A DNA stretch of 64,000 bases, taken from NCBI RefSeq assembly GCF_016433145.1, contig NC_058136.1, positions 73,411,635 through 73,475,634 on the forward strand, written 5' to 3'. Source of the stretch: Gracilinanus agilis (lineage: Eukaryota). Under the pieces are notes generated by a model, which ran no database searches, was not told where the DNA came from, and saw only the letters and a program-made list of their open reading frames with translations. This document shows positions 1 to 64,000 of the stretch, in pieces. A program made the position numbers and the translations under genes. Each line of letters starts with the position of its first letter. Positions within the stretch are counted from its first letter, which is position 1.

Positions 1-65
1 CCTGCCCCCCCCCCCCCCCCGCACCCCGAGGTCACTGCTGAGCTTCCCTCTTCCTCCTGCTTTAG

Positions 66-7458
<7,393 letters not shown>

Positions 7459-8224
7459 AGAGAGGAGCCCGTGCGGGGGGAGACGGTGGAAGCCCCCACC
7501 AAGAGGAAAAGTGACTGAAATGACAGCGCGCCTGAGGGAGGGGGGCCCCTGGCTCGCCATTGGCATAGTGGGGCTTCTGTGGTGTGGGGGTAGGGCCATC
7601 CTATCTTGTCCTGTTTTAAGGATATTTGCGGGGGCGTGGGTCAGGGACAGATGCCCACCTGTGTGTACCATAGCTTACTACGGTAGAGCAGCTGGTGGGC
7701 GGCCGCCCACTTGCGCCACCCCGGCCAGAGCCGGTACAAGTGCTGTCCGCTGTTCTTTTTAATCAACATGAAATGAGGGGATTTCGGTGGGTCTCTTCCT
7801 TCCCTCCCTCCCTCCCTCCTCCCTTCCCCCTTCCCTCCCTTGGTTGAAAACCATCCATTACAAACCATTGTTCCATTTGATGTTTTGCACAGGACAGAAG
7901 CCTCTGTTGCTGTGGGCAGCTGGAGTTGTTTGGGGGAGGGAGCGGGAGGGGTGCGCAAAGATCCCATCCCTTGTGAGGGGCAGCTTCCTTGGAGAAGGGG
8001 CTCTTGGGATTGTTTGGGCTTCCTGTTGCAGTGTTTGTTCGAAGCCACCTTAGGCCCCGGCTCCCTGGGAGATGGCCCTGTGCTGTGGGGTTGGCAGCAC
8101 CTCTCCGAGGCTCACACACACACACGGCTGCTCCTCCCCCCCCCAGCTACTTCTGGGACGGAGGAAACCGTTCGTGCCCATTGTCTTGTGGGGGAGGAGA
8201 AGTTGTAATTTTTATTTACTTTTT

Positions 8225-8239
8225 ATTAAAAAGAATAAA
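8225..8239 (+). terminator. DKC1 polyadenylation signals (ATTAAA 8225-8230, AATAAA 8234-8239)
   Basis: The hexamers lie about 780 nt after the stop codon in an AT-rich patch, followed by T/GT-rich sequence (ttgctttgtttttc). Confidence 0.7.
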
Positions 8240-8690
8240 GTACAAGAATTAGTTTTTAAGGATTCTTGCTTTGTTTTTCAATGCGTGCACATGGCGCCCG
8301 CATGCGTGGAAGCCTGGGCCAGGGTTGCCTTCTGCCTTAGGCAGCTCCTCCGGGCCCAGCGAGTGTGTCTGAGGCCGGGCAGGGGTGCACCCGGGACCCT
8401 GTAAGCGGGATGGGGTGGGGGGATCAGGCCCTTCCGTGCCCAGCACACCCGATTCCAAGCCATTTGCTGAGAAGAACATCACCTGCCCTGAGCCTGCAGC
8501 ACCTCAAGTGGCACCATGGGGAACGCCTGTAACTGACCAGAACAGTCAGGGCCATAGCTTAGGGAGGATGCCTGTGGGCGATGCATGCTGGGATAGCTCA
8601 CTGGTGACCTCCAGTGGGAGGCTTGGTTCATGTTTGTGATGAGGCCTGTCTGGGAGCCACCCAGCACCCCGGGAAGTAAGACTTCCTTTG

Positions 8691-8876
8691 TTTTTTGTTT
8701 TTTAAACCCTTGACTTCTGTGTATTGGTTCCTAGGTGGAAGATTGGTAAGGGTGGGCAATGGTGGTCAAGGGACTTGCCCAGGGTCACTCAGCTGGGAAG
8801 TGTCTGAGGCCGGATTTGAACCTAGGACCTCCTGTCTCTAGGCCTGGCTCAATCCACTGAGCTACCCAGCTGCCCC
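8691..8876 (-). mobile_element. Full-length opossum-type SINE between the DKC1 and MPP1 3' ends
   Basis: Complete tRNA-head/CORE/tail in reverse orientation, with a 10-bp target-site duplication acttcctttg (8681-8690 and 8877-8886). Confidence 0.92.
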
Positions 8877-9830
8877 ACTTCCTTTGGTTTTAAGGAGTCC
8901 CAGTGCCAACACCAAGCTGCTGGCTGCCGAGTATCAGCCAGCAGAGCAGCTTAGGCTTGCTCTGGACACAGACAAGGTGGGTGCTGCTGCCGCCCAGTAG
9001 CTGCCGTGCACCCCCGCAGTGGGGGTGGAGGTCAACGTTCCGTTACGCCAACAGGGCAGAATTGGCCCAGAGTTCTGAGTCAGGGCCCTTCCTCCCTCCT
9101 CAAGGGACCAAAGCAAAGCCGCCCCCTTTTACTGACCCGAAAGGACCCGGGACCCCCAACGAGCCTGGCTTTCAAACTGAGCCACCTCGCCACCCCCTAC
9201 AGCCTCTTAGTGGGCCTGCCTTCCTCCAAACCTGCCCCACGGAGCTTCAGGTTCTCTGGCTTAGGCGTAGGCCTAGGCTTCGAATCAGCCCGAGTGAAAG
9301 GCCTTGGAGGGCCATGTTGGAATGGAGAACCTTGGGTAAAACTGAGGAGGGAGGAGGTGGGCCTCCAGGTCATGGGAAGGGATGGGGCTGCTGCCAAAGG
9401 ATTTCTCCCAAGTCGGGGGTCAGATTGCATCCACATCTGTATGTCTGCTGGCTAGACGGTCAGATGGCAAAGGCAGGAGGGCTTTGAACTCTGGCCAGCC
9501 CTTTGTCAAACTCCCGGAGGCAATAGGGAGCCATGGTGAGACCTGCTGAGAGGCCAGAAGTGAAGTCTCCAGTAAAGCTGGGACCGGGAGAGGTAGAAGG
9601 GGGTCCTTGGGAGCTGAGGGTATGTATAAAGCTGTTAAGAAATGGAGCTCCGGGAGGGCACAGGGAGCCCATGCCAGGGCCAGAAGACAAGAGGGGGAAC
9701 TTGCAGACCGATATGGGGTGGGGCAACTAGGGAGCTCAGTGGCTGGAGACCGGAGGCCCGGGCGCAGGGAGAGGATTTGGGAAAGCATCCACTGAGCCAG
9801 AGCTGGTGTTGGCGTTTGCACAGCGACGTT

Positions 9831-9836
9831 TTTATT
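9831..9836 (-). terminator. MPP1 polyadenylation signal AATAAA
   Basis: tttatt on + at 9831-9836, about 415 nt downstream of the MPP1 stop on the - strand. Confidence 0.65.
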
Positions 9837-10250
9837 GCTACTTAAGGCTTCCCTGCACATGTTTCCTCTCTCCGTTTTTGGCATTTAAAGAGATTGCACG
9901 AGAGTAAGCGTTTGTTTCATTCCACCACACGGAGCCCCTTCCCAGAGGTGGGAGTGAGGGTGCGCGCCTGCGCGGTGGAAAGGGGGCTGAATCAGCTGCA
10001 GCAGCAGGAAGGAGAGGCTTATGCGTGCAGGGTCAGGAGGAGGGACTTGGACCGTGCGGCCCCGGCCTTTTCTCTCAGAGGAGGGAGTCTTTCTTGAGGG
10101 AAAGGTCGGGCTGCACCTTCGCCAAGTCCCAAAGATTGATCCATCTTTGGTGGGTGGGGGCAGGGTGGGGGGAGGCTAAGAAGCAGAAGCAGCAAGCCGG
10201 GACTAGCTGTGAAGAGGGGCAGGCCAATGGAAGCCGAGCTGCGCAGGCGC

Positions 10251-13200
10251 TCAGTAGACCCAGGAGACGGGGACCCACTGGGGGGAACTACATGCCAGCT
10301 CAAAGGCCTCTTGCAGTATCTTGAGGCTCTCGTCGATGCCGTTATTCACCAGCGTGAAATCGAAATAGTGTGCGTATCTGTTGTGGATGGACTCGGAGTC
10401 CTTTTGTAGCTGCTGCAGAGCTTCCGACTGCAAAGAGAAAAGGAAGAACACGTGACACGGTGTCGGCCTCCAAGAGCCCCCGAGCTCCTGCCAAGACCCC
10501 ACTTTGCATCATCTCTTGCTTCTGCTCTGGGAGAGCCCTTGGTCCCAGGGGCCCTGACCAGGGAGGCTGGGCAGGCTGGGCTGGCTCTTACACAGGCCAG
10601 TCTCCCTCCCCTCCCTCCCCACCAAGACGGGAACCAATCTCGGTAGTGGGAAGATGGCCAAAGAACTCCAAAGAGGAGAGGCGCGTCTTCTTCCTGTTAC
10701 TTCTGCTGCTTCCCAGCAGCAAAGGGCTGTTGCCCAACCTTCTGGCGGGGAGGACAGATTCCATTCTGAACCAGATTTCTCTGCGGGATTTGTACTCCGG
10801 GCCATCGTGGAGTGGCGTTTGCCACGCCAGCATCGGAACCTTTCTTGGCCTGCAAGTCTGGGATTTCACCCCCCACTGTGACGGGAGTTGGGAGGCGCGA
10901 CTGAGTGAAGTGGCCCAGCCAGCTCCCAGGCCTACAGGAATTCACAAAGGAGCAAACATGGGGCGAAATCCCTTTCCCGCCCAATTTTCTAAGTGATTCT
11001 TCTGGGGCAGCTAAGGTGGCTCAGTGGATAGAATCCCAGGCCTGGAGTTGGGAGGTCCTGGGTTCAAATCCAACCTCAGACACTTCTTGGGGCTTAACCC
11101 CGCTGGCCAAGCCCTTACTGCTCTTCACTTAGTGTAAACTGGGTTTAAGAATATGAGGAGGTGGAAGCGGGGAGCTGAATAAGCATTTATGCATCTGTCC
11201 GTGTATCTAGAGCCCTTCCTGTGTGCTAGAAGGAAATGGCAAAGTTCATCATCGGAAGGGCCTGGTGCGACTTGGTAGCCGTGGAGCTCTTCTTCCACGT
11301 CTCCCATGTGCTCCTCCCAACGGCCCGGGAAGGTGGGCTTATCCTCATTTTAGACATGGAGGCAGACGCTGGGTAACTGGGCCAGGATCCCAAACTAGTA
11401 CTCTGTGGGCTTCGGAATCCTGGGCAAGGCTGTGATAAGGGCGGAGCTCGGAGGCACTAAAGAAGAGTTTCTGGAATCGGCTGCAATATTTGGGCCTCGA
11501 CCGTGCCAGGTGGCACCCCTCCCAGAAGTCCCATCTGAATGGCGTTTGGCTCACACGGAGAGCAGAGCCTCTCCATCAGCGCCTCCAGTTGGCCCGTCCA
11601 ACCTCCCCACCCTTGAAAGAAGGGTCCCCTCCAGATCGCCCAAAGCCAGCTCCTTGGCAGCCCCCGACGCCTCGACCCTGAACACTACGGGCAGGTTTGC
11701 TCTCTGAGGGTCCGGCTCGTGGGGGCAGAGCGGCCATCAGACACCCTCAACCCGAGGCGACGCGGCTGCCACACGGAGGATGCGTTTTCCAGCGGCCCTC
11801 TCCCGAGGTTCCCCCTTTTGGCAGCTGCTTCTCCCTTTGGACCCAGGAGCTGGACGGGAGACGAGGGCCCCTGCACACAGCTGGCAGAGGCTCTGGGCCT
11901 TCCTTTTCTTTCTCTTTCTCTTTCTCTCTGTCTGTCTCTGTCTCTGTCTCTCTCTCGCCACTGAGGCTAGTCCTAACCCCAAAACTAAATCCACAGGCAG
12001 ACCCGAGGGCCAGACGGCTCCCTCTGGCAGTCACTGCCGATTTCCAGAATCCAAGGAAGAGTCGGAGAGGAGGCCCCTGTCCAAGGGGAAGCAGCCCAGA
12101 GAAAGGGAGAGAAGGCAAAGGGCTGGGGGCTGGTTACACGTGTGTGTGTGGGGGGGGGGGGGATGGGAGGGAGCCTGAGAGCCAGGCTCATGGCTTCTCT
12201 TCACTCCCAGGGGTCTATCAAAAAGTACAGTCCATTAGGGGGCAGCTGTTCAGTGGACAGAGAAGCAGGCCCAGAGTCAGGAGGTCCTGGGTTCAAATTT
12301 GACTTCAGCCACTTCCTAGCCGAGTGATCCTGACCCAGTCACTTGGCTCCCAGTGCCTAAGCCCTTATAGCTCTTCCGTCTTAGAACCGATAAACAACCT
12401 CGATTCTGAGAGGGAAGCTGAGGGGTTGTGGTTGTTTTTTCTAGACAGTCGAAGAGTCAACGATCAGTGAGGACGAGGCACTCCCCAGAGCCCAGCGTGT
12501 ACCCCTCGGTGTCCCCATCACCCCTCAATGGCAGCCCACCTGCTGGGCCTTGTTGGTCGGCGCGATGAACACGATGAAGGGGGACAGTTCTGCCGTCCGA
12601 ATGATCTTCAGGGTCTGCAGAGGGAAGAGAACAGAACTGTAGGCTTCCCGGAGGGCAGCAGGGAGGGCTGGGCCTCTGCTAGATGCCGGGAGGTCCTGGA
12701 TCTGAGCCCGGGTCTCGGCTCCCTCGAAGGTTTGCGCTCTTGGCACTACCGTGCCGCCGCCCAGCAAAAGGAGCCCTCGGGACCTGTAGGCCCTCGCCTC
12801 CTGTCCTAGTATTGGCTCCAAGGCAGAAGAGCGCTAAGGGCTAGGCAATGGGGATCAAGTGACTTGGCCAGGGTCACCCAGCTGGGAAGTGTCTGAGGCC
12901 AGATTTGAACCCAGGACCTCCCGTCTCTAGGCCTGGCTCTCTATCCGCTGAGCCACCCGGCTGCCCCCTCCCCCCCATGTCGACTTTCTAAGTGACAGAG
13001 GAGAGGCAGCTAGCGAGGTGGCGCAGTGGATAGAGCACCAGGCCTGCCGTTGGGGGGGTCTGACCGCGGGCACTTCCTAGCTGTGTGACTTGGCCCGGAC
13101 TGCCCAGCCCTTGTTGCTCTTCTGGTAGAACTGATAGCAAAAACAGCAGGAAAGGGGTTACACGCCCAGCTTTCTATGACTGAACAAATCCCGCCCCCAT

Positions 13201-16200
13201 GGCACACTCCCCTGGCAACCCAAGTCTTCCCAGAAACCCAACTCAATCCGCATCCTGGGCAGCTGCAGCTGCTGAAGGCCAGCCGGGCAGCCTCCTTCCC
13301 TCCCACTTTGGCTTTTCATCCTCCTAAAGGCCTCGTTGGCCAGCGCAGGATGGAGCTGTGGCAGGCCCAGGGCGCTTCCTTCTCCCGACTGGCCCTTCCC
13401 TGCTGTCCGCAGGGTGCCTTTCCGCTGTTCTGCCCAGCTGAAGCCCCTGGCAGCAAAGTGCTTGGGCCTAGCCTCAGGGCCCTCACCTGGGGCTCGATGT
13501 CCAGGATGGCCACTTTGTCCTGCTGATGGATCTGGTGCAACGTCTCAAATTTGGTGCCAAACATGTTGCCTTGGTAGCTGCCGAATTCCAAGAACTCGTT
13601 GGCCGAGATGTTCCGGGTCATCTCCTCGGTGGAGATGAAGTGGTAGTCCTTCCCGTTCTCCTCGCTCTTCTTGGGGGGCCGGGTGGTATCTACAGGGAAG
13701 AGAGGGCCCCGGACACCACAGTCGCTCCCCTGCACCAAGGCCCCCACCTCTCTCCCCACTTACTTCAGGCTCCTGTCCAAGCCCCCTCACTCCGGGCCTC
13801 CCCTCACCACCGATTTCTGCCAGACGGCCCAGCGGGAGGCCTTTACCAGCATCATTCTCGCCCTCCTACAAACGGACTTCCCGATTCTCTGGCAGGACTT
13901 TAGGGTTAACAGGGGCTCCCAGAGAGCAGGGATTATTCTGCCTTGAGAGACGGCAAGGGGGAATTTGGGCCTACGGGGTCCACCGGAGAGGAAACTCCTC
14001 CCACCAGTACAAATGGACAAGCTTTGACTTTGGGTGCCCAGAGAAGGGCCCAGGCAATGAGGGCTCGAGCCACAGGTCTGGAGTCTTGTGGGTGGTACGT
14101 ATCAGAGGCAAGACCCAGACTTTCCCAACTCCCAGGCTCTCTCTAAGACTTGTGCAATGAATGCTTGTCACACGAAGGAATGCCCGAGACCCGTGATGGC
14201 GAACCTATGGCATGTGTGCCATAGACGGCACACAGAGATCTCTCTGTGGGCATGTGCGGGCCCCTGGCTTAGCCGGCTGGGAGGCAGGTCCTAGCCCCAA
14301 ACGCGGGGGGTGGGGCACTCTAGTCTCCCTCCCTCATCGCAGCAAGGCTGGGTCCTGGTTTGGCCAGCCAGCAGCCCAGCCCTATCCCCAAATGTGGGCG
14401 GGGGGAAGGGGGAGGGAGCAGTCAAGCCTCCCCCCACCATAGCTGCAGTGGAGCTTGGCAGGGCCAGTGGCCTGGCACCACCCCTGAATGCAGGGTGGGG
14501 GGCGCAGCACTGTACATAGTCAGGGGGCAGGGCATGGCACACAGTCTGGGGGGTGGGGTGGGCATGGCCCGGGGTCCCTAAAAAGTTCTAAAAGATTTGC
14601 CATCACTGACCGTCCTAGACAATAAGCTTTTCAAAGGAAGGGGAGGTGTTCTGTTGACTTTTTCTCAGTTTCTCCAGAGCAGTGTACCTACTAGGGAACA
14701 TCTAAAGGGGAACCGTGGTCAGGGGGCTGCTGGGCTCCTCTTACCCCCCCACCCCACCCCCGTTCTCCCTAGCTACGGAAGTTGTGGCCGTAATCACGGT
14801 CCTAGCCAAGTGACGCTTCGGAAAACGAGCTGATGGCATCCCAGCCGTCTGCCATTGGCCCTCGACACTGGAAAGCCCAGGCTGGGAGGGGGCAAAAGTC
14901 AGTGGCATCCCCACCAGCTGGGTAGAGTAGGGCCCCTGGCCAGCAAAACCAGCGGGGTCACCGACCGAACGGCTGGCCGTGGAATCAGAGGCCAAGGCCA
15001 GAGATGTGAGTACACCAAGACTAGGGGCAACGTGGGACGGGCCTCCCAGTTTGGGCCAGAGCCAACTCCAGAGCCAGGTGGGGTGAGCAGGTCCACAAGC
15101 AGGGGCAAGGCCGGGGGGCCCACTCTGGCAGGCTATTGCTACAGGTCGCCCAGAGGTTTCTTAGGCCTTCGGTGCTCCCCACTCCCACTCTGCGGCTGAA
15201 TCCATTTCCAGGCTGGAGCTTCTCCCAAGGGCCACTCACATGGAGCTGGGTACACAAACTTCTCCGGGTTCTTGCTGACCAGGGCATTCTTGATATGGCT
15301 GCGGCCCACTCCACTGGCTCCTGTTCGGGGAGAGAGGAGAAAGGCACTAGGTGTGACTCAGCAGCACTCTGGCTGAGGGGACAGAAGGGCCCGGGGTGCT
15401 GCAGTTCCTGGCAGCTGGTGGAGGGGAGAGGAGAGCATGATGGGAAGGCCAGGGGGGCCTGATGCTAGGCAAGCTGGGAGGGAGAGAGAAGGGCCTCCTT
15501 CCTTGAGCCTCCTCCCTACAAAGGCTCAAGCATGTACAAGTGTGCTAACAGGAACCTTCGACAGAAGCATCGAGCTTCACATTCAACGTACACTGGCCTC
15601 TCTGGCTGTCTCCCTCCCTCCACCAGTTCTCTTTCTTTTTCTCCTCTATCTCTGTGTCTCTGTCTTATGAGATCAAAGATCTCCTGTTCAGGTGCCAAAG
15701 CATCAAGAACGTGTGATGGAAGCCTCTGCATTTCTTCTTGGAGAATGTGAGCTGAAATTTCGCCAGGCCTTCGAGCCGTCCGGCCTGTCCCTGGTGCCTG
15801 GGGCCCTCTCCGTCCTCACCTCCCTGGACATCTCTTTTTGCCTTTGTGAATACTTCAGGCCTGCAGCTCCAGTAAGTTGACTGGAAGCCCCTAGAAGCCA
15901 AGGACTGTTCCATTTTGGTCTCTGTAACCCCAGCGTCCACCCCAGTGCCTGGCCTTCCCCCTTGGCTTGCCACCAACCAGCCACAGACCAGGACAGACGC
16001 CAAGTTTCTGGAACCCAGCAGAAGGCTGCTGCCCACCCTCCATCTCCATGTACACCCTTCTAATGGCTCCGAGCTCTTCTAGTGAACCTCTGTGGCCTTG
16101 GAGCCCTCTTTCTAGGGTGATCTGAGTGATCTGAGCACTGGCATGCTCCTCCAATGAGTGCGGGAACTTGTCTGCTCGCAGCAGGGCATGCCGGGGCTAC

Positions 16201-19200
16201 TACTGCCTAAGGGAGGCGGTGGGCCTCTTCACGCACCTATCAGCACCAGGGTCTTCCTCTTGAATGCAGGGAGCTGCACGACTTCTTCATAGGAAACAAC
16301 GTCCAACTGATCGAAAACTGGAAGCCAAAAAAGAGAAATAAAAAAAGGGTCAAGACCGATGTTTGGCAGCCCAGATGGGACCATGGACACGTCATCACTC
16401 CGAGTGTTGCGGAGCAGGTCTCAAACTTCCTTCCTCGTCCCTTTCTTTTGTCTTCTTCTGGTCTATTGCCAGGAGGGGCCTCGAGGATCATCTAACCCAA
16501 CTTCTTCATTTTACAGATGAAGAAACTGAGGTGCGGGGATGGGAGGTGACTTGCCCAAGGTCACACGAGGAGTAAGCAATACAGGAAGAATTTGGACCCA
16601 AGTCCTCTGACTCCAGAGCCAATGCTCTTTCCACTGATGTGGAAACCTTCTGGAAGAAGTATTTGAGTATCCTAATGAGTTTTGAAATTAGCCTAGAGGC
16701 CATGGTTTGAGTACATTTATGTACATGAAAGAGTCAGGGCTGGAAGGGACCTGGGAAGCCACGTGGTCCATTTTACAAGTGGAGAAAGCAAGGCCCAGAG
16801 AAGAGGACAAACTTTTCCCAAGGTCAGTTGACTACTAAAGGGCAGGAGGTCATTTCTGAATGATACGTGCTCACAGAACAACTGGCCCGAGGAATTTGCC
16901 CCCCACCCCACCCAGCAAACTGAGAAAGGTGACAAAGAAATAGAAAGAGCCGATGCTGGCGGGCCATGAGAAGACGCACACAAACGCATTGCTGTGACGT
17001 GGCCGAGCCTTCCGAAGAGCAATTTGGAATGACGCAGAGGAAGGGACAGAAATGTTCACAGCCCTTTGATCCAGAGACCCCACTGCTACACACATACTCT
17101 GGCCTGAGGACAGGGGAAGGAGTCCCATCTACACCAAAATGTTCCCAGGGTCACTTTCTGTGAGAGCCGAGAACTGGCGACCATGTTGGGGACGACCCAA
17201 CTATGGTATGTGAGTGTGCTGGGATAACCCGAGCGGGATGTCACTGGAAAGGAGGAACATGCAGACGTGTGACTACCGAGCTTCCAAGAAGATATACGCA
17301 GTGACTGCGACAACGAACACTTCAAGAAAAGATCGACTTAAATACCGTTTAGCGACCAGGCTTCGTTTGGGCCTCGGGAACAAGGAGAAGATGCCGCCCC
17401 TCCCACCGCGTCTATCCCACTTTGCGAAGGTGGCACAGCCCAGAGGCCATCAGACCATTTGCTGTTTAAGTGACCTGCCCAGGGTCACACAGTTAGTCTA
17501 AGTGTCTGAGGTCAGATCTGAACTCTGGAAGCTGAGTCTTCCTGAGTGCAGGCCCAGAACAGACCAGGGAGGCAGTTTTGGCAATTCGTCCTCTAAAGTC
17601 AGTAAGCACGGAAGAGGTCCGGCCGTCTTGACTAGCTGAAGGGTCGCCCTGCCTGGGGACGAGGGCCCAGAATCCATGTTCTCGGAGTTCTCCTGTATAA
17701 AACCACGCCTCTTCCTGGTGCTCTGTCTCCTTAGGAACTGTCCTGCTCGTTAGCAGTTGCCTATCCTCGGGCCTCACTTGCCCCACCTGTAAAACTGCCT
17801 GGGTGGCTAACAGCTAACCAAAGCCAGAGGTGGCAAAGGTCTAGGAGGGAACGGGTGAGAGCGTCCTTGCTGCAAAGCCCTGCGATTGGTCTGTGGAGAA
17901 GGCCTCTCACTGCTGGCTTCGAGTACAGACCCGCTCAGGAAAAAACAGTTGTCAGTGCCTTTGGTCTTCTAGAAAGCTCCTTTCCCAAGTGCCTCAGGGG
18001 ACACCCCCCCCCCGCCCCCATGAGGAGCGTCTCTCCCGCCTTTTTCAAAAAAGGCCCAAGTCCAAGTGGCTTTTCAGGAAGGCTGGACTAATGGTGGTGT
18101 TTGATGCTAGGAGGAACCCCAGCCTTGCTGGGATCTGCATTCCTGGCTGGCGGCGAGGCCGCTTTGGGGCGCCTTCTTTTACGTGCCCATTCCCAGGGGG
18201 GCAATTAGCCTTTCATCTTGGTCTCAGCCAGCCGTGGCAAACCCCCACAAATCGTGGGCAGTAGACTTTTCATAAGGAAGTTTCTTAGGGACAGCCAGAG
18301 ACAGGAGGTTCCCCCGCCTTGCCTAGCCCTGACCGCTCTTCTGCCTGGGAACCAATACCCTAACCCTAGTTACTCCCAAGGTTCCAATTTCACGGAATCC
18401 AAAGGTAGGCTCTCGTGCCTAGGCTGCTGTCCTGGAGCCAGGAAGACCCGGGTTCAAAGTGGACTTTAGCCCGGATGTGGGGGTGACAAGGTTAGGGACC
18501 GGGGAACGAGCTGTGTTCTAAGCAAATACAGCAACAGAGCCACTCTAGACGAGCTGGTTAATGTGCTGGGGGGGGGGGGCGTCTCGGCAAGGCTTTTCAG
18601 CTCCGCTAGTCACTAAGGAAGGGGCCACTGCTTTGGGCCACCCTTGCGCTTCGTTTTCCCCAGCATTCACTCTGTTTGCCCGGTGGGAGGAGCCAACAGA
18701 AACGTCGGCGAGATGCTCATGAGCTGGAGCAACTGGAGACGGGCAGATCTGGCTCTGAGGAAGGCAGTGACTGGCAGTCTCCTACTTTGCCAAGAGGACT
18801 CAAGTCCCTCTGCCCTTCTCCCCCATTTCATTTCCTCTAAGACCTCGGCCCACCATTCCCTCCCTCTCACCTGCAATTGCTCCCTCCTCTATTGGCATCT
18901 TTCGCACTGGCTACACACAACTCGAGGCCAGTGCCCTGTGCCCCGTGGCACTGCTGAAAAGATTTCCTGTGGTTTGCCTGGCATGGATAGTGATCTACAA
19001 GCCCCCTACAGCCTACTTTTTCTGGGCATTTCCCTGACTGGCCAGCTAGTTCTTTTATTCATGGGAATAACTGTCAAGCTCCTTTGCCCCGGCTCAGAAT
19101 ACAGTGCTCAGGTGCCGCCTCTTCCCTGAAGCCTTCCCGCCTCCCAACTGCTATTGCTCTCCCCTTCGTCCAAGTGCTTCCTCTTCACTCGGTATGGCCT

Positions 19201-22200
19201 CTGGGGGCCGGTGAGCCCCGGGGGGTCAGGGACCGTGGCTCTGGCCCTCGTGGGCCTTCGGCACCCAGCGATGCCCACCCTGCACGGTCAGCCACAAGGG
19301 GCAGTTACCCGCTCCCCCAAAGGAGAGCCATGATTCCAGGGGCTCTGGCGCTCTCTCCTGATTCTGCCCCTCCTGAGCCCGCCCGCCCGCCTCTCAGCAC
19401 AACTGCTTTCCTCCTGCAGCCCACGCGGGGTGCTGAACCTGGGAACCACGAGGACCTGGGCTCCATACCGCGGCCCGCCTGCCCCAGGGTCCTAATCCGC
19501 AAGGAAGCGCACTTACCTTGGGGAGTGGCATCCGGGTGTGCTTGGCAGGCCCCAGGGTGCCAGAGGAGTGGGGGCTGACGGGCGCTCCTTCTTACGCACC
19601 CGGGCTTTCCCCAGGGGAAATGGGGCCCGCCTCTCCCTCCTCCAACAATGGGACAACCCCCGGAGCCCCCCATGTCTGACAGGGCCGCTCAGCCTCCGTG
19701 ATCCTGGTTCGGAGCCCTGCAGCACCTCCTGGGGGAGGCAGAGACAAGGGAGGACGGGCCACCAGGGCCCCGGCTTACTTGAGCTGTGCTTCGCCAGGTA
19801 CTTGTCTTTGTACTTCTTCTTCTTCCCCCCAAAGGGGCTGCAGCTGGGGGACTCGGCCCGAGTGGCCGACTGGGCCACACTCGCCACTCGCCTAGGGAAC
19901 CAAGGCCGGAGATACTCAGCCGGGGAGGGGGGACGTGCGGTACCCCGCCCTCAGCCTCCCCTGCTCGGGTGCCAGGCAGTGGCAGCCCCCTTCCCCTCGC
20001 ATGACTACTATCCAGGGGGCTTTCCCTCCTCCTCTCTGCCCCGGCTGGTCTGAGGAAGGGTCCTGGCACTGGCCTGCCCCTCCCAGAGCTACGGGGCAGA
20101 TGGGGGGCTCTTGGGAGGGCATCGGTTGGGGTCCACAAGAAGGCGCTGGCCTGCACGAGCCCACAGGAGCCCAAGCCTGGCTCCCCCATTGCAGTGCATT
20201 CTGCGGGCAGAAGGCCTTTGGGCCTTTTTTCAGTCAGGGATCTCCAAGCATCTGCAAGCTTCCAGCTAAAGGGGGCCAGCTCCATCTGGGACACCCAATG
20301 GGTAGGGAGCAGGGAGGAGACTTTGGGGACACATGGGGTGCTCAGGCCTAGGGTGGGGGGAGGCCCTGCAGGGGAAGGAGGCTGGCCAGCTAGCTGCCCA
20401 GGGGAGCAAAGGGCACCGGGGTGAGAGCACACGAGGGAGATGGGGGAGAGGCTCCAGAAGAGACCGAGAGCTCTCCCTCTATCTCCCCATTAGCTCTGTC
20501 TCCCCTCCATCTTCCTCCTGTGTCTCCCTGATTTCTCTGCCTGTGTCAGCCTCTTGGAAAGTTCCCCATCCCCCGCCACGAGAAGCCTCCGAGCACTTGA
20601 AAGCGGCCCTGGCATCCCCCTGCATCGTGGCTTCTCTGGATCGTCAGGGCCCTGCCTCGTGTGGGCACCCTCCCGTTGACCTTCCACAGCTCTGCCTTCC
20701 CCGATGCGTGTGGGCCCTCGTGGGCGGAGGAGAGCTCTTGGGCTCTGGCGGGCCCCACCATGGCCTCCCGGATGAAGCTGGGGTCCCCAAGTCGGGTCGC
20801 CCTTGGGTGTCAGACTTGCCATTTGTACCTCCATCCGGGCAGGATGTCTCGGCATCCTGGGTCCTCCGCCTCTGCCACCGTCCAGTCTGCCTGCCTTCCA
20901 GCTTGGCGTCACAGGGACGCCGGCCCTCCCGGCCCCTCCGAGGCTTTCCTTCCTCCCAATGATGACCAAACTGAACCACGGAATGGGAGAGGCCCTGGGA
21001 ATGACCTGCAGCCTAGCTCCGGAACCCTCAGAGTGCCAGCCAGCCGCCAGGGCCAGGGCCAGGGAAGTCGGTCTCTCCCGTCCTCACCTCTGACCCCCCT
21101 CCCTGTCTCCTCGGACCTGGGACAGGGCGGCCTCAGCCTCCGAGGGGCAGCGGGAATGGGGGTGGAGGGGCGATGGCAACAGCGGAGGCTAGAGATCATG
21201 GCTGAAGCACTACAGAGAGGACCCAGAAGCCTCCGGAAGCCTGAACGAGTGGGATGGCCCTGGACGGGAAGAATGGGGGGCCGCTCCTGAAGACAGACCG
21301 GAGGGCAGCCAGGTGGCTCAGTGAGTGGGGAGTGTGACCCTGGCCAAGTCACCTAGCCCCGTTGCCCAGTCTTCCCTTAGTGCCTTGGAGTCGATACACA
21401 GCGTCCTGTGGCAGACGGTAAGTTCATGGACAGTTTCCTCTGCTTGGTGGTGTTTGGGTTGGGGTTGAGAATTATTATTAAGAGTAAATGTTTGTTTTCA
21501 AAGAATGTTGGCTTTGGAGGCAGGGGATCTGGGTTCCAATTCTGACTCTTCTATAAGTAGGAAGCCCCTGGAGAGCAGGGACTGCCTTCTGCCCATTGGT
21601 TTCTATCCTCAGGGCACGATGGCTGGCACACAATAAGCGACTGATTGATCGATTACTTGTAGGACCTTGGGCAAGTCCCCAGATCTCAGATTCTATCCTA
21701 AGAGGGCCTGGGCTTCTTCGTGGGGCATCAAGTCGGATCTTCTCCCTTTACAGATGAGGACACTGAGGACCAGGCAGGCCACATGGGATTCCTAGAGCCC
21801 AAGAGAACCTCAGAGGAGAGCAATTTTTCAGAAAAGGAAACTGAGGCACTTAATCAATGCTCATTGGGATTTGAACCCAGGCTTCCCTGGACCTAAGCGC
21901 CAGGGGTTTTAGCTGTTCCAGTGAACAGACTCAGAGTGAAATGCAGGGAGAAAGCCCCGAGATGAAAGGAAGCTTGGAGACCAGCTAGACCAGCCCCCTT
22001 TTTCCAGAAGGAAAAACTGAGGCCAGGAAAGGGCCTAAGCAAAGCTCGAATACACAGCCCTGGAAACTCCAGGGAGACTGAAGGCTGTGTGTTGAAGCAG
22101 GCCTGGGCCTGGGCAGGAAGCAAGGGAAGGAAGACTGGAACCCAAGTCCTTTCCCTCCAGGCCCTCGGCTCTTTGGAGGGCAAACATTTGCCCAAGAGAG

Positions 22201-25200
22201 TTGAAATGCCCCCTGTGCGCTCTAGGCCTGTTTCCTCCCCTGGGAAGGAATGAGATGGGCCTCGATGCCCTCTCGGGACATGCCCGGCTCCGAGTCTGGT
22301 CACACAGACCTCACAGTCCAGGCCAGCCCCTGAGCCTCCTGCCCTCGTGCTGCTCTCACAGCTCCTCCTAGAGGATGCTGGGACCGCTTCCTCCTCCAGG
22401 GTCTCCTGGCACCCTGTGGCCACATTCTCAGTGCTTGCTGGGTAGAGGTGAGCGCCCCTGCCTGTGAGTGCTCTGCCCGCCTGGGCCCCTGGACCTACCA
22501 CTCTTGCAGCTCCGGAGAAGGGATCAAGCCCGCGGCCTCCCTGGCTGAGCCTTCCACCCGGCCTTGCCACCAGTTGCTGTCGTCCTTGTTGATGATCTGG
22601 ATGATGTCCCCAGTGGCAAACTTCAGGCCCGCCTCCTTGCAGGGGATCAGGGGGTCCTTCTGGGGATCGTAGTCAAACTGGGCCCTCATGAACATCTGTC
22701 CAACAGAGGAGCAGAGGCCAGCTCAGCCCAAGAAAGCCAGACTCGGGCCGCCTGGCCCCGTGGACGGAGCACTGGCCCTGGGATGTTCCCCAGACGCCTC
22801 CTAGCCCCTGATCTACTCTTTGTCCTCTGTACAACGGGGACGGCGCCATCTACCTCCTGGGAGGCCATGAAAGCCGCCACATGGGCCACCGGTTGCAAAT
22901 CTCAGCGCCAATGGACAGAGCAACTGCAGCCGCAGCCGCGACCGGCGTGGACTGGACCTGGAGCGCCGTCCCACACTGAAGGCCTACCTCCGCCATGGCT
23001 GGCCTCCCCTTCACGCCACCACCCGGGGCAGGCCCTCCGACCAGCTGCCAACTCTGAGATCAAAACCGCGTTCTGTGGCGTGCGAAGGGAGCCCTTCGGA
23101 ACCTGGCCTCCCCCCACCTTCGCAGTCTTCTTGCGCCCCAGCCCACACTCCTCAGGATTCCCAACCTCTTTGCTGCAACCTGGACGTCCCCCTGCGCGAA
23201 GGCCCTCTCCCCTTTCTTTGGACTTCCCATGCCTGGCACGCAGTAGGTGTAACCTTACTGTGTATTGGTTCTGAGGCAGAAGGTAATGGGGGTCACCCAG
23301 CTAGGAAGGGTCTGAGGCCAAATCTGAACCCAGGACTCCCATCTCTGGGCCTGGCTTCCTGTCCGCTGAGCCACCCGGCTGCTCCGCTTAATAAATGTTC
23401 ATCGACTGCCTGCACTGGTACGGGGGGGCGGGGGGGAGGGCATTTGCAATTGGGACAAAGAAGTGATACTTGAGCTGAGCCTTGAAGAGAGGCATGAGTG
23501 GGAAAGCAGGGGGGACTGCCTGTGCACGGGCCCAGAGGGCAGAGATGAAATGTTCCACCTGGCGACCCGGGCGGCATGTCACAGAACCCTGGAAAGGCAG
23601 CCTGGAGCTCGCCGGGGAACGAGTGCTCCCCAGAGGGGTGCGGCTCTCATCTCGGAGCATTCGTGGGCTAGGAAGAGCATTTGGGCAGGTGCGTGGAGGC
23701 TGGCCTAGAGAGGGGGAAGGCCTGGAAGCTGGGCCAAGAGCCAGGCTAGAGTGGAGGAATAATCCCTGGTGGAAGGGCCTCAGGGAACCCCTTTCCTGGA
23801 TTGGAATGGAGAGCTTAGAGGCCGATTACGGGCTTCTTCACAGGCCCTGTGACAATGAGCTGCTGGGAGGGCCAGCCGGGTGGCTCAGTGGATTGAGTCA
23901 GGCCCAGAGAGGGGAGGGCCTGGGTTCCAATCTGGCCTCAGACACTTCCTAGCTGTGCGACCCTGGGCAAGTCACCTGACCCCCATTGCCTAGCTTGCCT
24001 TTCCCGCTCCTCCGCTTTGAAGCTGATACACAAGATGGAAGGGAAGCCTCTCTGCCGCCCTCCCATCATCCTCGGCGGCAGCTCTTTCAAACCTGTCACC
24101 CGCCCAGCACAGTGACTGAGAGGAGGGAGTGGAGGTAGCACAGGGGGCTGACTGAAAAGGGAGGAAGAGCGGGATCTGGTGATGGCTTCGAGAGGGTGGA
24201 GGCGGGGGCCTTGGATGCAGCCAGAGGTGGTGGGGAAGGAAGCAGCAGACCGGGAGAAGCCGGCCCTTCGAGGGAGGCTGCCGTGTGCCAGAGAAGGCCA
24301 AAGGACGCGGTCGCACGTCGGGGGCTGCCCTCGGCAAGGGGAGGGGCCACCAAGGAGCGAGGCAGATGGCGATGCCGCCAAGGCGTTTTGAGGTAAAGGG
24401 ACGAGAAGCCGGCCAAGCTCCTGACTGGCCTCACTTTTCCCTGGAAAGAGGCAGAGCCGAGCAGGGGGCGGAGGGAAAGAAAGGAGGAGGTTTGGAACCA
24501 CGTCTGTGGGTGCCTCGTGGCGGGGAGGGCGCAACAAGAAGGGTCCCAATCCCTGCTGGGGCCCTAGAGGCCTTCCGGTGGTTCTGAGCCCCCCGGCACA
24601 GGGAGCATTAGCCCCGGCTCTCCCACGCACACCTCGGCACATGCTGGGAGGCGGGACCTGGTTTTCATACAGCGTCACGCCTGGCACAGAGCCATCTGCG
24701 CCACTGAATGCAGACTTCGCCACTTGAAAGCTGGGAGGAAGGAGTCTTCCCGGCTCCCCTCTTTGGCAGTCTGCCCGTAGACCTCCTCTTAGATGTATGT
24801 TGGGGAAGGCCTCGAACGCGTGCGATTCCAAAGGCTTCCCAGAGGAGGTGGCACCCGAGCAAGGAGGAGAGCGAGGGGACAGCCAGTGTGAATGCGCCCG
24901 AGGGCAAGAGGGAGGGCTGGGCTCGGCAGGCAGCTATAGCTACTCAGCCAGTCTGCGTGGAAGGGGAAGATGGAGGCCATTCGTGAGGATCATCTGAAGC
25001 GGGGAGTGGCGAAGGCTTTAACTGGCGCCCAGAGAACTTTGGCTTTTGAACTGGGGGATCTGGCAGCCCCGCTTCCTCTCCCAATGCCTCGTCACAGCGC
25101 GGAGAGGGCCTTCCCTTCTCAAAGACTTCCCCTCATCCCAAGACCGGCCCGATCCAGTTTGGAGAGGCACGTCACCAAAATGGCCCGACTGCCCACAAAT

Positions 25201-28200
25201 CTGGAGGCTGGCCTAGAATGGCAAGAACTTGGAGGCAGGGAGGCCAGCGAGGAGGCTGTCACAATAATTCAACTAGGAGGGGCAGAAGGTCTGAACTGAG
25301 CTGGGAGCCACATGAAAGGCAAGAAGAGGACGAAGGCAAGAAAAGCCCTATGGGGAGAGCGGAGGAGGTCTGGCACCTGGCTGGAGATGGGAGGGTCGAG
25401 CGAGGACGATACCGAGGTGCTGAGTCTGGGTGACCGGGAAGATGGTGGCGCCACCAACAGAAATGGAGACGTCGGGAGACGGGCCAGTTTCATGGGGAAG
25501 ATGAGGCCAGTTTTTTGACCCAGGGGGAGGTCGAAGCAAAAGGTTAGCCTGGTAGAGGCCACGTGGGCCAAAGAGAGAGGTGACGGCCGCAGGCGTGACC
25601 TCTCAGAGAGTGCAGACAGAAGAGGGCCCAGGCCAGTCTGGGGAAACAGTCCCTTCAGCACGCAGAAGGAACAGCTTATTTCTGACTCCCAAAGAATAGT
25701 GTCGGGGGTCTGCACGCACGCACGCACGCTCACTCGCTCGCTCACCCATGCACACACAGTCAAACTAATATGACCCAAAGGCAGCCCAGCTGGGCAGGAA
25801 GTCTTCAGGACATGGAGAGAGGAGCCTGGATTGGGAATGGTGCAGAAGCGGGGCTGGAGTCCTCACTCGCTCGCTCCCTTTGTGCCCACGTGGCTCTGGA
25901 CGAGCCAGCGCAGCTACTGAGGCCCCGCTTTCCTGTTCTGTGAAAGGAGGGCCTTGGACGATGCCAACAGGGGCGCGGACACAGCCTCTGATTGCACTGT
26001 GTATGGAAGTACCCCAGAAGTAGAAACAAGCCACTGATGAGACAGAGTGGTGGGGAAAAAAGAGCCCGGGACGGGATGGGGGGAGTGCAGGGCTGATCGG
26101 AGGGGCTGCCAAAGATGAGAAGCCTGGGAGGCCCGCCCAGACTCGTCGGGCTGAACTGGCCAGCCGGCAGTGGAGCTCTGAGGAACAGCGTCTTCCCTCG
26201 GGATCCCCCGTTCGTCAGAGCAGGCAGGCTGAGAAGCAAGACGATGCTTAGGGTTCGAGCTCTTCTCCTTGGCGGTCTTTCCTTACAGGCCATCTCTCTT
26301 CCCTTGGGGCCCTGCTCCTCCTGCTCCCTCAGGAGAAATCCTTCTGCCCAAGGGAAGGGAGGGCTGCTTTTCCTTTCTAGACCCCTTCGTGATCTTCGGA
26401 CCCTCCCCGCCCCCTAAACTGCACCCACGCGTCCTCCATGAAACACAAGCCTCTGGAGGGCCTCCGTGGCTGTGGTGGAGTCCCCAGCACTTCCGAATGC
26501 AGCGTTCCAAGTGGTCCAAACTTAGAGCTGGGAAGGACTTCTTTTTTTTTTTTAAACCCTTCCCTTCCATCTTGCACTCAATACTGTGTATCGGCTCCAA
26601 GGCAGAGGAGTGGTAAAGGCTAGGCAATGGGGGTCAAGTGACTCGCCCAGGGTCACCCAGCTGGGAAGTGTCTGAGGCCGGATTGGAACCCAGGACCTCC
26701 CATCTCTGGGCCTGGCTCTCCATCCACGGAGCCACCCAGCTGCCCCCTGGGAAGGACTTCTTTAAGGACTATCTCTGCTAACCTCTGCATTCTCCAGAGA
26801 AGGAAACAAGAGGCTCAGCTCTCCTACGTGATCCCCACATGACTAAGTGGGAGAAGCAGAATGTCAACCCAGATTTCCCTGACTCCAAGTCCTGCCCACC
26901 ATCCACCATCCACCACACTTTGAGACCTCAGAGGTGGCCTTGACCCCCTGACGAACCAACCCGAGTCACTTCTGTGGTTCTGGTCGATGCTGAATTTGGG
27001 GATCAACAGAGAGGCTGCCTTGAGCTACCCATGAAAAGGGTGGTCTGGGGGAAAAGGTGGTTGAGTCTGACTACCTGCCCAAGCGAAAGGTATGTTTCTG
27101 TAGAAGACACGAGGAGCTGCTGTTCAGATGGCACTTGGCAGCACTGCGATCGCTGCTCAGAGGAGTAATGAACTGAGACAGTGAAAGGGGCAGAACCAGG
27201 AGAACGTTGTACACAGAGACGGATACACCGCAGAAGAACCCAGTGCGACGGACTCTGCCACTAGCGGCAATGCAACAAGCCAGGACACTCCTGAAGGCCG
27301 TCGGGGGAAGAATGCTGCCCACACCGAGAGGAAGAACCGTGGGAGCGGATATGCAAAAGCGAAACCCATCACCTGGATGTGTGGACATGTGACCTGGGGT
27401 TTGGGCTTTAAAAGGTCACTCTGTAGCAGAAACGAATAATATGGAAATGGGTATCAAGTGATAACGTTTGTACAACCCAGTGGAATTGCTTGTTGGCTCT
27501 GGGAGGGAGAGAAAAGAGAGGAGGGAAAGAAAATGAATCATGCAAGGAAGGAAGGAAGGAAGGAAGAAGGAGGGAAGGATGAAGGGAAGGAAGGAAGGAA
27601 GGAAGGAAGGAAGGGAGGGAGGGAGAGAGGGAGGNNNNNNNNNNNNNNNNNNNNNNNNNNNNNNNNNNNNNNNNNNNNNNNNNNNNNNNNNNNNNNNNNN
27701 NNNNNNNNNNNNNNNNNNNNNNNNNNNNNNNNNNNNNNNNNNNNNNNNNNNNNNNNNNNNNNNNNNNNNNNNNNNNNNNNNNNNNNNNNNNNNNNNNNNN
27801 NNNNNNNNNNNNNNNNNNNNNNNNNNNNNNNNNNNNNNNNNNNNNNNNNNNNNNNNNNNNNNNNNNNNNNNNNNNNNNNNNNNNNNNNNNNNNNNNNNNN
27901 NNNNNNNNNNNNNNNNNNNNNNNNNNNNNNNNNNNNNNNNNNNNNNNNNNNNNNNNNNNNNNNNNNNNNNNNNNNNNNNNNNNNNNNNNNNNNNNNNNNN
28001 NNNNNNNNNNNNNNNNNGGGACGGAAGGAGGGAGGGAGGGAAGGAAGGAGGGAGGGAGGGAAGGAGGGAGGGAAGGTGCCACCTGAAGCTGAAGTGAGAG
28101 CCTCAGTAGTCCAGGGTCCCATGACTCCCCAGACAAATTGTCCATCCCAAACAGTGTCCCAGAGAAAGGAGTGTTGGAGGCAGATGGGTACAGATGGAAA

Positions 28201-30279
28201 CATGCTATCTTTCACATCCTCTTTCTCACAACAAAGTTGGACCGATACTGAAGTGGGTTTTGCCTGACAATAAAAACAAAATTTAAAAAGGAATGTCCCC
28301 GAGCCGAGCCAATGGGCGGCACTCTTGCCTGAGACGATGGCGCTTCCCATTCACACAGTCGCTCTCAATGGGAGAACAGAGATCGCCAGTGGCCGCCTCC
28401 TCCGCATCAACACATGCATCTTCTCAAACCGAGTCCCACCCCAGCAGGCACGAGCAGACCCAGAAGGGGCCAAGCCTTCCAGAGAGCACACAGGCACGTA
28501 CCTGGAGAGCAGGCAGACGGCTCTGCTGGTTGGGAATCACCTTTAAGGAGATCGTTCCTTTGGTTTCTTTCTATTGGGCAAAGGAGAGGAAAGACAAAGC
28601 AAAGGCGGGAATGATTAACACACCCATCTGCTTCGGGTGCACAAGGGGGGGCAGCAGGGGTGAGCTCCGGCAGCAGGGTCCCAACATACCCTCTGTGAAG
28701 GGCAAACCCTTAGTGGCCCCTCCTGGAAGCCATCCACGTGGCTCCCTCCCCACCTCATTTTCCACACCTGAAGAAAAGGGTGAACAACATCCACCTCTGA
28801 GTGGGAGGCACCCAAAGCTGCGGTGGGCTTCGGCCCCACCCCCGATACCTACCATCACCTTCTGCAGCTGATCCACAGAGTGGTTAGTCACGCTCATGCC
28901 ATTGATTTCCAAGATCTCATCTCCCACATGAAGGGAGCCTGCCAGGGAGAGAAGCCAAACTGAGGAAGGGCAACTCAACACCCCATCAGCCACTCTCCCA
29001 GACTGGGCCGAGGACCAAGTGGCCCCGGGATGGCACTGTGTGGGCATCACGAGCTAGAGCCGGGGAGGGGCTTCCAGCGCCTCCAGTCCCCACCTGCAGC
29101 CACAGACAGCGGAGCCGAGGCATCTTCTACAGAGAGCTCGAGGTGGAGGCAGCTGGAGGGGGACTCGGTGGACAGAGTGCCAGGCCCAGAGAGGAGAGCT
29201 CCTGGCTTCCGATCTGGCCTCAGGCACTTCACCCCCATCGCCTAGCCCTGGCCCCTCTTCTGCCTTGCTATCGATTCTAAGATGGAAGGTAAAAAAAAAA
29301 GGAGCCAAAGATGCTCCCGTCCTCCCGGAAGTGGAGTCCTTTGAGCCGGCCCCCATTCCTGTGTGGTACATGAGCGGATGGGGGAACACTGAGGAGGAAG
29401 AGAGACAGCAAGAACGGACCCCCCCCCCGACTCCGAGTGCCGGCACCTTGCCAAAACCAAGCGCAAAGAACGCTGGGCCACCTGAGCTCAGGGGTCATTC
29501 TTCGGGCCCCACTTAGCATGTGACGCTGGACATAAGGTCTCCGAGGGCCTGGTGTGTGCAGCCCTTAGCTTGGCGCAGTACCTGGCACGCAGCAGGCTGA
29601 CCAATTAACACGGGCTCCCACCGTCAGGATTTCCCGGCAGGCAACGGCCACATTCCCTCCCCTCCGCCAAAGAAGGGCTCTCATGGGGCGGCACCAAAAG
29701 CTACCTTGTCTGTGAATCATGCCCCCGTGGAGAATTCTGGCCACCATGCATGACTGTTTCTCATTCAGCTTCAGAGTAATTCCCTGGAAGAAAGGGAGAT
29801 GCCCAAGGCCCTCTGCATTAAGCAATATGCGCTGCGGCGCCGCGCCAAGCTCGTCCCTCCGCCGCGGCTAAGCCACCTGGAGGACTTGCTGGAAAGCGTA
29901 CCGTCAGCCCCGTTTTACAGAGGGCCGGAGGCAGGCCTCTGAGCCAAGTCTCCAGACTCCTTGGCCGGTAAGAGTCTCGCGACAACAGGGCCAGCAGCTT
30001 TTGGAGGCTTCCTACCTCCACCCAGTAAGAAAGGGCATGGGGGCAGGGGCAGGGAGGAGGAAAGGCCCGATTCAGTCTCCGGTGAGGGGCGGGGCGAGGA
30101 GGAAGAAGGGAAGGCTGCTGGCCACTCACCATGGGCTCCTCTGTGACCTTCTCAAACTGGATGAAGCGCACTTTCCGTGGCTCCCGGTGGCGGTGGCTGC
30201 CGGGCCCAGGACTAGCTGGTGCGGCAGATCCATTGGTGTAGATGTCCTCGATCACAGAATTTGAGGGGAAGGAAGCGAC
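10251..30279 (-). CDS. MPP1: MAGUK p55 scaffold protein 1 (PDZ-SH3-HOOK-GUK), spliced CDS exons 2-12; exon 1 not found
   Basis: Minus-strand AG/GT-bounded exons: 30279-30130, 29783-29705, 28938-28853, 28570-28502, 22695-22499, 19891-19779, 16317-16237, 15320-15240, 13689-13487, 12614-12540, 10427-10251 (TGA). Phases are consistent. The frame contains PDZ ([21 protein letters not shown]), SH3 ([11 protein letters not shown]...NWWQGR), the 4.1-binding [13 protein letters not shown] ([25 protein letters not shown]) and the C-terminus [10 protein letters not shown]. Confidence 0.97.
11004..11127 (+). mobile_element. CORE-SINE with internal deletion
   Basis: ggggcagctaaggtggctcagtggataga...gggttcaaatcc...cagacacttc (A/B-box-like head). 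Confidence 0.8.
11903..11956. repeat. Pyrimidine microsatellite (TTTCTC/TCTCTG)n
   Basis: A visible tandem ttttctttctctttctc...tctgtctctgtctctg run. Confidence 0.85.
12238..12410 (+). mobile_element. CORE-SINE in MPP1 intron 11
   Basis: ggggcagct...cagtgga...ggaggtcctgggttcaaat...cacttcctagc...cagtcactt...gcccttatagctcttcc; boundaries approximate. Confidence 0.8.
12806..12966 (-). mobile_element. Opossum-type SINE in MPP1 intron 10
   Basis: Near-consensus reverse copy (ccaaggcagaagag...caagtgactt...cagctgggaagtgtctgaggccagatttgaacccagg...gctgcccc). Confidence 0.9.
13005..13130 (+). mobile_element. CORE-SINE head (MAR1-like), degenerate
   Basis: ggcagct...ggtggcgcagtggatagagcacc...cacttcctagctgtgtgac. 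Confidence 0.75.
16485..16630 (-). mobile_element. MIR-type SINE
   Basis: cattttacagatgaagaaactgagg...gtgacttgcccaaggtcacac, the MIR core. Confidence 0.75.
23255..23386 (-). mobile_element. Opossum-type SINE with internal deletion
   Basis: cccttactgtgtattggtt-like tail, ggggtcacccagctaggaag...tctgaacccagg...gctgagccacccggctgc. Confidence 0.8.
23868..23996 (+). mobile_element. Opossum-type SINE (5' two-thirds)
   Basis: gggtggctcagtggattgag...gggttccaatctggcctcagacacttcctagctgtgcgaccctgggcaagtcac...ccccattgcctagc. Confidence 0.88.
26545..26746 (-). mobile_element. Full-length young opossum-type SINE
   Basis: Complete reverse copy with a poly-T (A-tail) and a 17-bp target-site duplication ctgggaaggacttcttt (26528-26544 and 26747-26763). 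Confidence 0.95.
27543..28075. repeat. (GGAA)n/(GGGA)n purine microsatellite spanning an assembly gap (N 27635-28017)
   Basis: GGAA/GGGA units flank both sides of 383 Ns. Confidence 0.9.
29140..29300 (+). mobile_element. Opossum-type SINE, degenerate
   Basis: ggaggcagctgg...gtggacagag...tctggcctcaggcacttc...cctagccct...cttctgcctt...gattctaagatggaaggtaaaaaa. Confidence 0.8.
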
Positions 30280-32159
30280 CTGAGAAGAACAAAGCACGCC
30301 CTGGGGTTAAAGCATCAGGGAAGGCACTCGGCAGCGAGTCTGCGGCCGAGGCCCCCCTGCCCGGCCCCAGAGCCGCAAGGGACGGTGGGGAAAAGCGAGG
30401 CCCAGAACGTGTGGCCGGACTGAGGGCTTCTATCCGAACGGCTCGCAAACGTTCTGTCAAACTAAACTAAGCTCCGGCCCTTCATTTCCATGGAGCTTTT
30501 GGTATCTGCCCGAGTGAGAGGAGGCGCCACGGGCTCTCTCTCCGCCACTGTCCCCGAGCCGATGGGGAGAGCCCGCTTCCTGGACCCCCCCCCCCCTTGG
30601 CACTTTCTCCTTTACCTCGGCGGCACCACCTCATCCTTTCCAGGTCACGTGCCCAGACCACCGCCAGAGTGCAGGGATGCAGGGCGGGCCCAAATGCATG
30701 ATGGGGCGGGGGGGGGGGGGTCCCTGCTAACTGCAGGAGGCGGAGGCGACGCTGAGGGGAAGCATTTGGAATCGGGGCCAGCCAGGCCCAAAGGAACCCT
30801 ATTCTCTGCGGGCCAGGCGCGAGAGGAGCCGGGACGCCGGAAGGCCAAAGGGCCGACGGTGGCGGTTCACACGGGGGCCGCCCTCTTCATTCACTGCCTC
30901 GGTTCTCGCCATCTGCTGCCACCACAGCTGCCCAACTCTTCCTGGAGCTCAGCCGAGTTCTGGGTCTGACTTGACCTTCTCGGTCCCCCACGCCATACTG
31001 CCCAGGACAAGCCTTCGACTCCTCCCCTCCCACATCAGCTCAGCCCCAACCGTGCCTGGAAGGTCACCTTCCCCGAGCACATTCCTTCCTCACTGGGGCC
31101 ACCTTGATCCCAAGTCAGCATTCTGGGCGCCTCCCTCTCCACATATGCGCGTAGTGCAGGAAGTCACAAAATTCTGTTGCCTGGGTCCACTTGGATTTCA
31201 CGCTCTTCACTGCCAACTTGGTCTCTTCGCTAGATGGGGACCCTTGTAGTCATCGCCCCGGCCTTCCACGGACTAAGTTCTCTTCTTATTGAGGAGTGAG
31301 AAGGCCCGGGTTCAAATGCTGACCCGGGACAAATCACTTTCCTCCCCGGGGCCTGTTTCCTCATTTCCTCCTAGCTTGCCTGAGTGTCCAATTTCCAGGC
31401 CCAGGAGCCTGGGGACGAACTTCCAGCCCTGCTATTCCGGATGAAGACTTCGGCAGGCCAGAGAACTTCTCCGGGGCTGGGCATCCTCCCCTGCGACATC
31501 TGGAGGGTGAACCGGCTCCCTAGTCCTGCCACCCGAAGGAAGGGAGGTATCAGCTGCTGCTGCTCCCCTCGGAGCCAGCCTCCCCGAGAGCTCCTTGGTG
31601 CTGGGTCGCCCCTTTGTCTTCAAGGGTGCCCTTCTCTGCTGGCACGCTGTCAAAACAAGAATGCCGAGCCGAGGAGACTGGGCGAGCCTGGAAAGACTTG
31701 CGTGAACTGATGCGGAGTAAAGCAAGCAGAGCCCGGAAAACAGCAGGCACGACGACCACACAATGGAGACCGAAAGAGCGACTAGGTCCCTGCCCTCGCG
31801 CCAGAGCTGTGGAAACTGACTTTGCTGAGTGGGCATTTGTTTCCTCCAGCACTACACGCCAGGCCAGGTGCCAGGTGCCCGGGCCTCCACGAGGAATTTC
31901 TGAAGGAAAGTGACCACGAACCAAAGGCTTCTTCCACGGAACCTTTGGGGAGGCACGAGAGAGGCCCGGCCAAACTCTGACTGGCCACATACCGCTCTCG
32001 TGACCCTGGATAAGCTGCTGCGCCCGGAAGACAACGGGGACTTGGGCGCTCTCTTCTGGCCCTAGAATTATGGTCTTCCTACCAGGCTCGCTCCTTTCTC
32101 TCAGTCTTTCTCCTCCTACCTCTCGCCCCTCCGAACCCAGCAGACTGAGAGTCCGGGCC

Positions 32160-32340
32160 CAGGCCTCTGTGTCTCTCAACCCCTCGTCTCCAAGGCAGAA
32201 GAGCGGTCAGGGCCAGGCCATGGGGGTCAAGTGACTCGGCCAGGGTCACCCGGCTGGGAAGTGTCTGAGGCCACATTGGAACCCAGGACCTCCCGTCTCC
32301 AGGCCTGGCGCTCCATCCACTGAGCTAACCAGCCGCCCCC
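32160..32340 (-). mobile_element. Opossum-type SINE
   Basis: ctccaaggcagaagagcgg...gggggtcaagtgact...ggctgggaagtgtctgaggcc...gaacccaggacctcccgtctc...cactgagcta. Confidence 0.9.
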
Positions 32341-33589
32341 CAACAAGCCTCTCATTTAGTCCAACCTGATTCTCTGGAGAAGGCAGGAGAGCAACACAAA
32401 GCCTATTGCAGATGTGGAGAGCCACGCAAAAGAAATTCCCACGTTATAAAATGGGCCTCCCTCGGCCCTCCGAGCCCATCGAACGGCTTCCCCCGGAGGC
32501 CCCTGGAAGGGCGTGCGCGCAGGGACACTGTGTTGCTGGGTGTCCCCGATTTCAGTCCTTCGTCTCTCCGATATTGCTGTTCCTGTAGACGTTCCAGGAG
32601 CATTTCTAAGGGCTCGAGGCTGGCTGGGCACTGAGGATGCAGCTCAACAGGGGGCACGATGAGAGAGTGCTAGGCCTGGGGTCAGGAAGACCTCAGTTTC
32701 CTCATCCACGAAATGGGGTTCATTAAAGCAGCTCCCTCCTAGAGTTGTGAAGCCGGCACACGGCTGTGTAAATTGTAGCCACCCTCCTCCTCCTCCTCCT
32801 CCTCCAAGCTGCCCAGGACTCCAGGCCACCGAGGGAGGGGGTGGAGAGGTCCAGCTGGCGATCCAAGCCGAACTCAACCTCTCCTCCCCCAAAACACTCG
32901 TTCCCAGGAGAAGTAAGGCCCGTTGCTATAGTCATGTGAGAGCTAACGGGCTAGTCCCTTCTTGACCCTGCAAGTTCGATGCTCCCTCCTGAGGACCCGG
33001 ACAGGTGAAGTGACCCGTCCAGGGCCACAAGCACGAGGCAGGCCGATTCAGTGACGGGGGACGAAACCGACCCCCAACAGGCAACACACCAACCCAAAGA
33101 CTCCCAACTCCCGGGCCGAGGCCTCGTCCTTGGGGGAAAAGGCCGACAAACTGGACAGCAAGAAGGAAGTTGGATTCGGAGCTACGCCTCACCCCCTTCC
33201 TGTAGCCAGAGAAGCTCCGCACGGGGGCGGGGCCTGCCCAGAAGCAGCGAGAGCCTCAGCAGGTCTGCGCAGGCCCAAAGAGGCCAAGAGCAGGCGAGGG
33301 CTCGAGAGATCACAGAGGGGAAGCCACGAGACGAACGCGCTTTGCACAAATCAATCCAACGGAACTCGGCCCCGAAAGGCCGACCTAAAGGAAAACGGGG
33401 AGGCTGGCACAGGGCCGCGCGGCTGCCAGACAGTGAAGAAGAGGGCCTCGAGGCACATACGGAGCAGCTCTTTCTGTGGTGGCAAAAAAAACTGGCAGCA
33501 GGGGGGGCCCATCACATCATCTGTGGTACACGGAGGGGACGAAGCATCGCTGCACTGTAAGAGACGTTTCCAAAGCCTCATGGCGCGAG

Positions 33590-33745
33590 GGCCAGCTAGG
33601 TGGTGGCACGGATGGCCACCAGGCCTGGAGTTGGGAGGACCAAGGTTCAAATCGGGTTTGAGACACTTCCTGGCTATATGACCTTGGGCAAGTCATTTAA
33701 CCCTGATCGCTTAGCCCTTACTGCTCTTCCGTCTTACAACGGGGC
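33590..33745 (+). mobile_element. CORE-SINE
   Basis: cagctaggtggtggcac...ggttcaaatc...agacacttcctggct...gaccttgggcaagtcatttaacc...gcccttactgctcttcc. Confidence 0.82.
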
Positions 33746-36700
33746 CGGCCGTGAGAGCCGTGCAGCGCTCACAGCGCGGCGCCTGAACAAAAACGGACTT
33801 GACGGCTCCTGCAGAAAGAGCCGCCCGTTGCCGACCCCTGGCCTAGAGAAACCAGCTGAACAGCTGATACCGCACTGACAGAACGCTCAGGACCACAGAC
33901 AGCATGGCAGACGGGCAGGCGTCCAGCTCCAGACAGAAGATGCGAATGACATCTAAAAAGCCAGAAATGCGATCGAAGGTCGATTCCGCAGTAAGAACCG
34001 GCCTGAAAGATTTAGAGAAACTTGAGGAGGTTCCTGGAACCGAGGGCAGAGCGAACAGGAAGAGTCCGGAGGGAAAGAACCAACCTCCTCCCCTCCCCCC
34101 CATAAATGACCCATCTCGGTCCCGGAAGACTGATGAGACCATTTCTTTCCTCTCACAGAGGTGGAGGCCTACAGGTGCAGAATGCTGCATCCCTGGGCCA
34201 TTGGTTTTCACGGGTTTTTCCTGGTTGTATTGGAGGTTTCTGGTGAGGAACACAGGATCAGAAACAGCCGAGGCGCGACAACCAAAAAGACCCCCCCGCC
34301 CCCCCCCCCCCGAATCAACAAAGCACGAACACGAATGGTTTGCGAGGACGCCGTTTGGAAGGGCCCGAGAAAGGAAAAGGTAGGCGAAGCGCGCCAGGCG
34401 GGCCTACTGCTCCGAACCACGGCCCATCTCTCTGGCTCCCTCCCATCTTGGAACAATATTGCGTATTGATTCCGAGGCAGAAGAGCAATAAGGGTGAGCC
34501 CACTGGGGCTGTGACTTGCCCAGGGTCACCCGGCTGGGACCTGCACGGAGCCAGCCAGCCAGCCAGCCGCCCCCTGGATGTTCTTTTAAACAAAGCCAAG
34601 GCGGCCAGTGGAGGCAGGAGGGAGGAAGCCTTTCCAGGCCGATCCCGGCAAAACTAGGGATCTGTGCTTGGGGCGGGAGGCGGAGAACATGTGCAAAGTC
34701 TCCTTTGGGCACGCCGCCAGCGCCAGATAAACTGGGGATTGTGAAGCAGCTAAGGAGCAAGGCCACGGGGGACATCTAGGGGAGCGAGCACGCCGCGTAC
34801 GCCTGTGAGCGTACCGGCGGCACGAACTTCGGGCCCTGAGAAGTAGCATTTGATCTTTAGCTCCCCACTCTGCCTGAGTTCAGACCCCTACCAGCTGGGT
34901 GACCCTGGCTAAGTCACTTCACCTGGTTTGCCTCAGTTTCCTCACCTGTCAAACGAGCCAGAGAAGGATTTAGCAAACGACTCCAGTGTCTCTGCGGAGA
35001 AAACCGAACAAGTGTGGGCTCGGATTACGTCGGGCAGATCCCGAGAACCCAACATCCCGGGCGAAATCTGCCAAACAGGCTGCCCCGCGATTGGCTCGGG
35101 CCTGTCTCTCCAGAGACGGCTGCGGGTTCGATCCAGGCGTCGGGCTCCCGGCCCCAGCTCTTCCCGGGAGAATGCGAGGGCTGGAGCGAGTGTGGGGGAA
35201 CTTGAGACTCTGCTGAGCCCATCCGTTTGCTCTTCAGGGTGGGGGAAGGGAGAACCCTGTCTGCGCCCCAAGCGGAGACGGCCTCTGCTGGGAGATTTCG
35301 GCAGCTCCTGAAATAACCGCCCAAAGGTGGCCCTGCCGCGCCTCGCCCTCCCGGTCTCTGGAGGGAGGCAGAGCCAGCGCTCGAGCGGGAAAGGAGGCAA
35401 AGAGAGCCTCCGAGCAAAGAACGGCGACTGGCCTGCCATCTGCACAAACCTAGGCACAGGAGCACGTCTGGGCCTCGCTGCTGCTCTTTCCCGTGAGTGA
35501 TTTCACAGAACTTAACTGCTTGGGAAGGAAAGTCCAAGCGGCCCGTGCGCTCGCAGCGTGCATGTTTCGCCATTAATTAGCAACGGTTGGTCGAGAAAAT
35601 CTGTACAAGAGAAATGCAGGGGGCCCCAGTTAGCCTGGGTTAGGCCGAGATGGCGAGGGCGAGCGGGGGGCCAAATCACGGGGGGGGGGCCCGTTTTGTT
35701 TTCAAATCTTTGTTTAAACTCTTGCCTTCCACCTTANAGCGGGGGGCCAAATCACGGGGGGGGGGCCCGTTTTGTTTTCAAATCTTTGTTTAAACTCTTG
35801 CCTTCCACCTTAGAATCAACCGTGCACCTTGGTTCCAAGGCAGAAGAGCACTAAGGGCTGGGCGACGGGAGTCGAGTGACTTGCCCAAGGTCACACAGCT
35901 GGGAAGGGTCTGAGGCCGGGGCCTCCCATCCACCGTGCCACCTAACTGTCCCCTTGAGAAGCCGTTTTGAAGTCTGCAGGTCTTTAGTCCAAGTCCGCCG
36001 GAAGAAAAGAGAGAAGGTTCAAGCAGGCTGAGAGGAGAGGAGGCGAGCCAAGGGGAGGGAGGCTCTGTGGGCCGACACGGCGCCGCTGGGGAAAGAGAGG
36101 CCTGCTGATGTGGGGTGTCTGTTTATCTCACTGACATAAGAAGGATGAGAAACTTTCTGGGGAGAATTCTACGGGCTGGCGCGCTCGCAATGTCCACGTT
36201 CTAGGAGAGCCTCCCGGGCCCTCTTAAAGAGGGGGCCGAGAATGCAGCCGGCCCTGTCATTTGGGGTGCCCTTCGCGTTTGGGTGCATTGAGTTTGCTGT
36301 GAATAAGAATGAGAAAGGACTGGGAAACGGGCAAAAGGAGGACGAGAACCCTCCCCCCCCCCCCCATGCCAAACTGGGACGGTCTGGAACCTGGAACGGC
36401 ACTCGGAGGAGCCGAGGTTTTCCGACGGGTCGCGTTTGGAAATCCGGCACACTACGAAGTTACTGCTGGGCGTCTCCCCCTTCCCTTCTTCCATCTGGGA
36501 GCCGCCGGCTCCAGGGATAAAGGCTGTGAAGTCTTTAACGGAGTCGATTTTGCTTCCAGCTGAGGAAGAACAACAACTTGTTCTTGGGGGAAACCGCAAG
36601 CGAGCGAGCTTGTGAGTTCTCCTTTCCTGCAAGGTTCTCTGGGAGCGCCTTTGTGTTTGGGCGGCCCTGCTGACGCACAGCATGTTGGGAAATTCTAAAG

Positions 36701-37222
36701 TGAGGAAGTGGTTCCCCGAGAACCCTCTCGCAGCTGAAGTAAGGGGGCTGCCGAGCTAGCTGGGGAAGGAGCCATCTTTAGCTGACCGTTCGCCCGCTGC
36801 TGTGAAAAGCGACCACGCGTAGGGACACGACGCCTTTCCCAAGACGGGTCTGTATTTATCTACGTGTTCCCGATTCCCACACGACTCCTCCCCAGGCTCC
36901 AGCTGGGCTGTCCACGTATTATCATGCAAAGCACGATGGAAATGACACTTTTAAGCCAATCTGGTCTCTTCGGGCCTCGGACCTTCGGGGTCAATAGGAA
37001 ATGCCTGAAGATGCGGCTATCTGCTACCAGGGCAGTCACAGCCCGCGATCACTGACTGATTTCTGCTCCAGGATGGATCTAAACTAGAAAGCGAGAGTAA
37101 GCTAAGACCTTGTATGTGCTTATCGTTAACTGTTACTGCAACAACACGAGAAGAAAGAATCATGACCGTACCCGGGCCCGGACTGTGATTGGGGAAGCTT
37201 GCTGTCGGAGCTAAAATGTCAT

Positions 37223-37436
37223 GGTGGGGGCAGCTGGGTAGCTCAGTGGATGGAGAGTCAGGCCTAGAGACGGGAGGTCCTGGGTTCCAGTCTGGCCTCA
37301 GACACTTCCCAGCTGTGTGACCCTGGGCAAGTCACTTGACCCCCATTGCCTACCCTTACCACTCTTCTGCCTCGGAGCCGATACCCAGGATTGACTCCAA
37401 GACGGAAGGGGAGGGTTAAAAAAAAAGAAATAAAAA
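37223..37436 (+). mobile_element. Full-length young opossum-type SINE
   Basis: Near-consensus copy ending gacggaaggggagggttaaaaaa, with an 11-bp target-site duplication taaaatgtcat (37212-37222 and 37437-37447). Confidence 0.95.
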
Positions 37437-40400
37437 TAAAATGTCATTTTATGCTATTGTTCTGAATTCTGAGTTGAGGCTAACGGGCCAGATTTCATTC
37501 CCTCAGTGGCTGTGAGATCAGAGAGCTGCTACAGGCGGGCGGGTGTGCTTGGGAAGGGTAATGGCAGGAGTCTCTTGCCTCAGTTCTGTGCTTCTTTGCC
37601 TTCTCGCCTGGTTGGTCCCGGAGTTGGCCTCTGCTGCTCCAAAACAAAGGGCTGGCAAGGAGGCTTTACCCCACTGGGCCGACATCAGGCCGGTCTGGGC
37701 CCTCGAAGGACACTTAGATACAGAAATATTTCTATGAAGAAAAAGGGGCGAGGACGTCCGCTGCTTCTGGGGGGCGTTTGTACCAAAGAAGGGCTGCCAA
37801 CACGGGACGAGGTGCTGTGCCCAGACGAGTTTTTCTCCCCTGGGATATACGGGATCCCCCCAGTGTAACGTCATTTATTGAGAGGGGCGCGTGGCCTCTC
37901 GATAAAGGATCGGCCCCTGCACGCAAAGACGCTCTCGTGAGCTCTGACGCTCTTTCCGTTACGCACAGAAACAATTTTTGACGATTGTTCTCGGACATTT
38001 TAGGAGTCCAATTTTGTCCCTCCCCCTCCCCGAGGTGGTAAAGAGCCTGGCAGGGGCTTTCACGTGATACAGAATTCCACGTCGCTCATGTGTGACAGAA
38101 GCCCTAACTAGTTACTGGAAGGCTAAATCGAAGAGGCCGCGCGAGGCCCGCCTCGCTCATCACCAGCCGCACTACCCGGGCGATCTCTGCGAGGGCCTCG
38201 GCCCAGACCCGAGATGAAATGAGACGATGAAACGGCTTAGCAAGAACGGGCAAGGGGGGGGGGGGCCGCGTGCCATTTAATACTGGTCGCCCGAAGAGCT
38301 TCGTGCCCAGATTCGAGCGTGGATAGGCCGATGTCGAAGTGTGCGACGAGGGGAATCTTTGATGTCCGATTCCCCTGGACTCCTTTTCATCGTCTGGGGC
38401 TCCGCTCCGGGCCATTCTTCCTGCAGCTTCTGGCTAACCGAAAGTCCATCTTCTGTTAATATTAACCTCACCTGACCAAGAGCTGCCACGTGCAATCAGA
38501 ATGCAGAGGGGCGGCGGTTGGAATTTGACCTTCCCAATTGTCCTCGAGTCCCTCCGAGGAGTAAACAAGAGTAGGCGTTCTCGGGGGGGGGGGGGGATCC
38601 CCATTTTGCTTAGCTAAGTTTATTCAGCTTTTATGGCTCTGAGGAAAGTACGAGACTGTAAATCTCGATCTCGGTGTGTGGAAGGATCCCTTCTGGCCTT
38701 TCTGATGTGACCTTATCCGTAAAAGCCTGTCAGAAAATCCTCATCGTCCCCCTCCCCGCAGCCCGGATCTGTGCGTTGGAACAGATTTCTTTGGACAGCA
38801 GAGGAGACGCCCGCAAAAGGAAGCCAGCCATGCGGGCAGGGGCTAGACTTGGAGTTTCAATGGGAAAATGCCCTCTTTCGTGCCCTGAGGTGAAATGACT
38901 TGCCTGGGCATCTGAGGCTGGATCTGAACTCGGGGCTTGCCAGGTCCGGGCCCGGCGCTCTCTCCCCAGCACCACAAACTGGGGGGAAAGTCTTTTACAC
39001 GACAGCTAGGTCCGCACTAGTGGGGATTCTCGTTGCACATTTCCACTGGGGCGTTCTACATTCACGCTCACTGGCGCAGGGTTATTTCCGGGGATCCCCG
39101 TCCAGCTCCGATCAGGCCCCAGCTCTAAGCACTCGAGCAGAGCGTGTGGCCCGAAGAGCCGGACGGATGCAGACGGAAGAAGACTTCGGGAAGTCCGCTG
39201 GCCAGCGAGGACGGCGAGTCAGCCGATACCGAGAGAAACGTACTCCCTGGAGAGACCTGCGGCCGCACGACTGGAAAAGGAGGAGGCGGCTGGCGACGTG
39301 GGGCCGTGGAAGCCACCAACATGAGCCTGGAGAGACTTCGGCAGCTAGTGGGGGACGGAAGGGCCCGGGAGCCAAGAAGCGCCCAGTCGCGCGTCCATCT
39401 CTCTCCTGGCCCTGCGGTTAAACCCCTTGAGAAGGCCGCCTGCCCTGGGCGTCTCCGCTTCTGTTACTCTCACGCTCGCTCCTGCCTGGCCCATCACCCA
39501 TCGGAAACTCCCTTTCTAAATCTGCTCCAATCCGATGGCCTCGTCTCCATCCCCATCCTCCCGGCCCTCTCGGAAGCCTCGGCCGCTATGGGCCAAGGCT
39601 CCACCTCGATACTCCTCCTTCTCCGGTGTAGGCCGCGCTCACTAATGCTTCTGCCCTGGGGCTCCTTCTCTTTGCCCTCTTAGAGTTAGAGGTATCTTGA
39701 ACCTCTCAAACTAGATCGCCCAAAATGCCTCTCTGCGTTACCCAGAATGCACTTCCCTTCGTCCACGTTTGCATCTCCCCCCCCCCCCCCATGAGCGTGG
39801 CTGGGTTAGCACCTTCTTGCTTTAGCTGTTATTAGGAAACTTTAGACAATCTAACACTTTGCGTGGTAGGCCGATGATCTCATTGGCCTGGCCCGGCCCT
39901 CGGGCTCCTGTCACCATCTTCCTATTGGATGGCTGCGCCTGGATGGCCTAAACGGAACTCCTCATCTCCACTCTCTGCAGCTTCCCTCAGACTCACCCGG
40001 CCTCATCCGGGTTAGAGAGGCTGCTAAGTCCTCCCAGTGTGACCTCTGACATCATCACCACCTCCTGTTGGACTCCAGCGGCAGCTCCTGGGGCCGGGCG
40101 GTCCCTCCTTCCCGCACTCCACTATCTAACTTGCCCTACTATGTGCTAAGCTCCCTATGACAATCCTTTCAGGTAGATGCTATTATTGTCTATTTTATAG
40201 TTGAGGAAATTAAGGCAGAGGCTGTGACTTGTCCAAGGGCATAACTACTTGGGGATTTGAAGCCACATTTGAACTCAGGTCTTCCTGACTCCAGGCCCAC
40301 CGCTCTAGCTGTCGAGCCTCCTGGTGGTCCCATACCTCGAGGATCAACCAGAAAATCTGGCTTGGCTTTGAAATCCTTTCGTGACCTGCCCGCCCTCCCT

Positions 40401-40736
40401 CACCTTTCTGGTCACCTCCTTGTACCCTTTGATCCAGTGGCGCCCAGGTCCCTAAACGGGACTTCTCTGCAAGGTCTTTACACGTCCCTTTCCTCTGCCC
40501 AAGGACCTTCCGGAGTCCTGAGGGGGAGGAGGGAGCCATGGCTGCCTGGAGCTTCTAAAGGGCCCGGCCCATTTGGCCTGAAGAAACCATCAGCCCATGG
40601 GGTCCAAAGGGCGCGCCAAGGCTCCAGCCAGGCGGGGCAAAGTAAGATGGAGAGCAGTTTCAGGGTCATCTAGGAGAGATAACGAGTTCGCCTTTCTCAG
40701 CAAAGCCCCAGGAGGCCGAGTTCAGAGTCTGAGGAG

Positions 40737-40794
40737 CTGCCCCACCGGGGCCGGCCCTCCCTGCCCCACCGGGGCCGGCCCTCCCTGCCCCCCA
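40737..40794. repeat. 24-bp GC-rich tandem repeat (ctgccccaccggggccggccctcc) running into a 500-N gap (40795-41294)
   Basis: Two full units plus a partial third lie directly before the Ns. Confidence 0.8.
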
Positions 40795-41294
40795 NNNNNN
40801 NNNNNNNNNNNNNNNNNNNNNNNNNNNNNNNNNNNNNNNNNNNNNNNNNNNNNNNNNNNNNNNNNNNNNNNNNNNNNNNNNNNNNNNNNNNNNNNNNNNN
40901 NNNNNNNNNNNNNNNNNNNNNNNNNNNNNNNNNNNNNNNNNNNNNNNNNNNNNNNNNNNNNNNNNNNNNNNNNNNNNNNNNNNNNNNNNNNNNNNNNNNN
41001 NNNNNNNNNNNNNNNNNNNNNNNNNNNNNNNNNNNNNNNNNNNNNNNNNNNNNNNNNNNNNNNNNNNNNNNNNNNNNNNNNNNNNNNNNNNNNNNNNNNN
41101 NNNNNNNNNNNNNNNNNNNNNNNNNNNNNNNNNNNNNNNNNNNNNNNNNNNNNNNNNNNNNNNNNNNNNNNNNNNNNNNNNNNNNNNNNNNNNNNNNNNN
41201 NNNNNNNNNNNNNNNNNNNNNNNNNNNNNNNNNNNNNNNNNNNNNNNNNNNNNNNNNNNNNNNNNNNNNNNNNNNNNNNNNNNNNNNNNNNNNN

Positions 41295-41392
41295 AAGGGT
41301 GGGCCATGGGGGTCAAGTGACTTGCCCAGGGTCACACAGCTGGGAAGTGTCTGAGGCCAGATTTGAACCCGGGACCTCCCGTCTCTAGGCCT
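41295..41392 (-). mobile_element. Opossum-type SINE fragment abutting the gap
   Basis: aagggtgggccatgggggtcaagtgacttgcccagggtcacacagctgggaagtgtctgaggccagatttgaaccc. Confidence 0.88.
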
Positions 41393-41864
41393 GTGCAGAA
41401 TTCCTTTTGAGGGGTTATTTCATCGCTTTTTGGAGGGCAATTTGGTAGAAACTAAATGGGCCCATGCACCCTCTCCGCCATCTTGGCTCCACCCCATTGG
41501 CTTCTGTGTGGCACTAGCAGTTGCTGTTTTACGTAGGCTCAAGGTGGTAGAGCTGAATCTGTTCCCAGGGTCAGTTTTGCTGTCTGAGGTATAAGCAATC
41601 TCCCCAGCTCTAGGACAGTTATTGCCGGAGGTTTAGCAAAATCGTCTTGGCCGGTTGTAATGCCGATTGGGGGGGGGGGGGGAGGGATGCAAGAGAGCAG
41701 CAGGTTTCGATGAATCCTGACCCTTTTTAACTCGGGGATCCTTCGTCCTCAGTCGTCCCATATTTTATGGTCTCGAGTGCCTTATGGTGCCCCTAGCGGG
41801 AATCGCTGACCTGGCCCCAGTTAATCTTGACCTAGAAGGACGGAAAGAAAGCTCTGAGTGCCAG

Positions 41865-42050
41865 GCACTGTGCTAATAAGTGCTTTACAGGGATTTCATT
41901 TGATCCTCACAACAACCCTAGGAGGTAGATGCTATCATCATCTCCATTTTATAGTTGAGGAAACTGAGGTAAGCCGATGAAGTGACTTCCCAGGGTCACA
42001 TAGCAAGGTATGATTTGAATTCAGGTCATCCCGACCCCAGGCCCAGTGCT
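41865..42050 (-). mobile_element. MIR-type SINE
   Basis: gccaggcactgtgct...gctttaca...atcctcacaacaaccctaggaggtag...cattttatagttgaggaaactgagg. Confidence 0.8.
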
Positions 42051-42679
42051 CTGTGTGGCCTCAGAAGAGATTCAAGGGCCCCTGTGCCCTGAGAGAAGTG
42101 CCACGTTTGAATAAAACAAGGCCTGTCTCTTTATGGAACGTAGGGTCCAATGGGGAACGTACATAATGCTTTGTGCCTCACAGCAACCCTAGGAGGCCGG
42201 TATACTCTGAGTACTTAGCCTCATTTTACAGACGAGGAGACAGAAAAGGACCGAGCTAACTAGGAAGTAGCGAGACGAGATTTGGACCTGGGTCTTCCCG
42301 ACTCTCCATCTAATTGGACAGTTAGAAAATGAAGTTCTGTGAGGGGGCCCAAGGAGTTAAGCACAGTTCCCTCACTTTACCAGTGAGAGAAATCAGGGAA
42401 AGCTTTCTGGAGGAGTTGGCAATTGAGTTGGGCTTTAGAGGATGTATTCAGGGCAGGAGAGACCGGCACTCAGAAGAGCTTAGCCCTAGTGCTGGCACAT
42501 GCCTCCAAGGCCATCTGAGCCACCCCTCATTGGCTCCTCTGGTCAACATGATATGGCCAAGGTAATGCAGAGCCAGAATTTGAACCCATGTCTTCTGCGT
42601 TCCAGTTTCCTCATAGCCTTCCTTTCGATTCTGATCTTTTGCATTTTCTGACTTAACGATCTGTCTGTGGTGTTGGCAG

Positions 42680-45600
42680 ATGCCTTACGACAGAGCAACC
42701 AGATGCTTCGGGAGCGCTATCAAGAGTTTGTGAACTTCCAGGCCAACCAGAAGGAGGAGAAGGAGTTTCTCATGAGAAAATTTCAGGAGGCGAGGACGCT
42801 GGTAGAGAAGCTAAAGATGGAGAAGCTGGAGCTGAAGAGGCAGAAGGAGAAGGCTCTGCAGGAAAGCGAAAAGGTACCGGGAGATCTGGGGTCACCCCCT
42901 CTCCCCCCAGTTCCATGGAACCCAGAATAAGCTCCAGAAACTTGGACTCGGCTGTAGACGAATTTCTCCACTCCTCTTTGGCAAGGAAGAGGCTGCGCTG
43001 TCTCCCAAACATCTGGTGGGGTGCTAAACACGGGGCGAATGGGGAGAGGGCCAATGCCCCAAGGGATTCAGATGGTGGGAGGAGCTAGGCCTACTTGAGT
43101 CGGGGTGTGGATGTCTTAAGTGGCTTTTCCCCTTATCTTGGATTGGTCCTGGTAGATCTTCTCGGGCTGGTGAACCTCGGCCTTCCCATAGTGCTCCATT
43201 TAGTTAATGCAATCACCCGACCCTCTTGCTCAAGGCTATGTTGAGGCGGCATCAAGTCAGGAAGACCTGAGTTCTAGTCCTAGATTGGCCGCTCAGTACC
43301 CTAGACGACTCTCTGATACTTGGTGAAGTTCAGCATCAATTGCTGCAATCACAAGATCCAAAGCTAGGCAACTGCTATTGTTTGTTAACAAAGCCCAGTG
43401 TGGTGACTTCAGTGCTTCAAAATGGCTGCCAAAGTGAAGGGAGAGGAGAGAGCCATTCAGGAATGTGACCGTTATTAGATGAAAAGGTCTTTCCAATAGT
43501 CCAAGGAGAAAACTTAGCCTTTCTCACTTTTAGAATGTGGGGTGCCTCCCTCCTTTTCTAAAGCCTGTTGTTGTCACTTCCCCTCCCCCATTTTAAATTT
43601 ATAGATGGGGAAACTGAGGCTCAGGGAGGGGAAGAGACTTGCTCCGAGTTGTGTAGAGGTCATCTACCTGCTATGTGCAGAAGGAGCTTTGATGATGGCC
43701 CACTGGCCTTTCTTGTGTCTTTAAGCGTTAAGGTGGAGCTTCGTACCCTTTTCCAGCCCAGTTGCCCTTTCTAATTCGCTGCTCAGCTGTACTTGAGGAA
43801 GCAAACACCTCTTTTGGGGGGGGGGGAGCGGGGGGCTCCAGGCCTGCAGAGTTATTCTGAAACTCACCGGATGCTTCTGAGTATAGGGCTCTGCCTTAGA
43901 CTGTGGGACATAGAGATGTAGAAGACTCTAGTCTTGGCCCTAGAAGAGATCAAGGTCAGGTCTGGGACGTTGTAGGGCCGTGTTGGTGAAGATGTGGTAC
44001 AGGTGCCCCAGCATGCAGGAGGGGACTGCTCCGTTCCCACCCTCTCCACCACGCCTGAGGACATTTTTTGCATGCTCTGCCCCTCTGCCCAGCAGCTGAA
44101 TGAATGCAAGCACTTCCTCCCTCAGCTGTCTGGGGTAAGGCAGGAGCTCCCAGGCAGCTTGAAGGTGCAGTTTGGGCACACGGTCTCTGAAAGGTTCACC
44201 AATGCTGTCACAGGGTATGTGGACACGGCAGAGTCTAGCGATACAAGGTAGCACCTACTAGGTGCCATATACGGGCGTGGGTGCTCCATATTGCTGCTAT
44301 ATAGAGTGCGCAGAGGGCCTGGCCCAGAGTCAGGGAAACCTGAAGTTAAAGTGGGTCTTAATTACTTCCTGCCATGGGACTTTGGGTAAGTCACAAACCC
44401 ATTTGCCTCAGTTTGCCCATCTGTAAAATGAGGATAATAACAGCACTTCCCTCCCAGCAGACCTTAGAGCACAAGCTCTCATTATGGAGAGGTAGAGGGG
44501 CTTCTTCCTGGGTTCTAGGCCTGGCTCCCTGCCACTATTTGTATCATCTTGGGTAATTCCCTTCTCTCTGAGCCTCCATTTTATCTGTAAAGGAATCACA
44601 CTGGATGACCACGAAGCCCCTCCCAGGGAGTATTTTTTTGGTTTCGGAATTGGATTTCTGTCCTGAACTTAAACCTCAAGAAGGGAACGTGTTCCATATA
44701 TCCAGTAGAACACGAAAGAGAATCAGTGGTTTGCGTGGACCCCCGAGACTCTGTTTTATACTGATAGCTTTAAAACATATGTGTGTAGGGGGCAGCGAGG
44801 TAGCCGAGTGGCTTGAGAGCCAGGCCTAGGGACGAGAGGTCGTCCTGGGTTCATATGTGCCCTCAGACACTTCCTAGCTGGGTGGCCCTGGGTGTGTCAT
44901 TTAACTCCAGTTGCCCAGCACTTGCCACTCTCCTGTCTTACAATTGGTCCCGAGCAGAAGGTAAGGGTTTGAAAACCAGTTTGGCCCCCTGGGCTTGCTT
45001 TGCAGCAGCCCCTTTTGCTATGGTCTGGGGGCTTCTGTCCGACTTGTCATGCAGTTCTGGCGTGGAAGAAATGCCACAGCTCGTTGGCAGATTTCGGGGG
45101 CACTCGGGCTTGTGCAGACTTCAGGTCTTACGAGAGCAGCTGTGTTGGAGCTGGGGCGTCTGGCCCGCTCATCTTGCCCCGAAGTCCACTCATTTGGGTT
45201 CTAATGGTTTCTGAGTAACGGCGAATAAGGCGGGATCACATCGTGAGGGATTCGAACACCAGGCCAGGGGCCAGGGCTTGTTTTTGACCAGGGAGTGAAA
45301 AGAAGAAAGCTCTTGGCTGACAGCCATTGCTTTCCCCGGGGTTCACGAGAGTCCGGCAGCATAAACGGGCACAGCAGTGACCTGGCGGAAGTCTCTCCAG
45401 CACCGTGAGCAGGTCTGCTTCCGCCCAGCTTGGCAGTGAGGTGGAATTGGGCCTGCTTGGTATTGATTTAGCTCTGAACCTGCCAGAGCATTACAAGCAC
45501 GGGGCCCCTCGGAGGTAGCCCTGGAGAGTCCTGGCTGATTCCCAGTCTCTGGTTTTATAAGGGTCAGATTCCTGGCGAGACCGAAAGAGAGGCTTGGCGG

Positions 45601-48600
45601 ATCCTAAAAGAGCAGCTCGAGGACCGTTTGCAGCAGCTGGAAGAGACCAGAGAAGGTCTCCAGAAGGAGAAAGAAGCCCTTCTTCTGGAGAACCAGGAGC
45701 TCAGGACAAAGGTAAGCGCGAGCACGTGGGGGGGGGGGGGGCGCATGGCAGCTCCTTGTCTCTCTGTGGCAGTCACACAGCTGAGCCTTTCCCTGTCTGG
45801 ACTCACTTTGCCACCTTGCAGGAGGAATGGGCTTGGACTAGCTGTTCTCTAGGGTTCCTTTTTGCTCTGCGATTCGACAGTTCTAGTATAGAATCGTGGC
45901 ATTTCGGAGTTGGAGGGGACTCTGGCTGGCTTCCGGGCCCGAGGGTGGGGGCTTCTTGGGCCCCTCCGAAAATAAGAAAGCCTCATTTCCGAGCGTAAAA
46001 GCCGTTCTGAGGTGGGAGACCTGGACAAGGGAACTCTCTCTCATTGGCGTCGGAGCATGGGAAAGAGCTCAGTGCCCCCCTGGGCTGCCCCGCCTAGGAA
46101 GGCCTGTCCGCCCTAGCTGTGTGGCTCTCGTGTGCTCCAAAGCTTCCAGACAGTGGAAACCATTCCGCTTTGGAACAGCAGCTCTCACTGCCAGGAAGGC
46201 TTTCCTGGAAGCGAGAGGCGGTTGGACACCGGGCCCCGGGGCAGCCCTTCAGATACTTGACTGCTGCTCTCGTGTCCCTCTGAGCCTTTTCCTCTCCAGA
46301 GGAAATGTGGACTCCAGGCCCACCCCCATCCCGGGAGCCCTTCTCCAGCTGATCCGTGCTAAGGACACGCTGAGGGCCACCTAGATGGCTCAGTGGATAG
46401 AGAGCCAGGCCTCCAGGTCCTGGGTTCAAATGTGACCCCAGACACTCCTCGCTGTGTGCCCCCGGGCAAGTCGCTTAGATGCAGTTATTTGGCTCTTCTC
46501 ACTCTCTTGTGTTGGAAGAGCCATGCTTAGTATTGACCCGCTGAAGCCTCAACTCCAGGTGAGATCTGACGAGGGCCCGAAGCAGCGGCCTTCTTTTTCT
46601 CCTCCCTGTTCTTGGTCAGAGTGCAGCAGCCCAGGATCCATTTAGCTCACTGCTGCCCTGGCCCCTTCTTCTGCTCGGGAAATCGGTAGATGAGACTGCT
46701 CGTGCCTTCGGTCTGATTCAGTGCCCCCGAGCCCTCTGGCTCTCCAAGATCCCTTGGGCTCCCGACTCTCACCACTGGAGGAGGTGCCAGCTCTCGATCT
46801 GTGTCGAAGGCAGTGGCTAAAAACGGTCCGAGTTCCTCTGGGGAAGAGAGAGAGGGCGGGAGTGAGTCCTGGGGCAGGAGAGACCCTGGCCGAGAGCTCG
46901 GTGCAGGTGGGAAGAAGCTCGTGTCCCCCCGTGTGGTGTCAGGCCCGCACTAGAAGCAGCATGTTGGCCGCCCTGGCCTGGCTCTCTTTCAGCCGGGACA
47001 GGCTCGTCCCGGATCCGCACTTCCACTCGGACAGACGTTGCCCACCGCCGTGTGCCCGCTTCCCTGGGTGACGCCTGCTTTTCTCTGGCATTTCAGAACG
47101 AGACCCAGCCGCAGAGACCGCCGGAGACCGAATCTCTGCAAGGGGCGAGCGGCAGGTCAGCCTTCCCGCGTCTCAGGCCGTCTGCTTTCTTCGTGTGTAG
47201 TTTGGGATCGACCCAGGCCCAAAGTGGCCCGTCCCCGCCTGGTTCCTGGGGCTTGGCGGGCCTTTCTCGGAGCCCACAGAATTCTCACGAGGGGAGGCTC
47301 ACGGCTTAAACAAGACAACAGGGATGCGGGGGGTGGAGAGAGGCGATGGGGCCCGAGAGACTTGGGACAAACTGTACTCCCTGCTCTTGGGCCTCCTCAG
47401 GAATTGGGGCGGCATCCCTGGTGCCCCAGAATCGGCACACCCAAACCCATTGAAATGGGTGCATTTAACAAACTTCTACTAAGAGCGCTTCCTGCGTGCT
47501 AGGCCAGGGATACCAAGAGAGGCAAAAGCCAGTCCCCGGCCTTGAGGAGCTCGTGCGAGTTCTCATGGCCAACGCAGCAGGCAGAGCCGGCTGGGTACAG
47601 GTTCGTGAGGAAATAACGAGCGGAGGGAAGGCACCGGAATGAAGATGGGATTTTAGTTGGGACTCGAAGGAAAGCCAGGGAGGGCAGTGGTCAGAGCACA
47701 GGAGGGGAGAGCGTTCCAGGCATGGGGAGTGGTCAGAGAGCCGGGAGATGACAATAAGGGCGCGAGGTACAAGGAGACTGAGAAGGTAGAGGAGGGGGCT
47801 GGGTTCTGACTGGCTTTGAGTGCTAACGATCCTGGAGGCAATAGGGAGCCACTAGAGTTCGTCGAGTGAGGGAAAGTGGTGATTTGATTGGGCTTGAGCT
47901 TTAGCAAAATCACTTTGGCGGCTGCTTGGAGGAGGTGGCGAGGGCCGGCCTGCACCAGGGGGTGGGAGTGTCACAGGAGAGGAGAGCATATTTGGGAAGT
48001 GCTGTGAAGGTGGCCTCAGCAGGCCTCAGCAAGGGCTTAGGTGTGGGAGGATGTAGAGAGTCAGGATGCCTCTGGGCGCCGCCCTCTGTAGTAATAAGGG
48101 GAAAGACAACAGGGTTGAGATGTCCGGAAGGCGGATGGAGGTCAGCAGAGAGTCTGGGGCAGGATGGGTAGGTCTGAGAATCGGCAGCATTGAATCTGTG
48201 GGAGTCGAGGAGCTCCCCAAGCGCAGTGGTCCAGAGGGAGAAGCAAAGAGGGCCCAGGCCAGAGCCCCGAGGGATACTTCCCCCAAGAAAGGGCGCGGCC
48301 TGGCCGAGGATCCGCCACCATCAGAGAGAGGAGGGGAACCAGGAGGAAGGGACGTCCCCGTGTCCTGCAGGACTGCCAGGAGGCCATCGATCTGGTGACA
48401 GCCGAGATCCCGAGTAACTGGAGAGAGAGGTCGTAGGGGTCAGGAGGTGCTTCTCGTCGGCTTTCTAAGCAGTAGGGAAAGGGCCGGTGGAGAGGGAGAG
48501 ACCGAGAGGGGCGACACGGCGGGGCTGCTGCCCGAGGAGGCGGGATGGAGACGGGTAGTGGAGGAGATGGTGGCAGAAGAAGGGACCCGAGTGATAGACA

Positions 48601-51600
48601 GATGAGGAAAGGAGACGGAGCTCTGCCGAGCTCTGCGCGGCTGCCCGAGGCATCGTCCTCCTATCCAGGGAAGCTCTGGGAGGCCGGGATCCGCTTTTGG
48701 TTTTCTCTGTGTCCCTCCCGTCTCCTTTTGGGCGGGGGCGATCCCTGGGGGACGACGAGGAATGCGGGCCAGATCGAGCAGTTGGATGCCACGTGTGCTC
48801 TTCCACATCTCTGCTGCTACAGGCAGGGAAACACGAGAAACCCAGAAACAGGAGACAAACTTAGGGTGGGCCAAGCAGTTCGTGAGGGCCTACTGTGTGC
48901 CAGGCATGGTGCTTGATGCTTCCCACATACTGTCTCATTTCAGAGTTGGGGGGGGGCCAGCACCGGGGCCCCCGAGACCCCTCCACCTTGAGGCGAAGAG
49001 CTGGTCCCCTTTGATCCCAGGTGGGGCTGGAGGCTAGAGGGGCGACTGAGCCCGCCCAGCTCTGGAGTCAGTGGGACGTCGGCCTGGGCCCTGCTTCTTT
49101 TGCCAGGACTTCTCTGCCTGTGGGCCAGGCTAGCCCCAGTTCCGATGTGGCCTCAGACACAGGTCACTTCACCTCTGCCTGCCTCAGTTGGCCCATCTAT
49201 AAAGTGGGAATCATAGCACCTCCCTCCCAAGGGTGGGTGTGAGGGTCGAATGAGAGAGATTGTAAAGTTCTGAGCATAGCACCTGGCACACAGTAGGTGC
49301 TTAGAGGGGCTCTCCAAGGATCCAGGCCTTGCAATGGCTTCTCATCCTTGTTTTTCCTTTTGGTGCCAGGAGTGCAGATTCTGATGACCTGCTGACGAAG
49401 GTGCAAGATATGGAGAATGAGTGAGTTGTCGCTTTGCGGTCAAGCCCCACAGGCTCACCCATTCAGTGGGCCCGTCGCCATTGCGTGATGGGACTAGACT
49501 GCCCTGCTCTGCTCGGGTCCCCTCTGCCCCGTCCTGCCCTCTTTCTGGGCTTGGGTTCCCGGGTGCTTTTTGCCCTGTCGTGCCCTGCTGTCCTTGCCGT
49601 GCTTGGTTCCAGGCCGGCCTCTCCTCGCCCTGCCCTTGCTGAGCCAGGGGACAGGTAAGGATTCCCTTTTCCAGGAATACGGCACTCAAGCAGGAGCTGG
49701 CATCCCTGCAGGGCAAGATGGCCCACTTGGCAGTAAGGGAAAAACAAGTGGAGAGGCGGGCCGAGCAGCAGTTACAGGCCCTGAAGAGGCAGGTGGAGGT
49801 GAGGAGGGAGAGGGCTGCCCGGGCTCAGCGTCACCAGAGCGCTTAGCACCCTGGGGAGAAAGGGAGGAGGGGAAGCGAGGAGCTGAGGACGAGGAGGGAG
49901 ATAGGCAGAAGGAGAAGCAGCCATCCTGGGTTTTGTGGCCCAGAACATGGTTTTTTTTTTTTTTTAAACCCTAATATCTTTATATGTCCTTCTATATTAA
50001 TTTTATTTGTTACAGGGCTAGGCAATGGGGGTCAAGTGACTTGCCCAGGGTCACGCAGCTGGGAAGTGTCTGAGGCCAGATTGGAACCCAGGACCTCCCG
50101 TCTCTAGGCCTGGCTCTCCATCCACGGAGCCATCCAACTGCCCCCAGAACATGGTTTTAGACTGGGCCAGAGTGTCTACTTAGAGCTGGAAAGCGGGGAG
50201 GGACTTGCCCACGATCGTCCCCTGGGTAGTGAGGAGCCCTGTTCCCCTGACTGGGCCTCAGTTTCTTGACATGTTGAATCTTTGATAGCCTCGAAAGGCC
50301 CATGACTTACCTATTGACAGAAGGTAGCCTTTCGTCATCTGCACACGTCTCCCCTGGCCCCTGGCGTGGAAGGCCCGGGCCAGCTGCTTGTCCGTGCCGC
50401 CGTGGATATGCTCAGATCGCTCACTAAGCACACAGCAGTGTAGATTTTGGGCAGCACCTGCCAGTGAGGGCTCTGGGAGGCGAACCGAAGGAAGCCCCGA
50501 GGCCTGGGTGCTCAGGTGGGCAGTGGGTGTCTTGGGGCCTTGACAGAGGTGTGGAGGGCATTCAGCACCGGCAAGGATGAGACGAGGGGCGTTTCTTAAG
50601 CTGCCTGCGGTCTGGCCCCTGCCCTCGAGACCCTTTGACCCTCGACGGGAAGATGAGACACGTTTACCAGTAACCATAGTGCGGAATGAGAATTCCCACG
50701 GGCCCCGCTTTTCCTGGGCCTTGACTTCATGAGAGGAAGCCAAGAGAAATAATAGCTATTGATCCCACACTCGGGGCTTTCAAAACGCTTTTGCAGTTAG
50801 GCTCTTTCATGGATCCCAAGCACCCTGGGAGAGACATACTCTTATAAGCCCCATTTCACAGCATAGGTTGGGTGACTTGCCCAGGGTCACACAGCCAGGA
50901 AATGTTGAAGCCTGAATTTGAACTCAGGCCTTCTGACTCCAGGTCCAGTGCTCTGTGTACTGTGGTACCTCTTCGCTGGAAGGGCAGGTTGGAGGCAGAT
51001 TGTCGAGGGCCTCGAATGCCCAGCCCAACACATTTGGACTTCTTGAGAATCAGTGGAGGGAGGGGCATCAGCATCGGCAGCGTTTTGAAGGAGAGTGACG
51101 TTATAATGGTTGTCTGACATTCGTGTGCAACCAGATTGGAGGGGAGCCAGCCGGAGGTTAGGAGGCGGTGTGCATCAGCAGTGGCAGCACCCGCCGGAGG
51201 ACTGTCTGAGGGGGCCCTCGGCAGTCCTTCCCGGCGTCTGTCAGGCCCGTTCAGAGAAAGAGCCCCAGGAGGCCCCGCTTCCGGGATGGCTTGGTAGGTC
51301 TTGCTAGATTTTGAGCTGCAGTGGTAGGGCGGGACCCCTTCCCCAGGGGCCCCCGGCGGAGAAGTGGGGTTAGGAAGATGGAAAGGCCGTGCGCTCGGTA
51401 CCAAGGGAGAAGCTTGGAGCACTGCGTGTGGCCCCTGCGGCGGCAGTTCAGGTGTGTGTGGGGGCAGAAGCCGGGCGGCCGTAGGTGCCGGGGGAGTAGA
51501 GACGGCAGGAGCAAGGGGGAGCTGTTTCCCCCTACGCTCGGATCGGAGGGTCGGCGCAGCGGACGTCTGAGCAGGTGGCTCCTGGCCTCCACCTCCATTG

Positions 51601-54600
51601 CCTCCTGGGTGGCCCCGAGAGCCCTTCCCGCTCTGGCGCATCCAACTTCTCAGTCGGGGGTTATCTGTGACGTTTTGATTTTTCCGCTCTGAACGTACGC
51701 ATCCGACCTGCAGAGGGGAAGTAAAGGTACACGCGGTTCGGTCCACAGCCAGGCCACTGGCTTAGCACGTGGCCTTGTGAGGAATGGGGGTCTTGACCCC
51801 AGCCGCCACCTTTCTCTCCAGATGAGAGCCACGTATTCTGTATTGCTATATATTACAGCAACTGACGGAAGACAAAGGGTCTGTGAAAGCCCAGGTGACC
51901 TCACTGCTCGGGGAACTCCAGGAGAGCCAGAGCCGCCTGGAGGTCTCGAACAAAGACAAACAAGTCCTCGAGGACAGGTAGGGAGAAGCTGAACAGCAAG
52001 CAAGCTAATGGTGGCCATCCCTCCCGTGGGCCGGGCCCCTCCTCTCTTCTCCCTCTGGCCCCTCTGGGTCCAGTGACCAGCTCTGTGCTGAGGATTCTCC
52101 CATCCTGCCCCAGCGCCTCTGTCGACATCTCTGACTGGGTGCGCGGTAGACATCGGAAACTCCCGACCCTCCCGCCTCCAGCTTCTCTAGCACTGTGGGT
52201 GGCGACACCTGCCAGGCCCCCGAGGCACCATCCTTTCCCTCCCTCCCCACGTCTCACTTCTGCAGCATCTCCCAGTACGGCCCCTTCCTCCTCTCGACGC
52301 TGCCGCCACCCCTGGGGTGCCAGGCCTCACCACTTCCCGCTCAGACTGTTTCAGAGGCCTCAGGCCTCTGCCCACTGCTCTCTGTCCTCCATTTAGCCAC
52401 TCAGGTGAATTTCCCAAAGTGCAGGGCCAACCGTGTCACCCCCCGTGGCTCTCGATCACCCACAGAATCAAAGCCCTTCATAAGCTTTAGTGGCCTTTTT
52501 TTGGAAAGCTCTACCTTTTGTCTCAGTGTCAGTTCTAAGACAGAAGGGCAAGGGCTGGGCAATGGGGCTGAAGTGACTTGCCCAGGGTCGCCCAGCTGGG
52601 AAGTGTCTGCGGCCAAATTTAAACCTAAGTCCTCCTGCCTCGAGAACCACCCAGATGTTCTAAACTTTGCCCATCTTAAAGCTCCTTCTCCTATCCAGTG
52701 ACAGTTGGCTTTCTTGCCTTTCTCCGAACAAGACCCTGCTTCTCCCAACCCTGGGAAATTTCTCTGGGGTCGCTGCCTGGAACACTCTCTGTCCTCATCT
52801 CCGCCTCCTTCCTGGGCTTCCTTCCCAGCCCAGCAGCCCTTCTGTGCCCTGCTCTGTCTCTCTGGGGATTGTTTCCAGCTGATCCTTTCCCAAGTTGGTA
52901 GCTGGCCATCTTCCCGCTGGACTGGTTTCCTCGAGGCTGGGACCTTTGGGGCTCCTTGTGTCCGCAGGCCTCCGTGGTGGGCCTTCATGCTCCCGGGGCC
53001 CTGAGGGCATCTTCCTTTGAGGACCAGCAGAGAAGACTTCAGTTGCTCACTGCAAAGCCGATTTCCAGCCCAGGCAGGCCAGGGACTCGCCGTTTATTTT
53101 CTTCACAAAAGAACAATTTGCTTTCCGGGAGATTCAGGCACCGTTCCCTTAGGACATTCAGTTCTGAGGGGCCCCTCTCTCCTCGGAGGCCTGGGTTCTA
53201 GTACCTGTGGCAGGGAACGTCGGGTTAGAGCAGCTGATCCTTCGAGACCAGCCCTTCCTTCTTCCCTGTTGCTTTCTGGTCGGCCCAGGGTTTCCCTCCT
53301 GCCTTTGCTGCTGTGCTGCAGCTACTCTGCGCTTCTTTTGTAGTTTTCCCAACCATGAAAGGGCAGGAAGGTTCCTGGGCTCTCCGGCTGCTCCAGCCTC
53401 CTCCTTTCCGCTGAGGACTCTGAAGCCCGGGACATGCAGTTAGGCCCCCGGGGTGGAGCCGGAGCCGGAGCCGGAGCCGGAGCCCAGGTCCTCTCAGGCA
53501 GGAGTCCCGCGTCCCCCACAGACTGGTTGTCTGAAGAGGCCGCGCAGTGAGCGGGGCTCGAGCGCCTGGCTCCCGCGCTAGCGCTTAGATTCACAAAGGG
53601 CAGCCGTTCTCTGCAGATGCCCTCGAGCGTTCTAGGGAGTTGCTGCTGCCCTCGTGGGTGCGGTACCACAATCCGTTGGGGCTTGGGCTATGGGGAAGTC
53701 AAGGCCACCGTCTCCATCCGAGTGATACAGGCTGGGAAGTGCTGCCTCCGGCTCTTCTTAGAACAGAAACGACCTGCGATCCAAGGCCCGTTGGCAGGTC
53801 CGTTTCTACCTGGCAAGGGGCCCGGGGCCGAGCCTTCCTAGCTCACGCTCGGGTGAGATGGTTTGACTGCGACCCTGCCACTTAGGCATGGGTATGCTAA
53901 TGGTAGCCACTGGCTCGGCTCCCTTCTCAGCCTGAATTTCCACAGACCTCGCTAGGGAGCCATCTTGCTTGGCATGGGCGGCGCGACGCTGGGCTCTCCT
54001 TCCCCCACGGCCCCATCCCTGTCTCTTTCCCCCCCTCATCTTCCCGTGCCAGAGCTCGGACAGCCACGGAGAAGCTCAAGCAGCTGGAGAGCGAGAACGA
54101 GCAGCTGCACAAGCAACACAGCGTTCAGGTGGACCAGCTGCGCATGCAGACCCAGAACGTGGAGGCCGCCTTGCGCATGGAGCGGCAGGCTGCCTCTGAG
54201 GAGAAGTAAGTAAGCAGACGTGGCTGGGAGGGCCTCGTGTTAACCGTTGGACGTCCAGATTGTCCTCCGGCTCTCCTTTGCTTCCTTGGCGTCATTCCCG
54301 TTCTTTTTGCTCCCCCTAGCCTTTGAGGGAGGCAGATGCGGGGGGGGGGGGGGATGCCCTGCCATGTCTGAGACCGCCTCCCTTAGAGGCTCCCCCGGAG
54401 CTGGGCACCTTGATGGGCTCGGACCGAATGCCGAACCTCTTTGAGCCTCAGACTCCTTGGCACTAAAATGGCGAGCATGAGCCTTGCACATCGTAGCTTC
54501 TAGTTCTTTCTTGTGAGAAAAGTGAATCGCAAAGTCTGTACGCAGAGCATGGGCTCTGGGTTCAGATCCTACTTCCAACACATCCGGCCCTTCTCCGTGG

Positions 54601-57600
54601 GCCCCAATTTCCTTGTTTGTAAAAGAAGGTTGAACGGGATGGCCTCTGCGCTTCCCTCCCAAGATCGAAGACCTTGGAGGGGGATGGGCTGATCAGAGAG
54701 GCAGGCCACCAGCCCGAGAGATGGCCCGGTATGGCTGTTTCAGAATAAAACAGGCACGTGGCATAGGGCCACTTCGATACCCCGCTAGCAGGAACAGGGG
54801 TCTGTTGGGCCCAGTGACCCTTAGACGACCCTTGGCCTTTTTGAGAATTGCAGTGGACTTAACGAGAAATGGCCCACGTGCGGACTTCCTGAGCCAATAA
54901 CCCTTTCCCTAGTCAGTGGGCAGAGGGAAGGGAGGTTTCTCGGGCAGGACTTTTTTCCCTTTGCGGAAGAATCTTTTGGCTGCCCCCCTGGATGATGTGG
55001 GGGAAACCCCTGAGGCCTTTTGTCTTAAAGTTTCTTCCGAGGCCTGCGTGGAGCCACTCCGAGAGGGTTCTTGTTCTCTTGGCCCCGGGCCAGGCCACCT
55101 TTTGGGCTCGCTTCTCCAGCGTGTGTTGTTGCGGGAGCTAGTTCCGGGGCTGGGCTCTGTTCGTGTAATCAGTCACCAGATAGAGGTGGAAGCGAGCTCT
55201 GGAGATCCAGGGGCACAGAATGAAGGCGCCCCTCCATAGATTGCTCCTCGGGAGGAGCAGCCGCGCCCAACGGGGAGTGTCGGGACTTATCCCAAAAGCT
55301 GGCCTTTGAGCCGGCAAGGAGATGGGGCAGCGCGGTGAGAATAGACGTGGCGGGGAAGCCCCTTCTGCGTCCCTCTCGGAAGTCCGTGCCCAGCCCTGAG
55401 CCTGCTGCACTGAAGGGAGGGATCAACTGAGAGACTTCCAGACCCGTGGACTTAATTGCTGGATCTGGCTTCCCCTAGTCTCTCTCCCCTTGGCCATAGC
55501 GGGGGCAAAATGACCGGGGCTGGCAGCCTAAGTGCAGGGGCCAGCCTCGGGGTGACCGCCCGCCTCCCGGGCATTCTCTGCGCCAGCCGCCGCCGCGGCA
55601 GCATGGGAAAGGGCCCTCGTCTGCCTTTGGTCTCGTGGACGAAAACCGCGTGGAGTCGCCTGGGAAGAAGGGCTTTCTTTGCTTCACGTGGTGAGCAGGG
55701 GACGCGGGGGCTAAGCCGGCGGGTTCTGCTTTGGTCTTTTCAGGCGGAAGCTGGCCCAGTTGCAAGTAGCCTACCACCAGCTCTTTCAGGAGTACGACAA
55801 CCATATCAAGAAAAGCCAGGCCAGCAGTGAGCGCAGCCGGGTGAGTACACAGCCAGCTGCCCTGCCTTAGAAGTGCCGCCCCAGCCTGGGGGGCAGGGCT
55901 CACGTTTCTCCAGGGCTTTTCTGTTCAGCAGCTTATGGGAAGGATGCTGTGGTTTGCACCCATTTGATTGATGAGGCAACCAAGAGCAAGGCTCGCCGAG
56001 GGTCCCAGGGCTAGTAAAGGGCCTTGTGAACCTTTAATCCTAGATTGTTTGAATCTCACTTTCCTTCCCACTGCTGATGGAGCCCCAAGCTCCTTTCTGG
56101 ATGCCGGCTCAGTGGGGAAGGCCTTCCTGAGAGACACCACAGTGGGGGAGAGAGGACTGACCTTCACGGTCACTTGTTTGATGCGTGACCCTGGACAAGT
56201 CCCTCCACTGCCCCCAAACTCCATTCTCCTCTGGGAAACAGAAAGATACCAGCACTCAGTAAGAGTGACATTCAGCGGGGCTGCGAAAGGCTTTCCATTC
56301 CCATTTGAGTCTCACAACAGCTTGGGAAGCATTCGGGTCACTCCTCTCATCCCCATTGTGCAGAAAGAAGGCCAGTGAAATACGGGCCCAGAGGGGCAGG
56401 CGGTGCGCATTTATTAAGCGTCTGCTGTGTGCATCCCCATGGCAGTGGCTGGCTCTGCATCTCCAGTTGTCAGTGCTGGGCCTCCTTCTGGAGAAGTGTC
56501 TAGAACATGGCAGGGGTCCAGCTAGAGGATCGGTGCTCTAGTAATGATGTGGCTGGCCCGGGAAGCTGGAGGCCTCTGCCTGGCCTGGCCTCAAGTCCGG
56601 CCATGTCATCTTGGACAACACAAGTCTGAAAGCACACCAGGCCTCTGGGACCGCCCGTCTAAGGGAGGAGCTCTTCCGGCTGAAAAGAGGAGGACTCGAG
56701 TGGAGGGGAGTGGGCCGTCTGGTCTAGGCCCCCAGACCCGTCTCTGATAAGTGTCTGGCTAGCCACCTGCAGCCTCCTCACTGCTGACGCTCACCCTCTA
56801 GTTTGGGGAATAGATGAATGAGTAAGCGAGTGAAAAGCACTTAGTACGTGTTTCCCTTGTGCCTCGTCCTGTGCCAAATCCTGGGCACGCAAGTACAAAA
56901 ACAGTCGGGCGCAGCTAGATGGCTCAGTGGCTCGAGAGCCAGGCTTATTTAGAGACGGGAGGTCTTGGGATCAAACCTGGCCTCAGACACTTCCCAGCCG
57001 GGTGACCCTGGGCCAGTCACTTAGTTAGCCCCCATAGCCTAGCCCTGACCGCTCTTCTGCCTTGGAACCAATGCACAGATCGAACCCCCAAAGAATGACA
57101 GCAAAAAGCCGACGGCCCCTACCTTCAAGGAGTTTCTATTCTAACGGGAGAGATGAGCCTCACCAGGGAGAGAGGGCAGCTGAGACCTTAGGAAGGCTTT
57201 TCTCTTAGATCGTGCGACAGTCAAGGCCTCTGCCACCTGGGAAAACAAGGCGGCACTGCGGAGGGGAAAGTGGCTTCACTTCTCGGGCTTACCTTGTGCT
57301 GCTCCTTCTGGCCTTGGCTAAGTCGCACCTCCTGGAACGCGTCTGCGCCTCGTCGTCGTATCGCTCTGAGGAAATGGCAGCCTGTTGCCGTGTGAGCTGT
57401 TACGATTGGCCTCTGCCTCCCGTGTGTCAGGAGGGAGCGCCTGCTACCATGTCCTAAGCACCGGGCATCCACCAAAGGGCAGGGCACTCTCCTTGTTCTC
57501 GGACCTTCAGGTGGCCGCTTAGAGAGCGCTCATGTTCCCCCTGATTGCTCTGGCACCCAGGACCAGCCACGGTGCTCGTCACCCTAGACCTGGCTGGCGT

Positions 57601-59464
57601 GCCCGCCTTGGCTGCTTTTGGCCCCGAGGCTCCTGTGAACGCGGCCTCGCCCAGGGCTGTGTCGACCAGTCGGCCCGCTGGTGACCCTTTGGGGGCTTTC
57701 TGTTTCGTTGCAGCGAGCGTGGCCCGAGGTCGTGGCCAGTCTCACGACGGCTCTGCAGGGAAAGCGGGAGCTTCTGTCCCTTGATGTGCTTTGCAGTGTG
57801 CCGAGTGTGACTCGGTCGCCTCGGCTCTTCTCTTCTCTTCTCTTAGGGAATGGACCTGCAGTTGGAAGACCTCAACCAGCAGCTGCAGCAGGCAGAAGAG
57901 GCCTTGGTAGCCAAACAAGAGTTGATCGACAAACTTAAGGAGGAGGCGGAACAACACAAGACGGTGATGGAGACGATCCCAGTCCTGAAGGCCCAGGTCA
58001 GAAGCCCTCTCGGGGCGCCGCTGGCCGATGTCTCCGAGAGGAGGGCTGGGCAGGGGCGCGGGCCTAAACGCAGTGTCTTCTGGTGGCCTCTCCGCCAGCG
58101 GGGCCAGGCAGCTTCCACAGAGTTGGAGCGGTGGGTGTGGTGAAGTTCAGCGAGCCTCCTTCTGGGAATGGCTTTGGGAGGGCGTCTGAACCAGGTGCCC
58201 AGAAGACCCCATTCTCCCGCCTCCAGGCTGATATCTACAAGGCCGACTTCCAGGCAGAGAGGCAAGCCCGAGAGAAACTGGCCGAGCGCAAGGAGCTTCT
58301 GCAGGACCAGCTCGAGCAGCTCCAGAGGGAGTATAGCAAACTGAGGGCTGACTCCAAAGAAACTACCCGGTGAGTCAGCCAGCCTGTGCCGGGGTGGCGT
58401 AGGGAAGTCCAGGCAGAATCGAGAGAGGCCCGAGTGTAGCCAGTGATTTTCTCTTCAGCTCTCATTTCCGTTGTGTTTCCTCTGACCCGCTGAAAAGCCA
58501 GCAGGTTTGACTGAGGCAGCAGAGTACCTCATTCAGTTCGGGGCTAGGCCAGGCCTGGCCAACGTCCAACTGGACGAGAGGAGGGTGGGCCTTTCTGGCA
58601 AGTTTTCAGGGCAATCGTAAGCCGCGTCGGCCTCTGCTGTAGAGAGACCGTTGGCAGTGAAGTAGAACCCGGAGCAGTGAAGAGGTTCCCGGCCCCGGGG
58701 GGCGCTGGGGTGGGTGCACAACCGCTCACTAGTTTGCTTGCCAAGGGCCGTGAACACAACTTTCTGCTTTCAAAGCATTGAAGACATGAGAAAACGGCAC
58801 GTAGAGAACCCGCAGGCGGCCCTGCCCCAGCCAGGTGAGTCCCAAGTGCCCGTATCCTCGAGCCAGAGGCGTGGAGCGATGTTGGGTTGGGGGTGAGAAG
58901 GCTTCCTGTCCAGAAGGCCCCATAGATGAACGACAGCCACAGCTTAGCAATGGACACGCTTTGCTGCTGTTCCAGGGAGGGGCCTTCCTGTGCTCGAGTT
59001 GGGAGTCCTTTGTGGCCTGTTGCCCCAATGGGAACTGGAATCCGGGCTGGCGTGACTCCAGGGAGGCTCTTGGGCTCGTGGCATTTCAGATGCCTGTGGG
59101 GGAACTTGGAGGCGGGCCGCTCAGCACAGAAGGCCTGGGGACCCGCTTAGTAAGAGTGGCCTGGCATACACGTTCCCCTTTGGGACCCGCACCTTGCTAG
59201 CCTCTCTCTGAGACTCCGTGTGTGTGTGTGTGTGTGAGTGTGTGTGTGTGCGTGCACGTGTGTGACTTGGTCAAGGTCACGACTAACGGATGTTCTCTTC
59301 TCTTAGTTCACCTTGTCAATCATCACCTTCCCTTTCACCCCATGCCGCCCGGCCAGAGGAGGAGTCTTCCCGACCAGCAGCCCGATTTTTGTTGTCCTAA
59401 ATGTCTGTATCAGGCCCCGGATATCGACACCCTGCAGATACACGTCATGGAGTGTATCGAGTGA
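42680..59464 (+). CDS. IKBKG: NF-kappa-B essential modulator (NEMO/IKK-gamma), spliced CDS; first coding exon not visible
   Basis: Exons homologous to human exons 3-10: 42680-42873, 51859-51977, 54053-54205, 55744-55840, 57847-57996, 58227-58369, 58776-58834, 59307-59464 (TGA). Motifs include [13 protein letters not shown]...[55 protein letters not shown] and the C-terminal zinc finger [25 protein letters not shown]. Five additional candidate exons are listed separately. Confidence 0.96.
44093..44134 (+). CDS. IKBKG: Candidate extra IKBKG exon A (42 nt, [14 protein letters not shown])
   Basis: Pyrimidine tract plus ccag acceptor (NAGNAG), GGG|gtaagg donor, phase 0-0 and an open frame. QLNECK loosely resembles the HLKRCQ end of human exon 3 that is missing from 42680-42873. 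Confidence 0.55.
44788..44970 (+). mobile_element. Opossum-type SINE
   Basis: gggggcagcgaggtagccgagtgg...gggttcatatgtgccctcagacacttcctagctgggtggccctggg...gcagaaggtaagggttt. Confidence 0.85.
45562..45711 (+). CDS. IKBKG: Candidate extra IKBKG exon B (150 nt, [50 protein letters not shown])
   Basis: ttttataag acceptor (alternative in-frame cag at 45567), AAG|gtaagc donor, phase 0-0. The peptide is strongly heptad-like and E/K/L/Q-rich. Confidence 0.8.
46375..46535 (+). mobile_element. Opossum-type SINE, degenerate
   Basis: ctagatggctcagtggatagagagccaggcct...gggttcaaatgtgacccca gacact...gggcaagtc. Confidence 0.8.
47097..47155 (+). CDS. IKBKG: Candidate extra IKBKG exon C (59 nt, [20 protein letters not shown])
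   Basis: ttttctctggcatttcag acceptor and CAG|gtcagc donor. It runs phase 0 to phase 2, the transition needed to reach the phase-2 exons D and E. Confidence 0.6.
49370..49420 (+). CDS. IKBKG: Candidate extra IKBKG exon D (51 nt, [17 protein letters not shown])
   Basis: tttttccttttggtgccag acceptor, TGA|gtgagt donor (GA are the first two bases of a split codon), phase 2-2 and an open frame. Confidence 0.75.
49675..49798 (+). CDS. IKBKG: Candidate extra IKBKG exon E (124 nt, [41 protein letters not shown])
   Basis: ttcccttttccag acceptor and GAG|gtgagg donor (alternative CAG|gtggag at 49792). It runs phase 2 to phase 0, joining in frame to 51859, and encodes a coiled-coil-like peptide. Confidence 0.8.
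49955..50142 (-). mobile_element. Opossum-type SINE with a variant AT-rich tail
   Basis: Reverse copy with a 16-bp target-site duplication cccagaacatggtttt (49939-49954 and 50143-50158). Confidence 0.92.
52510..52660 (-). mobile_element. CORE-SINE, degenerate
   Basis: ctaagacagaaggg...gcaatggggctgaagtgacttgcccagggtcgcccagctgggaagtgtctg. Confidence 0.8.
53455..53484. repeat. (GGAGCC)n hexamer repeat
   Basis: About five tandem ggagcc units. Confidence 0.85.
56908..57078 (+). mobile_element. Opossum-type SINE
   Basis: gcagctagatggctcagtgg...agagacgggaggtc...tggcctcagacacttcccagc...ctcttctgccttggaaccaatgcaca. Confidence 0.88.
59219..59263. repeat. (TG)n microsatellite just upstream of the last IKBKG acceptor
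   Basis: An interrupted tgtgtg run ending about 45 nt before the AG at 59305-59306. Confidence 0.9.
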
Positions 59465-59744
59465 TCCCCGTCCCCCAGCGTTGTGGCCGAGCACGACCCA
59501 GGGCAGCCTGCCCGCACCTTTGCTTGCTTTCCCTTGCCTAGGCCTCGGTGGGAAAACGTGGGCCCCTTTAGTAGTTTTTGCTCAGAAGCTTAAAGGACGA
59601 GGCCGGGTGGCCCTCCTCCATTTGGTTTGCTCTCGTTCAGCGTGCTCTTTGTCTGACTTGGCTCGCCCAACTTGCTGTACCCCCGGTTCTGCCGAGCTCT
59701 TTCTGGAGCTGCAAAGGACCTCCGAGGCCTTTCAGTCTCCCCCT

Positions 59745-59858
59745 CTCCTCATTTTGCAGAGGGGAAACCGAGGCCCACGGAGATCAAACGACTTGCCCAA
59801 GGTCACACAAATAATCCCTGTCAGAGATGATAGCATTTGAAGCCAGGTCTTTTGACTG
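59745..59858 (-). mobile_element. MIR-type SINE in the IKBKG 3' UTR
   Basis: ctcattttgcagaggggaaaccgaggccca...gacttgcccaaggtcacac...atttgaagccaggtct. Confidence 0.72.
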
Positions 59859-61188
59859 CCTCCCAGTTTGGGCACCTTCTTTTGGAAGAGAGGCTGGCCG
59901 CTGGAGCCCGGGAGGTGATGCTGCTGCCCCTCCTTGGTCGTTCTTGTCCCTGGCTCTTCGGAGAGATCCTAGCATTTCCCGAGTTGCTGCTAGGGCCAAG
60001 GAACCCTAGGCCATGGCACTGTATACTGGTTGCCATTTCTCAGGGCTTTTAGGCCTGACAGGAGCTTAATTAACATGCTTCTTGAGCTCTTCCACACTGG
60101 AGGGTTCGGATGCTCTGGGTAGGAATTCGTCCCGTCTTACAGAGGGGAAACCTGAAATTCTAAAGTGAAGAAGAGACGTCGGGGCCTCCCGACTGGTGCC
60201 GGGCAGGCTCTGGAGCCAGGCCCCCCTGACTTGAGGCCTAACACTCTCGTGCTCTCTCCCTTCCCCGTGGAGATCCAGAAGCAGGCAGTACCAAAGATTT
60301 CCATCTGGGGTTCGACCCAGGTGAGCTTTGCTGGGCCTCTTGTCCTGACTTTGATGCTTCCCACTAGTCCTGAGGGAGAACGTGTGGCTGACTGATGGAT
60401 AGTAACTGGGTTGAAGGGCTTTCCCCAACTTCCAGTTTAGAACCTAGGTGTGTCCGTATAGTGCTCACCTCTGCCCGGGCTCGATTGGATTCCCGTTTCC
60501 CTGCCCGAAGCCCATTGGCTCCCAGGCCAATGGGGAAGCACTTTGTACGAGCCCAGCTCCGATTCTAAGCGGGCTCTTTAGATACTGTTGGGCTACTCCT
60601 GCCTGGGCAGGCCAGCCTTCCCAGAATTCAAGAGGCCTGGTCTCCGAGCGCTTCTGGCTTTAAAAGGGCCGGGCCCTCCTTTTTGTACGTGCCCGTAATT
60701 GGCAGAACGGAGCGAGGGAGAGCATTCCTCGGTTTGAAAAGATGGCCGATAGAAATGGCCTCACGTTCTGCCCAGCGACACGGCAGAAGGGAGTGCTGGG
60801 TCTGGAGTTGAGAAGAGCTGGGCTCATTGTCCTGCCTCTGACCCTTCGATTCGTGACCTTCCCAGGGTCTTTGGAAACTGCCAGAGACGTGTGGACTGAG
60901 TCCCACGTGGGCGGCCAGCTCTGGTGAAGTTCCCACGCCGGGGTTCTTCGTGCCCACAAGCTAACCTGGCTCTGGTGCTTGACTCTGTAGACTACTTTTC
61001 TACCTCCGCTCCAGTGGCCTTCTGCTTTGTAGGTCCCCGAGGTGCCACCCCTCCCCCCATGACTTAGTTAGTGGCTTATGCAACACTTGGAAGGCAGTGG
61101 GAGGAAGCGCATTGCCATTGACTTTCTTTCTTCTACTTCTCCCAAAGCAGCTCCCGCTGTGGATGGGAGAATTTCTGGGTGGAGATCA

Positions 61189-61194
61189 ATTAAA
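61189..61194 (+). terminator. Possible IKBKG polyadenylation signal ATTAAA
   Basis: This is the first AWTAAA hexamer I noticed after the IKBKG stop. It is followed by GT-rich tctgtggtctcaagtgtgtg. Confidence 0.45.
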
Positions 61195-61304
61195 TGTGCC
61201 CTGGCGGTGAACCTGCATAGTCTGTGGTCTCAAGTGTGTGCTTCTAGGTGTCGGGGGCGCCGAAAGAATAGAGAGAGTCAGAGCTGCACTGAGAAACGAG
61301 TCTT

Positions 61305-61310
61305 TTTATT
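61305..61310 (-). terminator. SEPHS2 polyadenylation signal AATAAA
   Basis: tttatt on + at 61305-61310, about 60 nt downstream of the SECIS on the - strand. Confidence 0.65.
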
Positions 61311-61371
61311 GGCTGAACGACCAGGAATTGTCAGCCCAAGATCGTACAGAAATTGAGCGATGCCGAGACCC

Positions 61372-61446
61372 GGGCTCTGGGAATCTGCTCAGCTTCATCC
61401 AGCCCTCAGAGAGGTTTAGAGGGAGAAGCTTCATAAACAGAGCCAA
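61372..61446 (-). promoter_or_regulatory. SECIS element (type 2) in the SEPHS2 3' UTR
   Basis: The minus strand reads ggctctg-ttt-ATGA-agcttctccctct-AAA-cctc(tct)gagg-gctggatgaagct-GA-gc-agattcc-cagagcc. Helix 1 is ggctctg/cagagcc, the core is AUGA/GA, helix 2 includes agcttc/gaagct, and there are unpaired AAA and a ministem. It resembles the human SEPHS2 SECIS (ATGAcgtctctccctctAAAcccc...GAGC). Confidence 0.9.
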
Positions 61447-62021
61447 GGCCTATGATCAGCAAGATGGTCCTGGGGCCTACTTCCTCTCTCCTGGACAAGT
61501 TGCTCAACTCTTGGCCAGAATGAGGAAGAGCTGGTAGCTTCTTGGGGGGGGGGGGGGAATCCCCCGAGTGATTTCCGAGTACGCCATGGTGCTGTTTCAG
61601 GTCTAGCAGACTTCTTGTTTTACCGCTATTTGCTAATGACCTATAAGCGGTCTTCCAGGTCTCCCTTATCTTCAGGAAGACTCATTTCTCATGTGGGGAT
61701 CTTTTCCAGCAAGTGCTCTCTCTGGGAGCCCAGTGGTGAGAGAACTCTTCAGGGATCGGCCCGTCTTGTTTCTAGAAAGGGGAAAACGGGTCAGGTTTGG
61801 CCCTAAAGCAGAAAGTGTCAAGTGGGATGAATTCATGTGAGACTCCTCTAAAAGCAGCTCTTTTCCGAAATTGTCTAAGAACAAGTAGCTCGCCTGGCAG
61901 TAATTTCCCCATTTGAGCAGGTTTCTTTGGCAATTCCCCTTCCCTAAAACAGTCACTTCACTTTTTTGAACATTCATGATTGCTTCCAGAGGTCTAAGCG
62001 GTCCAAACCAGGGGGGCCATT

Positions 62022-62947
62022 TCACAGAGCAGGCTCAGGACTGGTGTTGGAGTTGTCGTGATGGAGAGTGGCTCCCCGGGGCATGACTTCAATGATCCGT
62101 GGCTTGTCAATGATTCGGGCCGTCTGGTTGCCTTTTTCCACAATGCCGATGATCCATGCTTGATGACCCTCCCCATATTTTGGAGACTTGATTTCAGCAC
62201 AGAAGCGAGCGGCTTGTTCTCGGGGCAGACAGATCAGCAGCCCACCTGTAAAAGTGTGCAGTCAAGAAACACCCAAATCGGGGTTTAACCTCACACCTAA
62301 GCTCCTCTTCTTTTTCTAAACCTTCCCTTCCCGCTTTGAATCAATACTATGCATTGGTTCCGATGGGGGTTAAAAGGCTCGTCCAGGCCACGTGGGAACT
62401 TAGGACCTCCTGTCTCTGGGGCTGGCTCTCAACTCACCTACCTGCCCTCTAGGGCATGGCAGAGCTACACAATATTTGTATATGCCTGACCCTGGGAAGG
62501 GAAAAGGCCGCACCTCCCATGGGAGGCCATCGTTCGTGTCCGATTTGGTTCTCTGGCAGTAGCAGTAGTGCTAGGGCTTCTGTCCTACTAGAATGGAGAG
62601 CTCAGGGCTCAGGGGCTTGTACACAGAGGAGTTGGGGAAGCTTCTCATTTTTGAATGACTTTCAGTTGGGGGTGAGGAAGGTAGTATGTATGGGCACCTG
62701 CCACTGGCAGCACGAGAGACCTTTTATTATTACCTACCTGAGGTTTCTGCTGACGTTCCTTGGAGAAGCCCAAAACGCCCACTTGCCTTGCTGACAGCCG
62801 CCATCTTGGCGATAATGGGCAGATTATGAATGACAAAGGACACTTCGCTCCTCTGTTGTTTTGCAAGGTTCTGAGCATGGCCGAGGATGCCAAAGCCAGT
62901 AACATCAGTGGCAGCGTGGGCATTAAATGTGTGCATTAACCCCGCGG
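62022..62947 (-). CDS. SEPHS2: Selenophosphate synthetase 2, intron-containing form; last two coding exons (rest beyond the window)
   Basis: Exons 62947-62738 (210 nt, [69 protein letters not shown]) and 62245-62022 (224 nt, [20 protein letters not shown]...[22 protein letters not shown]). The residues [21 protein letters not shown] and PRGAT are SEPHS2-type, and a SECIS lies downstream. Confidence 0.9.
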
Positions 62948-63435
62948 CTGCAATAGAAGACACGGTGATTTGGAGATGGTTGGAATAGAGTTGACATCAC
63001 CTAGTTTGTGGCACTTACATGTTCCTAATCGGCGACAGGAGCATTTCGGCCTGCTTTCAAGACTCTTTCAAAAACCGTTTTATCGGCATTGTTAGGGACG
63101 CTTTTATTTCCTTGCAGCCTTCACTGGCCTAGAACTGCCCTTTCTCCCTTTGAAGAGGTCTAGTCGAGCACGATTCAGTGTATTAGCTACAAAATATCTC
63201 CTTTATATTACTGGGGCTTCTAAGGGTTTAAAACAATTCTACATACTCATTACAGATATTGCTCCGTAGCGGTGATGGCAAACCTTTTAGAGACGAGTGC
63301 CAGGTGTGCCCTGCCCCCTTTGCCCCACACAGAGGAGGGAGGAAGCACTCCCATTGGGCTGCTGGGCAAGTGAGGAATGTCCTGAGTGTAGAGGGGGAGG
63401 GGAGCGGCCCGAGTGCTCTGCTCACTGGAGGAGTT

Positions 63436-63605
63436 TTTTTTTTTTAACCCTTACCTTCAATCTTAAGAGTGAGTGGTAAAGGCTAGGCAATGGGAGTTAA
63501 GTGACTTGCCCAGGGTCACATAGCTAGGAAGTGTCTGAGGCCACATTGGAGCCCAGCCTCTCCCATCTCTAGGCCTGGCTCCCTCCACTGGGCCACCCAG
63601 CTGCT
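63436..63605 (-). mobile_element. Opossum-type SINE in a SEPHS2 intron
   Basis: Poly-T, aacccttaccttc, ggtaaaggctaggcaatggg...aagtgacttgcccagggtcacatagctaggaagtgtctgaggcc...ccacccagctgc. Confidence 0.9.
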
Positions 63606-64000
63606 GCTCCTTTATTTCTCAAGGCACTAAGTATTCTGTGATACTGGTATGGCCCGTTTTCTCTAGCTCTTCCTCAGCTGATAGACGGGCATTTTGTTTC
63701 CAGCCGTCTTTTGCCTTCCTCAGGGCTGAGGGCATCTATTCCTTGCAGAGGATGTGCACTGGACTACTTCTGAACCCACAAGGCCCCCAGCCGTGCCCAC
63801 AGGCTCTGCAGTCACATGACCTGCGTTCAAATCTCTCTTCTGATGTATGATCCTGGGCAAGTCAGAACTTCCCCAGTCCTTGTGCTTGCTTTGTTCTAGG
63901 CTTGGAATAAAGAGGAAGCGAAACCCAGTTCCCCCTCTGGAGGAGCTCACAAGTCTGTACTAACAGGCCTGAGGACCAAATCCCCTCCCTGCTGGTCTGC

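Follow-up and report, generated by a model that had tools for sequence, protein, structure and literature searches.

Evidence for four conserved coding exons between the kinase-binding-helix and IVD-core exons of marsupial IKBKG/NEMO

Introduction

What does a marsupial IKBKG gene encode between the exon for the kinase-binding helix of NEMO and the exon for its IVD core, and where does that sequence come from? The IKK complex has NEMO as its scaffold, and NEMO function depends on how the kinase-binding helix, IVD core and ubiquitin-binding region are arranged relative to one another. To our knowledge, all structural and biophysical work on NEMO has used the 419-aa eutherian form.

The window, by which we mean the whole stretch of DNA analysed, comprised 64,000 nt of Gracilinanus agilis contig NC_058136.1 (assembly GCF_016433145.1, forward strand, positions 73,411,635-73,475,634), and the analysed region lies inside IKBKG/NEMO. 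A first-pass annotation of this DNA had proposed five additional exons, here called A to E. The region is very probably the central part of a didelphid IKBKG/NEMO gene in which four constitutive coding exons, B to E, separate the exon for the IKK-binding helix from that for the IVD core.

Organisation of the locus

For gene identification, the coding sequence of XP_044538858.1 (RefSeq NEMO of Gracilinanus agilis, P0021) was mapped onto the window, with which it agreed to 100%. All exons given below are on the + strand. The homologue of NEMO exon 3, which encodes the kinase-binding helix, was located at 42680-42873 (194 nt, phase 1 to 0) and matched PDB chains of the NEMO kinase-binding domain (6mi3) with an E-value of 1.6e-17. 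Its length was the same 194 nt in four other marsupial loci; it is six codons shorter than in eutherian contigs (212 nt), the difference that the first-pass annotation had stated relative to human. The homologue of exon 4 at 51859-51977 (119 nt, phase 0 to 2) contained the conserved IVD core that a NEMO orthologue requires, showed 76% identity to eutherian fragment P0002 in tblastn and was 119 nt long in all species compared. Exons 5-10 (54053-54205, 55744-55840, 57847-57996, 58227-58369, 58776-58834 and 59307-59464, with the stop codon inside the last) were placed by a gene model, which exact P0021 mapping confirmed; for the exon at 58776-58834, an alternative acceptor is present at 58746. 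The lengths of exons 4-10 are presumably the same as in the human IKBKG gene.

Between exons 3 and 4, XP_044538858.1 contains exon B at 45562-45711 (150 nt, phase 0 to 0), exon C at 47097-47155 (59 nt, phase 0 to 2), exon D at 49370-49420 (51 nt, phase 2 to 2) and exon E at 49675-49798 (124 nt, phase 2 to 0). The placement of the insert between the IKK-binding-helix exon and the IVD-core exon had been recognised correctly before, and all seven intervals listed at that time, from exon 3 through exon 4, are indeed bounded by AG/GT and chain in phase into one open frame. The size of the insert, given then as 426 nt and 142 aa, had to be corrected to 384 nt and 128 aa, exon A being left out (see below). 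Likewise, the protein is longer than human NEMO, as had been proposed, but measures ~547 aa rather than ~560 aa; exon 3 and all later exons supply 484 aa of this, and exon 2, which is unreadable in the window, ~63 aa.

The exon 2 peptide of Monodelphis had no match anywhere in the window, and exon 2 may lie inside the unfilled stretch of N that precedes exon 3 (40795-41294, no strand). Three 5' exons of the RefSeq model, mapped from P0021 (39167-39385, 39632-39691 and 39870-40038), encode a 150-aa N-terminus unlike that of any other NEMO. This N-terminus is probably an annotation artefact, standing in for exon 2 because the latter is missing from the assembly.

In Pfam searches with the window-encoded protein, NEMO, CC2-LZ and zinc-finger domains were intact (PF16516, CC2-LZ/UBAN, E 1.6e-28; PF18414, zinc finger, E 1.1e-15). 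PF11577 (IKK-binding helix) matched P0021 with E 2.4e-12; the match was complete in the Monodelphis orthologue and truncated in P0021 because exon 2 is missing. The known functional domains of NEMO are all intact, and the insert would leave them unchanged.

Conservation and selection

For comparison among marsupials, NEMO proteins were collected by an alignment search (A1) in which only the 8000 candidates sharing most words were scored, so that short isoforms could escape. Long NEMO forms were obtained from Monodelphis, Antechinus and Dromiciops by this search, and cluster members added those of Gracilinanus, Sarcophilus (including UniProt G3VKD7) and Sminthopsis. Exons B-E were present in 18 of the 18 proteins retrieved, which were 547-634 aa long and came from seven marsupial species.

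At the nucleotide level, exons B-E appeared as colinear blastn islands in four australidelphian loci, within an intron that is otherwise poorly alignable. Exon lengths and phases were kept in Sarcophilus, Antechinus, Sminthopsis and Dromiciops. Across five genomes from three marsupial orders, exon B measured 150, 186 or 192 nt, exon C 59 or 62 nt, exon D 51 or 54 nt and exon E 124 nt throughout; in Dromiciops X1, exon D reaches 117 nt via an alternative acceptor. Differences between species were multiples of 3, and the AG/GT sites were kept in all five genomes. Nucleotide identity to the other marsupial loci was 76-80% in the exon B island, and exon E was 88% identical to that of Sarcophilus.

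Between didelphid and australidelphian sequences, for which dS was 0.5-0.7, dN/dS was 0.16-0.27 in the insert (0.11-0.21 in exon B), compared with 0.04-0.12 in the rest of the gene (core). As judged from these sequence comparisons, exons B-E are true coding sequence on which purifying selection acts, and they and their phases are conserved in Didelphimorphia, Dasyuromorphia and Microbiotheria. Conservation in other marsupials, which the first-pass annotation had named as a check on its exons, thus holds for B-E but fails for exon A. The splicing of B-E was assessed from gene models, those of RefSeq being predictions, together with conservation.

Predicted structure of the insert

The AlphaFold2 model shows, in this order, a helix, a break, a helix, a disordered stretch and one long helix that runs through exons 4-5. 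Exon B encodes the break (GQIPG) and then a 44-residue helix (model residues 70-113), which is leucine-zipper-like, with six successive d positions occupied by W L L L L L. Exon C is a linker of Pro, Gln, Ser and acidic residues, and pLDDT falls below 50 at model residues 114-139; the disordered linker of ~24 residues consists of exon C and the start of exon D. Exon D contains the end of the linker (RSADS) and the onset of a second zipper helix, and exon E a leucine-zipper-like helix continuing into exon 4. In the D/E segment the d positions are L M L L L V, with Asn at one a position. This second zipper, of ~55 residues, is predicted to extend the CC1/IVD helix N-terminally. AlphaFold2 and heptad analysis together agree with the previous description of B and D/E as heptad helices and of C as a Pro/Gln/Ser linker. 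Pfam leucine-zipper matches to the insert stayed below threshold, and there was no significant match to the insert in PDB or Pfam. Words of exon B were present in two small runs (X2 and X3).

In the dimeric NEMO rod, the module would set the kinase-binding end further apart from the IVD/ubiquitin-binding part by making the spacer longer. It would also add a hinge to this spacer and may supply an extra docking helix.

Origin of exons B-E and comparison with optineurin

The reading that we favour, with some confidence, is that exons B-E are an old exon set common to the paralogue optineurin (OPTN) and lost in the eutherian stem. According to two sources (PMC6018216; 10.1101/2023.05.25.542299), what sets OPTN apart from NEMO is an insert of 166 aa that contains a leucine zipper, a LIR and a Rab8 site. 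By our own exon mapping, this insert is encoded by exons 6-9 and is preceded by the N-terminal kinase-binding helix and followed by the IVD-core homologue. Published intron positions of OPTN (after c.166, c.552, c.626, c.779 and c.882) correspond to phases 1, 0, 2, 2 and 0; c.883 is in V295, the first codon of exon 10. OPTN has four exons in the same interval, equal in number to B-E of marsupial NEMO. The phases of its introns 6-9 (0, 2, 2, 0) are those of the marsupial introns B/C, C/D, D/E and E/4, and its intron 4, in phase 1, corresponds to marsupial intron 2/3. Set side by side, OPTN reads 1, ?, 0, 2, 2, 0 and marsupial NEMO 1, 0, 0, 2, 2, 0; of the five introns in the interval, the four that can be checked agree. 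A point against the shared origin is that the pattern 0, 2, 2, 0 is also found in NEMO exons 4-6.

At the protein level, an acidic, Ser-rich stretch comes after a zipper helix in OPTN as well as in marsupial NEMO, the leucine zipper being a structural resemblance only. Exon lengths are ~175 nt (estimate) for OPTN exon 6 and 74, 153 and 103 nt for exons 7-9, as against 150, 59, 51 and 124 nt at the same place in marsupial NEMO. When homology to OPTN residues 126-294 was sought, no OPTN chain was among the PDB profile matches of the insert, and an approximate OPTN exon 6 query (residues 129-184) scored z 1.6 against exon B, which is not significant. No LIR core of the form [WFY]xx[LIV] was conserved in the seven marsupial insert sequences; WRIL occurs in didelphids only, inside helix B.

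A competing explanation, to which we give distinctly less credence, is a gain in the marsupial lineage after the eutherian split, exon B being derived from exon 3 and exons C, D and E from exons 4-6. Exon B does resemble the first two thirds of exon 3 (hhalign score 22.5, E 2.8e-4; a score reached by 0 of 120 heptad-preserving shuffles), and it is 36% identical to eutherian exon 3 over 44 aa without gaps. In phase, C, D and E match exons 4, 5 and 6, and nothing matched exon B among 1.84 billion representatives. C-E, however, showed no similarity to exons 4-6, the observed score being reached by 17 of 100 shuffles, which argues against a young duplication, and the lengths are far apart (59, 51 and 124 nt versus 119, 153 and 97 nt). 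Given an insert dN of ~0.13 across the marsupial crown, any duplication that postdates the therian split should remain recognisable. The four OPTN exons with matching checkable phases also speak against a gain, as does the Atlas NEMO cluster, whose representative is 546 aa long and whose 206 members are probably too many to come from marsupials only.

Returning to an old exon set shared with OPTN, we put the chances at about even that all of its parts hold jointly: an ancestral NEMO/OPTN exon structure kept in marsupials, a eutherian deletion and an exon B copied from the kinase-binding helix. In the ancestral structure, four exons would come after a kinase-binding exon, the intron phases being 0, 0, 2, 2, 0. 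What is described as the 166-aa insert of OPTN would then be a deletion in eutherian NEMO. This loss may have been one in-frame genomic event that began at the exon-3 donor and stopped 18 nt short of the end of exon E, and such a single deletion would also account for the six additional codons of eutherian exon 3. The kinase-binding helix would have an ancient copy in exon B, which may dock a second partner. Should OPTN share the exon structure, the textbook direction is reversed, in that NEMO lost a module and OPTN did not gain one; if true, the loss dates to the eutherian stem. The ancestral, OPTN-like long NEMO suggested by the first-pass annotation has gained indirect support in this way, from the number and phases of the OPTN exons and from the dissimilarity of C-E to exons 4-6.

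Alternative splicing and exon A

B-E could also be an alternative cassette, such that marsupials additionally make a eutherian-like form of ~419 aa by joining exon 3 to exon 4 and restrict the long form to certain tissues or signals. We consider this improbable. The block runs from phase 0 to phase 0, as had been noted, so its skipping preserves the frame, and marsupial models contain much alternative splicing nearby (exon B has two donors, exon D an alternative acceptor and, in Dromiciops models, exon 3 two donors). On the other side, every one of the retrieved isoforms keeps the block (18/18, seven species), although the search could have missed short ones; all four exons are under purifying selection, and all splice sites are strong. 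The idea of a skippable cassette, put forward with the initial exon proposal, is without support from these isoforms.

The version with five coding exons, a 142-aa insert and a ~560-aa protein is already largely refuted, and we assign it very little weight. Exon A (44093-44134, 42 nt) is open, is in phase 0 at both ends and is flanked by a good acceptor and a GTAAG donor. It is, however, absent from 18/18 marsupial NEMO proteins, including the RefSeq model of the same genome, and is not heptad-like, and blastn found nothing matching it in the loci of four other marsupials; in Dromiciops, its acceptor and donor are both lost though both flanks align. In the surrounding 2.7-kb intron, 189 open AG..GT intervals keep the frame, and when introns were shuffled, 41% yielded at least one such interval with splice sites comparable to those of exon A. 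Absence, lost splice sites and chance expectation speak against exon A as a coding exon; it is a chance open frame. The other four proposed exons stand, by RefSeq boundaries, 18/18 proteins, blastn islands and selection.

That B-E are themselves annotation artefacts, i.e. chance frames predicted automatically and copied between marsupial annotations, is in effect already disproved by the tests for selection and conservation: the protein evidence does come wholly from predicted models, but nucleotide conservation is exon-specific across orders separated by pairwise dS of 0.5-0.7, dN/dS is well below 1, lengths change in multiples of 3 with AG/GT kept in five genomes, and the heptad structure is intact.

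Comparison with other known systems

Drosophila Kenny (IKKgamma) has a functional LIR, a motif that human NEMO lacks (PMC5668318). The LIR of Kenny is located at the extreme N-terminus (F7, L10) and not in the exon 3-4 interval, and none of this type is conserved in the marsupial insert.

Marsupial models in RefSeq and UniProt (XP_044538858.1, XP_007506962.1, XP_031800537.1, G3VKD7_SARHA and others) carry the same exons B-E, that of Gracilinanus being encoded letter for letter by the window; the exons are already public and so are not new data. Judged by titles and abstracts, the papers found to mention both IKBKG and marsupials dealt with other topics, and none on the long form was found. If fish and reptile NEMO also carry the module, it is probably familiar to comparative immunologists.

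Eutherian NEMO (human 419 aa, mouse 412 aa) is the orthologue of the protein described here. The kinase-binding helix, IVD core, CC2-LZ/UBAN and zinc finger are shared and highly conserved, whereas the four exons that marsupials have between exons 3 and 4 are absent from the eutherian gene. Relative to the eutherian protein, didelphids have 128 aa more, and australidelphians 130-144 aa or more. A whole mammalian infraclass retains 128-144 extra residues (zipper, hinge, zipper) in the NEMO spacer under selection, and marsupial NEMO offers a natural experiment in which rod length and flexibility can be set against IKK activation and phase separation.

Exon boundaries of the NEMO gene

All seven intervals named in the first-pass annotation were bounded by AG and GT and, joined in the phases assigned there, gave a single open frame. 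The exon 3 homologue, encoding the NEMO kinase-binding helix, was located at 42680-42873 (PDB 6mi3 and 3brv, E values from 1.6e-17 to 2.7e-15), and the exon 4 homologue, the IVD-core exon, at 51859-51977 (76% identity to a eutherian fragment). NEMO exons 5-10 followed downstream of exon 4, from 54053 to 59464. The coding sequence of the Gracilinanus RefSeq model XP_044538858.1 was placed on the window with zero differences. Between exons 3 and 4, this model uses exons B (45562-45711), C (47097-47155), D (49370-49420) and E (49675-49798). The boundaries of these four exons had been drawn correctly from raw sequence and are identical in the model, as are those of exons 3 and 4; the remaining candidate, exon A, is not used. 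Exons B-E (384 nt, 128 residues; hereafter the insert) are a real feature of the gene, and public gene models of Gracilinanus and six other marsupials already include them. A paper describing a long marsupial NEMO was not found in the literature.

The first approximately 150 residues of XP_044538858.1 (634 aa) are encoded by three small exons at 39167-40038 and are unlike any other NEMO. Exon 2 (63 aa in Monodelphis) had no match in the readable window sequence, and a run of N at 40795-41294, upstream of exon 3, may contain the true exon 2. The N-terminus of the model is probably an annotation artefact standing in for the missing exon. At the other end of the gene, exon 9 has an alternative acceptor 30 nt upstream (58746-58775) that is intact in the window and would add 10 residues. 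Sarcophilus, Antechinus, Sminthopsis and Dromiciops have this long form in their X1 isoforms; in Gracilinanus the model is the short one.

Interspersed repeats that match many sites on either strand of the Dromiciops locus were found at 44788-44920, 50020-50150 and 50866-50970, and probably represent a marsupial SINE family. The segment 44402-44448 lies within an element similar to them.

Database searches

Searches with exon-sized queries missed full-length NEMO because of the length filter of the search. Exon B alone, compared with 1.84 billion representative proteins, returned a spurious repeat protein only. In length-limited homologue searches, the exon B open frame gave no matches and the exon 3 open frame gave eutherian fragments only. 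ESM Atlas queries with fragments returned generic coiled-coil families only. A search alignment (A1) was therefore used in which the first row was an unrelated 451-aa protein and the other rows were the window peptides of exon 3, B, D, E and exon 4; the unrelated row widened the length filter and brought full-length NEMO within reach. This search retrieved NEMO of Monodelphis domestica (547 aa), Antechinus flavipes (573 aa) and Dromiciops gliroides (isoforms of 555 and 584 aa). Clusters of the matches added Gracilinanus agilis (634 aa), Sminthopsis crassicaudata and Sarcophilus harrisii (563-573 aa, including UniProt G3VKD7). Exons B, C, D and E were present in all 18 retrieved marsupial proteins and exon A in none.

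Vertebrate host contigs were sought in two metagenome scans, with no matches. Run searches returned three runs only. Exon B words were present in two small runs, neither of which qualified for the whole 6-kb interval, a pattern that would fit RNA.

Conservation and selection

Exons were mapped in the loci of Sarcophilus, Dromiciops, Antechinus and Sminthopsis. Exons 3, E and 4 measured 194, 124 and 119 nt everywhere. Exon B measured 150 nt in the didelphid and 192 or 186 nt in australidelphians, exon C 59 or 62 nt, and exon D 51 or 54 nt, with 117 nt in one Dromiciops isoform that uses an alternative acceptor. Exon phases were kept throughout the compared marsupial loci. When the 9-kb interval of the window was compared with the four loci by blastn, B, C, D and E appeared as colinear islands of 70-88% identity. 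By the Nei-Gojobori method, dN/dS was 0.16-0.27 for the insert versus 0.04-0.12 for the other exons, at a didelphid-australidelphian dS of 0.5-0.7. Lack of conservation or purifying selection in other marsupials had been named as grounds for abandoning the extra exons; B-E are conserved and under purifying selection, whereas exon A is not.

Exon A had no blastn match in the four other marsupial loci. In Dromiciops both of its flanks aligned, and acceptor and donor were gone. In the 2.7-kb intron, 189 open AG..GT intervals kept the frame, and after shuffling, 41% of introns contained an interval with splice sites comparable to those of exon A. The proposed fifth exon is within chance expectation and is spurious.

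The greater length of exon B in the australidelphian models (L001 21446-21637, L003 15506-15691, L004 23270-23461 and L005 17342-17533) results from a donor 42 nt further on. The Dromiciops exon is only 36 nt longer, as it starts two codons later. The extension encodes about 14 extra residues (QAARGPAGESQPRTK or VAQGQAGENQLRMK), and the proximal and distal donors are both used among Dromiciops isoforms. Past the proximal donor, the didelphid sequence contained no comparable open extension.

Predicted structure of the insert

The AlphaFold2 model of exon 3 through exon 5, based on seven marsupial sequences, had a mean pLDDT of 74. The exon 3 helix was followed by a break at GQIPG and by an exon B helix (model residues 70-113). 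Residues 114-137, encoded by exon C and the beginning of D, were non-helical and of low confidence. From D onward, a single continuous helix spanned E, exon 4 and exon 5. In exon B, six successive d positions were occupied by W, L, L, L, L and L. The D/E heptads had L, M, L, L, L and V at d and V, N, L and M at a; an Asn in the a register is a typical feature of dimeric zippers. Pfam leucine-zipper matches in the B-E region were sub-threshold only, and the profile of the insert, compared with PDB and Pfam, gave no significant family and no optineurin (OPTN). The insert would be expected to lengthen the stretch that separates the kinase-binding helix from the IVD core and to give it a hinge.

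An LC3-interacting region (LIR) in the linker was considered and rejected, as no aromatic core was conserved. The likeness of SGxSxDS to the pre-LIR serines of OPTN was given no weight.

Relationship of exon B to exon 3

Over its first two thirds, exon 3 was similar to exon B (hhalign E value 2.8e-4), with a score reached by 0 of 120 heptad-preserving shuffles. Against eutherian exon 3, identity was 36% over 44 ungapped residues. The similarity suggests that exon B arose by an old exon duplication. The Phe pair of the IKKbeta-binding pocket (F92 and F97 in human numbering) is replaced in exon B by Ala/Val and Asn. Binding of the IKKbeta NBD by exon B in the same mode as by the exon 3 helix is therefore improbable. 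An apparent exon 3 copy in a Dromiciops intron proved to be a GA-rich low-complexity stretch.

Origin of the insert

The first-pass annotation had read the insert as part of an ancestral long NEMO. This reading is plausible and has some structural support from the OPTN exons, short of proof. On the exon comparisons, we consider it somewhat probable that the structure is ancestral and was lost in eutherians. The Atlas includes a NEMO cluster of 206 members whose representative measures 546 aa, a hint that long forms are also common outside the marsupials; lengths of fish, frog or bird NEMO were not found in the literature.

Eutherian exon 3 (its end lies in loci L006 and L007) exceeds marsupial exon 3 by six codons, LKRCQQ. 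These 18 nt matched the last 18 nt of exon E (LKRQVE; window 49781-49798) at 11 of 18 positions in all five marsupials; among intronic 18-mers, only about 0.2% match this well. One in-frame deletion, starting at the exon 3 donor and ending within exon E, would account at once for the four missing exons and for the extra length of exon 3 in eutherians. Alternatively, the extra codons could stem from an 18-nt shift of the donor; the dasyurid intron that follows exon 3 matched them equally well over its first 18 nt.

No B-E remnants were found in the approximately 1.5 kb of eutherian intron 3 searched (locus L006). Gain of B-E in marsupials is the less likely course. NEMO exons 4-6 also have the phase pattern 0, 2, 2, 0, so that an internal duplication would reproduce that of the insert, but no similarity of C-D-E to exons 4-6 was detected, and at the measured rate of the insert, any duplication that postdates the therian split ought to remain apparent. 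C-D-E as a recent copy of exons 4-6 was accordingly rejected.

Comparison with optineurin

Relative to NEMO, its paralogue OPTN contains a 166-aa insert with a leucine zipper, LIR and Rab8 site (PMC6018216; DiRusso et al.). Variant tables place introns of human OPTN after c.166, c.552, c.626, c.779 and c.882 (PMC4991756; PMC2268851), and c.883 falls in V295 (PMC10764443). OPTN exon 10, starting at c.883, presumably contains the IVD-core homologue; the OPTN sequence behind this assignment agreed with the tabulated variant residues checked (about 20). Exons 5-9 of OPTN thus lie between introns positionally homologous to NEMO introns 2|3 (phase 1) and 3|4 (phase 0). OPTN introns 6-9 have phases 0, 2, 2, 0; no phase for intron 5 was found in the literature. 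In marsupial NEMO, the interval equivalent to OPTN exons 5-9 is occupied by exons 3, B, C, D and E, with phases 0, 0, 2, 2, 0.
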